Assembly: GCA_963758295.1 (NCBI GenBank)
Contig: CAVWUU010000001.1
Span: forward strand, 224,001-288,000
Direction: 5' to 3'
Length of the DNA stretch: 64,000 nucleotides
Origin: Candidatus Eremiobacteria bacterium
Lineage (GTDB): Bacteria > Vulcanimicrobiota > Vulcanimicrobiia > Vulcanimicrobiales > Vulcanimicrobiaceae
Shown here in pieces: positions 1 through 64,000 of this stretch. Positions within the stretch are counted from its first letter, which is position 1. Each line of letters opens with the position of its first letter. The notes under the pieces were generated by a model. The model ran no database searches, was not told the DNA's origin, and worked only from the letters and a program-made list of their open reading frames with translations. Made by a program: the position numbers and the translations under genes.

Positions 1-1
1 G

Positions 2-130
2 AACATCTTCACGTTCTTGTTCCTCGGCGTCGGCGTCTTGGAAGCGTTCCCGATCATCGCGCTCGGTCTCGGCTTCTACTTGCTACTCGTCGTAGCGAAC
101 GTTCCGAACCTGCTCACGCATCTCCACTAA
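2..130 (+). CDS. atpE: ATP synthase Fo subunit c (3' part, truncated by window edge)
   Basis: Manual translation NIFTFLFLGVGVLEAFPIIALGLGFYLLLVVANVPNLLTHLH*; hydrophobic helix with the conserved ion-binding Glu; lies directly upstream of the b subunits. Confidence 0.9.
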   Translation, partial: NIFTFLFLGVGVLEAFPIIALGLGFYLLLVVANVPNLLTHLH

Positions 131-154
131 CACGCTTTAGCCAAAGGCGCACGC

Positions 155-583
155 ATGTTTCTTCAGCTCGACGGCACGTTCTGGATTCAGCTCATCAACT
201 TCGCGATTTTCTTCGCGTTGTTGAACGTGCTGTTCTTGCGTCCGGTGAGCCGTGCAATCCGCCAACGCCGCGAGTACATCAACAGCGTTACCGCGGATTA
301 CGACCGGTATCAGGGCGAAGCCAAGGCGTTGCGCGCGCAGGCTGAGGACGTTCGGCTCGGAGCGCGCCGTCAAGCCGAGGCGACGATCGCCAAGGCGCGA
401 GCCGATGCTTCGAATCAAGCGGCACAGTTGGCAACGCAGTATAATGCGCAGGCTCAGTCGACGATCGAAAGCGCACAAGCGACGGTCGCAAGCGAACTCC
501 AAGCGGCGCGTTCCAATGAATCCGACCTCGTCAAGCAGCTCGCCGACCTGATGGTGCAGCGCACGGTATCGGAGGCCGGCTAA
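155..583 (+). CDS. atpF: ATP synthase Fo subunit b' (b-like)
   Basis: N-terminal TM segment (TFWIQLINFAIFFALLNVLFLRP) followed by an Ala/Gln-rich coiled coil; position in the atp operon. Confidence 0.9.
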   Translation: MFLQLDGTFWIQLINFAIFFALLNVLFLRPVSRAIRQRREYINSVTADYDRYQGEAKALRAQAEDVRLGARRQAEATIAKARADASNQAAQLATQYNAQAQSTIESAQATVASELQAARSNESDLVKQLADLMVQRTVSEAG

Positions 584-1078
584 ATGTTGAACTACGAAGA
601 GATCGCCAAGTGGAGCGATATCGTTTCGGCGATTCTGTTTATCGCCGTGTTGGTATGGCTCTGGGTCAAGTTCATTCAACCTGCGATCGTTGCGGCTCAG
701 CAGAATAAGAACAAGCAAATTGCCGAAGCTGAACGTCATCGCGACGAAGCCAAGGCGACGCTCGAATCGCTCCGCACGGAAATTCAAGGCGCGCAGCGCG
801 ACGCCGAATTAATCCGTCACCGCGCCGACGACCAGGCGAAACGCGAAGCTGAGGCGATCGTCGCCGAAACGCGTGAGGCGGGTGAACGCACTCTGCGTAA
901 CGCAAGCGGCGAACTCGATCGCGCTCGCGCGGCCGCTCGCCGGCAGTTCCGCGACCAACTCGCGGAAGCGGCCCTTGCGCTCGCGCGCAAGAACGCCGAA
1001 GAGCGCGTGGATGGCAGCGTAAACGCGGGTCTCGTGCAGCGGTTCGTCTCTTCTTTGGAACGCGGTGGTCTGAACTAA
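584..1078 (+). CDS. atpF: ATP synthase Fo subunit b
   Basis: TM helix plus charged coiled coil; second b-type gene, just before atpH. Confidence 0.9.
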   Translation: MLNYEEIAKWSDIVSAILFIAVLVWLWVKFIQPAIVAAQQNKNKQIAEAERHRDEAKATLESLRTEIQGAQRDAELIRHRADDQAKREAEAIVAETREAGERTLRNASGELDRARAAARRQFRDQLAEAALALARKNAEERVDGSVNAGLVQRFVSSLERGGLN

Positions 1079-1620
1079 TGGCAAACGAAACGCTCGCCCG
1101 CCGCTATGCCACCGCCGTCTTCTCGCTTGCGAGCGAAAACGGCTCGACCGAACGCGTCGGCAAGGATCTCTCGGTGATGGCGAAGGCGATCAACGAAGAC
1201 ACCGCCACCAAGGAATTTTTCGTGGCGCCGATCGTCGACCGTGGCGATAAAGAAAAAGCGCTCTTCGCCGCCTTCAACGGGAAGGTCGACGAAGTGGCGC
1301 TTAACACGCTGCTGTTGCTGGTGCGCAAGCGCCGGGAAACGTTGTTGGACCAACTGCTTGCCGAGTACCGCAAGCTTGAACTCCAAGCGCGCGGCGCGGA
1401 ACCGCTTACGATTACCACGGCGCGCGAACTGCCGCAGAGCGAGCTTCGCTCGATGGTCGAGCGCCTGGAGCAGCTCTACAAGAAGAAATTTGACGTTACC
1501 GTGCGCCGCGATGCATCGCTCATCGGTGGTGTACGCATTGCGATGGGCGATCGTTTAATCGACGGCACCGTCGCCGGACGCTTGGAAGAACTGTCGCGAA
1601 CGCTGTTCGCCACCAATTAG
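1078..1620 (+). CDS. atpH: ATP synthase F1 subunit delta
   Basis: ARRYATAVF and DASLIGGVRIAMGDRLIDGTV motifs. Confidence 0.95.
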   Translation: MANETLARRYATAVFSLASENGSTERVGKDLSVMAKAINEDTATKEFFVAPIVDRGDKEKALFAAFNGKVDEVALNTLLLLVRKRRETLLDQLLAEYRKLELQARGAEPLTITTARELPQSELRSMVERLEQLYKKKFDVTVRRDASLIGGVRIAMGDRLIDGTVAGRLEELSRTLFATN

Positions 1621-1651
1621 TAAAATGAAAACAAATCGGAGCGCCTTTTAA

Positions 1652-3150
1652 ATGATTAACGCTGACGAAATCGCCGGAATCCTGAAGCAGCAAATTGCCG
1701 GCTTCAAGGGTCAAGTTCAAGAAGACGAAGTTGGGACCGTCATCGAGGTCGGTGCAAATCTTGCGCGCGTCTACGGACTGCGCGGAGTGCGCGCATCCGA
1801 GCTGGTCGAGTTCGGCAACGGCCTCTTGGGCGTTGCGCTCAACCTCGAAGAAGACAACGTCGGCGTCGTCATCATGGGCGACGACGAAGACATCAAGGAA
1901 GGCGACAAAGTCCGCCGCACGGGACGCATCGCGTCCGTGCCGGTAGGCGAAGCGCTTCTTGGACGTGTCGTCAACCCGCTCGGCCAGCCGGTCGACGGCA
2001 AAGGGCCGATCAACACCAGCAAGTTCCGCACGATCGAAAACGTCGCGCCCTCCGTCGTTGAACGTCAACCGGTCAAACAGTCGCTGGCGACCGGTATTCG
2101 TGCCATCGACGCCTTGATTCCGATCGGCAAGGGCCAGCGAGAACTCATTATCGGCGACCGGTCGACGGGCAAAACGGCGATCGCCATCGACACGATTCTC
2201 AATCAAAAGGGCCGCAACGTTTTCTGCATCTACGTCGCCATCGGTCAAAAGAATTCGACCATCGCGGCATTGCAGCAAATTCTCGAACAGCGCGGCGCGA
2301 TGGATTACACGACGATCGTTACGGTCGGTCCGTCGGAAGCCGCAGCGCTTCGCTGGATCGCGCCGTTCGCCGGCGCGGCGATGGGCGAAGAACTTATGTA
2401 CGGCGGTAAAGACGTCCTCATCATTTACGATGACCTCACGAAGCACGCGCAGTCGTACCGCGAAATGGCGCTTCTGCTGCGCCGTCCGCCGGGGCGCGAA
2501 GCGTATCCGGGCGACGTCTTCTTCTTGCACTCGCGTTTGCTGGAACGCGCGGCCAAACTCTCCGACGAGCTGGGCGGCGGCTCTATGACGGCGCTTCCGA
2601 TCATCGAAACGCAAGCCGGAGATTTCTCGGCGTATATTCCGACCAACGTGATTTCGATTACCGACGGTCAGATCTATCTCACGCCGAGCCTGTTCTTCCA
2701 AGGCATCCGTCCTGCGGTCGACGTCGGTCTTTCGGTGTCGCGCGTTGGCAGTTCGGCGCAGACCAAGGCGATGAAGTCGGTCGCCGGCCAATTGAAGCTC
2801 GAGCTGGCGCAGTATCGCGATCTTGCGGCTTTTGCGAAACTCGCAAGCGACCTCGACAAAGCGACGCAGATGCAGCTGCTGCGCGGTGAAAAGCTCACCG
2901 AGCTCCTCAAGCAGCCGCAGTATCAGCCGCAGGCGATCGAAGATCAAGTCGCGGTGCTCTACGGCGCCACCAAAGGCTTCGTGAACGACATAGCGACGAG
3001 CCGCTTGCAGAACTGGGCGCAAGGCTTCATCGGCTTCCTCCACGAGAAGCACGCTTCCATCACGAACTCGATCGCGGAGAGCGGCCAGCTTTCGGACGAC
3101 GTGAAGAAAGAGCTAGACGCCGCGCTCACGGAATTCAATAAGAGCTTCTA

Positions 3151-3151
<1 letters not shown>
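1652..3151 (+). CDS. atpA: ATP synthase F1 subunit alpha
   Basis: [41 protein letters not shown]. Confidence 0.99.
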
Positions 3152-5530
<2,379 letters not shown>

Positions 5531-5533
5531 TCG

Positions 5534-5944
5534 ATGGCGCATACGATCCCGTTCAAGCTCATCACGCCGACGAAGATCGCCTTCGAGGGCGATGCGGAGC
5601 TCGTGATCGCGGTCACCACCGAAGGCGAAGAGGGCATCCTTCCCTCGCACGCGCCGTTTCTTGCGGCGCTGAAGCCGGGCGTGCTGCGAGCCAACGTCGT
5701 TGAAGCCGGCGGCGACAAACGCCTGGAGCTGGCGACGAGTGAAGGCTTCATGCAGGCGCTGCCGGACCGCATTACGGTACTCGTGGATGCGGCACTGGCC
5801 TTCGAGGACGTGGATGTTGCCGGGACGCGGGAAGAACTCGCGATCGCAACCGAGCGTCAGAAGAATGCAAGCGGGGAAGAGTTCGCGCGAGAGCAAGCGA
5901 TCATCGACTTCGCCAACGCAAAACTGCGTTTAACGGGTCACTAG
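5534..5944 (+). CDS. atpC: ATP synthase F1 subunit epsilon
   Basis: EGEEGILPSHAPFL motif; last gene of the operon. Confidence 0.95.
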   Translation: MAHTIPFKLITPTKIAFEGDAELVIAVTTEGEEGILPSHAPFLAALKPGVLRANVVEAGGDKRLELATSEGFMQALPDRITVLVDAALAFEDVDVAGTREELAIATERQKNASGEEFAREQAIIDFANAKLRLTGH

Positions 5945-5948
5945 TATC

Positions 5949-6032
5949 GTCACCCTGAGCTGGTCGAAGGGCAGGCGCATCACCCGTCTGCTACGGCGAT
6001 ATGCGCCCGTGCTTCGACAATCTCACCATGAC
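5949..6032. repeat. REP-like imperfect palindrome downstream of atpC
   Basis: Arms GTCACCCTGAGCTGGTCGAAG and CTTCGACAATCTCACCATGAC, with inner GCGCAT/ATGCGC pairing. Confidence 0.6.
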
Positions 6033-6076
6033 AAAGAAAGCCGCTAGATTCCGGCGGAATACGGCCGAAAATATAA

Positions 6077-6109
6077 GCGGGGCGCACTCATGCGCCCCGC
6101 GAACGTTTT
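6077..6109 (+). terminator. GC-rich hairpin, possible terminator of the atp operon
   Basis: Perfect 10-bp stem GCGGGGCGCA-ctca-TGCGCCCCGC followed by gaacgTTTT (weak U tract). Confidence 0.5.
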
Positions 6110-6117
6110 GTGACGGG

Positions 6118-7473
6118 ATGCTCGATCGCTTAGAAACCACGCTGCGCGTCCGCGGCGGATCTCGGTTAGAAGGCTCGGTTGCAACGCATGGCGCGAAAAA
6201 CGCCGCGTTGCCGATCATGGCTGCTGCATTGCTGGCGAAGGGCACCGTTACGCTGCGCCGCGTGCCTCGCATTACCGACGTCTCCGTAATGTGGTCGTTG
6301 CTCGAAGCGCTTGGCGCTCGCATCCGCTACGAAACCGATAACACCGTAACGATCGACTCGAGCAACGTTGCGTCGTATCGCGCACCGTACACGCTCGTCC
6401 GCAAACTCGCCGCTTCGTTCGACATCGTCGGACCGCTGCTCGGCCGGTTCGGCCGCGCCGAAGTGCCGTTGCCCGGCGGCTGCGTGCTCGGGACGCGCGC
6501 AACGGACATGCACGAGCAGGCTTTTGCGGCGCTCGGCTGCGACGTTCGCAACGCGCACGGCTACCTGATCGCCGAAAGCAAACAATCACGCTTGCAAGGC
6601 GGCTCGATCGAATTTCGCATTCCGAGCGTCGGCGCAACGAAGAACGCAATGCTTGCGGCGGTGCTCGCCGACGGCACGACGACGATTACCAACGCCGCGA
6701 TGGAACCCGAAGTTACGGATCTCGCGAACTTTCTCAATGCCATGGGCGGACGCGTGCAAGGCGCCGGCACCGACGTCATTCGCATCGACGGCGTTGCCGA
6801 ATTGCATGGCGGCGAATACGAAATCATTCCCGATCGCATCGTCACGGGAACGCTGTTGCTTTGCGGACTGGCGACGCGCGGCGACGTAACGGTTACGAGC
6901 TGCCGCCCCGACCATCTCGAAGCGTTCATGATGAAGCTGCAAGAGTGCGGCGTCGACCTTACGTACGGTGACGACTGGGTTCGCGTAGACGGCGGCACGA
7001 TCACCGGCGGCACCGATATTCTCACCGCACCGCATCCGGGTTTTCCAACGGATCTGCAGCCGCAGATGGTGTCGTTTTTGTGCACCGTTCCGGGCACGAG
7101 CGTCGTCGAGGAATCGATTTTCAACGCGCGCTTCTCGTACGTCAACGAACTCGCGCGCATGGGTGCCGACGTTCGCGTCTCGATGGAAAGTAATACCGCC
7201 GTCGTTAAAGGCGTAACGCAGCTTTCCGGCGCGCCCGTGGAGGCGCCCGATATTCGTGCGGGCGCGGCCCTCGTCGTGGCGGGTTTGGCAGCAGCAGGCG
7301 AGACCGAAATCATCGGCCTCGAGTACATAGATCGCGGCTACGAGCGCTTGGAAGAAATGTTATCTTCGCTTGGCGCGCAAGTGCAACGCAGCAGCGGCGT
7401 AACGCCGTTGACGGAGCCTGCGGGCCTTTTCGAAACGCGCGAATATCCACGCATCGGCTCGGCGGCGAGCTAA
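6118..7473 (+). CDS. murA: UDP-N-acetylglucosamine 1-carboxyvinyltransferase
   Basis: GAKNAALP, LPGGCVLG (active-site Cys), PHPGFPTDLQ, IDRGYE; start moved to ATG 6118. Confidence 0.97.
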   Translation: MLDRLETTLRVRGGSRLEGSVATHGAKNAALPIMAAALLAKGTVTLRRVPRITDVSVMWSLLEALGARIRYETDNTVTIDSSNVASYRAPYTLVRKLAASFDIVGPLLGRFGRAEVPLPGGCVLGTRATDMHEQAFAALGCDVRNAHGYLIAESKQSRLQGGSIEFRIPSVGATKNAMLAAVLADGTTTITNAAMEPEVTDLANFLNAMGGRVQGAGTDVIRIDGVAELHGGEYEIIPDRIVTGTLLLCGLATRGDVTVTSCRPDHLEAFMMKLQECGVDLTYGDDWVRVDGGTITGGTDILTAPHPGFPTDLQPQMVSFLCTVPGTSVVEESIFNARFSYVNELARMGADVRVSMESNTAVVKGVTQLSGAPVEAPDIRAGAALVVAGLAAAGETEIIGLEYIDRGYERLEEMLSSLGAQVQRSSGVTPLTEPAGLFETREYPRIGSAAS

Positions 7474-7498
7474 GAAACAACGTTCCACAGTACACTAG

Positions 7499-8497
<999 letters not shown>

Positions 8498-8516
8498 GAA
8501 TAGAGGGAACCCAACT

Positions 8517-8571
8517 GAGGCGTCGAGCTGCGGGCAGCTCAGCCGAGGCGTCGTAGCTGCGGGCGGCTCAG
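8517..8571. repeat. Imperfect intergenic tandem duplication (26/27 nt)
   Basis: GAGGCGTCG-AGCTGCGGGCAGCTCAG (8517-8542) and GAGGCGTCGTAGCTGCGGGCGGCTCAG (8545-8571). Confidence 0.75.
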
Positions 8572-8595
8572 GCTCAAGTGGGTACGACCCATGCA

Positions 8596-9261
8596 ATGAG
8601 CATTCGAGCGGTGATCGATGCGCGTACCGAGCGCATCGAGCATGTCGTGGAAGAGTGCGCTCGCGTTATCTTTGCGGGCGGCACGATCATCTTCCCGAAC
8701 GACACAAGTTACGGCATTGCGTGCGACCCGTATCGCTCCGAAGCGATCGATCGGGTCTACGGCGCGAAGGGCCGTCCCGATGACAAGCCGCTCACGCTGC
8801 ACGTGGCAACGCCTTCGGAGTTTCTCGAGTACGCGCGCGAAAATTCACACGCGATTCTGGCCTCCAAGCGCTTGCTGCCCGGTCCGGTCACGCTCGTCGT
8901 GCGCAAACCGCCGTTCGTCAGCGACGAGCTGACCGCCGGGATGCCCACGCTGGGCTTTCGCGTCCCGGATGAACCGCTTGCGCGCGCAATCTTGGATCGT
9001 TGTGGTCCGCTCGCGGTTTCGAGCGCGAATCCGAGCGGTGAAACACCGTACCGCGGTAACGACGGCCAAGCAGCCGATCTTCCACCTGCCGATTTGCTAA
9101 TCGAGCATGGTCCGACCCGCTACGACCTCGAATCATCGATCGTGGACTTAACGGTCAACCCGCCGCGCCTTCTTCGCGAAGGCGCCGTCTCGCTCGAACG
9201 GCTCTCGGAACTGCTGGGGCCCGTGGAACGTCATACGATTAAGGTACGCACGCAATCATGA
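8596..9261 (+). CDS. tsaC: L-threonylcarbamoyladenylate synthase (Sua5/YrdC family)
   Basis: FPNDTSYGI, KGRPDDKPL, PGPVT, SSANPSG, LLREGA. Confidence 0.88.
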   Translation: MSIRAVIDARTERIEHVVEECARVIFAGGTIIFPNDTSYGIACDPYRSEAIDRVYGAKGRPDDKPLTLHVATPSEFLEYARENSHAILASKRLLPGPVTLVVRKPPFVSDELTAGMPTLGFRVPDEPLARAILDRCGPLAVSSANPSGETPYRGNDGQAADLPPADLLIEHGPTRYDLESSIVDLTVNPPRLLREGAVSLERLSELLGPVERHTIKVRTQS

Positions 9262-9947
9262 TTCGATCCATCGCCCCGCTCGCGCTGGCCGTTGTGGCGT
9301 TGCTCGCCGCCACGCCGAAACCGTCTCCCGCGCCGTCCGGCGGCAGCGGGACGAATTTCGACGTAGGCGCGTGGCACGTCCAGGCATCGCTCCTCGACGT
9401 CAGTTTCAAAACCGGCGATTTCAGCACGCCCAATCAAGTGACGATGACGCGGGAAGGCGGCGATATCACGGCAGATCGCGCGACCGGCAACTACAAGACG
9501 AAGAACGCGACGCTCGTCGGACACGTGGTCATGCACGACAGCCAGGGGAATTTCGCGGGGCTCTCGTCGACAACGCCGTCGAATTCCCGGGGGCCTTCGA
9601 CGTTGACCGCGGATCGAGTGCAAATCGACGGGCTGGCCAAGCAGTATGCGGCCACCGGCCACGTCCATTACGTGCAAGCCGATACTACGGTCGATGCCGA
9701 TAAAGGCACGCTAAACGATGCACAGCACGACCTGTACCTCGAAGGCAACGTGCACATCAATCAAGGCGATCGCACGATGGTCGCCGGTCGCGTGCGCTAC
9801 AACACGATTAGCGGTCAAGCGCACGCGCAAGACAACGTAACGATGCAATTCCCAAGCGAAATCAACCCGCACATCGCGACGCCGAGGCCCATCAAGATTC
9901 ACAACCCGCTGCAAAAAGCGACGCCGCAGCCATCGGCTAAGCCATAA
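9258..9947 (+). CDS. Exported LptA/OstA-like beta-jellyroll protein
   Basis: Signal peptide; repeated ITADRA / LTADRV / LxGxVxI beta motifs. Confidence 0.7.
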
Positions 9948-9957
9948 AGTAGAGTCT

Positions 9958-11244
9958 ATGGAACCGACGCTCTTCGGTGCGCAAATGCCGCAAACCAAGG
10001 CGTCGCGGGAGCCCGCCGCAGATGCGCCTCTTGCCGCCCGCATGCGGCCGCGAACGCTCGACGAGTACGTCGGACAAGGCGATATCGTGGGTCCGGGTCG
10101 TGCCTTGCGCCGCGCGATCGAAAGCGACCGCGTGCCGTCGATGATTCTTTGGGGACCGCCGGGGACCGGAAAGACGACGCTTGCAGAGATTGTCGCGCGT
10201 TCGACCGGATCGCATTTCTCGCAGCTTTCTGCCGTAAGCGCCGGCGTGGCCGATTTGCGCAAGGTCGTAGCAGAAGCGCAGGCGAGAAAGAAACTCAGCC
10301 AGCGGAGCGTGCTCTTCGTCGATGAGATCCATCGCTTCAACAAAGCGCAACAAGACGCGGTCCTTCCCTATGTCGAGGACGGAACGGTGACCCTCATCGG
10401 AGCGACGACGGAAAATCCGTCGTTCGAAGTAAACTCCGCGTTGCTTTCACGCGCGCGTGTTTTTGTTTTGAAACAGCTTGGGGACGAAGAGATCGCAGCG
10501 ATCGTCGATCGTGCGTTAAACGATGACGCTCGCGGGCTGGGTGCAATGCATGTCCGGGTTGATGCGGATGGGCGCGAAACGCTGATCCGTTATGCAAACG
10601 GCGATGCGCGTACCGCATTGAACGCGCTCGAATTCGCTGCGCAGACGGCGCCCGAACGCGACGGTGCGCGCACGATCGATAAAGCGCTTGTCATGGAAGC
10701 GTTGCAAAAGCGCGGGTCGACCTATGACAAGGGCGGCGAACAACACTACGATACGATCAGTGCATTCATCAAGAGCATCCGCGCGAGCGATCCGGATGCG
10801 GCCGTATATTGGCTTGCGCGAATGATAGACGGCGGTGAAGACGGCTTATTTATCGCCCGGCGGCTTGTCATTCTCGCATCCGAAGACGTGGGTCTCGCCG
10901 ATCCGCAAGGCATCCAGGTCGCAATGGCCGCGCAACAAGCGGTGCACTTCGTCGGTATGCCCGAAGGCTTCTATCCCCTTGCGCAGGCGACGTTGTATTT
11001 GGCCAAGGCTCGAAAGAGCAATAGTGTGGGCCGCGCCTACGGGGCTGCGATGCGGGACGTTCAGGAAACGCGAAATGATCCGGTGCCTTTGCATCTTCGC
11101 AACGCACCGACCGGTCTCATGAAAGAGCTAGGGTACGGCCGCGACTACCACTACGCGCACGATGATTATGGTGTGAAACAAGACAATCTGCCGGAAAATT
11201 TGAAGGGCCGCCGTTACTACGAAGCCGGCGAAAACGACGCCTAA
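9958..11244 (+). CDS. rarA: Replication-associated recombination protein A (MgsA)
   Basis: [49 protein letters not shown]. Confidence 0.97.
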
Positions 11245-11253
11245 ACCGGAAAT

Positions 11254-11285
11254 AAAAAAGCGGCCCGGGTGGTGGCCCGGACCGC
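11254..11285 (-). terminator. Intrinsic terminator on the minus strand
   Basis: Minus strand reads GCGGTCCGGG-ccacca-CCCGGGCCGC-TTTTTT; the G.U pair forms only on the minus strand. Confidence 0.7.
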
Positions 11286-11375
11286 GTTCCCGTTGCTACT
11301 TCTCGGAGTGTGCAATGGAGCTTCGCACAACCATCATGGTAGACACGCTTCTTGATAACTCTCTGTGAATATTAG

Positions 11376-12566
11376 ATGACTTCACGCATTTATCTCGACT
11401 ATGCAGCCACGACGCCCGTCGATCCCGGCGTGCTCGAAGCGATGCTGCCCTTTTTTTCGCAGAGCGGTTACAACCCGAGCTCGCTGCATGCCGAGGGCCG
11501 CGCGGCGCGAGCAGCCTTGGACGATGCACGCGACCGCGTAGCTCGCGCGCTCAACGCCAAGCGTAAGGAGATCGTCTTCGTCGGAAGCGGCTCCGAGGCT
11601 GATAACCAGGCGATCCTGGGTGTCGCGCGCGCGGCTCGCGAGCGCGGGCGACACGTCGTGTCGACGGCCATCGAGCATCACGCCGTGCTGCATGCGTTGG
11701 ATGCGCTTGCCGCCGAAGGATTTGAGATTACCTTGCTTCCGGTCGACGATCGCGGCCTGGTGAATCCAGCGGCGTTCGAACGCGGGCTGCGTGACGATAC
11801 GGTTCTTGCGACGGTGATGTACGCAAACAACGAGATCGGCGTCGTGCAGCCAATTCCCGAGCTTGCGGCGATCGCCCGCCGCAAAGGCGTGCTGTTTCAT
11901 ACCGACGCCGTGCAAGCTCCGGGGTGGCTCCCGCTCGACGTGCAACGGCTCGGCGTCGATTTGCTTTCGATCTCGGCGCACAAGTTTTACGGGCCGAAGG
12001 GCGCCGGCGCACTGTACGCTCGCGAGGGCGTCCCAATGCAGGCGTTGATTCACGGGGGCGGTCAAGAATTCGGGCGGCGGTCCGGAACGGAAAACGTTGC
12101 AGGCATCGTCGGGCTTTCCGTCGCGCTGGAAAAGGCGGTTGCCGAGCAGCCGGCGCGAGCCGAACGCATCGCCGGCCTGCGCGACCGGCTTCAGGCCGGC
12201 ATCGAGTCGGCAATCCCAGACGTTCGCGTGAACGGCTCTGGTGCCCAACGAATGCCGAATAACGCCAACATATCGTTTGCCGGCGCGGACTCGGAGTCGT
12301 TGCTGATGCGGCTGGACCTGGAAGGGCTTGCCGTGAGCGCCGGTAGCGCGTGTACCTCCGGTGTACTCGAGCCAAGCCACGTCATTTCCGCGCTTGGTAT
12401 CGACCCCCGTTGGCACGAAGCCGTTATTCGTTTCTCGCTCGGCGCAGGAACGAGCGAACAAGAAATCGAGCGAGTCCTTGAGCTAGTTCCACGTGTAGTG
12501 GAAGCCATTCGCGGGAATAAGGGAAGCGCTCGAAAGCTACCGTCGCGAGAGGGAGTAGAGTTGTGA
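11376..12566 (+). CDS. iscS: Cysteine desulfurase (IscS/NifS group I)
   Basis: YLDYAATTP, HTDAVQA, SAHKFYGPKG (PLP Lys), SAGSACTSG. Confidence 0.95.
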   Translation: MTSRIYLDYAATTPVDPGVLEAMLPFFSQSGYNPSSLHAEGRAARAALDDARDRVARALNAKRKEIVFVGSGSEADNQAILGVARAARERGRHVVSTAIEHHAVLHALDALAAEGFEITLLPVDDRGLVNPAAFERGLRDDTVLATVMYANNEIGVVQPIPELAAIARRKGVLFHTDAVQAPGWLPLDVQRLGVDLLSISAHKFYGPKGAGALYAREGVPMQALIHGGGQEFGRRSGTENVAGIVGLSVALEKAVAEQPARAERIAGLRDRLQAGIESAIPDVRVNGSGAQRMPNNANISFAGADSESLLMRLDLEGLAVSAGSACTSGVLEPSHVISALGIDPRWHEAVIRFSLGAGTSEQEIERVLELVPRVVEAIRGNKGSARKLPSREGVEL

Positions 12567-13006
12567 GCGGGATCGATTGGTCGATCGTACTAGACATCGG
12601 CGTAGGCGTCGGCGTCCTTTTGATGGGCGTCGGCATTTTCGTGGCGATGCTCGCCTTGGCAAAAACGTTCGGCCGGCTCAACGGCACGCTGGACGAGGTG
12701 GACCGGCAGATCGCCACGCTTGGAAAGCCGGTCGGAGAGACTTTGGAACACGTGGGCGGCATCGCCGATACCGCGGATCAGACGCTCGCGCGCCTTTCAG
12801 GCGTCGTGAAGTCTTTGGAAGACGTCGCGGGCTCCGTCTCGCATACGGCGGGTCTGACAAAAGACGCACTTTCGCCGGCGATAGTAAACGTCGGAGCGAC
12901 AATCACGGGCGTTTCCGCGGGTTTACGGAGGCTCGTCACGGGAAGAAAGTCAGCAGACGATGGATTGCGCGAAGCGCAACCCCCGGGAGACGCTTTAGAT
13001 GGATAA
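12563..13006 (+). CDS. DUF948/YtxG-like membrane-anchored coiled-coil protein
   Basis: N-terminal TM segment plus heptad-rich helix; paired with a YtxH-like gene. Confidence 0.7.
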   Translation: MSGIDWSIVLDIGVGVGVLLMGVGIFVAMLALAKTFGRLNGTLDEVDRQIATLGKPVGETLEHVGGIADTADQTLARLSGVVKSLEDVAGSVSHTAGLTKDALSPAIVNVGATITGVSAGLRRLVTGRKSADDGLREAQPPGDALDG

Positions 13007-13346
13007 CGAGAATCGCGGCGGTGGTTTTTTCGCCGGGTTCCTGCTTGGCGCCATCGTTGGTGGCGCCGTCGCCGTGCTCTTGACGCAAGAAGAGACGCGC
13101 GATCTTTTGGTTGGAAAAGCCCGTGAAGCGGGTAACTTTGCGGTGGACGCTACCGGCGACTTGCGCGGTCGCGTTACCGACGTTACCTCGCAATGGCAAG
13201 ACAGTGCGGCCGATCTCTACGAGCGCGGCCGTCAAGTAGTTGAAAATGCGCGATCGAACATCGACGCTGCGGTGGTCGAAGGAAATGAAACGGCCGATCG
13301 CACGCGCGACGACCTGCAGCGTAAAGCCGACGCATCGGAACTATAG
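12999..13346 (+). CDS. YtxH-domain protein
   Basis: FFAGFLLGAIVGGAVAVLL followed by ETRDLL. Confidence 0.8.
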   Translation: MDNENRGGGFFAGFLLGAIVGGAVAVLLTQEETRDLLVGKAREAGNFAVDATGDLRGRVTDVTSQWQDSAADLYERGRQVVENARSNIDAAVVEGNETADRTRDDLQRKADASEL

Positions 13347-13358
13347 GAGTAGAAGTCT

Positions 13359-13703
13359 TTGGATATCAAGGTGAACGTGCGCGAAGCACAAGGTGACTGC
13401 TATGTCGTCGACCTCGGTGGCGAGATCGACGTGTATACGTCGCCCAAGGTGAAAGATGCCATCGGCGAGCTAATCGATCGCGGGGTCTACCACCTCGTTA
13501 TCAATCTCGAAAAGGTTCGCTACATCGATTCGACCGGACTCGGCGTTTTGATCGGCGGACTCAAGCGCGTGCGCGAGCACGGGGGTTCCGTTAATCTCGT
13601 ATGCACGAATCCGCAAATCAAGAAGATTTTCGACATTACCGGGCTCGTGAAAATTTTTGGCATCTTCGAAAGTGAAGATGCGGCGATGAAGGCTTTGGTG
13701 TGA
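13359..13703 (+). CDS. rsbV: STAS anti-anti-sigma factor (RsbV/SpoIIAA)
   Basis: GEIDVYTSP, YIDSTGLGVL (phospho-Ser); TTG start with AGGAG RBS. Confidence 0.93.
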   Translation: MDIKVNVREAQGDCYVVDLGGEIDVYTSPKVKDAIGELIDRGVYHLVINLEKVRYIDSTGLGVLIGGLKRVREHGGSVNLVCTNPQIKKIFDITGLVKIFGIFESEDAAMKALV

Positions 13704-14128
13704 ATCAACCCGTTGTCCAATCAGACGACATAGACGTCGTCGAACTGCGCGTTCCGTGCAAGGCCGAATGGGTAGCTCTCGCCCGGCTTTCCGTTGCCGC
13801 AGTCGCCAGCCGTTTGCACTTCTCGATAGACGAGATCGAAGACATCAAATTGGCGGTTGCCGAAGCGTGCACCAACGCAATCCAGCACGCACACGGCAGC
13901 GCCTATATTGAGATCAAATGCGAAGCTTTGGAGCAGGGCTTGCGCATCAGCGTGCGTGACTACGGACGTGGAACGCGTCCGGAGACGATCCGCTCTCGCA
14001 ACCTCGAAGAAGAACGCGTGGGCGGACTGGGCGTGTTCCTGATTCGGTCTTTGATGGACGATGTGAGCTACGACGTTCATCCCGAAAACGGAACGCAGCT
14101 CATCATGCTCAAACGATTGCCTGGGTAA
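13700..14128 (+). CDS. rsbW: Anti-sigma factor Ser kinase (RsbW)
   Basis: DIKLAVAEACTNAIQHA, VRDYG, GGLGVFLIRSLMDDV. Confidence 0.93.
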   Translation: MNQPVVQSDDIDVVELRVPCKAEWVALARLSVAAVASRLHFSIDEIEDIKLAVAEACTNAIQHAHGSAYIEIKCEALEQGLRISVRDYGRGTRPETIRSRNLEEERVGGLGVFLIRSLMDDVSYDVHPENGTQLIMLKRLPG

Positions 14129-14131
14129 AAA

Positions 14132-14938
14132 GTGCAAGAACGAGACATCGACGTGCGCTCGGAAAGAGAGCGGACGCGCGAACTCTTTGGCCGCTTTGCG
14201 ACGGCGCGGGGGCGTCACAACGAGCAGCCCGAACGGCGTGATGCCGAATACGAGCAACTGCGCAACGATCTCGTCGTAGCGCATCTTAATCTCGTGCGTT
14301 TCCTCGCGCTCAAGTTCGCCAATCGCGGCGAACCGCTGGACGATCTCGTTCAGGTGGGAACCGTCGGTTTGCTCAAAGCGATCGACCGCTTCGAGCTGGA
14401 CCGCGGCGTGGAATTCACCACCTACGCTACCCCGACCATCGTCGGCGAAATCAAGCGCTATTTTCGCGACAAGGGCTGGGCAGTCAAGGTTCCGCGCCGG
14501 CTTCAGGAGCTCAATCTCTCGGTCAATCGCGCGAACGAAAAGATGGCGGTCGAACTTGGACGCAGTCCTACGGTCGCGGAGCTGGCCGAACGGCTGAACG
14601 CGACCGAAGAAGAGATCCTCGAAGCTCAAGAACTCGGACAAGCCTACAATTTGCTTTCGCTCGATTCCGAAGTTTCCGGCGAAGGCGAAAAGAAGTCGCA
14701 GACGCTTGCAGATACGGTCGGCATGACGGACTCCGGCCTCGAGATGCTGGAAGATCGCGCCAACCTGGAGCGGGCGTTCCACGTCCTCACCGGTCGCGAA
14801 CGCGTAATCATCTACTTGCGGTTCTACGAGTCCGTCTCGCAGACCGAGATTGCCAAGCGCCTCAACGTGTCTCAGATGCACGTATCGCGTCTGCAGGCCA
14901 AGGCGCTCGAGAAGCTTCGCTCGGTCCTAAAAGAGTAG
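14132..14938 (+). CDS. sigB: RNA polymerase sigma factor, SigB/SigF/SigG family
   Basis: DDLVQVGTVGLLKAIDRF, YATPTIVGEIKRYFRD, SQMHVSRL; follows rsbV-rsbW. Confidence 0.92.
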   Translation: MQERDIDVRSERERTRELFGRFATARGRHNEQPERRDAEYEQLRNDLVVAHLNLVRFLALKFANRGEPLDDLVQVGTVGLLKAIDRFELDRGVEFTTYATPTIVGEIKRYFRDKGWAVKVPRRLQELNLSVNRANEKMAVELGRSPTVAELAERLNATEEEILEAQELGQAYNLLSLDSEVSGEGEKKSQTLADTVGMTDSGLEMLEDRANLERAFHVLTGRERVIIYLRFYESVSQTEIAKRLNVSQMHVSRLQAKALEKLRSVLKE

Positions 14939-14965
14939 GGCGCTCTAGTTCTCTTAATTCTATAG

Positions 14966-14994
14966 TTGACAAAGCGGCGCAGGCCCGGTAGCAT
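14966..14994 (+). promoter_or_regulatory. Sigma70-type promoter of the pentapeptide-repeat gene
   Basis: TTGACA-17 bp-TAGCAT. Confidence 0.65.
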
Positions 14995-15030
14995 ACTCTT
15001 AAATCGTTAGTTGATAGAGGGGTGCCCGGC

Positions 15031-15726
15031 ATGCGTCGCTTTTTCTTTGGTGTTTTGGCCGCTACGCTCGTAGCCGCCGCGGCCGCTCATGCCGACGAAC
15101 GGATCGTCCGCTTCGACGGCGACCGCTCGACGTGCATTCGCTCGCATCAGCCGGGTGCCGACTGGCACGGGCGCGATCTTCACGGTCAAAGCATCCGCGA
15201 TATCGACCTGCGCGGCGCTAATCTTTCGGGGGCCGATCTTCACGGCGCCTCGCTCGAATGCGTGAACCTCAACGGCGCCGACCTTCGCAGCGCGAACCTG
15301 CGCAAGGCCGATTTAACGGGCGTTGACCTCCGCGGCGTGCGATTGAACGGCGCCACCCTCGACGGTATGAACGCAACCGGAGTGGACCTCACGGGTTCGA
15401 CCGTGCAATCGGTGTCCGACGATGCCCTCCACCAGCTGCTGCACGACTGTACCGGCTGCAATTTGGCCGGCGTCGACCTGCGCCGCCGCAACCTCAGCGC
15501 TCTTTCCCTGACCGGCGCGAACTTCTCGGGCGCCGACCTGCGCGATGCGAACCTCTCGCGTGCCAACCTTAACGGCGTGAACTTCAATCGTGTCCGCTTC
15601 GCAGGCGCTAATTTCGCGGGCGCTACGCTGACCGGCTGCAGCCTCTCCGGGGCCGACCTGAGAAACACGAATTTCGGCGAGGCGCACGGCGTGGGCTTGG
15701 ACATGCGGGACGTGCAGATCCCGTAG
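15031..15726 (+). CDS. Exported pentapeptide-repeat protein
   Basis: Signal peptide MRRFFFGVLAATLVAAAAAHA; many A(D/N)LxG repeats in two blocks; CTGC. Confidence 0.9.
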   Translation: MRRFFFGVLAATLVAAAAAHADERIVRFDGDRSTCIRSHQPGADWHGRDLHGQSIRDIDLRGANLSGADLHGASLECVNLNGADLRSANLRKADLTGVDLRGVRLNGATLDGMNATGVDLTGSTVQSVSDDALHQLLHDCTGCNLAGVDLRRRNLSALSLTGANFSGADLRDANLSRANLNGVNFNRVRFAGANFAGATLTGCSLSGADLRNTNFGEAHGVGLDMRDVQIP

Positions 15727-15784
15727 TCCGCAAAGGCTGTAGGAGGCAACGGCTCCGGTCTGCTATCATCTCCCGTTGAACCCT

Positions 15785-18397
15785 ATGAAAAGCCAAGAAC
15801 TCCGCCAGGCTTGGATTGACTTTTTCGTCTCCAAGCAACACAAGCTGCTCCCCTCGGCGAGCCTCATTCCCGACGAGATGAGCACGACGCTCTTCACCAT
15901 CGCGGGCATGGAGCAGTTCGTCCCGGTCTTCCTCGGCGACCAGCCGGCGCCGGCGCCCCGCGCCGTCACGGTTCAGCGCTGCCTTCGGGTGGCCGGTGCG
16001 AAGAGCGACATCGAAAACGTCGGGCGCACGGGACGGCACGGCACGTTCTTGGAGATGCTTGGCAATTTCAGCTTCGGTGACTACTACAAACGCGAAGCTA
16101 TCGCGTGGGCATGGGAATTTTCCACGAAGGTTCTCAAACTGGATCCCGCGCGAATTTACGTCACCGTTCATACCTCCGACGACGAAGCCGAGCAAATTTG
16201 GGTGAACGAAATCGGGCTCGAGAAGTCGCACGTTTCCCGCTGGGACGAGGACAATTTCTGGACGATGGGTCCAACCGGTCCATGCGGTCCGTGTAGCGAG
16301 CTCTTTTACGACACAGGTGAAGAGCACGCGAGCGGTCCCGGCGATACGGGTCCGAATCTAGGCAATCGTTTCGTCGAGTACTGGAACGTCGTCTTTCAAC
16401 AGTACAATCGCGCGGCCGGCGGAGCGATGACGGAACTGCCGCGTAAATCGATCGACACGGGTGCGGGTTTCGAACGCATGCTGGCGCTCGTGAACCGCCA
16501 GGCGTCGATGTACGACACCGATCTGTTCACGGATTTGATCGCCGCGCAGCCGCCGATCGGCCAAACCTCTCTCGATGCAAAAGCGCAGCGCGAACGCCAA
16601 AACATCATCGCGGATCATGCGCGCGCCGTAACGTTTCTTATCAACGACGGAATCTATCCGTCGAACACGGACCGCGGCTACGTTCTGCGTTTCCTGATCC
16701 GCCGCGCGATTCGCAACGGGCGATTGCTAGGATATCCAAACGGATTCCTCACCGAACTCGTCCCGGCGGTCGTAGCTTCGCTGGCCCCGGGCTATCCCGA
16801 ATTGCGCGAGCACCAAGCGCGCATCCAGCAAACGCTGCGGGCTGAAGAACAGACTTTCGATCGCACGTTGGAACGTGGAATGGCGATGCTGGACCGGCTA
16901 ATCGACGATGCGACCGCGAACGGCACGCGCTTGATCTCCGGCAACGACGCTTTTACACTGCACGACACCTACGGGTTCCCGGTTGAATTAACGCGTGAAG
17001 TTGCGGGCGACAGTGAGGTCGCTGTCGACGCGGCTGCATTCGAAGTCGCGATGAACGAACAACGCGAACGCGCCCGGCGCGACGCTGCTTCCAAACGCGC
17101 CGTTGTGACGATTGCCGAATTGCCCGCGATAAAGAGCACCTTCACCGGCTACGAAGGGCTCGAAAGCAACGGTGAAATCATGGTTGCGCTGCGGGACGAC
17201 AAGCCGGTGGAAACGTTGAACGCCGGCGAGCGCGGCGTGCTCGTGCTCGATCGCACGTCATTCTACGCGGAGCGCGGCGGGCAAATCGGCGACCGCGGCG
17301 AGTTGACCGCGGATGACGGCTCGGTTTTCCTCGTGGAAGATACGCAGTACATGGGTGAAGCGATCGCTCATCACGGCATCGTGAAGAGCGGCGAATTCAA
17401 CGCGGGCGAACGCGTCCACACACGCGTTCACGATTGGTGGCGCCGGGAAATTCGTCGTCATCATACTTCCGCGCATTTGCTCCAGCGCGCGCTCAAAGAC
17501 GTGTTGGGCGACGACGTTGCGCAGGCCGGCTCGTGGGTCGGCGTGGATCGCATGCGATTCGACTTCCGCTGGACCGCCGGCGCGCTCACGCCGGATCAAA
17601 AGCGCGCCGTCGTATCGCGGGTGAACGAAATGATTCGCGACGATTCCGAGGTGGTCACACGCGAGCTCCCCATCGAAGAAGCCAAACAAACCGGCGCAAT
17701 CTGGATGTTCGGCGAGAAGTACGGTGAAAGCGTTCGCGTGTTGCAGGCAGGCTCGTCCGTGGAGTTTTGCGGCGGCACGCACGCGCACTCGACCGGTGAA
17801 CTCGGCTTGTTCCTGATTCTGAACGAGTCGTCAATTGGCAGCGGCATCCGCCGCATTGAAAGCGTGGTTTCTCGGGCAGCAGAAGACCATGCGACGCGTC
17901 AGCAAGACGTGGTGAGCGAGCTTGCCGCGACGCTCGCGTCGTCGCCGGACGAACTCGGCGAGCGCGTGAACAAGCTTCAGCGCGACCTCCGGGATCTTCA
18001 GACGGCCGTCGGCCAACTGAAGGCGCGATTAGCTTCAGCCGACGCTCAAACGTATGTCGAGCGAGCCGAGCGCAAGGGCGATCGCACCTTCGTCGGCGCC
18101 GTCGTGCCCGAGGCGAACGCCGAGGCGTTGCGTCATCTCAGCGGTGCATTGCGTTCGCGCTTACCGAGCGGCGTGATTGCACTTGCCGGCGTCGACAACG
18201 GCACCGTGAGTCTCATCGTTTCCGCGAGCGACGATTTGGTGAAAACCGGCGTTCATGCCGGCAACCTCGTGAAGCTCGCTGCACCGCTGGTCGGCGGAAA
18301 AGGCGGCGGTGCGCCGGCTCAAGCGCAAGGCGGAGGTAAAGACGCCTCGGGGGCGGATGCCGCGCTGAACGCTATCCGGGAAGCCGTTCTCGCTTAG
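15785..18397 (+). CDS. alaS: Alanine--tRNA ligase
   Basis: RHGTFLEMLGNFSFGDY, GPCGPCSE, HHTSAHLL editing motif, FCGGTH, GGKGGG. Confidence 0.99.
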   Translation: MKSQELRQAWIDFFVSKQHKLLPSASLIPDEMSTTLFTIAGMEQFVPVFLGDQPAPAPRAVTVQRCLRVAGAKSDIENVGRTGRHGTFLEMLGNFSFGDYYKREAIAWAWEFSTKVLKLDPARIYVTVHTSDDEAEQIWVNEIGLEKSHVSRWDEDNFWTMGPTGPCGPCSELFYDTGEEHASGPGDTGPNLGNRFVEYWNVVFQQYNRAAGGAMTELPRKSIDTGAGFERMLALVNRQASMYDTDLFTDLIAAQPPIGQTSLDAKAQRERQNIIADHARAVTFLINDGIYPSNTDRGYVLRFLIRRAIRNGRLLGYPNGFLTELVPAVVASLAPGYPELREHQARIQQTLRAEEQTFDRTLERGMAMLDRLIDDATANGTRLISGNDAFTLHDTYGFPVELTREVAGDSEVAVDAAAFEVAMNEQRERARRDAASKRAVVTIAELPAIKSTFTGYEGLESNGEIMVALRDDKPVETLNAGERGVLVLDRTSFYAERGGQIGDRGELTADDGSVFLVEDTQYMGEAIAHHGIVKSGEFNAGERVHTRVHDWWRREIRRHHTSAHLLQRALKDVLGDDVAQAGSWVGVDRMRFDFRWTAGALTPDQKRAVVSRVNEMIRDDSEVVTRELPIEEAKQTGAIWMFGEKYGESVRVLQAGSSVEFCGGTHAHSTGELGLFLILNESSIGSGIRRIESVVSRAAEDHATRQQDVVSELAATLASSPDELGERVNKLQRDLRDLQTAVGQLKARLASADAQTYVERAERKGDRTFVGAVVPEANAEALRHLSGALRSRLPSGVIALAGVDNGTVSLIVSASDDLVKTGVHAGNLVKLAAPLVGGKGGGAPAQAQGGGKDASGADAALNAIREAVLA

Positions 18398-19104
18398 ATG
18401 TTTGTGCGCCGTTTGTCGACGGTTTTGCTCGCGTTCGCCGCATTGCTCGGTGCAGCGCCGAAGATGGCCGTCCCGTTCGATTCTCAGATCGTTCTGCAGC
18501 GCTACGAACTCGAGATGACGGATCTTGTCACGCCGAAAGCGATGATCTTTAGCTATAGCGTATCGCAAGCGGGTCCGACGAACATCGAGCAGCGTCATCG
18601 TGTGTATCGCCAAGGGCTCGACGTCCGCGACGAAACGATTGCGGTGAACGGCCAGCAGCTTGCGCGCAAAGTCGTGCGAATCGGACATCGCCCCGATCGC
18701 TATACACTTGCGCGGCTTGCGCCACGGACCGCTTCCTATGAATTCGTCTTTGTGCGCACGATCAAACAAGGCGCGCACCTGCAGTACGTTTACGACGCCA
18801 TGCCGCTGGAAACGGCCACCTCGGGATTTGTCGTGAAGCGGCTGATCATCGACGGCGAGCGATTTTTGCCGAGCACGATTGCGTTTTCCACGGTGGGCGC
18901 CGTTGCCGTGGAAACGGGCAAATCGATTTTGCGGGCGCGGGAAAATATTGGGTGCCGCTTTCGGTAAACGTCGATGGCGCGATTTCCGGAAAGCTTGCGC
19001 GGGAGCGGATTGCTTGGAGCGATTACAGCTTTCCGTCGAACTTGCCGGCATCGACGTTCCAGGGCGCAAAACCGCTCCCGCATGCAACGCTGCCTCCCAT
19101 TTGA
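18398..19104 (+). CDS. Exported hypothetical protein, frameshifted near 18906
   Basis: Signal peptide; adding one C at GCC(C)GT extends the frame through RGNGQIDF...WSDYSFPSNLPASTF...LPPI* at 19104. Confidence 0.7.
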
Positions 19105-19110
19105 GCCGGC

Positions 19111-20541
19111 GTGGGTGCGTTTCTCGTCCCTCTCGCGCTCTACGTTCTTAGCGGTTATCGCGACGTAACATACTGGGACGTCGGCGAGATGGACACGGTG
19201 CCGTGGATCTTCGGCATCGCGCATCCACCGGGGTTTCCTCTCTATATCATCATTGCGTGGCTGTTTACGCACCTGATTCCAATCGGCAGCGTGGCGTTTC
19301 GCATGACGCTCCTTAGCGCGATCGCAACGAGCATTGCGTGCTGGTGTATCGCCCGCATGGTGCGAGACGCGACGAACGATCGCGCCGCCGCTTTGAGCTC
19401 TGCCATCACCTTTGGGTTTGGCCTGATCGTGTGGACGCGCGCGACGCGCGCGGAAGTGCACGCCGTCGAAACGGCATTCTTCGCGGCGATGCTGCTCTTC
19501 GCGCTGCGTTGGTACCGCGGTTTACGCAAACGCGATTTGTTGACGGCGGCGGTGTTTTACGGATTCGCGCTTGCCGTGCATCCGGTCGCCTTGATCGCAC
19601 TGCCCGGCCTGCTGGTACTCTTTATCGCGCGTATTGACGAAAGCGATCCGCGGACGTTGCTCGCGAGCGTTGCAACCGCGTTCTTTTGCGCCGCTCTCTG
19701 GTTTCTCTATCTTCCCTTGCGCAGCGCTTTCATTTCAACGCACGGCCTCGATCCGGTCGCGGCGCTCGGAATGCCGGGATCGGCATTTTGGGATTACCAT
19801 CACCCGGCGAGCCTTGAGGGGTTTCTCGCCTTGATCGGCGCTCGAGACATCGACGTGCACGGGGCGGTAACCGGCGCTTTCAACGGCGATGCCATGCCGT
19901 CGGCTCTTGCGTCCGCGTTCGTAACGCTCGCGAAAGAATTCGGCTTTGCGGGTATCGCGTTCGTCGCAGCCGGCGCCCTCGTCCTATTTCGCAGGGATCG
20001 CGTGCAACTCGCGGCTCTTTTAGTGATTGCCGTCGCGGGCGCGCTCTTTGCGGGCAGTTTCCACGACGAGTCAGATCGCGCGCGCTACTTTTTGGAAGCC
20101 TTTGTCGTCGCTGCTTACCTTTTCGGTATCGGTTTTGCCGCGTTGTGTGCGCGCGGGCGCCGAACCAAGTTTGCGAGTATCGTGGCGGCCGCGGCTATCG
20201 CGACGCTGCTGTTATGGCAAGGACGCGTGCTTTTCGGCCAGCCGCACGACGACCGCGCGCGCAAAGAAGTGAGCGAAGTGCTGGCGCGGACGCCGGCGGA
20301 CGCGATCGTCGTAAGTACGTGGGTGCTCGCGCCGCCACTAGCTTATACGTCCTACGTGGAGCGCTCCGCGGGGCGGCGCACGATCGTACCGGCATGGTAT
20401 GGCGACACAAGCGATTTGCTGTCCGGTTGGACGAAATTGCGGCCGGTCTTTGTCGCCGGAACGCCCGAAGGAAGCGTTCCCGGCTTTCGCCTTGAACGGC
20501 TCCCGACGCACACCGAACTCTATCGCGTGGTACACGAGTGA
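19111..20541 (+). CDS. DUF2723/TMEM260-like GT-C membrane glycosyltransferase
   Basis: WDVGEM, GIAHPPGFPLY, ATRAEVH; many TM segments. Confidence 0.8.
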   Translation: MGAFLVPLALYVLSGYRDVTYWDVGEMDTVPWIFGIAHPPGFPLYIIIAWLFTHLIPIGSVAFRMTLLSAIATSIACWCIARMVRDATNDRAAALSSAITFGFGLIVWTRATRAEVHAVETAFFAAMLLFALRWYRGLRKRDLLTAAVFYGFALAVHPVALIALPGLLVLFIARIDESDPRTLLASVATAFFCAALWFLYLPLRSAFISTHGLDPVAALGMPGSAFWDYHHPASLEGFLALIGARDIDVHGAVTGAFNGDAMPSALASAFVTLAKEFGFAGIAFVAAGALVLFRRDRVQLAALLVIAVAGALFAGSFHDESDRARYFLEAFVVAAYLFGIGFAALCARGRRTKFASIVAAAAIATLLLWQGRVLFGQPHDDRARKEVSEVLARTPADAIVVSTWVLAPPLAYTSYVERSAGRRTIVPAWYGDTSDLLSGWTKLRPVFVAGTPEGSVPGFRLERLPTHTELYRVVHE

Positions 20542-21665
20542 AGCGAATTAAGCCGTCCGTTATAGCGGGCCTCATTGCGTTTTTCGTTATCCTGATCGTC
20601 TCCCGGGGCCGCGCCACACCGTACAACAATTACGTGTTGCTCGCGCAGGCTCTGCTGCACGGGCATGCATGGATCGATTGGCCGGGCGCCTATATCGACG
20701 CGCTTGCGTATAACGGACAGCATTGGATCATCGAAGCGCCCATGCCGGCATTCCTATTGGTTCCCGTCGTAGCGATTCTCGGGACGGCAAATCAGACAAT
20801 GCTTGCGGTGGTGCTGGGCGCGGTATCGATCGGCGCTGCCTGGGAGCTGGGCGAGCGGTGGCAAGTTCCGCGCGCGCACGTCGCATGGATCGTCGCGTTT
20901 CTGCTTGCCGGAACCGATCTGTTGTGGTGCGCGATGCTTGGCGACGTGTGGTTCATCGCGCATGTCGCGTCTGTATGCTTCACGTTGCTCGCCTTAGTGG
21001 AGCTTGCGGGAAAGAAGCGCGGATGGCTCGTCGCGTTGTGGGCCGGTTGTGCGTTCGAGTCGCGTTTCACGCTCGTGCTGGCGGTGCCCGTTTACGCGTA
21101 CTTCCTGCAGAGCCGCCGTCAGCTCGCGCCGTTTGGCGCCGTCCTCGGTGCATTCGCGCTGTTTTGGATCGGCTACAACCTTGCGCGCTGGGGCACGTGG
21201 TACGACATCGGTTACACCACGTGGTACCACCAAGACCAGGTGGGTCTCCCGTACGGCTCGCCGTTCAAACTCCGCTATCTCGGCTACGAGCTCTATTCGT
21301 TTTTCGTCCAATGGCCACAGCGTTTGCCGGCATTTCCGTGGCTCGCGCCGTCGCTCGGCGGAGTGGCGATCACGTGGACTTCGCCGGCCTTACTTCTCGC
21401 GTTCTTCGCACGCCGCCCCGCAACGTGGGTGCTGCCGCTATGGATCCTCGCCGTTATCACGGCGTTGCCGAACTTCGTGTATTACGTCAACGGCTTCGCG
21501 CAGTTCGGCATGCGCCACGCGCTCGATTTCGAGCCGTATCTGGTTGCGTTGATGTTCCTCGCGGTGAGAGAAAAAATGCCGCGATGGAGTTACGTGCTTA
21601 TCGCTTACTCCATCGCGGTTGGTTTATGGGGCTGCTGGTATTGGAACGCCGTCGTGCGTCCCTAA
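20538..21665 (+). CDS. Polytopic membrane protein, probable GT-C glycosyltransferase
   Basis: Multiple TM segments, YNLARWG, QFGMRHALDFEP; translationally coupled to the previous gene. Confidence 0.6.
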   Translation: MKRIKPSVIAGLIAFFVILIVSRGRATPYNNYVLLAQALLHGHAWIDWPGAYIDALAYNGQHWIIEAPMPAFLLVPVVAILGTANQTMLAVVLGAVSIGAAWELGERWQVPRAHVAWIVAFLLAGTDLLWCAMLGDVWFIAHVASVCFTLLALVELAGKKRGWLVALWAGCAFESRFTLVLAVPVYAYFLQSRRQLAPFGAVLGAFALFWIGYNLARWGTWYDIGYTTWYHQDQVGLPYGSPFKLRYLGYELYSFFVQWPQRLPAFPWLAPSLGGVAITWTSPALLLAFFARRPATWVLPLWILAVITALPNFVYYVNGFAQFGMRHALDFEPYLVALMFLAVREKMPRWSYVLIAYSIAVGLWGCWYWNAVVRP

Positions 21666-21668
21666 GCT

Positions 21669-22079
21669 TTAATAGCTCGTCGCGCGCATCGGCAAACCGC
21701 CGATCGCCGGCCGCGGAGCATTCGGCGCCTGCGCGGGCTGCGGCGGCTGCGAGGCTTCCGTATCGGCCGAGTAGCGAAGTGCGAGCATGTAAGCGAGATA
21801 GTCATTGTAGGCTTCGCATTCGCCTTGAATCGTGAAGCAGCGGGCGATCCACATCGGCACCGTGACGAACAGTCCGACGCCGGTGAAGAGCGCGATCGTC
21901 ATGAGGATGCCACGCTTGAAGTTGCCCATATAGTACGATTCGCCGCCGACGACTCCGAGCAACGCGGCAAGGACGAGACCGACAAGCGGGTCCTTCGCTA
22001 GCTGGCGGTACTCGTACGCATACGCGCCTTGGCTTTCGGGGCGAACGTAGGCGAGCAGCATCTGGGCGTACGGTGTCAT
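21669..22079 (-). CDS. TM2-domain membrane protein
   Basis: KDPLVGLVLAALLGVVGGESYYMG; ATG 22079 with GGAGGA RBS. Confidence 0.75.
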   Translation of the reverse strand: MTPYAQMLLAYVRPESQGAYAYEYRQLAKDPLVGLVLAALLGVVGGESYYMGNFKRGILMTIALFTGVGLFVTVPMWIARCFTIQGECEAYNDYLAYMLALRYSADTEASQPPQPAQAPNAPRPAIGGLPMRATSY

Positions 22080-22120
22080 TTTTTTGTCCTCCGTCCAAGC
22101 TACGATGGGGCCTCGAAATT

Positions 22121-22144
22121 GTTTCAAGCGCCCGGGCTGGGTAG
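22121..22144 (+). promoter_or_regulatory. Putative SigB/SigF-type promoter
   Basis: GTTT-N14-GGGTAG, 10 nt before the GTG of the SpoIIE phosphatase gene. Confidence 0.55.
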
Positions 22145-22154
22145 GAATTCCAGC

Positions 22155-22952
22155 GTGAGCTATGAGGAAAGAGAAACCGGTTCGGCCGAAGTGCGGGAGC
22201 ATCCCGGCAAGTACCCCGAGGCGGACGACCCCCTCGTTAACGCGGTCGCACGGTACGTCTTCGCACCGAAAGCGGAGCATATAGAAAATGTCGAGTATGC
22301 CATCGAGTACGAGCTAGCCGACCGCTATGCCGGTGGCGACGTGCTGGACGTGTACCGCTTTGACAACGGCAGCATCGCTTTTCTCGCAGCCGACGTCTCG
22401 GGGCGCGGAGCTCAAGCTGCGATGCGAGCCACCCTTCTCAAATTCGCATCGCGCGCCTATGCTTCGGCGGGCATGACGGCCGAAGCGGTGATGCAAAGCC
22501 TAGACCGCCTATACATAGAGAACAACGCGTTCGAGAACCGCGATTCCTTTGCCACGGTGTTCTTCGGGCATATCGATAACGCACGCAAAATTATGAATTA
22601 CTCCTCCGCCGCTCACGATCTGGCGATCCTCGTGAGTCCCGGCAAGGAGCCGGAATTTCTCCCTATAACTGCTCCGCTGCTCGGCTTTTTCGACCAACGC
22701 CGCAAGATGTTCCAGCATCGGTTCATTGACCTGGTGCCCGGCAGTGTCTTGGTAGTTGCAACTGACGGTATTACGGAATCGCGCAACGCCGATGGAGAGT
22801 TCTTTGGGGAAGAGCGGCTGCTTGACCTCATTCGTATAAAACGCGATGCGCCAATGAGCGAGCTGGCAAATGCGACTCTTGAATCCGCGCTCGGGTTTGC
22901 CGAAAATTCGGCGCGCGACGACATGGCTGTCATCGCCGTGAGGTTCTTATGA
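22155..22952 (+). CDS. PP2C/SpoIIE-family Ser/Thr phosphatase (RsbU-like, stand-alone)
   Basis: GGDVLD, ADVSGRG, TDGITE, DDMAVI; the start codon is uncertain. Confidence 0.88.
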   Translation: MSYEERETGSAEVREHPGKYPEADDPLVNAVARYVFAPKAEHIENVEYAIEYELADRYAGGDVLDVYRFDNGSIAFLAADVSGRGAQAAMRATLLKFASRAYASAGMTAEAVMQSLDRLYIENNAFENRDSFATVFFGHIDNARKIMNYSSAAHDLAILVSPGKEPEFLPITAPLLGFFDQRRKMFQHRFIDLVPGSVLVVATDGITESRNADGEFFGEERLLDLIRIKRDAPMSELANATLESALGFAENSARDDMAVIAVRFL

Positions 22953-24668
22953 GGCGACGCTCTCGTAGGCGGCCCGAATGTCGGCGGCTTCCGTAACGGG
23001 CGCCGCGCACACCGTTCCACGGCACACGTAGGCCGTAGCGTGCGTTGTCGCGTCTTCAGTTGCAACGCAGACGAACGCCGTCGGCAGGCGGAATGCCGTT
23101 TCTCGGAACTCGCTCGTCGCCGTAACGCTGCCCGAGAGCTTTACGCTGATTTCAGGTGAGAGGTACCGCGCGAGAGCGCGCGCATAAGTCGCTGAGAATT
23201 GTCCCGCATTCTGATGCGTGCGCGCATATAGCGCTAACGTCGCGGCCGCATGATCGCGATACGTGTTGTCTCCCGTCAGCGTCGCGAGACGCAGCAGCGA
23301 TTCGGCCACGATGCCGTTCTCCACGATCGGCCGGTCTGCGAGCTCGAGTCTTCCGATGGTTGCTTCTGTACCGGCGTGATCGGTAAAACCGCCGTCGGCA
23401 GCGGCAAAATGCCGGATGACGCGTCCGGCATGCGCCTGCGCCCGTTCCAGGAACCGGGGCTCGCCCGTGTGCTCGTGGACATCGATAAGCGCGCGAAGGT
23501 ATGCCGCTTGATCGGCGAGCAACCCGCGAATTCGCGGCGTCTCGCCCGGTGCAACGACGTGAAAGAGCAACCCGTCTTGGTCCGAGACTTCCTCGTGCAA
23601 TACATCGAGCGTCTCTATCGCTTCGCGCGCAAGCGCGTCGTCATCAAGCGCCGTAGACGCCCACGCGAACGCGCCGGCCAGCGCGGCCGTCCAATTGCTG
23701 TACGAGCGCGGATCCACGTACGGGCGAGAACGCCCTGCACGCGACTCTAAGTCGAGCGCGAAGTACTCTTCGTCGGCATCTTGGCTTCCCGAAAACAGCT
23801 TCGTTTTCGGGTTTCGCAGCGTCGTGCGGACGTACCTGAGCGCCGATTGCAGCGTTACGCGCCAATCGTTGTTCGGCGTCCACGTCTGCAGTTGGGCGAG
23901 CACGCGCAATAGTCCGGCGTGATCTTCGCTCATCTTCTCGAAGTGCGGAACGGACCAATCACGCGTCGTCGAGTAGCGGAAGAACCCGCCCTCGACGCGA
24001 TCGTACATGCCGCCGCGAGCCATCTCGAGCATCGTTCGCGCGACCATTTCGTAAAAGTGCGGATCGCCTTGGGCGCGCCACCAGGTTAGTAAAAAATCCA
24101 GCACCTCGGGTTGCGGGAACTTCGGCGCGTTCCCGAACCCGCCGAATTCGCCGTCGTACCCATCGGCGATCGACCGCGCGACGTCCGACACCATGGCGGC
24201 GTTGAGATCTTCGCGAGGCGCCGGTTCGATTTCGGCCTTGCGGCCGCGCATCTCGGCGGTTTGCGTTTCGATCTGTGATCGATTTTCGCGGTAAAAACGC
24301 GACACTTCGCCGAGGGCGCGGTTCATCTGCTCGGGCGGCAGATACGTGAAGCCCGTAATAATCGATCCATCTGGCGTCAGGAACGCCGTCGTGGGCCAGC
24401 CGCCCATGTTGTAGCGTGAATTGACGTCGGGGCGTTCGTCATTGTCGACGCGTACCGCGACGTAGTCGCGATTGATCGATTCGATCACCGACGGATCGGA
24501 ATAGCTGGTTTCATCCATAACATGGCACCAGTGGCACCACACTGCGGAAATGCCGAGCAAGACGGGTTTCGACTCCGCCGATGCACGCGCAAAGGCATCA
24601 TCGCTCCATGGTTGCCAGTCGATTTCGGCGGCGCGGTTTGCGCGCGGTGAAAAATGAAAATCAGCCAT
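22947..24668 (-). CDS. YyaL/DUF255 thioredoxin-domain protein with alpha/alpha-barrel
   Basis: WCHWCHVMD, GGWPTT, PKFP, WSVPHFEKM, AYVCRGTVCAAP. Confidence 0.9.
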   Translation of the reverse strand: MADFHFSPRANRAAEIDWQPWSDDAFARASAESKPVLLGISAVWCHWCHVMDETSYSDPSVIESINRDYVAVRVDNDERPDVNSRYNMGGWPTTAFLTPDGSIITGFTYLPPEQMNRALGEVSRFYRENRSQIETQTAEMRGRKAEIEPAPREDLNAAMVSDVARSIADGYDGEFGGFGNAPKFPQPEVLDFLLTWWRAQGDPHFYEMVARTMLEMARGGMYDRVEGGFFRYSTTRDWSVPHFEKMSEDHAGLLRVLAQLQTWTPNNDWRVTLQSALRYVRTTLRNPKTKLFSGSQDADEEYFALDLESRAGRSRPYVDPRSYSNWTAALAGAFAWASTALDDDALAREAIETLDVLHEEVSDQDGLLFHVVAPGETPRIRGLLADQAAYLRALIDVHEHTGEPRFLERAQAHAGRVIRHFAAADGGFTDHAGTEATIGRLELADRPIVENGIVAESLLRLATLTGDNTYRDHAAATLALYARTHQNAGQFSATYARALARYLSPEISVKLSGSVTATSEFRETAFRLPTAFVCVATEDATTHATAYVCRGTVCAAPVTEAADIRAAYESVAS

Positions 24669-24942
24669 CGTCTTCGTGAGCGCCTCGCAGGAACGACGTA
24701 AGATAAAAGATCGCCACGAGGACGAAAGCGGTGAACGCGGCGATCTCGATTTGCAATTTGAATACCCATGCGGCCGCAAAAACTCCCGCGAACATAAGCC
24801 CCGCAATCGCGTACGATCGATGCGTCCGCGCCGTCATGCCGTACACCTGGGTGTCAAAAAAACCGCCTGGTACCCGGCTCCGGCTGTAAGCAAACGCACC
24901 CAAGAGCAACGAACCTAAAAATCCTATGACGGCCCAAGCCAT
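24661..24942 (-). CDS. Small membrane protein (3 TM)
   Basis: Hydrophobic 93-aa ORF overlapping the start of yyaL. Confidence 0.7.
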   Translation of the reverse strand: MAWAVIGFLGSLLLGAFAYSRSRVPGGFFDTQVYGMTARTHRSYAIAGLMFAGVFAAAWVFKLQIEIAAFTAFVLVAIFYLTSFLRGAHEDDG

Positions 24943-24966
24943 ACGGGTCGCTTCGCGGGGGAGCGG

Positions 24967-24992
24967 GTTTGCGCTTGCGGACGGACGGGAAA
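24967..24992 (+). promoter_or_regulatory. Putative SigB/SigF-type promoter
   Basis: (G)GTTT-N16-GGGAAA upstream of the small membrane protein/ligD operon. Confidence 0.6.
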
Positions 24993-25032
24993 AAAACAGG
25001 CGCTTATAGCGAGTAAGGGAGGCACCAAACTA

Positions 25033-25290
25033 ATGAGTGATCAGGGACCTGTGATCGTAAAGGACGATAGCGGCGGCAGCGGTGCCGCGATCGGCATCAC
25101 GCTGGTCGTTATCGTCGCGATCTTGATTGCGCTGTTCGCTTGGCACCCGTGGTCGACGACCTCGTATTCGACGACACATAACTCGACCGTCACGCAGCCG
25201 AATTCCAACGGCAACGGCAGCTCGACCAACGGATCGTCCACGACAAACTCGTCCACGACCACAAACAATAACGGCGGGGGAGGACACTAA
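25033..25290 (+). CDS. Small single-TM protein with Ser/Thr/Asn-rich tail
   Basis: AAGGGAGG RBS; TM segment IGITLVVIVAILIALFAW. Confidence 0.75.
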   Translation: MSDQGPVIVKDDSGGSGAAIGITLVVIVAILIALFAWHPWSTTSYSTTHNSTVTQPNSNGNGSSTNGSSTTNSSTTTNNNGGGGH

Positions 25291-25292
25291 CG

Positions 25293-25451
25293 ATGGGCGG
25301 TCTGCTTTGGGCCATTATCGTGATCTTGTTCATCTTCTGGCTGCTGGGCTTGTCGTTCCACCTGTTGGGCGGATTCATCCACATCGTGCTGGTCATCGCG
25401 GTCATTCTGTTGATCGTGAACCTGTTGACCGGCCGAGGCGCAAGAGTGTAA
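25293..25451 (+). CDS. lmo0937/DUF5670-family small membrane protein (52 aa)
   Basis: Manual translation MGGLLWAIIVILFIFWLLGLSFHLLGGFIHIVLVIAVILLIVNLLTGRGARV; GGAGG RBS; not in the ORF track. Confidence 0.85.
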   Translation: MGGLLWAIIVILFIFWLLGLSFHLLGGFIHIVLVIAVILLIVNLLTGRGARV

Positions 25452-25462
25452 GACTCGGCTAG

Positions 25463-27067
25463 ATGCCGAGAAAAACAAACGGCGGAGCGAGCCGGAAGAC
25501 CGGTTCGCTCGCCACCTACAATAAGAAACGCGATTTCGCGATAACCCCCGAGCCGAGCGGACGCAAGGCCAAGGAAGCCGCGAAATTGCGTTTCGTCATT
25601 CAGAAACATGACGCGACGCGGCTTCACTACGATTTTCGTTTAGAAGCCGGTGGCGTTCTGGCATCATGGGCGGTGCCTAAAGGTCCGACGCTGGTCCCGG
25701 GTGAGCGTCGCCTCGCAATGCACGTCGAGGATCACCCGATGGACTACCGCGATTTCGAAGGCGTGATTCCGGCGGGGCAGTATGGGGCCGGCGAAGTCAT
25801 CGTGTGGGACAACGGCACCTACGAATTGGCCGAAGGGACGAACCCGGTCAAAGAAATCGCCAATGGGAAAATCAAGTTCATCATGTACGGCGAGAAGCTG
25901 CACGGCATGTTCACCCTCGTGCGCATGAAGCCGAAAGAGGGCGAAAGCGGCGATCCATGGCTGCTGCTCAAGGATCACGACGGCGACGACCCCAAGACGT
26001 GGGACGTCAACGACTATCCGCAATCGGTGAAGACCGGACGCACGTTGGACGACATTCGCAACGATCCCAAAGCCAAGAAATGGCAGTCGAAAGCGAAGAA
26101 GAAGACGGCGGAGCCAAAAGCGCACGCTCGCGTGAAAGCCGACCCGCTTCCGAACGTGAAGTCGGTCGAACTCGCAACGACGATCGATGAACCGTTCGAT
26201 GATGACGCATGGCTTTTTGAAATCAAGTGGGACGGCTATCGTGCGCTCTGTACCATTGACGAGCGAGGCCACCTCTCGCTGGTTTCGCGCAACGGCCTTG
26301 ATTTGCTCAAACAGTTCCCCGACATGGAGGGCCTGGCCGACGCGTTCGCCAGCGTTCCGATCATGGTCGATGGTGAAATCGTCAGCTTAGACGAAAGCGG
26401 CCGCTCGGATTTTCAACGCCTTCAAGAGTACGCGCAGCAGCGCCATCCACTAACATTTGCGGCTTTCGATTTGCTTTACGCGGACGGGCGCGATCAGCGT
26501 AAGGCGCCCTTGGAAGAACGAAAGGCATTGCTGGAGCGATTGATTCAAAGCGACGACGGGCTGGTGCTGTACTCCAAGCACGTCGTCGGGCGCGGCAACG
26601 CGCTCTTCGAACAAGCGCAAACCAATAACCTCGAAGGCATCATCGGCAAGAAGCGCGAGTCGCCATACCTCGAACGGCGCACGCGGGACTGGGTGAAGAT
26701 CAAAGCGCAACTCGAGGACGAGTTTATCATCGGCGGCTGGACCGATCCGCGCGGCAGCCGCAAAGGCTTCGGTTCGTTGCTGCTCGGTGCGTACGACGGA
26801 AAACAGCTGCGCTACGTCGGCCACGTCGGCACGGGCTTTTCGCAAAAACTGCTGGCCGAAATCACGCAGAAGCTCAAGAGCCTCGAACGCGAGAAGTCGC
26901 CGTTCTCCACACCGGTCGAGGCGAACACTAAAGCGCATTGGGTGGACCCGAAGCTCGTGGCGCAGGTGCGTTATACCGAAAGAACGCGCGACGGCTTTCT
27001 TCGCCATCCGGCGTTTCTTGGGCTGCGCATCGATAAGGATGCAAAAGATGTCCGCTTCGAAGGTTGA
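25463..27067 (+). CDS. ligD: NHEJ DNA ligase D (phosphoesterase plus ATP-dependent ligase domains)
   Basis: QKHDATRLHYDFRLE, EDHPMDY, EIKWDGYR (adenylated Lys), EGIIGK, WVKIK, LRHPAF. Confidence 0.95.
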   Translation: MPRKTNGGASRKTGSLATYNKKRDFAITPEPSGRKAKEAAKLRFVIQKHDATRLHYDFRLEAGGVLASWAVPKGPTLVPGERRLAMHVEDHPMDYRDFEGVIPAGQYGAGEVIVWDNGTYELAEGTNPVKEIANGKIKFIMYGEKLHGMFTLVRMKPKEGESGDPWLLLKDHDGDDPKTWDVNDYPQSVKTGRTLDDIRNDPKAKKWQSKAKKKTAEPKAHARVKADPLPNVKSVELATTIDEPFDDDAWLFEIKWDGYRALCTIDERGHLSLVSRNGLDLLKQFPDMEGLADAFASVPIMVDGEIVSLDESGRSDFQRLQEYAQQRHPLTFAAFDLLYADGRDQRKAPLEERKALLERLIQSDDGLVLYSKHVVGRGNALFEQAQTNNLEGIIGKKRESPYLERRTRDWVKIKAQLEDEFIIGGWTDPRGSRKGFGSLLLGAYDGKQLRYVGHVGTGFSQKLLAEITQKLKSLEREKSPFSTPVEANTKAHWVDPKLVAQVRYTERTRDGFLRHPAFLGLRIDKDAKDVRFEG

Positions 27068-28004
27068 AGTGAACGTCGACGGACGCACTCTGAATCTATC
27101 GAATCAGGACAAAGTCTTGTTTCCTCGCGACGGCTACACCAAAGGCGATTTGGTGCGCTACTACCGTGACGTAGCGCCGTTCATTCTTCCCCACCTGCGC
27201 GATATTCCGCTCACGCTTCAACGCTATCCCGACGGCGTCGACGCGCAATCGTTCTTCGAAAAACATCTTCCGCGCGGCCTTCCGTCGTGGGTACCGACGG
27301 TGCCCGTTTCCAGCCCCGGCGGCCGTCGCGAAACCACGCAGTACATGGTTTGCAACGATGAAGCGACGTTGACGTTCGTGGCCAATCTCGCATCGATCGT
27401 GCTGCACGTTTGGACATCGCACCTCAAAACGATCGAAGAGCCCGACTACGTGTTCTTCGATTTGGATCCCGGCGAAGAGTGCACCTTAAAAACGCTGGCC
27501 GGCGTCGCATTGGAGATGCGCGATCTGCTTGCAGAAATCGGGATCACCTCGTTGACGAAGACGTCGGGCGGAATGGGCCTGCACGTCGTGGTCCCGCTCG
27601 CCGCCGGCTATGGTTACGACGCGGCGAAAATCTTCGCTGAAGCGGTGGCCAAGCATTTGGCGCAAGCCGATCCGAAACGCGTTACGCTCGACCGGTCGCT
27701 GAAGTCGCGCGATCAATCGGCCGTCTATCTGGACTATTTGCAAGTCGGGCGCGGAAAGACGATCGTTAGCACCTATTCAGTGCGGGCGCGTGACGGTGCT
27801 CCGGTTTCTACGCCGCTGGACTGGTCGGAAGTCGAGGCGTTTGCAAAAAAACGGGGCGCGCCGTGGGATGCTTTTGCGAAGTTCAATATCAAAACGACCC
27901 CCACGCGGCTGAAAGCCGACGGCGATCTTTGGAGCGGGAAAGCATGGAAGAAACAGCGCTTGGAACCGGCGATTAAACGGGCGCAGAAGGCGTGGCCCGC
28001 GTGA
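27048..28004 (+). CDS. LigD polymerase/primase domain, stand-alone
   Basis: LSNQDKVLFP, TKGDLVRYY, RYPDG, FFDLDP, KTSGGMGLHV, YSVRAR; ATG 27048 with AAGGA RBS. Confidence 0.92.
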   Translation: MSASKVEVNVDGRTLNLSNQDKVLFPRDGYTKGDLVRYYRDVAPFILPHLRDIPLTLQRYPDGVDAQSFFEKHLPRGLPSWVPTVPVSSPGGRRETTQYMVCNDEATLTFVANLASIVLHVWTSHLKTIEEPDYVFFDLDPGEECTLKTLAGVALEMRDLLAEIGITSLTKTSGGMGLHVVVPLAAGYGYDAAKIFAEAVAKHLAQADPKRVTLDRSLKSRDQSAVYLDYLQVGRGKTIVSTYSVRARDGAPVSTPLDWSEVEAFAKKRGAPWDAFAKFNIKTTPTRLKADGDLWSGKAWKKQRLEPAIKRAQKAWPA

Positions 28005-28093
28005 ACCACAATATCTAGTAGCGCTCGCTCGGGCTGCCCCACGAAATAGGGTGGCTAGCCGAACGCCAGTACGCTGGGTATGATAGACCAGCT

Positions 28094-28951
28094 ATGGCGC
28101 ATTCGATTTGGTCCGGTGCAATCAACTTCGGCCTCGTAACGATTCCCGTAAAACTCTTCACCGCCGTCCGCAGCGACGAGCTTTCGTTCAACATGCTGCA
28201 TGCTAAAGACGAAGGGCGTATCAAATACGAACGCGTGTGCTCCGTGGACGGGAAGCCCGTTCCGTGGGACGAGATCGTCAAAGGTTACGAGTACGAAAAA
28301 GGCCAGTACGTCGTCCTTACCGATGACGACTTCAAGAAAGTCAATCCCGAAGCGACGCAGTCCGTCGACATTCTCGAGTTCGTCGATCTCGACAAAATCA
28401 ACCCAATGTACTTCGACAAGCCGTACTATTTGGAGCCGAGCAAACAGGGGCGCCATGCCTATGCGTTGCTGCGCCAAGCGCTGCTCCAGGCCAATAAAGT
28501 CGCTATTGCGCGCGTGGTGATTCGAACCAAGGAATACATCGCCGCCGTTAAGCCGTCCGAAGAAGCGCTCGTGCTGGAACTTATGCATTGGGCGAATGAA
28601 ATCGTCGAGCCGTCGTCGCTTGATCTTCCGGGTCACGAGAAGTTGCCTGAAGCGGAAATGAAAATGGCGAAGATGCTCATCGACACGATGAGCGTGGACG
28701 AGTTCGAACCCGAGAAATTTACGAACAGTTACCACGATGAGTTGCTTGCGATGATCGACGCCCGCGCGCAAGGCAAAGAACTGCCGAAGGCCAAGAAGGC
28801 CCCGGCGCGCGCGAAAGTCGTCAATCTCATGGACGTGCTCGCGCAGAGCCTCGAAGAAAGCAAAAAGCGCCGGGCCACCAACGGCCGCAGCGCTTCTTCC
28901 GAGAAGCCGGAAAAGAAGACCACTCACAAGCGCAAGAAGTCTGCGGCCTAA
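28094..28951 (+). CDS. ku: NHEJ DNA end-binding protein Ku
   Basis: SIWSGAINFGLVTIPVKL, IVKGYE, VVNLMDVLAQSL, basic C-terminal tail. Confidence 0.96.
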   Translation: MAHSIWSGAINFGLVTIPVKLFTAVRSDELSFNMLHAKDEGRIKYERVCSVDGKPVPWDEIVKGYEYEKGQYVVLTDDDFKKVNPEATQSVDILEFVDLDKINPMYFDKPYYLEPSKQGRHAYALLRQALLQANKVAIARVVIRTKEYIAAVKPSEEALVLELMHWANEIVEPSSLDLPGHEKLPEAEMKMAKMLIDTMSVDEFEPEKFTNSYHDELLAMIDARAQGKELPKAKKAPARAKVVNLMDVLAQSLEESKKRRATNGRSASSEKPEKKTTHKRKKSAA

Positions 28952-28959
28952 TCCCCGGC

Positions 28960-29652
28960 TTATGCCGTCGCGTACCGCGGTGCGCCGGCGGTCTGGCGCA
29001 TTTGCGCAAAAACAATGACGTGGCCAATGAAAAACAGCGGAACGAGGAATACGGGAATCAACGACCACGGCAGCATCGTAATTGCGGCAGACCCGGGGCC
29101 CGCATGAATGAGTTGAATCGGCGAACCGTTGGCCGACGTTATGCCGAGTGCCACGGCGATCACGAGATCTAAAAGCCCAAAGGCGTTCCAAAGAATCAAG
29201 CGTGAGTCGCCACGCGCGAGATTCGGCTCGCGAAGCACGAGCGGAATCGCCCCGATGCCAACGATAACGTCTCCGATACCGGCAAAGAACGGAAACGGAC
29301 CACCCAGTTGGCCGGCATAGACCAGCGCCACAAACAGAAAGCCGATCGCACGAAAAACGTTCATGCCGAGGATGGCGCGCCGGGGAACGGCGAGCAGACG
29401 TCCGCGTGCGTCGCGAACGGTGGCCGCAAGAATTGCGGCGACGATAAACGGAACTGCGAAAAGCGCAAGTAGCACCGGCAAATCAGCGATTGCCCCCGAG
29501 ACCGTCGCGTCGACGAGGACGCCGATCCATGCGCCGGCTAGGGCGCCGAAGAGCACTTGCGCGAGCCGGCGTGCGAACAGGGCGCTTGAAAGGGTGACGA
29601 TCATCGCGCACACCGTCGCGAAGACCAGTACGTTGCCTAGAAGCTGAAGCAT
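28960..29652 (-). CDS. Polytopic membrane protein
   Basis: AAGGAGG RBS; about 7 TM segments; AGIGDVIVG, WNAFGLLDL, PWSLIPVFLVPL. Confidence 0.8.
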   Translation of the reverse strand: MLQLLGNVLVFATVCAMIVTLSSALFARRLAQVLFGALAGAWIGVLVDATVSGAIADLPVLLALFAVPFIVAAILAATVRDARGRLLAVPRRAILGMNVFRAIGFLFVALVYAGQLGGPFPFFAGIGDVIVGIGAIPLVLREPNLARGDSRLILWNAFGLLDLVIAVALGITSANGSPIQLIHAGPGSAAITMLPWSLIPVFLVPLFFIGHVIVFAQMRQTAGAPRYATA

Positions 29653-29668
29653 CGAGTTTCCCTCCTTA

Positions 29669-29721
29669 TGACTTTCATCATGCAAGTAAGTGTACTCCAT
29701 TGACTTCTATCATGCAAGTCA
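29669..29721. promoter_or_regulatory. Tandem palindromic operators, probably bound by the HxlR-type regulator
   Basis: TGACTTtcatcatgcAAGTAA (29669-29689) and TGACTTctatcatgcAAGTCA (29701-29721), 32 bp apart, between divergent genes. Confidence 0.75.
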
Positions 29722-29734
29722 CTATGGTAATGGT

Positions 29735-30160
29735 ATGCGTCACGCTAGTTTGGCCGCCGCGTTGCCTTGCCCGATCGCCCGCACTCTTGAGATTGTCGGG
29801 GAATGGTGGTCGCTGCTTCTTATTCGCGACGCTTTGCTCGGCGCTCGGCGGTTCGACGAATTCAAGCGTTCCGGGATTTCCGATAACATCTTATCGACGC
29901 GTTTGAAAACGCTCACCGAAGCCCACGTGTTCAAGCGGGTACGTTATCAAACGTCTCCCGATCGTTACGAATACGTCCTCACCGAAAAAGGCGAATCGCT
30001 CGCTCCGGTCGTGCTCGCTTTACGCTCGTGGGGCCGCCGCTGGACAAAAGGCGCCGATGCAAGCGCGATCCGGCACGAAGGCTGCGGCGGCAACATCACC
30101 GTCGCCGTCCAATGCGAAAAATGCGGAGAGGACCCCCACTCCGTCACGACGTCTTCGTAG
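29735..30160 (+). CDS. HxlR-family winged-helix regulator
   Basis: CPIARTLEIVGEWWSLLLIR, RYEYVLTEKG; C-terminal HxxC..CxxC. Confidence 0.9.
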   Translation: MRHASLAAALPCPIARTLEIVGEWWSLLLIRDALLGARRFDEFKRSGISDNILSTRLKTLTEAHVFKRVRYQTSPDRYEYVLTEKGESLAPVVLALRSWGRRWTKGADASAIRHEGCGGNITVAVQCEKCGEDPHSVTTSS

Positions 30161-30252
30161 GCCGGTGCAGCGCTAGCTTCCCCCGCTACGATGATGCGGG
30201 AATTTACAGCGAGATCGAGGGCGAACAAGGTTCGCCCGATCACGCGTTACCG

Positions 30253-31017
30253 CTACCGGTTGAACATGTCTTTGAGCACTGCGCCGGCGATGCCGCCTGC
30301 AATCCCGGCTTGGGATGTTTGTTGCGCGACGTCGCGGCCGAGATACGGCATCAACGAATGCGCGAGGTTCGGCATCGTCAGTGTTTGCAGCCACACTTTG
30401 CCCGGACCCGTCATTCGCGCAATGAACAGGCCGTCGCCGCCGAAGATCGCGTTTGTGATTCCACGCATGAACGTGATATCGAAGTTAACGCTCTCTTCGA
30501 ACATGCCGATGTGTCCGGGATGAACCTGAATCGATTCGCCCGGCTGCAAATCATAAGTCACGATTTCGCCGCCAAGCTCGACCCAAGCGCTGCACGATCC
30601 GGCCAGCCGTTGCAACACGAACCCGTTCCCGCCGAAAATTCCGGCGCCGAGCGAACGTTGAAAGCCCATCGAGAGTTCGACGCCGTGGGTCGCGCAAAGA
30701 AACCCATGGCGATGAACCATGTATGCTCGTCCCGGCGTCACGTCGACTTGCATGATTTGGCCTGGAACTTTGGCCGCGAACGCGACGAGACCGTTGCCCG
30801 ACTGCGCGCGATATTCGGTCATGAATAGGCCGCCGCCGGAGAGCGCGCGACCGATCGCGCCCAAAAAGCCCTTTGCGCCTGCCGTCATCGCCGTCGTATT
30901 CAGCGAGACGTTGTCGGTCATCCAAGAAAACTCGCCCGGCTCGGCCACGATCGTGTCACCGGGTTCCAATCCGATCTCAAGCACCGGCATCGTGCTGCCG
31001 GTAATCTTCGATTTCAT
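30253..31017 (-). CDS. AIM24/TIGR00266-family protein
   Basis: AEPGEFSWM, GGGLFMT, FGGNGFVLQRL, GPGKVWLQT. Confidence 0.88.
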   Translation of the reverse strand: MKSKITGSTMPVLEIGLEPGDTIVAEPGEFSWMTDNVSLNTTAMTAGAKGFLGAIGRALSGGGLFMTEYRAQSGNGLVAFAAKVPGQIMQVDVTPGRAYMVHRHGFLCATHGVELSMGFQRSLGAGIFGGNGFVLQRLAGSCSAWVELGGEIVTYDLQPGESIQVHPGHIGMFEESVNFDITFMRGITNAIFGGDGLFIARMTGPGKVWLQTLTMPNLAHSLMPYLGRDVAQQTSQAGIAGGIAGAVLKDMFNR

Positions 31018-31026
31018 GTGCGCCTC

Positions 31027-32229
31027 CTAAGCTTCAGGTGATACCTCCGGAATAGGTGCCGGGTTTCGCACGTACTTTTCATCCTTTGGCGCGGCGGCGA
31101 GCCCCATCAACAGGCCGACCATCGAGAGAATCAGCGGCTCAACGGGACCGAACGGTCCGCCGTAGCGGCTGAGGAGCCCGGTTGAGATAGGCGGAGCAAG
31201 GATGCCCGACATGGAGTCGAGCGACGAGCTTACGCCTAGCACGGTGCCCTGCTCGCGATTCGTTGCCGTGTTGGAGATCAATGCCGTAATGCCATTTTGT
31301 GCAAACGCGCCGCCGATAGCAAACAGCACCATCGACGCTGCCACCGTAACCACGTGATGCGCGAAAGGCAGCGTTGCAAACGACGCAACCAAGAACAGCA
31401 AACCGAGGCTCGACATCGCACGATCGCCCACCTTGTTGGAGACTTTGCCGACGCCGAAGCCGTTAATCACTACGTTCACAAGGGCGAATCCCGAGAAGTA
31501 CTCGGTGGTCTGTACGACGCCGAAGTGCAACTGGTATTGCAGGTAAAGCGCGATGACCGCGTACCAGCCGTAGAGCGCCAAGGACAGCGCCAATTTCTGC
31601 CACAGAATGCGCGAGAGCCGCGGGTTGCGAAGCGTGCCTAAGACTTCACGCGCACCAACGCGCGATTCGGCTTCATCGGATTTCGTGCGTGATTCCGGTA
31701 ATAACAGCACGGTGAGAATCAGCGTTAATAACTGCAGTGCCGACGCCGCTAAAAACGGTGCTTTGAATCCATAGCGCGCAAAGAGCGCGCCGCCGCCGAC
31801 GGGACCAAACACCATGCCGGCTGCGAACGTCGCACCGATCAAGCCGAACGCGCGCGCGCGCTGCTTGGGCTCGACAACGTCGGCGACATACGCTTGGGTG
31901 ATGCTGATATTGCCGCCCGACGTGCCTTCGACGATGCGCGCGACAAACACCCAAAAGATATTGCCGGCGAATGCGAGCATCGCCCAACCGATCGTTGCGC
32001 CAACCTGGCTGATGATCAGCACCGCTTTACGGCCGATGCGATCCGAAACGTTTCCCCAGACCGGACCGGACAACAGTTGGCAGAAGCAGAACGTGCCGAC
32101 AAGCACACCGACGACTTCTGCGCTCATGCCGAAATGCGTCACGAAATACGGCAGTATCGGAATCAGCATGCTGAAGCCGACGATATCGATAAACGTGATG
32201 CCGAGGATCGGTAATAACTTACGAATCAA
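31027..32229 (-). CDS. MFS transporter (TetA/DHA1-like)
   Basis: [10 protein letters not shown] (motif A), AYVADV; about 12 TM segments. Confidence 0.9.
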
Positions 32230-33176
32230 GCGGGAGACTCCACCGGCAAGATTATCGGCCGGAGTCGCTCGCTCTTGCGAAGGACGTCTAATTTATATGG
32301 GCGGGACAAATCGATGCGCGTTAGATGCTTATGCAGCTCATCAATTCCGGTGAGACGTTCACCTTCGATAGCAAGCAAAACATCGCCCGGTTTGAGGCGC
32401 GCCGTATCGGCCGGGCTTCCCGGCTCGACCGAGGCCACGAGCACGCCGCGTCCATCGGCGAGCTCGAAGCGGCGCATTGCCGCGTGTGAAAGCGCGACAT
32501 CCTGTCCCGCAATGCCGAAGTAGCCGCGGCGCACTTTCCCGTGCCGCACAAGCAACCCCGCGATGTACTTTGCGGTGTTGATAGCTATCGCAAAGCACAA
32601 ATTCTGGCCCGGTAGCACGGCGGTATTCACGCCGACGACGTCGCCCCGCGCATTAACAAGCGGGCCGCCGGAGTTGCCTGGATTGAGGGCCGCGTCGGTC
32701 TGAATGACGTTGTCCATCAGGCGCCCGGATGGCGCACGTAGGCTGCGGCCGAGACCGCTAACTACGCCTGCCGTAACCGTGTACGCGAGCCCGAACGGGT
32801 TGCCGACCGCAACGACGAGCTGTCCCGGTTTCAGCACGGACGAGTCGCCAAGTGAAGCGGGGACCAGTTCAGGCGCGTCTACGCGTACGACTGCCAGATC
32901 GGTGTGCGGGTCGTTGCCGATCAGCTCGGCTTGGAGTTCCCGGCCATCGAGCAAAGCAACCGAGATCTCCTCGGCGTCGCTAACGACATGGCTGTTTGTC
33001 AGCACGAAGCCGTCGGGCGTGAAGATGAAGCCGGAACCGTTTCCACCGTTCCGGCCCGCGCGCACCTCGATCGCGACGACCGACGGGCTTACGCGCTCTG
33101 CAGCTGCGGTTACGGCTTCGGAATAGGGGTCTAGCAGCTGTTCGTGCAGCTGCGAGATTGGTCTGAGCGGGAGCAT
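32226..33176 (-). CDS. HtrA-like trypsin serine protease with PDZ domain
   Basis: [25 protein letters not shown] catalytic triad; C-terminal PDZ. Confidence 0.93.
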
Positions 33177-33272
33177 CGTATCTTTCGGAAACCGGAAGGC
33201 GTACTGACGGTTGCGCAGAACTCCGTTCGGCCGCGGTCCCAGGATGCGCGCGGAATGCGCGGCCGCGGACGT

Positions 33273-33359
33273 GCTCAGGTGGCGGAATTGGTAGACGCGC
33301 TGGTTTCAGGTATCAGTGGTGGCAACATCGTGGGGGTTCGAGTCCCTTCCTGAGCACCA
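33273..33359 (+). tRNA. tRNA-Leu(CAG)
   Basis: GCTCAGG/CCTGAGC acceptor stem, D-loop GG, anticodon CAG at 33307-33309, long variable arm, GTTCGA, encoded CCA. Confidence 0.96.
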
Positions 33360-33434
33360 AAGATTTAGATGTGTTTTTCGCTTTTGCGCTGTTCAATCCA
33401 AGAACTCTACGGTTTTTGGTATTGGACCATTGGC

Positions 33435-33900
33435 CTAAATGATGGTGCGCTCCACCATCATTGCTAATAGATCGCTGCGCTCCAATCGCCGTCCATTTAG
33501 AATAACTTCGCCGTACGTATCATCGACGATGCGTTCGCTCTCCGCGTGGACGTGAACGTGAATGCCTACCTCCTGCGGTCGTTTAGCTGTCCACAGAATC
33601 GCTGGGGGTTGACGCCCAAAGTGCGTAATTGCAGTGAGCGTACTCGCCTAGGTCGATGGATCGCTGCGGCACTTCGAATCCCTCGGCGTTCATAAAGGTG
33701 TCGTGAAGCGGTTTCAATCATCGGTTGAGCGTGCTCCGCACACGCCATAACGCCGGATGCAGCGTACGCTTCAATATCCGCGATTGTTCCCCAGTGCGAC
33801 TGGTGAGTTCGGCACCACCATCTGTTTGCGCCGTGGCGAAACTTGCCAGCGTTCACGAAGTCGCCCGTCGTCCACCACCGGTTGCTCGTCACCGATCTTG
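33435..33900 (-). pseudogene. Fragmented, foreign-looking hypothetical gene
   Basis: Protein-like pieces in three frames (GKFRHGANRWWCRTH...; EVPQRSIDLGEY...WAST; PAILWTAKRPQEVGIHVH...MMVERTII*); lower GC than flanks; next to the tRNA. Confidence 0.5.
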
Positions 33901-33972
33901 TCGACGTACACCTTGCGGGCCGGTTGCCGAGGCTGTTTATTGCTTCTGCTTTAGGAGGGCGATCTATTAGGG

Positions 33973-34014
33973 TTGCGTAGATCGCGCATTTGATGCTATG
34001 CTTTGTAGCAAATG
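33973..34014 (+). promoter_or_regulatory. Toxin-antitoxin promoter with overlapping inverted repeat (probable autoregulatory operator)
   Basis: TTGCGT-18-TATGCT with extended TG; CATTTG (33987-33992) / CAAATG (34009-34014). Confidence 0.55.
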
Positions 34015-34446
34015 ACACAAGCGCGGAAGATTGCCGAGATGCTGGGCGGTACGGCGGTGCTGCGGCACCATATTGTGCGCGAGGCCGACCTAGAGCAGGT
34101 TGTGCGCGCCGGCGTACCGGCCGAAGCGGTGCGCGTCCTGTCCGCCTGTACGGCGACCAACCTCAGCGAAATTCAGCAGGTCGCAAGCATCGACCGCTCC
34201 ACGTTCGCCCGCCGGGTGCGCAACCATTCGAAACTCAAGACCGACGAGTCAGACCGCATCGTACGCTTCGCACGCGTAGCAGCCCAGGCTATCGATGCGC
34301 TCGGCAAGGACGACGCGCTTGTTTGGCTCCACGAACCCAATCGCGCGCTTGGCGGTCGAACGCCGTTCGATCTGCTTGATACCGACGTTGGCACGCGGCA
34401 GGTCGAGCAAATCATCGGGCGGATCGAGCACGGAGTCTTCAGCTAG
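34012..34446 (+). CDS. Xre/MbcA/ParS-type antitoxin (DUF2384)
   Basis: ESDRIVRFARV, WLHEPNRALGGRTPFDLLDT..G..QV. Confidence 0.92.
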   Translation: MTQARKIAEMLGGTAVLRHHIVREADLEQVVRAGVPAEAVRVLSACTATNLSEIQQVASIDRSTFARRVRNHSKLKTDESDRIVRFARVAAQAIDALGKDDALVWLHEPNRALGGRTPFDLLDTDVGTRQVEQIIGRIEHGVFS

Positions 34447-34932
34447 TTGCGGGTCTACCGCATCTACGCGCGCAAGCATCACGACACGGCCTTTACCGGC
34501 GAAGGCGCCCGAAGATATGGCGGGCGGTGGAATTCGCCGGGTACACCGGTAGTCTACGTCGCGACGTCGTTCGCCCTGGGCCTGCTTGAGGTGATGGCGA
34601 ACGCGACGGGCACGCGGATCCCGCCGGGAATGGTGTACAGCACCGTGGATATCCCCGACGACGTCGCTGTGGAGACGCTCGATAGCGCGACCCTGGCCCA
34701 CAATTGGCACGAATCACCGGCCCCGCCCGAATTGCAGGCGGCCGGTGATGCGTGGGTTCGCCGCAGCGATACCGTGGCGCTCATCGTGCCTAGCGCGATC
34801 GCGCGCATCGAGCAGAACGTGCTGCTAAACCCAGCGCATCCCGGCTTTGCGCGCTTGATGATCCGCGATCCAATCGACATTCCGGTCGACCGCCGTCTGG
34901 CTGCACCCGCCCGACGCAAGAAATCTCGCTAG
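34447..34932 (+). CDS. RES-domain toxin (MbcT/ParT-like NAD+ phosphorylase)
   Basis: GGRWNSPG, YVATS..LGLLE, VPSAI, NVLLNP. Confidence 0.92.
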   Translation: MRVYRIYARKHHDTAFTGEGARRYGGRWNSPGTPVVYVATSFALGLLEVMANATGTRIPPGMVYSTVDIPDDVAVETLDSATLAHNWHESPAPPELQAAGDAWVRRSDTVALIVPSAIARIEQNVLLNPAHPGFARLMIRDPIDIPVDRRLAAPARRKKSR

Positions 34933-35214
34933 AAAAGCTCGGTTATAGGCCACGGCGCTGCTCGAAAGACCTCGGTGCCCGGGTTTTTGGAATTCGTGGC
35001 GCCGGTTTTCGGTTTTCCGAATTCATGGCAAGGAAAGCGCGTTTTTGGTACTGAGCCCCAAAGATGCATAAAGCGATAAGAATGCTTGTTTCAGATTTAT
35101 TGCGGCCAAAGCGATAAATTGAAAATGCATCTTGTAGCTTCGCAGGAATTCAAAACACGACAGACGCCGCGCAAACGAGCGTAAAAAGAAAAAAGAGGTC
35201 GGCAATCTTGCGGG

Positions 35215-35460
35215 CCTCTTTCGTTATCAGGCAGCCAACGGTCGGGCGTGGTAACAATCGCAGGTTTCTCGGTCATGAGTGCCTTGCGCCCGACGTTGCA
35301 AAGAACTTCCGGAAGCGACGTTGCGGGGCTTATCGATCGCATCCTGTGCGAGCGAGCGTGACCTCGATATATTTGTTGTGATAACGGCCTAGCGTTCGTC
35401 TCGAAAGCTGTCGATACGTGGGCGTATTGCAACAAGTCGAGCTCGACTAATTCACGACCC
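35215..35460 (+). mobile_element. Degenerate IS3-family transposase (rve core) fragment
   Basis: Manual translation HECLA.../SGSDVAGLIDRILCERA*PRYICCDNGLAFVSKAVDTWAY.../SRP resembles the IS3 OrfB core (RECLA...DNGPEF.SK.LD.WAY...SRPG); contains a stop and frameshifts. Confidence 0.75.
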
Positions 35461-35502
35461 GACGATGCCGTCCGGCCGTACGCGCGCGTCTTGTGATTCG
35501 AT

Positions 35503-37502
35503 CTAGCGAGCCTTGAAGATAACGACGTCGTCGCCGTAGGGGTAACCGATTTGGAAGTTGCCCCCGGCGGCGACGGCAATGTATTGCTGCCCGTTGACGG
35601 AGTACGTGATCGGCGGCGCGTTGACGCCGGCGCCTAAATTGTAGCGCCACAAGCGGCGCCCGTCATGCGCGTCGAACGCATCAAACCAGCCGTCACCCTC
35701 GCCCATGAACGCAAGACCGCCGGCGGTAACGAGTGCGCCGCCCATCAGTGGTTGCGGCGTGATCGCTTTCCATGCAACTTTTCCGGTGTCGACGTTGACC
35801 GCGACAAAGCGGCCGTCTTGCACGCCGCCAGCCGCGACATTGGTGAACGCGCTGCCCAAGCGAATGTGACCCGTTGCGGCGTTTGCCTCTCCGGTCGTGA
35901 AATTCATCAATTGGTCCATGCCGAGGATGTACACGAGATGCGTTTGGGCGAGTACGCGGCCGGCGACCACTCAGCGCCGCCGTTTGCGCCCGGAAGCATC
36001 TTCACACCCGTACGCGTCGGTTGCGAGAACATGTTCTTCGTCATGCGTACGTAGGGTTCGGACCGGCGAATCAGTGCGCCGGTTTGACGATTTACGATAA
36101 AGAACCAGCCCACTTTTCCGGCTTCACCCGCAGCGGGAATCGTCTTGCCGTTCATAGTGACGTCGAATAGCAAAACCGGGCTTACCGCGTCGTAATCCCA
36201 AACGTCGTGTTTGACTTCTTGATAACCCCACTTGAATTGTCCGTTACGTGCGTCGAGGGCAACGATGGAATCGCTCCAGTGATTGTCGCCTTTCCGGCCC
36301 GCGCCGTTCAGGTCAGGATTGGGATTGCCCGTAGAGAAGATCAACAAGTTGCGTTGCGTGTCGATGGCAGGCGTCGTCCAAACCATTGCGCCGCCGTACT
36401 TCCACGAATCGCCGGAGTACGTACGCGGGTCGGTTGAATACCAGCGCCAGCGTTGCTTTCCGGTGTGGGCGTCGTAGGAGGCAACGAAGCCGCGCAACGC
36501 CCATTCCCCGCCGGCGCTGCCCACGATGATGCTGCCGTTGTAGACGACCGGCGCCATCGTCTCTGAATATCCGCCCGCAGCGTCCGTAATGGTAGTGATC
36601 CACCGTTGTTGTCCCGTGCGCGCGTCAAGCGCAATGAGCTTATCGTCAAGCGTCACGAAATAGATCATCCCGTAAGCCGCGGCTGCGCCTCGATTCACCG
36701 GGCCGCAGCAGATTTGAAACGATCCAAGCGTGTAGGTGGTTTCCCAATACCGCATCCCGGTCGCGGCATTAACCGCCATGACTTTCATTTTATCATTCAC
36801 GACCGGGGTGGTGATGTACATGACGCCGTCGCTTACGAGCGGCGTCGTTTCAAAGCTGGCAGCGAAACCGGTTTGGATAATCGCGACCGGCGCGAGCGAT
36901 TGCACGTTAGCGGTGTTGATTTGTGAAAGTCCCGAGTACCGATCGTTATCGTACGTCCGGCCGTCGATTAGCCAATTCGCATCGTCGTTTCGCGCAGACC
37001 GCATCATCTCGTCGGTTACGCCTATGCGCGCGTTCGTCGGAATGCCGGCGAAACGGGCCGTAGCAGCCGTGGCCGTGCGTACGATTTCGTTGGTGCCTTG
37101 ACTGCCCGGCGCCGGCGTTCCGGTCGTCGCTCCCGACTTGCCGGTGGCACCGCCCCCGATGCGCGAATTTTGCGCCAAGATGTACGCCGTTACGTTGGCA
37201 TACTCGCTCGAGCTCAAGCTCCCGGGTGCGTTTGCCGGCATCTGCGTGTGAATGAAGGTATAGAGTCGTTGCGCGGTGGGATAGGCTTTATTGAAAGAAC
37301 TTCCCATCAAGGTCGGTCCGGACTCGCCTTTTAACGTAGCGCCGTGACATTGCGAGCAATGTTGCTGATAAACGGTCGCGCCGGCACTCGCTTGCGAAGC
37401 CGTGTACGTGGTTGCTGCTCCGTGTGAAGTCGCGATCGAAAACAACGAAAGAAGAACAGCCGACAGAGCAAAACCGCCCCACCGTGCGATTGACTGGTAC
37501 AT
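35503..37502 (-). CDS. PQQ-dependent dehydrogenase with N-terminal cytochrome c, frameshifted near 35945
   Basis: Signal peptide, CSQCH heme motif, ICCGPVNRG, GGEWALRG, GNPNP, WDYDA, Trp-docking repeats; the two ORFs join with one base added at CCCAAA. Confidence 0.88.
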
Positions 37503-37592
37503 GCGTGCACCCCCGGTCGAGCAATATACGTTGTATATGCCCCGTGCGTGAAACCGCATGCAGCAACGTGCGGTTATTGTTCGCTACATAGC

Positions 37593-38117
37593 ATGAAATA
37601 CGGCTGGCAAGCGTTTGAAACGGCCATAGGAACTTGCGCCATCGCATGGTCCGGCGAGGGTATTACGGGAGTGGCGCTTCCGGAACGGCGAGGCTTCGCC
37701 GGAGAGCGGGTTGCATCGCAATTTGCGGGCGCCCAAGAAGCGTCGGCGCCGCCGCGAGAACGGCGGGCGATCGAGCTTATCATCGCGCTTTTCCGGGCCG
37801 AACGGCCGGATCTTTCGACAGTCATTCTGGATATGGCCAATGTTCCAACGTTCAACCGGCGCGTCTACGAAGTAACGCGGGCGATTCCGCCGGGAACGAC
37901 GCGAACCTACGGCGAGGTTGCACGCGAGATCGGCGATCCGGGCGCATCGCGCGCTGTCGGGCGGGCGCTCGGCGAGAATCCGTTTCCGATTATCGTGCCG
38001 TGCCATCGCGTTCTCGCGGCCGGCGGAAAGAGCGGCGGGTTCTCCGGTCCCGGCGGTGTTGTTACCAAGTTCCAAATGCTGTCATTCGAAGGCGACGGCA
38101 CGTTTCGGTTCGAGTGA
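37593..38117 (+). CDS. ogt: Methylated-DNA--protein-cysteine methyltransferase
   Basis: TYGEVA, RAVG, NPFPIIVPCHRV. Confidence 0.92.
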   Translation: MKYGWQAFETAIGTCAIAWSGEGITGVALPERRGFAGERVASQFAGAQEASAPPRERRAIELIIALFRAERPDLSTVILDMANVPTFNRRVYEVTRAIPPGTTRTYGEVAREIGDPGASRAVGRALGENPFPIIVPCHRVLAAGGKSGGFSGPGGVVTKFQMLSFEGDGTFRFE

Positions 38118-38180
38118 CGGCCGCAGCAAAACCTATTCCGGCCAAAGGATTTTCGCGACCCTAGCGCGCGATAGAGCGCC

Positions 38181-41100
38181 ATGAAGCGCTTATTGGCTGC
38201 CGTTCTTATGGCCACGCTCCTTTCGCCGATTGCTGCGCAGGGCGCCGAAACAATTTCACCGGCGCAAGAACTCATGAGCAAGCTGCAGTGGCGAAGCATC
38301 GGGCCGTACATCGGCGGACGCGTTGTGGCCATTGCCGGCGTCCCGACCGATCCCGACCTCTTCTATATGGGCGGCGTTCAGGGCGGTATTTGGAAAAGCA
38401 CCAACTACGGCCAGAACTGGACTAATATCAGCGACGGCCGGCTGCCCCGCACGGCGACATCGATAGGCGCGCTTGCGGTCGCTCCGTCGAATTCAAAGAT
38501 CATTTACGCCGGTACCGGCGAGGCGGACATTCGCCAAGATTTCGATACGGGAAGCGGTATCTATAAGAGCGCCGATGCCGGAAAGACGTGGAAATATGCG
38601 GGTTTGAGCGAGACGCGCAGCACAACGTCGCTGGCGATCGATCCTCGCAATCCCGACGTCGTGTATGCATCGTCGATGGGCCACGTTTTCAAACCGAACT
38701 CCGAGCGCGGCATCTTCAAAACCATCGACGGCGGTAAGACGTGGAAGAAGATTCTTTTCGTCGACGACAAGACGGGCGGCGTGCAAGTCGTGATGGATCC
38801 GAACGATCCGAACGTGCTATACGCCGCGATGTGGCAGGCGCAGCGCCTTCCATGGACGCTTACCAGCGGCGGCCCGGGCAGTGGCTTGTACAAAACGAGC
38901 GACGGCGGCGCGCGCTGGAGGAAAATCTCGAATAATCCCGGCTTCGCAACCGGAATGCTCGGAAAAATCGGCGTTGCCGTGTCGGCGAAAAACTCGCGTA
39001 TCGTCTATGCCATGGCGCAGGCGGCAGACGGCGGCGTCTTTCGCTCGAGCGACGGCGGCGCGACATGGTCCCACGTCAATCGCGAGATGAAGTTGCGACA
39101 ACGCGCCTTCTATTACACCGCCATCTTTGCCGATCCGACGAACACCGAGATCGCTTACGCGCCGCAAGTTGACGGCGTGTACAAGACCAAAGACGGCGGC
39201 AAAACCTGGAAGGCCTTCACGCCCTCGCGGCGACCACCACATCATTTGGGTGAATCCGTCCCATCCTAAGATTCTCTTGCTCGGCAATGACGGCGGCGCC
39301 CAGGTTTCGGTCGACGGCGGAAAAACGTGGAGCACGGAAAACAATCAGCCGACGGGGCAGTTCTATCACGTCGCATTGGACGATCAATTTCCGTTCCACG
39401 TTTACGGCGCGCAGCAGGACGAAGGCGCGTACGAGGGTCCGAGCGCGACGCCGAACGGCGGCATCGGCATCGGCGACTGGCATACGGTGGCGCTCGGTGA
39501 AAGCACCTTCGTTGCGCCCGAGCCGGGCGATTCAAACGTTACGTACGGCAGCGGCTATTTCACCTCGCTTGCGCGCCTCGACATGAGCCTCGGACAGTGG
39601 GCCAACGTTACGCCGTGGCCGCTTTACCAGTCCGGCGCACCGGCCTCGGAAATGAAATATCGCTTCGGATGGACGCACCCGATTTTCTTCTCGCCCTCAA
39701 ACCCGAACGAGTTGCTCGTTGCGGCACAGAACGTGTTCTCGAGTACCGACCACGGACGTACGTGGAAGATTATCAGCCCGGATTTAACGCGTAACGACAA
39801 GAGCACTGAAGGGCCGAGCGGCGGACCGATCAGCTACGACATCACCGGTGCGGAAACGTTTCCCGATCTCGCCTCGCTCGCGGTTTCACCCGTCAACGGC
39901 GACGTGTTGTGGGCGGGATCGGCCGATGGTCTCGTTCACGTAACGACCGATCACGGTGCGAACTGGAAGCTCGTGACGCCGCCGCAATTGCCGCAATGGG
40001 CGCAAATCAGTTCGATCGAGCCGTCGCACACCGCACCGGGAACCGCGTTTCTTTCGGCGTCGCGTTTTCAATGGGACGACTACCGTCCATACGTTTATGC
40101 GACGACGGATTACGGCGCCCATTGGAGTACCTTGACCGGCGGTTTACCGGACGACCAGTACGTGCACGTGGTACGCCAAGATCCGCGCGAGCCGCGCTTG
40201 CTTTTTGCCGGAACGCGCAGCACGGTTTACGTAAGTTTGAACGGCGGCGCCCAGTGGCAGGCGCTGACGCTCAATCTACCCGGCGTTCAGGTTCGCGACT
40301 TAGCGGTTAATGCACGACAAGGCGATCTGGTCGCTGCAACCCATGGCCGCGCGTTTTGGGTTCTCGACAATCTCTCGTTGCTGGAGCAGCTTGCCCGTCA
40401 AACGCAACACAGTGTCGCCGGCGCACAGCTCTTTGCCCCGGAAACGGCGTGGTTAACGCACGCCTACGGTGGCGGCGGCGGTGACGGCACCGGTGAGAAC
40501 CCGAAGTACGGCGCGACCGTATTCTTCAACATTCCGCGCAGCTACGACGGCAGAACGCCCGTCGAGTTGTCATTCCTTGACGGCAAGAACGAGACGATCC
40601 GCAGCTATGCACTTCATCTGAAGGCGAAACACGAGAAGAAATTCTCGAGCGAACAAAGGGAAGACCTCGATGCCAACCAGCAAAACGCGCTCGTTTTGCG
40701 GGAAGCAACGACGATCCAAGGCGGTATGAACGCGTTCCAATGGGACATGCGCTATGCCCCGGCGGCCGACGTGCCCGGTTTTCGTACGCTCGGAACGGAC
40801 GATTTCCCGGACACCTCCGATGGTCCCACGATTCTGCCCGGAACATACACCGTGGTATTGCAGTACGGCGAAAAGCGCATGACTCAGCCGTTAACGGTCC
40901 AGCTCGATCCGCGTCTCCATCCCGCGACAGGCGATCTTGAAGCGCGTCTTGCGTTGGAAACACAAATTCATGCGACGATTGACGACCTCGATAAAACGAT
41001 TAGTGCCGCCATGGCGGCTCGCGAGCGAGCCTCCGGCCTTAAGCGCAAGCAGCTCGATCGCGAAATCGGCAATCTGGTGCAGCTCGACATCCACTCGAGC

Positions 41101-41271
41101 GAAGCCGACACGATGCAGGAGACAAAGCTGCGCGAGGAACTAGCCTTCCTGGGTAACTCGCTCGAGAACGCGTACGAACGTCCGACGGCCGTCGATTATA
41201 CGACGTACGACGATCTTCGTGCCCAAGCCACTGCGGGCATCGAACGGTTGCGCGCGCTCATGGCGCATTAG
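38181..41271 (+). CDS. Exported VPS10/BNR-repeat glycosyl hydrolase-like protein, frameshifted near 39223
   Basis: Signal peptide, WRSIGP..GGRV, many SxDxGxTW Asp-boxes; ORFs 38181-39269 and 39127-41271 join at a C run. Confidence 0.85.
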
Positions 41272-41281
41272 CAGCCGCCCG

Positions 41282-41716
41282 CTACGTGGAGAGCAAGCGA
41301 TTGAAAAATGCGCGATATCGCTGCAATGCGACGCGCAAAGCTTCCGTATCGACGTTGCCCCCTTGCCATTGCTGTTCGAGTGTCGAACGCTCGCGAGAGA
41401 ACGTTTGCGTCAGTTCGTCGACGAGCTGCGATACAAGATTCTGTGCTTTCTCGACGGCTGACTGCGGATCGTCGACGAATTGCGCCTGCACGTCGTTCCA
41501 GCGATCGCGCAGGCCGTCCATGCGATCCTGCGGTAAGAAGTTCTCTTGGTTGCTCCCGGAGGCGACGTCCCGGCCGCTTTGCGCTGCGGCGCTTTCGTTG
41601 CGGACGTCATCGACGTCGGGACGAGGCGGGTTAGCGCCGGCAGTGTCGATGCTTCCGCGTTCGACCGGAGCCGCTTGCCGTGTGGTATCGGCAGGCATGT
41701 TGGCATCTTGATTCAT
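41282..41716 (-). CDS. Conserved hypothetical protein
   Basis: RWNDVQAQFVDDP...DTEALRVALQRYR; paralogous to the upstream gene. Confidence 0.8.
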   Translation of the reverse strand: MNQDANMPADTTRQAAPVERGSIDTAGANPPRPDVDDVRNESAAAQSGRDVASGSNQENFLPQDRMDGLRDRWNDVQAQFVDDPQSAVEKAQNLVSQLVDELTQTFSRERSTLEQQWQGGNVDTEALRVALQRYRAFFNRLLST

Positions 41717-42273
41717 GAGTCGCGCCTTTCATTGGTCCCGAGCAAGTCGTCGAACAGAGTTCTATAGTGAATCATGGCTTGACGTAAGTCTTCCGTACTC
41801 GCTTGACCTGTTTCGCTGCGCTGCGCGATGTTGTGTGCTGCGCGGTAGTTGTCGACGACCGCCGGGTGATCGGGAGATATATCGGCAGCGCGTTGATCGA
41901 AGTCGTCCACCGGGTAACCGCGATCCCGCATCACGCTGTTCACGAGCCGGTCCGCCTCTACCAGTGCCGTACGCGGCTGATCGACGAAGTGCGTTTGCAC
42001 GGTCATCCACTCTTCGGTGTACCGGTTCTTTGCGCCGGGCGGAAGCTCTTCGATATGCATGCGGCGAACGCGTTGTTCGCGTGCGTGAAGTTCCTTTTCG
42101 GCGGCGTCGCGGTCGCCGGCCGCTTTGACCGTGCGCTCGTACTCCGGACCGAAGCGGTGTTGTAAAGCGCGCGATCTATTTCGACGTTGCGCGGCAACGG
42201 CAATTGCCACGATGATGGCGATGACGATGATTGCCCCGATGACGTACACTGCCGTTTGATTTGAAGCGTTCAT
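41713..42273 (-). CDS. Membrane-anchored conserved hypothetical protein
   Basis: N-terminal TM segment, RFGPEYER, WMTVQTHFVDQP, STEDLRQAMIHYR. Confidence 0.82.
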   Translation of the reverse strand: MNASNQTAVYVIGAIIVIAIIVAIAVAAQRRNRSRALQHRFGPEYERTVKAAGDRDAAEKELHAREQRVRRMHIEELPPGAKNRYTEEWMTVQTHFVDQPRTALVEADRLVNSVMRDRGYPVDDFDQRAADISPDHPAVVDNYRAAHNIAQRSETGQASTEDLRQAMIHYRTLFDDLLGTNERRDS

Positions 42274-42310
42274 TTGCGGAGCCTCACATTGAAATATTTG
42301 TGTGTGCGGC

Positions 42311-42337
42311 TTACCCGTGGCCCGACGGGGTCAATCC
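42311..42337 (-). promoter_or_regulatory. Putative SigB/SigF-type promoter
   Basis: Minus strand GGATT-N16-GGGTAA, upstream of the gene starting at 42273. Confidence 0.55.
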
Positions 42338-42493
42338 GGGGCGTTAGCAAAAAGCACGCAAGCGCTGCTTGGCCTAAGCAGAACCGAAGGCGACAAGGCG
42401 GCCGCCGTGCCGGGGCCTTATTTTTCACACTTTCCTCACTTCTGCGCCGTAAAGCGAGTATATCCAACCGCTTCAGGAGTGCAGAGGTGCCTT

Positions 42494-43672
42494 ATGTCAC
42501 GTTACGTCTTCCATACCGGTGCGGCGGCCGGTCTTGCCGTCGTACTGCTCGTTCTTGCCGGCTGCGGCGGCGCCGGAACATCGTCGACTAGTGATTCCAT
42601 GCCCGCGACATCGCCGGCTCAACAAGTGCCCATGGCATCCGGCGACACCACGCAAAGTTTGCGACTGCAAGCCGTAGACACAACCTCAATGCTAAAGACG
42701 CTCGACGACGAAGTGCCGATCGGCTCTACCGTCGTCGCGAACGGCGAACAGAATCCGTACGGCCTCGATGTAGCTAAAGTCTCCAGCGGAGAACTTACTG
42801 CGGGCGATTTGGTCATCTGCGATTTCAACGACAAAGCTAACGTTCAAGGGACCGGATCGACGATCGTCGCGCTTCATCCGGTCGAAGAAAATAAGCCGCG
42901 GCTCATCGCGCACGCATCGGATTTACTCGGCTGCGACGCGCTGGCTCTTGGTCCAAACGACGAAATATGGACCGCCAACTTTGCCTCAAACACCAACACG
43001 CTGGTTTCGCCGTCGGGACACATCGATCGAACGATGGACGGACATCCATTCGCCCATCCATTCGGCGAAGCGTTCGCGCCGTTCGACGGAAAATTCGGCG
43101 TCGCGGCGTTCTATGTGAGCAATGCCGGTGACGGCTCGATCTTGCGAATCAATATTTCGGCTCAGCACACATTGAGCGTGCAGACGATAGCCGAAGGTTT
43201 TGCCGTAAATCACGGTGCTCCCGGAAGTATTCTCGGTCCCTCGGGATTGCAATACGACCTGAAAAACGATCGGTTATACGTCGTCGATGGAACGAATAAC
43301 ACCGTCGTAATGCTGCAGCATGTCTCGACGATCGGCGAGGCCGGTATCTTCGTCAAGCCCGGCGGCAAGACGTTCGCCGGCGTTTCGGCCGCTTTAGGGA
43401 AAACGATTTTTGCCGGCGCGCCGTTAAACGGCCCCATCAGTTCGGCGCTGCTTCCAAACGGAAATCTCGTGATCGGAAATACGCTGGATCCGGACGGAAA
43501 GAACTTGATGGCCGAAATAACGCCGCTCGGCCAACTGCTCGCGGTACGAAACGTTGACAACGGCGCGGCCGGAGCGATATTCGGAATGGTAGCTACCGGC
43601 ACGAGCGACTTCAATACCAAAATCTATTTCAACGACGACAACGCAAACTTCTTAGAAGTGCTCGAGCGCTAG
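42494..43672 (+). CDS. Lipoprotein with probable beta-propeller (NHL-like) domain
   Basis: GAGGT RBS; lipobox LAGC; NPYGL and GPSGL repeats. Confidence 0.75.
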   Translation: MSRYVFHTGAAAGLAVVLLVLAGCGGAGTSSTSDSMPATSPAQQVPMASGDTTQSLRLQAVDTTSMLKTLDDEVPIGSTVVANGEQNPYGLDVAKVSSGELTAGDLVICDFNDKANVQGTGSTIVALHPVEENKPRLIAHASDLLGCDALALGPNDEIWTANFASNTNTLVSPSGHIDRTMDGHPFAHPFGEAFAPFDGKFGVAAFYVSNAGDGSILRINISAQHTLSVQTIAEGFAVNHGAPGSILGPSGLQYDLKNDRLYVVDGTNNTVVMLQHVSTIGEAGIFVKPGGKTFAGVSAALGKTIFAGAPLNGPISSALLPNGNLVIGNTLDPDGKNLMAEITPLGQLLAVRNVDNGAAGAIFGMVATGTSDFNTKIYFNDDNANFLEVLER

Positions 43673-43705
43673 GAAGCGCAAGCGTGCGCCGTTGAAGCGT
43701 CAGCG

Positions 43706-44227
43706 ATGGAATCAATGACCGCCATCAGGCCCGCAGCGCCCTCGGACGCTGCGGGAATCGCTCGCGTACACGTCCGGGTGTGGGACGAAGCTTATCGCGG
43801 CATGGTCCCGGACGCGGCGATCGACCGGTATTCATACGATCGCCGGCTCGAGTCGTGGCGTCGTTGGCTGGGTCGAAAACCGTGGCACACGTTCGTAGCG
43901 CAAAGCCACGGCGCTATCGTCGGTTTTGCGTGCGGTTTTCCGGACGATACGGAACCGCGTTACGACGCGTACCTCAACACGCTGTACGTCTTGAAAGCTC
44001 AGCAACGGCGCGGAATCGCGCGCGATCTGTTACGCGTACTCGCCGGCGCGCTGCTAGACGAAAACCTGAGCGCCATGTGGTGGCTTACGCTGCGGGAAAA
44101 TCCGGCGTGCGCATTTTACGAGCGCGTCGGCGCACGGGTTCTTCGTGACCAGGCGGCTCCCGCCGAGCTCGGTCCTCAGACGATGGACCGGGTTTTCGGG
44201 CTGGACGATCTGCGCACGCTGCTCTGA
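43706..44227 (+). CDS. GNAT-family N-acetyltransferase
   Basis: LYVLKAQQRRGIA, ENPACAFYERVG. Confidence 0.88.
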   Translation: MESMTAIRPAAPSDAAGIARVHVRVWDEAYRGMVPDAAIDRYSYDRRLESWRRWLGRKPWHTFVAQSHGAIVGFACGFPDDTEPRYDAYLNTLYVLKAQQRRGIARDLLRVLAGALLDENLSAMWWLTLRENPACAFYERVGARVLRDQAAPAELGPQTMDRVFGLDDLRTLL

Positions 44228-44258
44228 AACGATTCAGCTGCCCGCCCGTATAGCAGAC

Positions 44259-45116
44259 ATGGATGTGAAAGTTCCCTTCCCCGCAATCGCAGCGGCGCTG
44301 CTGATACTTGCGCCGGCCACTGCGGGCGCCCAAGCGGCGCCGCCGTCGGCGGACGAGTATTACACGCAAGCGCTCGAACGTATGAAGGCGCTGCCGGAAC
44401 CTCTCGTCGTTACGTACGATGCGAGCGTCGATGCGTACGGCGCCCGCTTTTTACTGAACAGCTCGAAGGGACGCGCAAGCTTCGCGCTCGTCATTGGAAG
44501 CGGCGGCGGCGTAAAACAGGGAACGTGGCAAGTCGCGGCGCGCACTTCCGACGTCGTTACCTCCATCGCTGTTTCGGAGAAAACTCGCGCGTTGAGTGCG
44601 TCACCCATCTTCAACGCCACGTGGAACGGCGCGTACAATTTTATGCGCTACGGCTTAGACGGTCCGGCCACGAATGAAGAAACCGCAGCGAGCGCCGGAG
44701 CTATTCCCGGTTCCCAACGGGTAATTGCCATGGTCAAAGCGATCGGCACGGGCTACTACCGAGCGCAGGACGCCGGCGCCGGAACGTGTTCGGGAGGCGT
44801 CGCAGGGCACAACATTCACTTGATCGCGCGTTCGGATCCGCAAGGACATCCGCTTACCGATGTCACCATCGACACCGCGAGCGGCCTCATCTGCACCATG
44901 CGGTTCGGCTTCCGGGACGGGGGCCCGGTGGACGTGAGCGGCTTCGCCGTGCTTCATCTCGGCCGTGTGGGCGTCTATCAGATGATTTCCGACGAGCAGA
45001 TCGAGCTGAATCTGCGCGTAATGGGGATCGAGGCGAAGCGAGTGGGAATGATCGCGAGGTATGAGGACGTCGCCTTCCCGGCGAGCTTGCCGCCGGCGCT
45101 CTTTCCATCTCCCTGA
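44259..45116 (+). CDS. Exported hypothetical protein
   Basis: Signal peptide ending AGAQA; C-terminal YEDVAFPASLPPALF. Confidence 0.7.
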   Translation: MDVKVPFPAIAAALLILAPATAGAQAAPPSADEYYTQALERMKALPEPLVVTYDASVDAYGARFLLNSSKGRASFALVIGSGGGVKQGTWQVAARTSDVVTSIAVSEKTRALSASPIFNATWNGAYNFMRYGLDGPATNEETAASAGAIPGSQRVIAMVKAIGTGYYRAQDAGAGTCSGGVAGHNIHLIARSDPQGHPLTDVTIDTASGLICTMRFGFRDGGPVDVSGFAVLHLGRVGVYQMISDEQIELNLRVMGIEAKRVGMIARYEDVAFPASLPPALFPSP

Positions 45117-45125
45117 GGCCTTCGC

Positions 45126-45962
45126 GTGTTAGCGCAGCTGGTTTTGAACGAGCATTCGCGCCGTGGGCGTGAAGCCTCCGCCGCCTTACGCGAAGCGTTG
45201 AATACGGCCGGGATACATTTCGTAGAAACGAAGCTCGGGGACGCACCCGCTTCGGGTATCGACGCTATAATCGGGGCGGGCGGAGACGGCACGATTGCCG
45301 CCTGCGTCGCTAAGGCGGTCGAATGGAAGGTTCCGCTCGGAATCATTCCGCTCGGAACGTTCAACGAGCTTGCGCGCACGCTCGCCATTCCGTTAAACGT
45401 CAACGGCGCGGTGGACGTCATCGCGCGAGGGAGAGTTCGGCCGATTGACGTCGGTTCGGTGAACGGGCGCTACTTCACGAATGAAGCGAGCATCGGCATC
45501 TCGAGCCGGATCGCGCGCATTCAAACGCCGGAACTCAAACAACGCTTTGGTCTTTTTGCGGTGGCCGGGACCGCGCTTGCGGCATTCAGGCACTCTCGTG
45601 CCATTCATGTCGAACTGCGATACGACGGAAACGTCGAGCGCCTCCGGACGATTCAACTCACCGTTGCAAACAGCCACCGTTTCGGCGGCTTTCTTCAGGT
45701 TAACGGAGCCGCGATCGACGACGGATGGCTCGATCTCTATAGCGTAGACATCCGGAAATTTAGTGAAGCGTTCGCCATCGCTTGGACGATGTTGAGCGGA
45801 AAACAGCGAGCGGTCCCAGGCTTGCGGACGTTTCGCGCCGCGCGCTTTGAGGTGCGCACGAAGCACCCGCATCACATTGCGGCCGATGCAGAACCCGCCG
45901 GCACAACACCGGCCGTTTTCGAACTGTTGCCGAAAGCATTGAGCGTCTTCGCCGCGGAATAA
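45126..45962 (+). CDS. YegS/diacylglycerol-kinase-family lipid kinase
   Basis: GGDGTI, IPLGTFNELAR, IDVG, DDGWLD. Confidence 0.9.
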   Translation: MLAQLVLNEHSRRGREASAALREALNTAGIHFVETKLGDAPASGIDAIIGAGGDGTIAACVAKAVEWKVPLGIIPLGTFNELARTLAIPLNVNGAVDVIARGRVRPIDVGSVNGRYFTNEASIGISSRIARIQTPELKQRFGLFAVAGTALAAFRHSRAIHVELRYDGNVERLRTIQLTVANSHRFGGFLQVNGAAIDDGWLDLYSVDIRKFSEAFAIAWTMLSGKQRAVPGLRTFRAARFEVRTKHPHHIAADAEPAGTTPAVFELLPKALSVFAAE

Positions 45963-45969
45963 CCGGCCG

Positions 45970-46944
45970 ATGCAGTATAGAGCGCTTGGACATTCGGGAT
46001 TAAGACTCTCAGCGATCGGGCTGGGTTCGTGGCTGACGTTCGGGAGCACCGTCGATAAGCAGACGGCGCGCGACTGCGTCATGCGAGCGTGGGAACTCGG
46101 CGTCAACTTCATCGACACCGCAAACGTTTACGCACGCGGAGCCGCCGAGATGACACTTGGACCAATTTTGAAAGAATTGCGTCGTGACGAACTCGTCCTT
46201 GCGACGAAAGTATACTTCCCGATGGGCGAGGGGATGCACGAACGCGGCCTTTCACGCAAGCACATCCGCGCCCAAATCGATGCATCGCTGCACCGGCTCG
46301 GGGTCGACTACATCGACCTTTATCAATGCCACCGGTACGATTTAACGACGCCTATCGAAGAAACGTGCCGGATGATGGACGACTTGGTGCGCGCCGGAAA
46401 GATTCTGTATTGGGGCGTTTCGGAATGGAACGCCGATCAAATTACCAACGCGGTAACGCTCGCCCGAGCGCGCGGATGGGCCGTACCGGTCAGCAACCAG
46501 CCTCAGTATAGTGCGCTGTGGCGGCGCATCGAAGCGCGCGTGCTTCCGGTTTGCGAAGAATACGGCTTGGGAAACGTCGTGTGGTCGCCGATCGCGATGG
46601 GGATCTTAACCGGAAAGTACACCGATGCGTCCAACCCCCCGGCCGGCACACGCGCGGCGAGCGGCAATCGAGACATGATGGAAGACTACTTTACGCAGCC
46701 GGTGCTGGACGCCGTAGCGAAGCTTAAGCCGATTGCCGATGAAGCCGGCGCATCGATGTCGCAACTGGCGCTGGCGTGGGTTCTGCGGCAGCCGGCCGTG
46801 ACGAGCGCAATCGTCGGCGCAACGAAGCTCTCCCACGTGGAAGACAACGTCGCAGCCGCAGACTTGCAGCTCGACCCGCAGATATTCAAACGCATGGATG
46901 AAATCTTGGAGCCGGTGGCCGCAACCGAACCATATATCGCTTAG
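45970..46944 (+). CDS. Aldo/keto reductase (Kv-beta-like)
   Basis: GLGSWLTFG, DTANVY, ATKVYF, DYIDLYQCH, SNQPQYS. Confidence 0.93.
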   Translation: MQYRALGHSGLRLSAIGLGSWLTFGSTVDKQTARDCVMRAWELGVNFIDTANVYARGAAEMTLGPILKELRRDELVLATKVYFPMGEGMHERGLSRKHIRAQIDASLHRLGVDYIDLYQCHRYDLTTPIEETCRMMDDLVRAGKILYWGVSEWNADQITNAVTLARARGWAVPVSNQPQYSALWRRIEARVLPVCEEYGLGNVVWSPIAMGILTGKYTDASNPPAGTRAASGNRDMMEDYFTQPVLDAVAKLKPIADEAGASMSQLALAWVLRQPAVTSAIVGATKLSHVEDNVAAADLQLDPQIFKRMDEILEPVAATEPYIA

Positions 46945-46959
46945 CCGTTACCCCGAAAT

Positions 46960-46995
46960 GTAAAACACCGCCGGGCGTACCCGGCGGTGTTTTAC
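46960..46995. terminator. Bidirectional intrinsic terminator
   Basis: Perfect 16-bp stem GTAAAACACCGCCGGG-cgta-CCCGGCGGTGTTTTAC. Confidence 0.88.
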
Positions 46996-47124
46996 TTGCT
47001 GCACTCTACGAGGGGTCGTTGTGTTGACGATCGCGGTAAACCGCGAGGACAACTTTCGGGGGCGTTGTTGGTGGAGGACAACGTCGCCCCCGTTCATCCC
47101 GCTAGAACGGGATGAAACTTATGG

Positions 47125-47286
47125 TTAGTTCCAGCGCGTGATGATGCTGGACGTGCCGGCAACCTTCGGGCCCCAGCCGCTGAAAGAAGCGCTGCTCGGT
47201 GCGATTTGAATCAAGCGCGCGAGCGAAATCGTTGGTTCTGCTTCTTGCGTAGCGGCCTTGGGATCGGGCTGCGATGGGGTGTTCAC
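47125..47286 (-). CDS. Small peptide (53 aa) with FxGWGPK motif
   Basis: Manual translation MNTPSQPDPKAATQEAEPTISLARLIQIAPSSASFSGWGPKVAGTSSIITRWN; GTG start with GGAAGGA RBS. Confidence 0.6.
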   Translation of the reverse strand: MNTPSQPDPKAATQEAEPTISLARLIQIAPSSASFSGWGPKVAGTSSIITRWN

Positions 47287-47446
47287 GAACGTATCCTTCC
47301 GTTATTTCAAAGACGCGTTCTTGCGTCTCCGTGCGTTACTCTACACCGGGTATTACCGCCTACCTATGACCTTTGTTTCAGTTCGTTACGCTTTGACAAT
47401 CGACTTATCGAATAACATGTTGCAGTGTGACAGTTGTTGTTTAGTT

Positions 47447-47479
47447 CGTCTTTAAAAGCGTCATAAAAGCGGCATAAAA
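47447..47479 (-). promoter_or_regulatory. Three 11-bp tandem repeats, candidate winged-helix binding site
   Basis: Plus strand CGTCTTTAAAA GCGTCATAAAA GCGGCATAAAA. Confidence 0.5.
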
Positions 47480-47493
47480 TAGGGAGTTTTGGC

Positions 47494-49725
47494 CTATGTT
47501 CCCGCGTCGCCACCCGCGCGTATCACATATTTCACGATGAAACGATTCAGCGTTACATACGCAGCCGGCGTTCCGTAATTGAGGTAAAGATCCCCATTAC
47601 GCAGCCGCATATGAAATGCGGCTGCAACGTTGAGACCGGTTTGTGTGGAGAATCCGCCCAGCCCGTTAATATCTCTTAAGGAAAGTGTCAAATTGCTGTC
47701 GCTTCCGGTGTCGATGCCCAGCGACACACGTCGCAGCCACTGCGATTCGAGTATGCCGGTCGCGCGGTCGCGCTGATAGCTACCGTCGTATTCGAGGCCC
47801 AAAGAATAGCGGGAACCAAGCGGGCGCGACGTCGAGAGCGTGTACAAGTGCGTGATGGCGTTATTGAAAAGCCCCCACGTCGCGCTAAAATCAACCGGCC
47901 GCGGCGTGCCGTCGTGGTAGCCGACCGGCAGACCCATGAGGTTGAACGGAACGTTCGTGCCGTTGCGATAGCACGGAAATCCGGTAAAGAAGCTTTGGCC
48001 GAGCGTCGGTCCGGTGCAATCGGCGTTTGCGGGAACGTCGTACGCCCGCAAATAGCTTATCGTCGGCCCCGCGCCGTTGATGGAGAAGCCGTTTTTGAAC
48101 GTGGCGGAAAGAAAGGTCGCAAAATCCGACTCGTGAACGGCGCCGCTGCGATCCAAAAGCCGGTCGCCGGCGATATTCAGATCCCAGTTCTTGATCGTTT
48201 TCGTGCTGCCGACAAAGTTGAGATAGCCTTGGAGTCCGCGGATGTCCGAGTTGCTGGTGTATCCGTCAATGGGATTGTAATTGGGCGAGATGTCGACGTA
48301 GCCGGCGTTGATCTCCCAGTTCGGCCGATGGATGTCGACGAAGTCGTTCATGCTGTGCGCGGTCCCCTCGGGAATCCACGATCCGTGCTCGACCGAGCCG
48401 TTCAGTCCCCACACGAGCGCCGTGTGCAAATTCCGGCCTTTTACACCCGCTTCGAAGGTCTGGTCTTGACCTGAAACGCCGTGATTAGCAAGGACGCCGT
48501 CGGACCAATACTGGAGCGTCTGATCTTGCAGCGCGTGCTTGTACCCGTACACGATGTCATCGAACGTTTCGTCCGTTACGTCGTTGTAACCGCGGAACGT
48601 CATGAGGCCGAAGCTTTGCAGACCGGACGTTCCTTCGATCTTCATGCCTCGATCGAACGGTCCGACGCTGGGCGAGTAGAAAATTTCGTTTGCCGGCCCG
48701 ATGAAATTGGAGTATCCGTTCGGTACCGGCGTCAGGAAATTAGCGCCTTGCGAGAAGAACGGCCGGTACTCGGTGAGCTGCCTGCGGAACTCTTGCGGCG
48801 CAATAGTTTGCTGATCGATTTCGACGTTCGAGAAATCGGGATTCGCCGTACCGACGAAATTGATGGTCGACGTCAGCGGATAGCTTACGTCGATGCCGAG
48901 CGGTCGAACGCTTTGCTTCAAGAATGCGCCGTCCGACTGTTGGAACACGTCACGGTCGCCGCCGAGGCTCGCGAGCGCGTAGACCTCCGCGCGCGGCTTC
49001 GGACGAGATTGCGCCGATGCTTGAACCGCGAATCCCGTCGCTGCGGGCCAATAGCGAAGATCGTAAAATCCCGGCCAGTTGCCGGCGGCAACGTCTTGCA
49101 TCAACCCGTCGAACGCCCACGAGTAATGTTCGCCGATTGCCGAAACCTGCCGGAAGAATCCGATGCGCCACGTTTGCGGCGAACCGCCGTGAATGCGCAA
49201 GATGTTTAGCGGAATAATCATTACGGCGCGCCACGTGTTGCCTTCAACTTTCGCGGCGCTGTGCCATAACGGGCGATAGCGCGCGTTTTCACTAGCCTGC
49301 TCGTAACGGATTGCGCGCGGCGTCGTTTCGAAGAAATAGGCTTGCGACCCGGCGCCGCTTGTGTCCAAGCCGACTCCAACGAAGTCATCCGTGCCGAATC
49401 CGACGTCGTTCGTCGTCTGCGTCGCGACGATCGGCGTGCCATCTTGGAACGCCTCGAAACCAATGTAGAGATTCCGGTCGTCGTAGAGAACGTAGGCGGT
49501 AGTGGGAAGCGTCGCCGCGCTTCTCGTGGTCACGTTCTCCCAGGCTCCCTTCGTTGGAACGATACCGGCCTTCCACGCCGGATCCGTCATGGCTGGATCC
49601 AAGGGAAGCGGGTGGGGAGCTTTGGCGACCGGGAACGAAAACGTAGCGGGTACGGCAGCATTAACCGGACCGGCGAAACACCAGAGCCCGACCGCTGTAC
49701 AGAGAGATAAGATGGCGCGCTTCAT
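47494..49725 (-). CDS. CBM9-like domain plus DUF5916-type outer-membrane beta-barrel protein
   Basis: Signal peptide; YVLYDDRNLYIGF, DDFVGVGLDT, ANPDFSNVEID, EYRPFF; alternating beta-strand pattern at the C-terminus. Confidence 0.75.
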   Translation of the reverse strand: MKRAILSLCTAVGLWCFAGPVNAAVPATFSFPVAKAPHPLPLDPAMTDPAWKAGIVPTKGAWENVTTRSAATLPTTAYVLYDDRNLYIGFEAFQDGTPIVATQTTNDVGFGTDDFVGVGLDTSGAGSQAYFFETTPRAIRYEQASENARYRPLWHSAAKVEGNTWRAVMIIPLNILRIHGGSPQTWRIGFFRQVSAIGEHYSWAFDGLMQDVAAGNWPGFYDLRYWPAATGFAVQASAQSRPKPRAEVYALASLGGDRDVFQQSDGAFLKQSVRPLGIDVSYPLTSTINFVGTANPDFSNVEIDQQTIAPQEFRRQLTEYRPFFSQGANFLTPVPNGYSNFIGPANEIFYSPSVGPFDRGMKIEGTSGLQSFGLMTFRGYNDVTDETFDDIVYGYKHALQDQTLQYWSDGVLANHGVSGQDQTFEAGVKGRNLHTALVWGLNGSVEHGSWIPEGTAHSMNDFVDIHRPNWEINAGYVDISPNYNPIDGYTSNSDIRGLQGYLNFVGSTKTIKNWDLNIAGDRLLDRSGAVHESDFATFLSATFKNGFSINGAGPTISYLRAYDVPANADCTGPTLGQSFFTGFPCYRNGTNVPFNLMGLPVGYHDGTPRPVDFSATWGLFNNAITHLYTLSTSRPLGSRYSLGLEYDGSYQRDRATGILESQWLRRVSLGIDTGSDSNLTLSLRDINGLGGFSTQTGLNVAAAFHMRLRNGDLYLNYGTPAAYVTLNRFIVKYVIRAGGDAGT

Positions 49726-49805
49726 AGGCTAACCGAGCATCCCTCGGTTGGCGTCTGGGCGTCATCAGAATCGAATCAAAAGATTTTCGTCGAAGGACGG
49801 CAGCG

Positions 49806-51218
49806 ATGAGCCTCTATGCGTTCGGTCCGTTTCAGCTCGATGTCGAGCGTCTTCTTCTTTTGCACGCAGGAGAGCCGGTAGCGCTGGGTCCGAAGGTCGT
49901 CGAGACCCTCCTCGCGCTCATCGAACACCCCGGCGACGTCCTCGCGAAAAGCGCGCTTTTGGACCGCGTGTGGCCCGAAGGGTTCGTCGAGGAAGCGAAT
50001 CTCGCCCAAAATATCTACGTCCTGCGAAAGACACTGCGCTCCAGCTGGGACGTCGACGCAATCGAAACGGTCCCGCGGCGCGGCTACCGCTTTGTTGCAG
50101 CGGTTCAGCTGGTCGAGCATGTGATGCCTTCCACTCCGGAAGTCGTCGTTGACGTGCCGAAGCGGCGGCTGATCTCGCGCCGGCTCGTTGCTACCTGCGC
50201 GGCGGTGCTTTTCGCCTTAGGGCTTACGGTGATGGGCGCGAACGTGCTCGCGCGTCATTCGTCTCCGGCGACTCTGTCCGATGACGGGGCGCGCCTGTAC
50301 ACGATCGGGCGCTATTACTGGAATTCGCGTTCGCAGGACGGCGTCGCAAAAAGCATCGATTATTTTGCGCGCGTAATAGACACGGATCCCCGCAACGCGC
50401 GCGGATACGCAGCGCTCGCCGAAGCGAACGCAACGATGGCGGATTACCGCTATGGCACGCTTGGGCCGAAGGTGTATCTCTCACGTGCGCGGGCCTACGC
50501 GGAGAAGGCCCTCGCGCTCGATGCCAACTGCGCGGAAGCTTACGCGGCGTTAGGCCTCATCGATCTGAACTCGAAGCACTACGACGTTGCCGTCGACGAA
50601 CTCCGTCACGCCATTTCGATCGACGGTTCGTACGGACCGGCGCACGAGTGGTACGGCATCACGTTGCTCGGCCGCGGTCAGCTGCACGACGGCCTGCACC
50701 AGCTCGAAATTGCGGCCGATCTAGATCCGCTCTCGGTTTCCACGACGGCATGGCTTGGATCCGCAGCGTATCTGGACCGTCGCTTCAGCGAAGCGATCGC
50801 ATACTCGCGCCAGGTGCTCGATCTTGCGCCGAATCGCTCGGACGCCTATGCGATCATCGGCGAAGCGTACGAGGCGCAGGGAAACTACGAGGCAGCCATC
50901 GAGTCGTTCAAGCGCTATAAAGCGAGCGACCCGGAAGCGCGCGCGGAAGGCGCCGCATTACTGGCGCATGCCTATGCGTTGAACCACCATATGTCCGCGG
51001 CTCGGACCGAGCTTGCCTATGCGAAGGAACATTCGAACGATGTCGATCCCGGCGACTACGCGCTTGCGCTAGCGGTCGTCGGCGAGAAGAACGACGCCTA
51101 CAGCGTTCTGCGCCGCTTGCGTTCGCATAACATGTCGTGGATGGCCATCGAAAACGATCCCCGTTTCGACGCGTTGCGTTCCGACCGGAAGTTCCGCCAG
51201 ATCGCCGCTCCGGCATAA
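49806..51218 (+). CDS. CadC/ToxR-like winged-helix regulator with TM segment and TPR domain
   Basis: YAFGPFQLD, LLDRVWP..VEEANLAQNIYVLRK, IETVPRRGYRF; TM segment; repeated A..LDP TPR units. Confidence 0.88.
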   Translation: MSLYAFGPFQLDVERLLLLHAGEPVALGPKVVETLLALIEHPGDVLAKSALLDRVWPEGFVEEANLAQNIYVLRKTLRSSWDVDAIETVPRRGYRFVAAVQLVEHVMPSTPEVVVDVPKRRLISRRLVATCAAVLFALGLTVMGANVLARHSSPATLSDDGARLYTIGRYYWNSRSQDGVAKSIDYFARVIDTDPRNARGYAALAEANATMADYRYGTLGPKVYLSRARAYAEKALALDANCAEAYAALGLIDLNSKHYDVAVDELRHAISIDGSYGPAHEWYGITLLGRGQLHDGLHQLEIAADLDPLSVSTTAWLGSAAYLDRRFSEAIAYSRQVLDLAPNRSDAYAIIGEAYEAQGNYEAAIESFKRYKASDPEARAEGAALLAHAYALNHHMSAARTELAYAKEHSNDVDPGDYALALAVVGEKNDAYSVLRRLRSHNMSWMAIENDPRFDALRSDRKFRQIAAPA

Positions 51219-51671
51219 ATGGCGTATAGCTCGCTCTTCGAAGCGCTCGCGGTCCGGCCGCAGCTGGCGCGATCGCTTGCCGCGCACATGCGCGAATTGA
51301 GCGACGGCGGCTCGGTTCCCAAACGGACGAAAGAACTGATCGCGCTGATGGTCGGCTGGCTCAATGCGTGCGATTACTGCACCTGCGTCCACGAAGAGAT
51401 CGCGCGTCACTTGGGCATCGATACCGCGACGCTTGAAGGACTGAGCGACTTCGCGCGCAGCCCGCATTTCACCGATGCCGAACGGGCCGCGCTCGCGGCC
51501 ACCGTCGCCTTGACGCGCGAGCCGCGCGCGCTGCCGCCCGCCATTTGGGAGAGTCTGAGCGCGCAGTACGACGAAGGGCAGATCGCGGAAGTGCTCTCGG
51601 TAATCGGTTTCAGTAATTACGTGAGCCGTCTTAGCAACGCGTTAGGGATCGAAGCTACGCAACAGGTTTAA
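51219..51671 (+). CDS. AhpD/carboxymuconolactone decarboxylase-family protein
   Basis: KELIAL...NACDYCTCVH. Confidence 0.85.
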   Translation: MAYSSLFEALAVRPQLARSLAAHMRELSDGGSVPKRTKELIALMVGWLNACDYCTCVHEEIARHLGIDTATLEGLSDFARSPHFTDAERAALAATVALTREPRALPPAIWESLSAQYDEGQIAEVLSVIGFSNYVSRLSNALGIEATQQV

Positions 51672-53130
51672 ACGCGCGAGCCATCACTCGCTCCGCGGTG
51701 ATAAGGCGCGTGCCGCTCCAACGATCGTGCAGCATGATATGACGCATGATGGGGCTTAGCACGAGCAAAAACGGCCACAGGAGAAGCGCCAAAACGTAGC
51801 GCCACACGGTTCGCCAGACGCCGGGAGGGCGAAAATCCGTCGTTACAACGCGCAATCCCGCAATCATCATGCCGAAGCTTTGGCCGGCAACGGCTACGAG
51901 CACGGTCAGGTAGATGGCGGCAAACCAAAACGAGATCGAGCCGGCTTGTAAGACCGGAAGCACCGTGTCGACGGCCTTTGCGATCGGCGAGGAGTTTTGC
52001 GTGAGGTGCACGCCTTCCGGCGTGAGAGACAACCCGCCGAACGAAAGGAGTTTGGGGCCGGCATCGTTGCCTTCATCTGCCGGTGCCTGGACGTCGACGT
52101 GCACGCCGCCCTTCGAGTAAACCGTTTTGCTGCTTTTGGTGGCGGGCGCAGTCGTTCCCGGAGTTTGCACGTACGCGGCATCGTGGTTCGTGATTGCTCC
52201 GTACAGCGCGCCGACGATAATGAGGTCGATCGCCACAGCCGCAAACCGGCGCCACCAGCCGGCGCAATCGCCGCGTTGCACTTTTACGGCGCCCGGCGAA
52301 GGCAGCGCGGGCGGTTCGACCGCGGCTTCGCGTAAGAACCACTCTTCAAAGATTTGAAATTGTTGCGTTCGTTGGAACGCATCCATGTGCGCGATGCGTC
52401 GCGTGGCGTACGGCTCCGCGCCAAGCCACTCACCCCACTTCAACACGCTGTCGCGCGCGATCTCGCGTCCTTGCTCGGCAAATTGCTGCACGTTGACTTG
52501 ACGCCCAAAATGATGGAACGAAGAAACGGCGATCGCTCGTGCCGCCGCGTCGAGCGAACCGCAAACGAGCAGTCCGACTTTATCGCACGTGAATTCGCAG
52601 TTGCGGAGCCACGCGCCGAAGATTAGCGCGACGATCGGGTTTTCGTTGCCGTTGACGCTTAGCAGCGAAAGGTAGCGCGTATGTCCGGCGGCGATGTGGC
52701 CGAGCTGCCGTCCAACGATGAATGCCAGTTCGTCGTCCTCGAAGTGCTCGATCCAATGGCTAGAAAGCACGAGCGCGTATGGATCGCCGAAGCCAAGCGC
52801 GGCGACGGGAACGTTGTAATCTTCGCGCACGAAGATGAGCGGCATGGGAATCTCGAGGGCCGCGCACGCCCGCTTCACGATCGCGAAGACTCGCGGGTAC
52901 TGCGCCTCGTGAATCATGACGGAGGAGCCGATGAGGCGTCCCCGTGCGAGCGTCACGTAGATCATCGCGACGACGATGAAGAGTGCGACTTCCGATTCGC
53001 CGATTCGTTCGTGGATGAAGAACCCGATCAGCGCCGCTGCGGGAAACGCGAAGAGGAGCGTTAGAACGAAGGTTAGGCGCTCTCGCGGGTCGCGAAGTGA
53101 CGATGGTCCCGAGAATAACGGACTGGACAC
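51655..53130 (-). CDS. M48-peptidase-like plus RDD-domain membrane protein with degenerate Zn motif
   Basis: DELAFIVGRQLGHIAAGH, EFTCDKVG; RDD motifs WWRRFAAVAID, GQSFG, LHDRWSGT. Confidence 0.8.
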   Translation of the reverse strand: MSSPLFSGPSSLRDPRERLTFVLTLLFAFPAAALIGFFIHERIGESEVALFIVVAMIYVTLARGRLIGSSVMIHEAQYPRVFAIVKRACAALEIPMPLIFVREDYNVPVAALGFGDPYALVLSSHWIEHFEDDELAFIVGRQLGHIAAGHTRYLSLLSVNGNENPIVALIFGAWLRNCEFTCDKVGLLVCGSLDAAARAIAVSSFHHFGRQVNVQQFAEQGREIARDSVLKWGEWLGAEPYATRRIAHMDAFQRTQQFQIFEEWFLREAAVEPPALPSPGAVKVQRGDCAGWWRRFAAVAIDLIIVGALYGAITNHDAAYVQTPGTTAPATKSSKTVYSKGGVHVDVQAPADEGNDAGPKLLSFGGLSLTPEGVHLTQNSSPIAKAVDTVLPVLQAGSISFWFAAIYLTVLVAVAGQSFGMMIAGLRVVTTDFRPPGVWRTVWRYVLALLLWPFLLVLSPIMRHIMLHDRWSGTRLITAERVMARAFKPVA

Positions 53131-54344
53131 GAGGGCTTCTCGTCAATACGCACGGCCGTTTCCTCCTGGGCAGGCGCGAGCTTCGCGCCGCTTCCGCCAT
53201 TGCGCTTGACGATGTACATTTCGCGGTCCGCCGCTTGCAGCAGGGCGCGCGCGTTTTGGGCGGCGTTGGGATACGTTGCCACGCCGACGCTTGCGTTGAC
53301 GTAGATCCGCCGCTCGTCCACGATGAGGGGCTCGTCGAAGCTGCGCAGCAGCTTCCGCGCCGCATCGAGCGCGGCCGCCTCGGTATAAAGATCTTCAACC
53401 AGGACCACGAACTCGTCGCCGCCGATGCGGCCGACGGTGTCGGTTGCGCGGACGTTGCGGTTCAGGCGTTCGGCGACGCTTTCGAGGACTGCGTCGCCGA
53501 AAGCGTGGCCGTGCGCGTCGTTCAGGGCTTTGAAATCGTCGAGATCTAGGAACAGAACGGCGCACTTGCGTTCGATGCGCTGCGCTCGAACCAGCGCCTG
53601 TGAAAGCCGTTCCTGGATAGCCGCGCGGTTCGGTAACCCGGTAAGCGGGTCGTGCAAGGCCAGATCGGAAAGCTGCGCTTCCCGATCTTTCAGATCGCTG
53701 ATATCGATGATCGTGCCGATCCGCGCAAGGGCGATGCCGCGCTCATCGACGAGCGTACGAACGCGCTCGCGTACCGTTCGTACGCGGCTGTCTTCTCCGA
53801 GGATGCGATGATCGCAGACGTACTCATCGCCGCTTTGCGCCGCGAGCTCGTGGGCGATCCGCTCGCGCTCCTCGTCGTGATCGAAACTTCTAATATCGAA
53901 GGGCTGCGCGTGCTGATCGATGCCGAGCAGTGCCGCGAGGCCTTCCGATATCGCCACGGCGCCCGTGCGCAAATCTTCGTGCCATGTGCCCATTCCGGCA
54001 AATCGTTCGGCATGGCGGAGCGTTTCGGACTGGAGCGGAGAGTGTTGCTGGATTTCGACCGCCCGTCCCGCCACGCCGACCGTTAGCCCTCTCAAATCTT
54101 CGAGCGGCTGCAGCTCGAACCGGAACGTTCCGGAACCCACGGTTGCCTCGAAGGCGAGATGCTCGCCGTCCAAAGCCCAATGGTGTGCGACCGTTGCGAC
54201 ATTGAAAGGGTCGTCGTTTCCCCAGAGATCGCTCACGTGAAGAGCGGAGTCGATCCCGATTCCTGCAAGGCCGCGCAGCCGAGCCGTAAGCGACGTGACC
54301 TGCAGATTCCTATCGGTTGTCCAGACCATGGCCTGGTCGTGCAT
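53073..54344 (-). CDS. PAS-containing diguanylate cyclase
   Basis: HDPLTGLPNR, DLDDFKALND, RATD I-site, GGDEF. Confidence 0.92.
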   Translation of the reverse strand: MHDQAMVWTTDRNLQVTSLTARLRGLAGIGIDSALHVSDLWGNDDPFNVATVAHHWALDGEHLAFEATVGSGTFRFELQPLEDLRGLTVGVAGRAVEIQQHSPLQSETLRHAERFAGMGTWHEDLRTGAVAISEGLAALLGIDQHAQPFDIRSFDHDEERERIAHELAAQSGDEYVCDHRILGEDSRVRTVRERVRTLVDERGIALARIGTIIDISDLKDREAQLSDLALHDPLTGLPNRAAIQERLSQALVRAQRIERKCAVLFLDLDDFKALNDAHGHAFGDAVLESVAERLNRNVRATDTVGRIGGDEFVVLVEDLYTEAAALDAARKLLRSFDEPLIVDERRIYVNASVGVATYPNAAQNARALLQAADREMYIVKRNGGSGAKLAPAQEETAVRIDEKPSCPVRYSRDHRHFATRESA

Positions 54345-54390
54345 TCCGCAATCCTTTTTCGTAAGCGAATCTCTGGTGTGCTTATCCTAG

Positions 54391-54556
54391 CGAGACCGCA
54401 CCCCGTGGAGCATCCGTGGAAACCCCTGACCTTTGAACCATCACCGGCTTCGCGTACCCCTGGGGAGCTTGCTTGGAATGGGAAGCCGGGCAACCTCTTC
54501 TGGTGTGAAGTCTCGGGAACGCAGAAGGGGACGGTGCTCGCATCGTCCCCTTCGTT
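54391..54556 (+). ncRNA. Candidate structured non-coding RNA
   Basis: Nested pairings CGAGAC/GTCTCG, CGCACC/GGTGTG, CCGGCTTC/GAAGCCGG plus a 3' hairpin; G.U pairs favour the plus strand. Confidence 0.4.
54524..54553. terminator. Strong hairpin, probable terminator
   Basis: GAAGGGGACGGTGC-tc-GCATCGTCCCCTTC. Confidence 0.7.
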
Positions 54557-54574
54557 CAGTCGCGCGTTGTCTGC

Positions 54575-54886
54575 CTACTTACCAGAGGCATGTTCCTCCC
54601 ACCGCTGCTTCGCGCGCCTTCCGAACAGGCCAACGATGCGGCCGTTCAGGCGCTCCCGCGTCGCCGGAGACAATATTCTTGTGACGACGAGCAACATATA
54701 TAGTTGCACGAACGCATATGGCAAGTTAATTGCCGGTTCGCGTCGCGCGAGCACGAACCAGCTGAATACGAAAAGCACGATGCAGGCAGCGATGCTTATG
54801 AAGCGGCGATATCGCACCACTATGATGAGGCCGTTCGCGAGCACAAGCACCGCCGTCACATCGCGGACAAGTTCATGCAAAGACAT
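54575..54886 (-). CDS. Small membrane protein (about 3 TM, basic tail)
   Basis: Hydrophobic 103-aa ORF starting 5 nt after the stop of the Tat lipoprotein gene. Confidence 0.6.
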   Translation of the reverse strand: MSLHELVRDVTAVLVLANGLIIVVRYRRFISIAACIVLFVFSWFVLARREPAINLPYAFVQLYMLLVVTRILSPATRERLNGRIVGLFGRRAKQRWEEHASGK

Positions 54887-54891
54887 CCGGG

Positions 54892-55293
54892 CTAAGTGCC
54901 TTTCATGCACGTGACGTATAAGTAAACCATGTCAATGCCGGCGCCGATCCCTGCGGCCGCTAGCACGGCCGGCAAATCGATGGCCGACGCACATGCGATT
55001 AGCACGTCGGCGAATCCAGCGAGAGACACCGAGCCTGCGATGACGCCTCTCGCGGCAGCGATCAAGGCGGTACATGCTTGCTGCCCGCGTATGGACGCCG
55101 TTTGGAAAACCGCGTAGGCGTTTAATTTATAAAGCGCTTCGTCCAGGATAGAATCGGGCGTTATTCGCGGGGATGACACGAGCGATTGTGGTGCCGGGCC
55201 TCCGCAAGCCGCGAGCGCAAGTCCACTCAAGCCCCAGGCATTGTTCCGAAGAAACACGCGCCGGATCCCACAAAATCGTTCAAAGCAACGCAT
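54892..55293 (-). CDS. Tat-signal lipoprotein with hydrophobic Ala/Gly/Cys-rich C-terminus (start uncertain)
   Basis: RRVFLR...LALAAC (twin-Arg plus lipobox); the start may be TTG 55283 if one C is missing. Confidence 0.6.
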   Translation of the reverse strand: MRCFERFCGIRRVFLRNNAWGLSGLALAACGGPAPQSLVSSPRITPDSILDEALYKLNAYAVFQTASIRGQQACTALIAAARGVIAGSVSLAGFADVLIACASAIDLPAVLAAAGIGAGIDMVYLYVTCMKGT

Positions 55294-55543
55294 CCTCTCG
55301 TAGCAAAGCAGAACGACGATGAGCGCGCGCTTAATCAACCACGCATGTTACGCTTCGACGATCGCACCCACCGTCGAATGATCACCATACGAAGGTATGC
55401 TACAAGACGCCTTCTGTTGCTCGGCGATTAGGCTAAAAGTGAATGTGAGCCAATTTAAGATCTCAAAGGATACGCGGGTGCCTTCGGCGTGACGGCCGCC
55501 TACGCCTCACCGGATACACGCGAAAATTTTTCCGCGTACCCCC

Positions 55544-55587
55544 TTGACGCTGCGTACCACTGTGCTATTGTACTAGTGTACTAGTAC
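55544..55587 (+). promoter_or_regulatory. Sigma70 promoter with overlapping YtrA/GntR-type operator
   Basis: TTGACG-16-TATTGT with extended TG; perfect inverted repeat GTACTAGT-gt-ACTAGTAC (55570-55587). Confidence 0.8.
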
Positions 55588-55627
55588 GACATGAGACTGG
55601 TACGGCAACGAAAGAAAGAAGAACGCC

Positions 55628-55738
55628 ATGACCCGCTTCATCAACCGCCCCGAAGAAAATGAAGTCCGCGAAGCCCGCGTCCGCATCCCCTACCAGATGA
55701 GCGCCCCAATTTTCCAGGGCTGGGGACCGAAGTTCTAA
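55628..55738 (+). CDS. Small peptide (36 aa) with FxGWGPK motif, first cistron of the GntR-ABC operon
   Basis: Manual translation MTRFINRPEENEVREARVRIPYQMSAPIFQGWGPKF; purine-rich leader; host-like codon usage; stop 7 nt before gntR. Confidence 0.7.
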   Translation: MTRFINRPEENEVREARVRIPYQMSAPIFQGWGPKF

Positions 55739-55745
55739 GCCGCCA

Positions 55746-56144
55746 ATGCCCGTAGTACTGACGGTCGACCCCCGCAGCGGGGTGCCGATTTACCTCCAAG
55801 TGATCGATCAGATCAAACGCTCGGTGGCAATAGGCATCCTCATGGCGGGCGAGCAGCTCCCAACCGTCAAGCAGCTCGCGCTCGATCTAACGATCAACCC
55901 GAACACCGTCGCGAAAGCCTACCGAGAGCTGGAGCGCGATGGGGTTATAGAGACGGCAGCCGGCCGCGGTTCGTTCGTCCGCAGCAACGGCCACGTCGAT
56001 ACGACGAAGGCCGCCGCGAAAGACGTAGCTCGCGATTCGCTGGAAACCGCCGTGCGCGAAGCAAAGTCCATCGGCCTCAACGCCGACGAGATTCGATCCT
56101 TGATGAATGCTGCAATCGACCGGTGGTTCCAGGAGGGGCAATGA
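55746..56144 (+). CDS. GntR-family (YtrA-like) regulator
   Basis: PIYLQVIDQIK, LPTVKQLA..L.INPNTVAKAYRELE, GRGSFV; short C-terminal domain. Confidence 0.93.
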   Translation: MPVVLTVDPRSGVPIYLQVIDQIKRSVAIGILMAGEQLPTVKQLALDLTINPNTVAKAYRELERDGVIETAAGRGSFVRSNGHVDTTKAAAKDVARDSLETAVREAKSIGLNADEIRSLMNAAIDRWFQEGQ

Positions 56145-57051
56145 GCACGATCACGATTCAAAATTTGCGAAAAACCTATGGCAAGTACGTTGCCGTGGAC
56201 GATTTTTCGGTCACGATCCCGGAAGGCACCGTGTTCGGATTGCTTGGTCCCAACGGCGCCGGTAAAACGACTACCTTCAAGTGCATGCTCGGACTCGCTA
56301 ACCCCGACTCCGGCTCGGTACGCTACGACGGCAAGACGCTCGTTCCCGAAACGTTCGAGCGCATCGCGTACGTGCCGGAAAAAAGCGTGCTCTACGAATG
56401 GATGACGGTAGCCGAACACGTCGAGATGCAGCGGCGTTCGTACCGCAGCTTCTCCGTGAAGCAAGCACAAGATTTACTTGCGCAGTTCGGAATCGATCTG
56501 CGCAAGAAGACGCGCGCGCTCTCTAAAGGAATGCGCACCGCGACCCAAGTGGCGCTTGCAGTTTCGCGCCAAGCCGACATTTTGATCCTCGACGAGCCGA
56601 CGAGCGGGCTGGATCCGATCAACCAGCGCCACGTTTTGAACCTGATCATCAACGAAGCATCGCGCGGCGCAACGGTCATCTTCTCGTCGCATCAAATCGG
56701 CCAAGTCGAACGCGCTGCCGAAAACATCGCGGTTATCGATCGCGGACGCCTGGCGCTCGAGGGAACCATCGACGATCTCAAAGCGGATCGCAAGATCGTC
56801 AAGGGCATCTTCCCAAGCGAGACCTACGCACTGGACGGTATTTCGGCCGACACCCGAGTCGCGCGCGTGGATCGTAGCGGCCGGATCGTGCGCCTCTTGG
56901 TGAACGAAGGCGCCCGGATCTCGCTGCAAAGATCGAATCCCTCGGCGCCGGCGGCGTGCGCATTGTGGATTTGAATCTCGAAGACATTTTCTTATATGCA
57001 GTCGCTCCTTCGGAGCAGACGGCCGACGTCGTTGAGGAATCGCCTAAATGA
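56141..57051 (+). CDS. ABC transporter ATP-binding protein (YtrB-like), frameshifted near 56914
   Basis: GPNGAGKTT, LSKGM, LDEPTSGLD, SSH; adding one C restores ...LNLEDIFL...PK* with an ATGA overlap to the permease. Confidence 0.92.
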
Positions 57052-58070
57052 CCTATGTTGAATGGCTACGCGTACGCAACGTGCTGCGCGTGCTGGCCAT
57101 CGTCCTCGGTATCTTGATCGCGATCTCGCTCGTGTTGCGAATTTCGTTCAACCGGTACATCACCGATGACAACGCGTTCATCCAACACGTGACGATGGCG
57201 AAGGGTGCCAGAGTCGCGCATGAAGTGCTCCCGGGCGGGATCAATCGTACGCACATCGACGATCCGGGCGACAATACGCACATCATCGTGGACGATCTCG
57301 GCTATGGCGGCCGGCACATCGTAATTACCGAGCCGCGAAAGAACTCCACGCATCACGGCGATCACGTAACGATCGGCAGTGTGGAAGTCAAAGAAACCGA
57401 AAACGCCGACACGACTACGACGGTCATCGACACCAACAGTTCCGTGCCGTTCCTCTACTATATGATGATTGCCGATATCATGGCCTTCGTAATCGCAACC
57501 GTCTTAGGCGCACCCTTCGCCCGTGAAAACGACGGCCACCTGGAGTATGCGCTCACCAAACCGGTTTCACGCATAGGGTTTGCGTTCCAGACGATGGGCG
57601 TGGACATCGTAGGCATCGTCGCCGCATCCCTTATGACCATCGTCGCCCTCGTCATCTGCCAATCGATGTTCGAAGTTCCGCACTTTGACTTCAGCGGCGT
57701 GAATCTGCAGGCAATTCTAATCGGTATCGCGGCACCGCTTGCATGGTACGCCATGCTCAACGCCGCGAGCGCATCCTTGCGGCGGGGCTATGGTGCCGTG
57801 CTCGGATTCGCGTGGCCGGTGGCCATTCTAATAACGGTGTTTGGCACGATCTCTTGGGGCGACTCGCTGGTAGGAGGCGCCGTGCATAACATCTTCTGGA
57901 CGATCTCGCGTATCGATCCCCTTACGTACATTTCGACGCCATCGCAGCGCGAAGCAATGCATGGGACGCTCGTAGCGCCGTACTTCGGTATCCGTATCAC
58001 TCTCGAATGTTTGCTCTTCCTCGTTTATATGACGCTCGCGCTCTTTCAATGGCGCCGCGTGGAGGCGTAA
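57048..58070 (+). CDS. ABC-2-type permease with extracytoplasmic loop
   Basis: ENDGHLEYALTKPVSR motif; about 6 TM segments. Confidence 0.85.
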   Translation: MTYVEWLRVRNVLRVLAIVLGILIAISLVLRISFNRYITDDNAFIQHVTMAKGARVAHEVLPGGINRTHIDDPGDNTHIIVDDLGYGGRHIVITEPRKNSTHHGDHVTIGSVEVKETENADTTTTVIDTNSSVPFLYYMMIADIMAFVIATVLGAPFARENDGHLEYALTKPVSRIGFAFQTMGVDIVGIVAASLMTIVALVICQSMFEVPHFDFSGVNLQAILIGIAAPLAWYAMLNAASASLRRGYGAVLGFAWPVAILITVFGTISWGDSLVGGAVHNIFWTISRIDPLTYISTPSQREAMHGTLVAPYFGIRITLECLLFLVYMTLALFQWRRVEA

Positions 58071-58075
58071 CGCAA

Positions 58076-58237
58076 ATGGAAATCCTCGGTACGAATTTTG
58101 CAATCACCCTAGGCTCGTGGCGCGTGCGCTTCTGCTTCGCGGTAGAAGACGTGGATGCACCGGCGCCGGCAAAGGTCAAGCCTCCGCATCGCGTGCGGAT
58201 CGTTCCCGAAGACGACTATGCCGGGCGCAACTTCTAG
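58076..58237 (+). CDS. Small protein (53 aa), last cistron of the ABC operon
   Basis: GGAGG RBS; MEILGTNFAITLGSWRVRFCFAVEDVDAPAPAKVKPPHRVRIVPEDDYAGRNF. Confidence 0.65.
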   Translation: MEILGTNFAITLGSWRVRFCFAVEDVDAPAPAKVKPPHRVRIVPEDDYAGRNF

Positions 58238-58248
58238 CGCGGAATCGG

Positions 58249-59401
58249 TTAGACGACGAAGCCCGTCGCGATGGCGGGCTTCTCGAACCGGAAGCCGTCA
58301 GCTCTGACGGAGTAAAAGTAGACGTTCGGGATCGTCGCGTCGCCGGCGAAATTGAACGAGTACTGGCCGACGATCGTGTTGTAGGTTGCGGGGCGCTGAA
58401 GGTTGGAAAGCAGCGCCTGGCGGTTCACGGAGTTGAAGCGTTGAACGATCGACAATCACGATCTGTGCCGCCGCGTAACCGTACGCGGAGAACGCGGAGA
58501 TCGATCCCGCGAAGTGCTGGAAGTCGTTGAAGATCTGAAAGATCGACGGGACTTTGTCCAGCGGCGGGAACGACGACGCGACGAACGCGCCGTCTAGGGC
58601 TTTCGCGAACTTGTCGATTGTCGTTTGCGTGTAAAACCCGTCGCTCGCACCGAAGTCGCCTTTATAGCCGGCCGCGCGTAACGTCTCGGCGAACGGACCC
58701 AGGCGATCGGCTTTTCCGCATAAGAAAACGTAGGACGGCGCGCGTTTTAGGAGATCTTCCGAAACGCTCCCGGGATCGAAGCCGTTCGGTAAGGTCATTT
58801 GCGAAGCGTCGTGCTTATCGGACTTCGCTTGATCCACGTATGCGCGGGCCGTTTCCGACCCGTAATCTCCCTCGACGGTAACGGCGATTGTTGAAATCGT
58901 CTTGTGCCGCGGAAGCACGGTGCGCGCGAAAAGCATGCCTTCGGACGAGTCCTTCGTCGGCAGACGGAAGATGTTTCGAAATCCGCGCGATGTAATTGAA
59001 TCAGCAGTTACCGATGGGACAATCAGGGCGAAGTTTGCATTCGCATACTGCGGCAGCGCCTGCAACGTTACGTCGGCCGTAAGATTGCCGATCATCGCGA
59101 TGATGCTCGGATCTGCAGCCGCAATTGAAACGTTTGCGGTGGCGATCGCGCCGGAGTTTTGATCGTCGAAAGTACGAATGCCGAACGCGAGCTGCAGCCC
59201 GGAAGTGAAACGGTTCGTCTCGTCGATTGCCGCTTCGACGCCTTTTGCCACTTCGCGTCCGTAGTTCGCGAGCGGTCCCGACATGGGCACGCTTACGCCG
59301 ATCGTGACCTGCCGAAGCTGCGTGGAGGGATAGAACTGCGCTCGCGCGATAGCGGGCGTCAGTGCCGCCGCAGATCCCGCGAGAAACGAACGACGCCGCA
59401 T
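58249..59401 (-). CDS. Tat-exported LivJ-type ABC substrate-binding protein, frameshifted near 58455
   Basis: MRRRSFLAG, IGVSVPMSG, FDDQ, YGYAAAQI; the C-terminus TIVGQYSFNFAGD is in the adjacent frame. Confidence 0.85.
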
Positions 59402-60258
59402 CAGCGGACCAGAAAGCCGGCGATGGTTGCGGCTAAGAAGACGAGCGAAAACGTCATATTGCCGGTGAATATACGTTCGTTGAGGACGAAAAGGTTCTCC
59501 GAGAGCCCGAAGAGCCGGTCTTCGTAGACCGTCAGCGCGAGCGCGGCGGCGACCCCGGCATAATACGGCCACCCGGCTTGCGCTAAGATGCCTGCGGCCG
59601 CAAGAAAGAGGACCATCACGACATGCAGCACGATGGGAAGCCAGCGCCCCGAGCGTTCCCCGAAACGCGCGGGCAGCGAATTGATGCCTTCGGCTCTATC
59701 GACGGCTACGTCCATCAAAGCATAAATGACGTCGAATCCGGCAACCCAAACGGTCACGGCGCCGAAGAGCAAGAACGCGCTCGCGTTGACGGTGCCGGTT
59801 ATGCCGATGTATGCGCCGAGCGGCGCAAGGCCGTCGACAGCGCCCAGAACGAAATGGACGAGCCAGGTGAAGCGCTTGCAAAGCGGATAGATCAATACGC
59901 CGAGCGCTGCGACCGGCATAAGCTTTACGCAAAGCGGATTGAGCATCCACGCCGAGAGCAGCAGAAGCGCAAATCCCAGCGCGATCGCCCAAAGCATGAC
60001 GCCGGGCGAGAGCGCCCCGCTTGCGACCGCGCGACGTGCCGTGCGCGGATTCTTGGCGTCTATGTCGCGATCGAAGTACCGGTTCGCCGCCATCGCGGCC
60101 GTGCGTGCGCCAAAAACGGCGAGCGTGATCCAAACCACCGCCCAAAGCGACGGAATGCCGTGGGCTGCGAAAGCGGCACCAACGTAGGCGAAGGGCATTG
60201 CAAAGAGCGTGTGCTCGATGCGAATCTCTTTCAGAAAAACTTTGACGGTATCGGTCAT
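59401..60258 (-). CDS. UbiA-family polyprenyltransferase (MqnP-like)
   Basis: EHTLFAMPF, NRYFDRDIDAKNPRT, GFDVIYALMD. Confidence 0.9.
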   Translation of the reverse strand: MTDTVKVFLKEIRIEHTLFAMPFAYVGAAFAAHGIPSLWAVVWITLAVFGARTAAMAANRYFDRDIDAKNPRTARRAVASGALSPGVMLWAIALGFALLLLSAWMLNPLCVKLMPVAALGVLIYPLCKRFTWLVHFVLGAVDGLAPLGAYIGITGTVNASAFLLFGAVTVWVAGFDVIYALMDVAVDRAEGINSLPARFGERSGRWLPIVLHVVMVLFLAAAGILAQAGWPYYAGVAAALALTVYEDRLFGLSENLFVLNERIFTGNMTFSLVFLAATIAGFLVR

Positions 60259-61790
60259 TCTTTACTCGGGCCGCTTCGTGAACGCATGAGACGATCGTAA
60301 GCGGCGGGGCCTTGTCCCGACCACGCGTCTGCGCTAAGCGATTTAGCGATCTTGTCTAAACCGTATTCGCGCCAGCGCTCGCTTACGAGCGCGCGCGTTT
60401 TGCCGTTCATTTCGATGTCGGGCGGCCATTCGCGTTGATAGCCTTCTGCGGCACTCTTGCGGGTTGCGTCGATGCCGATCTTCGTTCCATAAGCCATGTT
60501 GTAAGAACCGTGATCGAGATCGTCGACCGGACCCGGCATCGTCACGACGTCGCGGTCGGGAGCAAGATTGTTCAGCACAAACCACGCGACGCTGCGGACG
60601 TCTTGAACGTCCACGTCCTCGTCGACGACCACGAGGACGCGCGTCAACATCATCATGTGGCCCAAGCCCCATAGCGCGTTCATCACTTTTTTTGCGTGAC
60701 CGGGGTATTGCTTTTTGATCGAGACGATGGCGAGATTGTGGAAGCCGCCTTCCACGGGAAGATTCATGTCGATGACTTCCGGAAGCACCATCTGCAGCAG
60801 CGGCAAGAAAAGCCGTTCGGTCGCCTTGCCGATCCAAGCGTCTTCCATCGGCGGCTTTCCGACCACCGTCGCTGCGTAAATCGGATCGCGCCGGTGTGTG
60901 ATGCACGTGACGTGAAACGTTGGATAGAGGTCGGCAAGACTGTAGACGCCGGTGTGGTCGCCGAACGGTCCTTCGGTACGCAGGTCTTTGTTGTCGACGT
61001 AGCCCTCGAGCACGAACTCCGCGCTCGCCGGGACGCGCAAATCGACGGTTTTAGCCTGGACCAATTCGACCGGCTTTCCGCGCAGCAATCCCGCGAACGC
61101 GAATTCGTCGAACACCGGCGGGAGCGGGGCCGTTGCGGCGTACGTAATCGCCGGATCGCTTCCGATCGCGACTGCAACGGGAATCTTGTCGCCCCACGCG
61201 TCGGCGTGCGCGCGTCCTTGTTTGTGCCGTTGCCAATGCATGCCGGTTTCTCGCGCATTGTACACCTGCATCCGGTACATGCCGACGTTTGGACGGTTCG
61301 TTCTTGGATCTTTGGTAATCACAAGCGGCAGCGTAATGAACGGGCCGCCGTCCATTGGCCACGTCGTCAACACCGGCAACTTCGTCAAGTCCGGATTTCG
61401 GATTACCACTTCTTGACACCGGGCATCCCGCACGATCTTCGGAACCGCATTTAAGAGCGGCGCGAATTGCTTGAGCGCGCCCAGTTTTTCACCGAGCGAC
61501 GGGCCGGGCGGCGTAATTTCCAGCATGCGGCGCAGACGCGCAGCAACTTCGTCAAGCGAGCGCGCATCGAACGCCATGGCCATGCGGCGCTGCGAGCCGA
61601 ACTGATTCGTGAGAACGGCAAAACGGCTGCCCTTTACCTTCGTGAAAAGCAGTGCCGGACCGCCGGCTTTTACCACTCGGTCGGTAATTTCAGCGATCTC
61701 GAGATACGGATCGACGGCGGCACCGATAACGTGCAGCTCGCCGGCTTTGCGCAACGCTTCAACATACGAGCGCAACGAATCAAACGGCAT
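60255..61790 (-). CDS. UbiD-family menaquinone biosynthesis decarboxylase (MqnL-like)
   Basis: EIAEITDRV, NVGMYRMQ, EGPFGDHTG, GKPPMED, KIGIDAT. Confidence 0.92.
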   Translation of the reverse strand: MPFDSLRSYVEALRKAGELHVIGAAVDPYLEIAEITDRVVKAGGPALLFTKVKGSRFAVLTNQFGSQRRMAMAFDARSLDEVAARLRRMLEITPPGPSLGEKLGALKQFAPLLNAVPKIVRDARCQEVVIRNPDLTKLPVLTTWPMDGGPFITLPLVITKDPRTNRPNVGMYRMQVYNARETGMHWQRHKQGRAHADAWGDKIPVAVAIGSDPAITYAATAPLPPVFDEFAFAGLLRGKPVELVQAKTVDLRVPASAEFVLEGYVDNKDLRTEGPFGDHTGVYSLADLYPTFHVTCITHRRDPIYAATVVGKPPMEDAWIGKATERLFLPLLQMVLPEVIDMNLPVEGGFHNLAIVSIKKQYPGHAKKVMNALWGLGHMMMLTRVLVVVDEDVDVQDVRSVAWFVLNNLAPDRDVVTMPGPVDDLDHGSYNMAYGTKIGIDATRKSAAEGYQREWPPDIEMNGKTRALVSERWREYGLDKIAKSLSADAWSGQGPAAYDRLMRSRSGPSKE

Positions 61791-61887
61791 TGGACTCTAC
61801 TTAGGGCCGTCCCCGCCTTTGTCATCCCTCGAGCCGCATCTACAAAAGTCGGTCGGAAAGCGCCGCCGTGCCGGAGAAGGATGCGGC

Positions 61888-62169
61888 ATGCAATTCTTAG
61901 CCGTCTGCCGCCGCCGCACCGAAGCGTTCTCCGAAGAGCAGTTTGCGAAGCTTCTTGACGCCGAAGCCGCGCGCGTCCGCGAACTCTATGCCGAGGGCTT
62001 CATCCGCTCGGCCTGGAGCCGGGGTGACGTTCTCGGGGCATGCCTGGTGCTGGAATCCGCGGCCATTGACGAAGCAGATGCAAAAATGCGCACGTTGCCG
62101 CTGTACGCGGCGGATATGCTCGACGTTGAGCTCATCCCGCTGCGCGGCTACCGAGGATTCTGTCCGTAA
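61888..62169 (+). CDS. Muconolactone delta-isomerase-like small protein
   Basis: AEAARVRELYAEG...W...TLPL; GAGAAGGA RBS. Confidence 0.7.
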   Translation: MQFLAVCRRRTEAFSEEQFAKLLDAEAARVRELYAEGFIRSAWSRGDVLGACLVLESAAIDEADAKMRTLPLYAADMLDVELIPLRGYRGFCP

Positions 62170-62725
62170 GGCGCGCTTTTACCGCCGGCCATTCGCTTGC
62201 GATAACACTGTAGAAAGCAACGTCGCGTAGTTCGCCGGAGCGGGGGACGATGCGGAAGCTTCGCATCGTCCCCTCAAACGTAGCGCCGATTCCGAGCATC
62301 GCGTTACGCGACCGGACGTTTATGGCTTCGCCTTTGAGCTGAACGCGAACCGCGTCCCACTCTTCGAAGGCATACCGGAGCAACAGGTATTTGCAGTGCG
62401 CGTTCACGTGCGTGCGCCAGTATTCTCGCGCGATGAACGTCCATCCAATTTCGAGCTTTCGGTGTTCGGGGTGGATGTCCAAGTACCGCGTGGAGCCGAT
62501 GGCTTGACCGGAGGCGACGTCGACGATGGCAAATGGAACGTGATCGCTTTCCAGCGCTTCGCGCAGCCACTCTTCCGCGCCGTCATTCGCCGCGAAAGGA
62601 TTGTTTTGAAAGGTGAACTCCCAAAGAGCCGGATCGTTCCCGATCTTTGCGATGGCGGCCAGATGGGATGCGGCGAGCGGCTCGAGACGCATTCGATCTG
62701 TTGCCAGGACGATGTTGCGGTTCAT
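62132..62725 (-). CDS. RimJ/RimL-type GNAT acetyltransferase
   Basis: IGSTRY, EIGWTF, LLLRYAFE, NVRSR, GATFEG. Confidence 0.88.
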   Translation of the reverse strand: MNRNIVLATDRMRLEPLAASHLAAIAKIGNDPALWEFTFQNNPFAANDGAEEWLREALESDHVPFAIVDVASGQAIGSTRYLDIHPEHRKLEIGWTFIAREYWRTHVNAHCKYLLLRYAFEEWDAVRVQLKGEAINVRSRNAMLGIGATFEGTMRSFRIVPRSGELRDVAFYSVIASEWPAVKARLTDRILGSRAAG

Positions 62726-62759
62726 GTACGCTCATTTGAGCACATGAGGACAATAGGGA

Positions 62760-63677
62760 TTAACGCAAGAGCGGAAGCCGCGCGGTGAAAGACGCGCCCG
62801 GTGCGTCTTCGTCGAGAACGAGCAGGCCGTCGTGCGCGCTCGCGACCCAGCGCGCGATGGCAAGACCTAGACCCGTTCCCTGCGTCCGATCGTTTCCGCG
62901 AACGAAACGCTCGAAGATCCGCTCGCGGTCAGCCGGCGCAACGCCGCTGCCGTCGTCGGCGACGCAAAGCACTGCGCGTCCGTCGTCGCTGGTACATTGA
63001 ACCGTGATGCGTGAGCGGGCATGGCGCAACGCGTTCTCCAGGAGATTTCGAACGAGTTCGCGCAGGCGCCGACCGTCGCCGTTAATGATTGCGGATTGCA
63101 CGGTTGCATCGATCGTGATAGCGGAGGCTTCTGCACGCGGTTCGAATTCGCGCAGGCAGGCATGCACGACGGCGGCTAGATCGACCGGCTCGCAAGCAAG
63201 GAGTTTCGCATTCGGAGTTCGCGCTAACGTCAATAGGTCGCCGATGAGCTGGCTCGCGTCGATCGCCGTGGTCGAAATCAATGCGAACGCTTCACGCGTC
63301 CGCGAATCGGCGCTTTGCGATGCACTCGCTTGTGCAACGGAGGATATCGTTGAAAGCGGCGAGCGCAATTCGTGCGCAGCATCGGCAAGAAAGGTTTTTT
63401 CTCGAGCGCGGGCTTCGAGCAGCGGCGAAAGCGAGAGTCTTGCGAGGAACGCGGAAGCAATGCCTACCAGAATGAGCAGCGGCACGTCGAACAACACGAT
63501 CGTGAGCGCGACGCGGCGCAGGGCGTTATCGTAGGCAACGTGTCCTTCCGGCGTGCTTAACGCGGGAAGCAACAAACTGTGATATTGGCCTCCGATGAAA
63601 AAATACGCAGCAACGGAAAGCGCAGCCAGAACGATTGCGAAGATGACGAGATACAGGGCGGTCAGTCGCGCGATCAC
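62760..63677 (-). CDS. Sensor histidine kinase
   Basis: Two TM segments, ADAAHELRSPL, NLLENALRH, DDGSG, GTGLGL. Confidence 0.93.
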   Translation of the reverse strand: MIARLTALYLVIFAIVLAALSVAAYFFIGGQYHSLLLPALSTPEGHVAYDNALRRVALTIVLFDVPLLILVGIASAFLARLSLSPLLEARAREKTFLADAAHELRSPLSTISSVAQASASQSADSRTREAFALISTTAIDASQLIGDLLTLARTPNAKLLACEPVDLAAVVHACLREFEPRAEASAITIDATVQSAIINGDGRRLRELVRNLLENALRHARSRITVQCTSDDGRAVLCVADDGSGVAPADRERIFERFVRGNDRTQGTGLGLAIARWVASAHDGLLVLDEDAPGASFTARLPLLR

Positions 63678-64000
63678 GCCGTCAACTTATACCCGATGCC
63701 CCAAACGGTTTGAATCACGCGATCCGCGCCTGCGGCCTTTAGCTTACGGCGCAGCTGACTAACGTAGACATCCACGATGTTGCTCGATCCGTCGAATTCG
63801 TAATCCCAAACGTGCTCCAGCAGCTGAGCCCGCGTAAACGCAATGTCGGCGTTGCGCGCGAGAAACTCCAGCAGCCGGAATTCTGTAGTCGCAAGTTGGA
63901 GCGGCCTGCCGGCAAACGCCGCCGTGCGCGCGGCTAGATCGATTGAAAGGCTGCCGCGCTGAAGCTGCGATTCCAAGGGCCGGTTCCCGCGTCGCAGAAT
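63674..64000 (-). CDS. OmpR-family response regulator (C-terminal part, truncated by window edge)
   Basis: TEFRLLEFL, SNIVDVYVSQLRRKL, IQTVWGIGYKL. Confidence 0.93.
   Translation of the reverse strand: MLRRGNRPLESQLQRGSLSIDLAARTAAFAGRPLQLATTEFRLLEFLARNADIAFTRAQLLEHVWDYEFDGSSNIVDVYVSQLRRKLKAAGADRVIQTVWGIGYKLTA

Follow-up and report, generated by a model that had tools for sequence, protein, structure and literature searches.

In Staphylococcus aureus the PSMs, small peptides without a leader, induce their own exporter by interfering with PmtR, a YtrA-type GntR repressor that controls only the ABC-2-type exporter operon PmtABCD, as described in PMC5080381. In Bacillus subtilis the small ORF ytrG lies directly before ytrA and is followed by ABC transporter genes (ytrGABCDEF); this operon is linked to envelope stress, and in the account of PMC12772383 the function of YtrG, a small transmembrane protein, is unknown. 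Streptococcal MbrR is a YtrA-like repressor that is sequestered by the ATPase of its cognate ABC pump, MbrAB; as presented in bioRxiv 10.64898/2026.02.18.706565, the system detects foreign bacteriocins, and its operon is not headed by a peptide gene of its own. In the RRNPP systems (Rgg/SHP, ComR/XIP, PlcR/PapR) a small ORF adjoins the gene of a DNA-binding TPR regulator (as outlined in PMC7564271), and small peptide pheromones are exported by PptAB (according to PMC5167397 and PMC4173765).

Here we compare with these systems a locus in the window, by which we mean the whole stretch of 64,000 nucleotides that was analysed. Two small ORFs, one of 53 aa on the minus strand and one of 36 aa on the plus strand, exist as the original prediction described them, and the gene contexts it gave were found as well: an exported barrel-like gene divergent from a gene for a Trans_reg_C and TPR protein, and, following the second ORF, genes for a GntR regulator, an ABC ATPase and a permease. 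The features are as follows.

46965..46978, minus strand: terminator-like hairpin and T run, about 150 nt past the PEP-A stop
47125..47286, minus strand: PEP-A, 53-aa micro-protein with a GTG start and GGAAGGA 7 nt upstream; contains SSASFSGWGPKV
47494..49725, minus strand: 743-aa exported protein; signal peptide, weak DUF5916 match; upstream of PEP-A and divergent from the regulator
49806..51218, plus strand: membrane-bound one-component regulator, 470 aa; Trans_reg_C winged HTH (residues 22-96), one TM (~127-145), then TPR
55544..55587, plus strand: promoter-like TTGACG-16 nt-TATTGT, identified by eye; overlaps the tandem palindrome GTACTAGTGTACTAGTAC (55570-55587)
55628..55738, plus strand: PEP-B, 36-aa micro-protein with an ATG start; ends in MSAPIFQGWGPKF
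55746..56144, plus strand: YtrA-type GntR family repressor, 132 aa (Pfam GntR, 1.2e-14)
56123..56974, plus strand: ABC transporter ATPase, 283 aa (Pfam ABC_tran, 4.3e-28); its 5' end overlaps the 3' end of the GntR gene
57048..58070, plus strand: 340-aa membrane permease, clade-specific; single N-terminal TM, ~100-aa loop, then more TMs

PEP-A carries F-S-G-W-G-P-K-V followed by a 12-residue tail with a W-N end, and PEP-B finishes with F-Q-G-W-G-P-K-F-stop. As had been pointed out, the codons of the shared core differ (GGC TGG GGC CCG AAG vs GGC TGG GGA CCG AAG). Five-residue matches are generally common among six-frame ORFs, which would speak for two non-functional ORFs that are alike by chance. 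Against this, the six-frame translation of the 3.03-Mb genome (6,060,880 positions) contained GWGPK twice, both times in these two ORFs and both times as F.GWGPK, where 0.49 GWGPK and 0.016 F.GWGPK were expected from composition (Poisson P(>=2) = 1.3e-4). A search of 41 related genomes with the back-translated motif pattern, an approach already suggested in the original prediction, gave 44 matches compared to 1 with a reversed control, which places the motif above chance. The dN/dS of the peptides was 0.10-0.17 and rose to 2.3-2.8 in the shifted frames; purifying selection was thus confined to the frame of the motif. Because of the pattern counts and the dN/dS values we consider the chance reading refuted, with a probability that is practically nil. 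We concluded that PEP-A and PEP-B are paralogues in one undescribed family of ~35-55-aa peptides that is protein-coding, conserved at the protein level, as had been proposed, and under purifying selection.

Phylum-wide, the pattern matched in 214 of 401 genomes, with totals of ~294 matches vs ~10 control hits by our own count. Positive genomes made up 193/296 of family f1, 18/30 of family f3 and 2/69 elsewhere. The peptide family is clade-specific, being restricted to one class within Eremiobacterota with almost all matches in two families. In addition, 187 small homologues were found at E <= 0.01; PEP-A itself was hit by the six-frame HMM search with E = 6.5e-17. The two ORFs had been called unannotated. 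This holds for curated families, as the peptides matched none in Pfam (E <= 10) or NCBIfam (E <= 1) and none of the searched papers describes a GWGPK peptide family, but several public MAG records do contain calls; the named homologues are all from Eremiobacterota MAGs and all labelled "hypothetical protein". Likewise, the motif F-x-G-W-G-P-K is real but its Lys is not invariant, the family consensus being F-x-G-W-G-P-[K/R]-hydrophobic at the C-terminal end with a short strand-like segment before it. Lys was replaced by Arg in L084-L097, L101 and 5/5 of the examined genomes of genus g39, and by Ser in L098. Pro was replaced by Val in L107, and also in f3 peptides with GWGVRI. Over the two families f1 and f3 the motif is nearly invariant. 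In family members the start codon sits 24-48 codons 5' of the motif, and most have a Shine-Dalgarno-like run within 18 nt 5' of the start; in the window this was the case for PEP-A and not for PEP-B. This genome has three paralogues, and up to three or four per genome occur in the clade.

PEP-A alone was predicted to be disordered, as an AF2 model (29 sequences) had a pLDDT of 59.6 and zero secondary structure; orthologues with the same 12-residue tail were found. The 743-aa exported protein is probably an outer-membrane barrel. Its gene lies between PEP-A and the regulator gene in this genus and is missing from that position in other genera. It was present at the examined PEP-A loci of genera g1, g4, g6 and g17, where it intervenes between the two, and it adjoins a degenerate PEP-A at L042 (g10). 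In g8, g20 and g39 it was not seen between PEP-A and the regulator, and the two are directly divergent. The synteny counts are drawn largely from a single family of related, non-independent members: on this basis the regulator gene was located 0.35-4.1 kb from PEP-A (the long form) in 14 of 15 genomes examined, and by our own count it was <0.5 kb upstream of PEP-B in 21/51 GntR-type loci and within 8.5 kb in 33/51. The adjacency of peptide and sensor thus survives three arrangements: divergent, interrupted by the barrel gene and upstream of PEP-B. The TM of the regulator has basic residues on its N-terminal side, and a positive-inside bias was present in 11/13 orthologous ORFs, the remaining two being cut. 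By this topology the TPR domain is extracytoplasmic; the phylum is reported as diderm in bioRxiv 10.1101/534180.

PEP-B is the first cistron of a GntR-ABC-permease operon, with its stop 7 nt ahead of the GntR ATG. In 49 distinct operons or pairs (GntR, ABC ATPase, clade-specific permease) this short form stops 3-33 nt ahead of the YtrA-type GntR gene; the same kinship applies to this count. The YtrA-type repressor probably has its operator in the tandem palindrome of the PEP-B promoter. Its exact 10-mer occurs in the genome at this promoter and at one other place, which lacks long ORFs and was taken to be an rRNA region; other PEP-B loci are also preceded by such GTAC boxes. In NCBIfam the GntR protein matched the Rv1152 family (1.6e-20) and PmtR (5.7e-18), and the ATPase matched DrrA (1.1e-47) and PmtA (6.7e-39), all below the curated cut-offs. 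The permease matched no Pfam or NCBIfam family and no related PDB sequence was found. It was present in 234/296 genomes of f1, 28/30 of f3, 1/5 of f2 and 0/69 of all other families, the same clade distribution as that of the peptides.

Among the described systems, PSM/Pmt shares with this locus small leaderless peptides together with a YtrA-type repressor that would here, too, control its own exporter. The GntR protein and the ATPase also have partial best matches in PmtR and PmtA, although these reached only 65.1 bits vs a cut-off of 200 and 133.8 bits vs 350. The differences are that the peptides here are Pro-rich and predicted to be unstructured whereas PSMs are amphipathic alpha-helices, that the pump operon here starts with the gene of one of the peptides, and that the host is a diderm. 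The gene order resembles that of ytrG and ytrA; however, PEP-B has no hydrophobic stretch, its motif is common to paralogues elsewhere in the genome, and Pfam and NCBIfam searches revealed no sequence relation to YtrG.

The peptides are probably secreted or regulatory, to judge from their gene neighbours. Of the ideas put forward originally, which also included small regulators with a common partner, we favour an exported signal, because conserved gene linkage connects the family with an ABC exporter operon and with a regulator that has an extracytoplasmic TPR domain. The peptides, which have no signal peptide, would leave the cell unprocessed through the ABC ATPase and the clade-specific permease of the PEP-B operon. 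The level of the pump would be set by the YtrA-type repressor at the operator within the PEP-B promoter, and repression would be lifted as peptide or transport flux rises, a peptide-dependent derepression comparable to PmtR/PSM or MbrR/MbrAB. The latter offers a route by which peptide flux through the pump could relieve repression without a ligand-binding domain. In the periplasm the ToxR-like wHTH-TM-TPR regulator would use its TPR domain to bind the conserved C-terminal motif, and in the bound state it would control the peptide genes next to it, which are PEP-A and, in many genera, PEP-B as well. The proposal resembles RRNPP signalling with PptAB in the small ORF beside a DNA-binding TPR regulator, in the active part at the peptide C-terminus and in the proposed export of small peptides by an ABC pump. 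In RRNPP, however, the receptor is a cytoplasmic XRE-HTH and TPR protein that binds re-imported peptide, the peptides are pherotype-variable and the hosts are Bacillota; here Trans_reg_C, a TM and an extracytoplasmic TPR domain, which would make re-import unnecessary, are combined with a near-invariant motif outside Bacillota.

We infer export, binding and regulation from the observed gene linkages and regulator topology, and regard export by the pump with periplasmic sensing as a tentative reading that may well fail. Several findings stand against it. Signalling peptides usually diversify, whereas this motif is near-invariant, which is easier to reconcile with a universal partner (transport machinery, ribosome or membrane face) than with a receptor that co-evolves. 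Other paralogues head ECF sigma operons, DUF4097 membrane-protein operons or a secreted phosphoesterase gene, without an exporter or TPR sensor; stand-alone peptides of family f3 have neither sensor nor pump nearby; and g39 has kept the GntR-ABC-permease operon without PEP-B. A fused form also exists, in which the motif is followed by a hydrophobic helix of signal or anchor type and then by a TonB_C domain containing two invariant Cys; as the motif precedes the helix and abuts it on the N-terminal, basic side, this module would stay cytoplasmic. The Tat consensus has a twin arginine (S/T-R-R-x-F-L-K) ahead of the h-region. The fused-form motif occupies the equivalent position without an RR, and we rejected a Tat-type n-region as an explanation.

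The fused form would instead suit cytoplasmic regulatory micro-proteins. Their motif would be a short linear motif docking on a single shared partner, located in the cytoplasm or at the inner membrane face; candidates are the ABC ATPase, the permease, the YtrA-type repressor, or a quality-control factor such as a protease. The free peptides would modulate this partner upon induction of envelope-stress-type operons. One conserved partner fits the near-invariant motif. The several paralogues per genome, placed as first cistron ahead of diverse regulatory and envelope modules (GntR-ABC, ECF sigma, DUF4097), agree with this, as do the coupling to the GntR gene, typical for proteins made in fixed ratio, and the binding of PSMs to PmtR described in PMC5080381. 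However, the fused form is rare (full length in 3/151 genomes), and the adjacency to a regulator whose sole sensor domain is extracytoplasmic would be explained only by transcriptional control. We hold this reading to be rather unlikely.

At least the operon-heading forms could also be cis-acting leader peptides, in which the nascent F-x-G-W-G-P-[K/R]-hydrophobic end acts inside the ribosome, and termination-reinitiation or occlusion of the start codon 3-33 nt away tunes translation of the downstream regulator or membrane protein. Ribosome-arrest and leader peptides such as TnaC, SecM and the Erm leaders are short ORFs with a conserved C-terminal end directly 5' of the regulated gene. The PEP-B, ECF and DUF4097 forms lie directly upstream of a candidate target gene, one cassette preceding at least three unrelated genes at -1 to 33 nt and the phosphoesterase gene at 26-69 nt. 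The conserved part is the last eight residues before the stop, with a more variable N-terminus (dN/dS 0.10 over the last 26 codons vs 0.17 over the whole peptide; 0.16-0.17 for PEP-B). By our reading, the GntR start in the window has no Shine-Dalgarno sequence of its own, and the ribosome as partner of a clade-specific portable element would explain the invariance. In contrast, neither PEP-A in the window nor the stand-alone f3 form has a gene downstream; what follows is a terminator or convergent gene (at PEP-A, the hairpin and then a convergent gene). PEP-A has its additional conserved tail, dN/dS is low 5' of the motif too, and the space is too short for alternative mRNA structures. Sequence likeness to the arrest peptides and an attenuator structure were not found, the family has stand-alone and fused members, and we know of no ribosome-arrest motif that matches. 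A cis-acting role is unlikely.

The original prediction had also offered a RiPP-like leader/core precursor, in which Trp and Lys would be cross-linked or modified by an enzyme encoded elsewhere before export by the ABC pump. Small peptides with a conserved C-terminal W-x-x-K beside an ABC exporter would agree with this, and Trp-Lys cross-linked peptides exist (streptide, tryglysin, darobactin). But no radical-SAM, cyclase, YcaO or lanthionine-type family was present among the conserved neighbours scanned, and in genus g32, where the sensor gene ends only ~0.2 kb ahead of the PEP-B motif, no further gene fits between them. Moreover, Lys is Arg in many orthologous operons besides g39 and once Ser, Pro can be Val, and the conserved part is the C-terminal end itself. 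The proposal is therefore unsupported, and we consider a modified product very improbable.

Eremiobacterota (WPS-2) are an abundant group in poor soils of which hardly any member has been cultured, and to our knowledge nothing is known of their signalling. The analysis adds a clade-wide micro-protein family with a near-invariant eight-residue motif, often missed by gene callers, which synteny ties to a membrane-bound TPR regulator and a YtrA-type repressor-pump operon. Should the leader reading apply, the family would represent a new portable leader cassette. If the favoured export-and-sensing circuit were true, the paralogues heading ECF-sigma/toastrack operons would feed several envelope-stress regulons into one channel. 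More speculatively, and with considerable doubt on our part, this would be a peptide circuit of a new kind in a candidate phylum of diderms: micro-peptides without a leader, a self-regulated ABC-2 exporter and direct periplasmic reading by a ToxR-like TPR factor. Without a kinase or re-import, the cell might thereby monitor its neighbours, the state of its envelope or its own export. As far as we know, YtrA-type repressors lack a ligand domain, and little is known about the signals to which ToxR-like TPR regulators respond. The peptides are a concrete ligand candidate for both of these poorly understood regulator classes, and would allow peptide signalling to be tested in a diderm that does not belong to the Proteobacteria.

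Three short ORFs of this genome belong to one peptide family, two of them in the window and one outside it:

47125-47286, minus strand: PEP-A, 53 aa with a GTG start, containing ...SSASFSGWGPKV... and with the C-terminus ...IITRWN
55628-55738, plus strand: PEP-B, 36 aa with an ATG start and the C-terminus ...MSAPIFQGWGPKF
Contig C1, ~681790-681918, plus strand, outside the window: third member, 45 aa, with R for K, ending F-D-G-W-G-P-R-L

A GGAAGGA run was read in the sequence 7 nt ahead of the PEP-A start. When the 3.03-Mb assembly was translated in six frames (6,060,880 positions), GWGPK was found exactly twice. Both copies fell in the PEP-A and PEP-B ORFs, each with F-x ahead. From the amino-acid composition over six frames, 0.49 occurrences were expected for GWGPK and 0.016 for F.GWGPK, so that the probability of finding two or more of the latter is ~1.3e-4. 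The shared motif noticed in the original prediction was thereby confirmed, and re-reading of the sequence bore out its statement that the motif codons of the two ORFs differ, at one third position.

Genomes were searched with the back-translated nucleotide pattern TTYNNNGGNTGGGGNCCNAAR, using the reversed pattern as control. The search for the motif in related genomes, which the original prediction had proposed as a check, gave 44 matches in 25 of 41 genomes versus 1 for the control. In a phylum-wide sample the pattern was matched in 214 of 401 genomes, with ~294 matches against ~10 for the control (hand count of the table). By family, matches were found in 193/296 genomes of f1, 18/30 of f3, 0/5 of f2 and 2/69 of the other 18 families pooled. 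The third codon positions were free to vary among the motif matches (GGC/GGA/GGT, CCG/CCC/CCA/CCT, AAG/AAA). Of the 42 tabulated matches, 41 had the motif inside a short open frame; at the exception, locus L041, the stop-to-stop frame spans 207 codons, yet the peptide read from the chosen start is 42 aa long. A start codon was located 24-48 codons ahead of the motif F in all 42 cases, mostly preceded by a Shine-Dalgarno-like AGGA/GGAG/AAGG run. The dN/dS check likewise proposed at the outset gave low values for PEP-B in the true frame against values above 2 in shifted frames.

Pairwise dN/dS of the peptide genes.
PEP-B, genus g1: 0.16 (10 pairs)
PEP-B, genus g32: 0.17 (110 pairs)
PEP-B, genus g32, last 26 codons: 0.10 (207 pairs)
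Same DNA in two shifted frames: 2.3 and 2.8 (137 and 60 pairs)
PEP-A, distant and partly saturated pairs: 0.5-0.6 (7 pairs)

Chance similarity of the two ORFs was excluded by the excess over the control in the 41 genomes, by the occurrence in 214 of 401 genomes and by a dN/dS that is low only in the true frame. We concluded that the peptides are a conserved family.

When 5.8 billion clustered proteins were searched with a profile, 187 small proteins were returned at E <= 0.01, and every name given among them was 'hypothetical protein'. The named sources were metagenome-assembled genomes of Candidatus Eremiobacteraeota, Eremiobacteraceae, Baltobacteraceae and Ca. Tumulicola, organism names that rest solely on the source names in this search. 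An HMM search run without filters against 1.84 billion representatives gave 88 matches at E <= 0.001. P0158, P0160 and P0161 were dropped as low-complexity repeats on inspection, and P0166 and P0187 showed the same multi-stretch pattern as these. No Pfam or NCBIfam model was matched by the peptides. GWGPK was not found in the literature searched, nor GWGPR, FQGWGP, FSGWGP or FPGWGP in a relevant sense. Thus the family is undescribed in the libraries and literature searched.

Since most loci were gathered via the motif, its invariance in the alignments is partly by construction, and therefore orthologous operons were also sought via the permease encoded downstream of PEP-B. The operons found this way did encode the peptide, with R in place of K at L084-L097 and L101, and in single cases with S for K (L098) or V for P (L107). 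The motif proper is F-x-G-W-G-P-[K/R]-hydrophobic.

PEP-B is 34-43 aa long and stops one hydrophobic residue past K/R. It sits 3-33 nt, mostly 6-19 nt, 5' of a GntR gene (49 distinct peptide/GntR pairs), whose product of 129-137 aa has a near-invariant N-terminus. For such operon-heading forms a cis-acting leader cassette is an alternative explanation, which we judged unlikely. Next in the operon come genes for an ABC ATPase and a permease of 340 aa. The ATPase ORF as listed overlaps the 3' end of the GntR gene by 22 nt (56123-56144), and therefore PEP-B, GntR and ATPase may all be translationally coupled. Ahead of PEP-B in the window, a promoter-like TTGACG-16-TATTGT, identified by eye, overlaps the tandem palindrome GTACTAGTGTACTAGTAC at 55570-55587, and GTAC boxes precede PEP-B in further genera. 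The exact 10-mer of this putative operator occurred in one further genomic place only, C4:426059, which was rejected as a regulon member, as the region is without long ORFs and was taken as rRNA.

Similarity was seen between the GntR protein and the Rv1152 and PmtR models, and between the ATPase and those of DrrA and PmtA, in every case below curated cut-offs. The permease matched no Pfam or NCBIfam family, and PDB sequences gave only chance-level matches (E 0.4-0.6). It was found in 234/296 genomes of f1, 28/30 of f3, 1/5 of f2 and 0/69 of the others, a distribution which is that of the peptides. Genus g39 has kept the GntR-ABC-permease operon without PEP-B, leaving a gap of ~70-200 nt before the GntR start at the two loci read; PEP-A was present with R in all 5 g39 genomes examined. 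Convergent to the pump operon, genes for a Peripla_BP_6 binding protein, a UbiA prenyltransferase and a UbiD decarboxylase (58298-61790, minus strand) are conserved across f1, a neighbourhood that is probably plain synteny.

PEP-A and PEP-B were paired on one contig, 2.5-10 kb apart, in 13 genomes listed (two of them, G004 and G024, flagged as unpublished), and such synteny counts come mostly from one family, in which kin genomes are not independent. Genomes flagged as unpublished are counted in the tallies. G004 and G024 are the source of the L018 and L025 rows, and no conclusion hangs on these alone.

PEP-A forms are 51-59 aa long and carry an extra tail, x-G-x(3-5)-h-h-[K/T]-x-[W/F/L]-N-stop. 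PEP-A is the final gene of its unit; downstream of it in the window come a terminator-like hairpin and a convergent gene for an aldo-keto reductase. Two more hairpin-forming stretches (47093-47116 and 47040-47075) lie directly past the PEP-A stop, and beyond them a T-tailed hairpin at 46965-46978. A gene for a wHTH-TM-TPR regulator was located 0.35-4.1 kb from PEP-A in 14 of 15 genomes examined; the fifteenth, G004, offered a 3-kb locus only, too short to judge the linkage. The two genes are directly divergent in g8, g20 and g39, and a gene for an exported, probable barrel protein stands between them in g1, g4, g6 and g17. The barrel protein was therefore rejected as an obligate partner, and the constant neighbour of PEP-A is the regulator. 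Two additional ORFs, a shortened PEP-A-like one in L042 (~1934, minus strand; ending F-G-G-W-G-P-S-R-W-N, 162 nt from a barrel-protein match) and one with F-Q-G-W-G-P-R-L-G in L031 (~1970, minus strand), may be decaying or further paralogues.

The regulator was also linked to PEP-B. At 17 of 18 GntR-type loci of g32 among L064-L083 (L069 and L083, not GntR-type, were left out), its gene is codirectional with PEP-B and <0.5 kb ahead of it. Across the 51 GntR-type loci taken together, it immediately precedes PEP-B at 21 and lies within 8.5 kb at 33 (hand count); several of the remaining loci have short flanks. In the genus of the window and several others an M48 peptidase-RDD fusion (51655-53130, minus strand), a GGDEF cyclase (53073-54344, minus strand) and a CMD-family protein (51219-51671, plus strand) are encoded between the sensor and PEP-B; these genes are absent there in g32. 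In the regulator (49806-51218), a winged helix (Trans_reg_C, 6e-15) and the TPR repeats are joined by a single hydrophobic helix. Of 13 orthologous ORFs, 11 show 2-5 K/R ahead of the hydrophobic helix and 0-2 behind it, the other two being cut; by this bias the TPR domain, which spans residues ~150-470, faces the periplasm. The phylum has been reported as diderm (bioRxiv 10.1101/534180). A RiPP precursor, as the original prediction had also suggested, appears very improbable, because K to R is tolerated and no modifying enzyme was found among the conserved neighbours.

Further paralogues occupy other operons. Family peptides were found -1 to 43 nt before a membrane-protein gene, of the DUF4097 'toastrack' type where scanned (L046), with an ECF sigma/anti-sigma/response-regulator/kinase unit encoded divergently from it (L046, L050, L069). 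The third copy in this genome likewise lies 14 nt before a gene whose product, as at the DUF4097 loci L046 and L050, opens with a transmembrane helix, and its unit is divergent from the same kind of signalling unit. At L054 a family peptide lies 5 nt 5' of an ECF sigma gene. At L041, L047 and L048 family members adjoin genes for large regulators of the BTAD or HTH-STAND-TPR kind. These cytoplasmic TPR proteins are a second kind of TPR neighbour. Family f3 has the stand-alone form ...RGPDTSIF.GWGPKL, which comes after a gene for a signal-peptide metallophosphoesterase, and a second peptide type, F-G-G-W-G-V-R-I-stop, 26-69 nt upstream of that gene:

L055, 914: GWGVRI peptide
L056, 8575: GWGVRI peptide
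L057, 11278: GWGVRI peptide
L059, 8643: GWGVRI peptide

In a fused form of 157-161 aa, which came to light in the filter-free HMM search, the peptide module leads into a hydrophobic helix of 12-15 residues. An A-x-A-like site lies 20-24 residues past K, and then comes a TonB_C domain in which two Cys are invariant:

L043, 9570-10052, minus strand: fused form
L048, 9872-10351, plus strand: fused form
P0155, P0171, P0179, P0183 and P0205: fused form among the protein hits

It is rare, with a full-length copy in only 3 of the 151 genomes of the family. The motif occupies the position that a Tat motif would have in a signal peptide. A lipobox and a type IV prepilin-like site were both rejected on reading the alignment. 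None of 8000 candidates scored with the peptide alignment was a longer fused form, which is weak evidence. Structure prediction gave no secondary structure for PEP-A (AF2, 29 sequences; pLDDT 59.6, pTM 0.12); in the fused form residues 1-38 were of low confidence, residues 39-50 formed a helix and the TonB_C fold was well predicted. These predictions suggest that the module is a disordered peptide and not a folded mini-domain, weakly so because the alignments were shallow.

Any reading of function is constrained because the motif is near-invariant while the N-terminus drifts, because linkage is kept to an exporter operon with a permease as clade-specific as the peptide, and because linkage to a transcription factor with a periplasmic TPR as its only sensory domain survives three gene arrangements. 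TPR folds typically bind extended peptides. In the simplest model joining these points, the ABC pump would export the peptide unprocessed, the periplasmic TPR domain of the regulator would perceive it, and the YtrA-type repressor would tune the pump. We hold this model only tentatively, as the most likely of the readings. Against it stand the invariance of the motif, paralogues in operons without pump or sensor, and the fused form, whose module would be cytoplasmic. A rival reading, which we consider doubtful, is a cytoplasmic linear-motif regulator with one common partner.

For the repressor part of the export model, published analogues are the relief of PmtR by PSMs (PMC5080381) and the capture of MbrR by its ATPase during transport (bioRxiv 10.64898/2026.02.18.706565); in B. 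subtilis a small ORF, ytrG, is reported ahead of ytrA (PMC12772383). The system is a member of neither the known peptide-pump-repressor systems nor the known peptide-TPR-regulator pairs. It differs from the former in that the model cut-offs are unreached, from the known peptides in that its peptide is neither helical, by structure prediction, nor transmembrane, and from the latter in that the candidate receptor is membrane-bound with its TPR domain facing outward. As read from its genes, it would nevertheless work like both.
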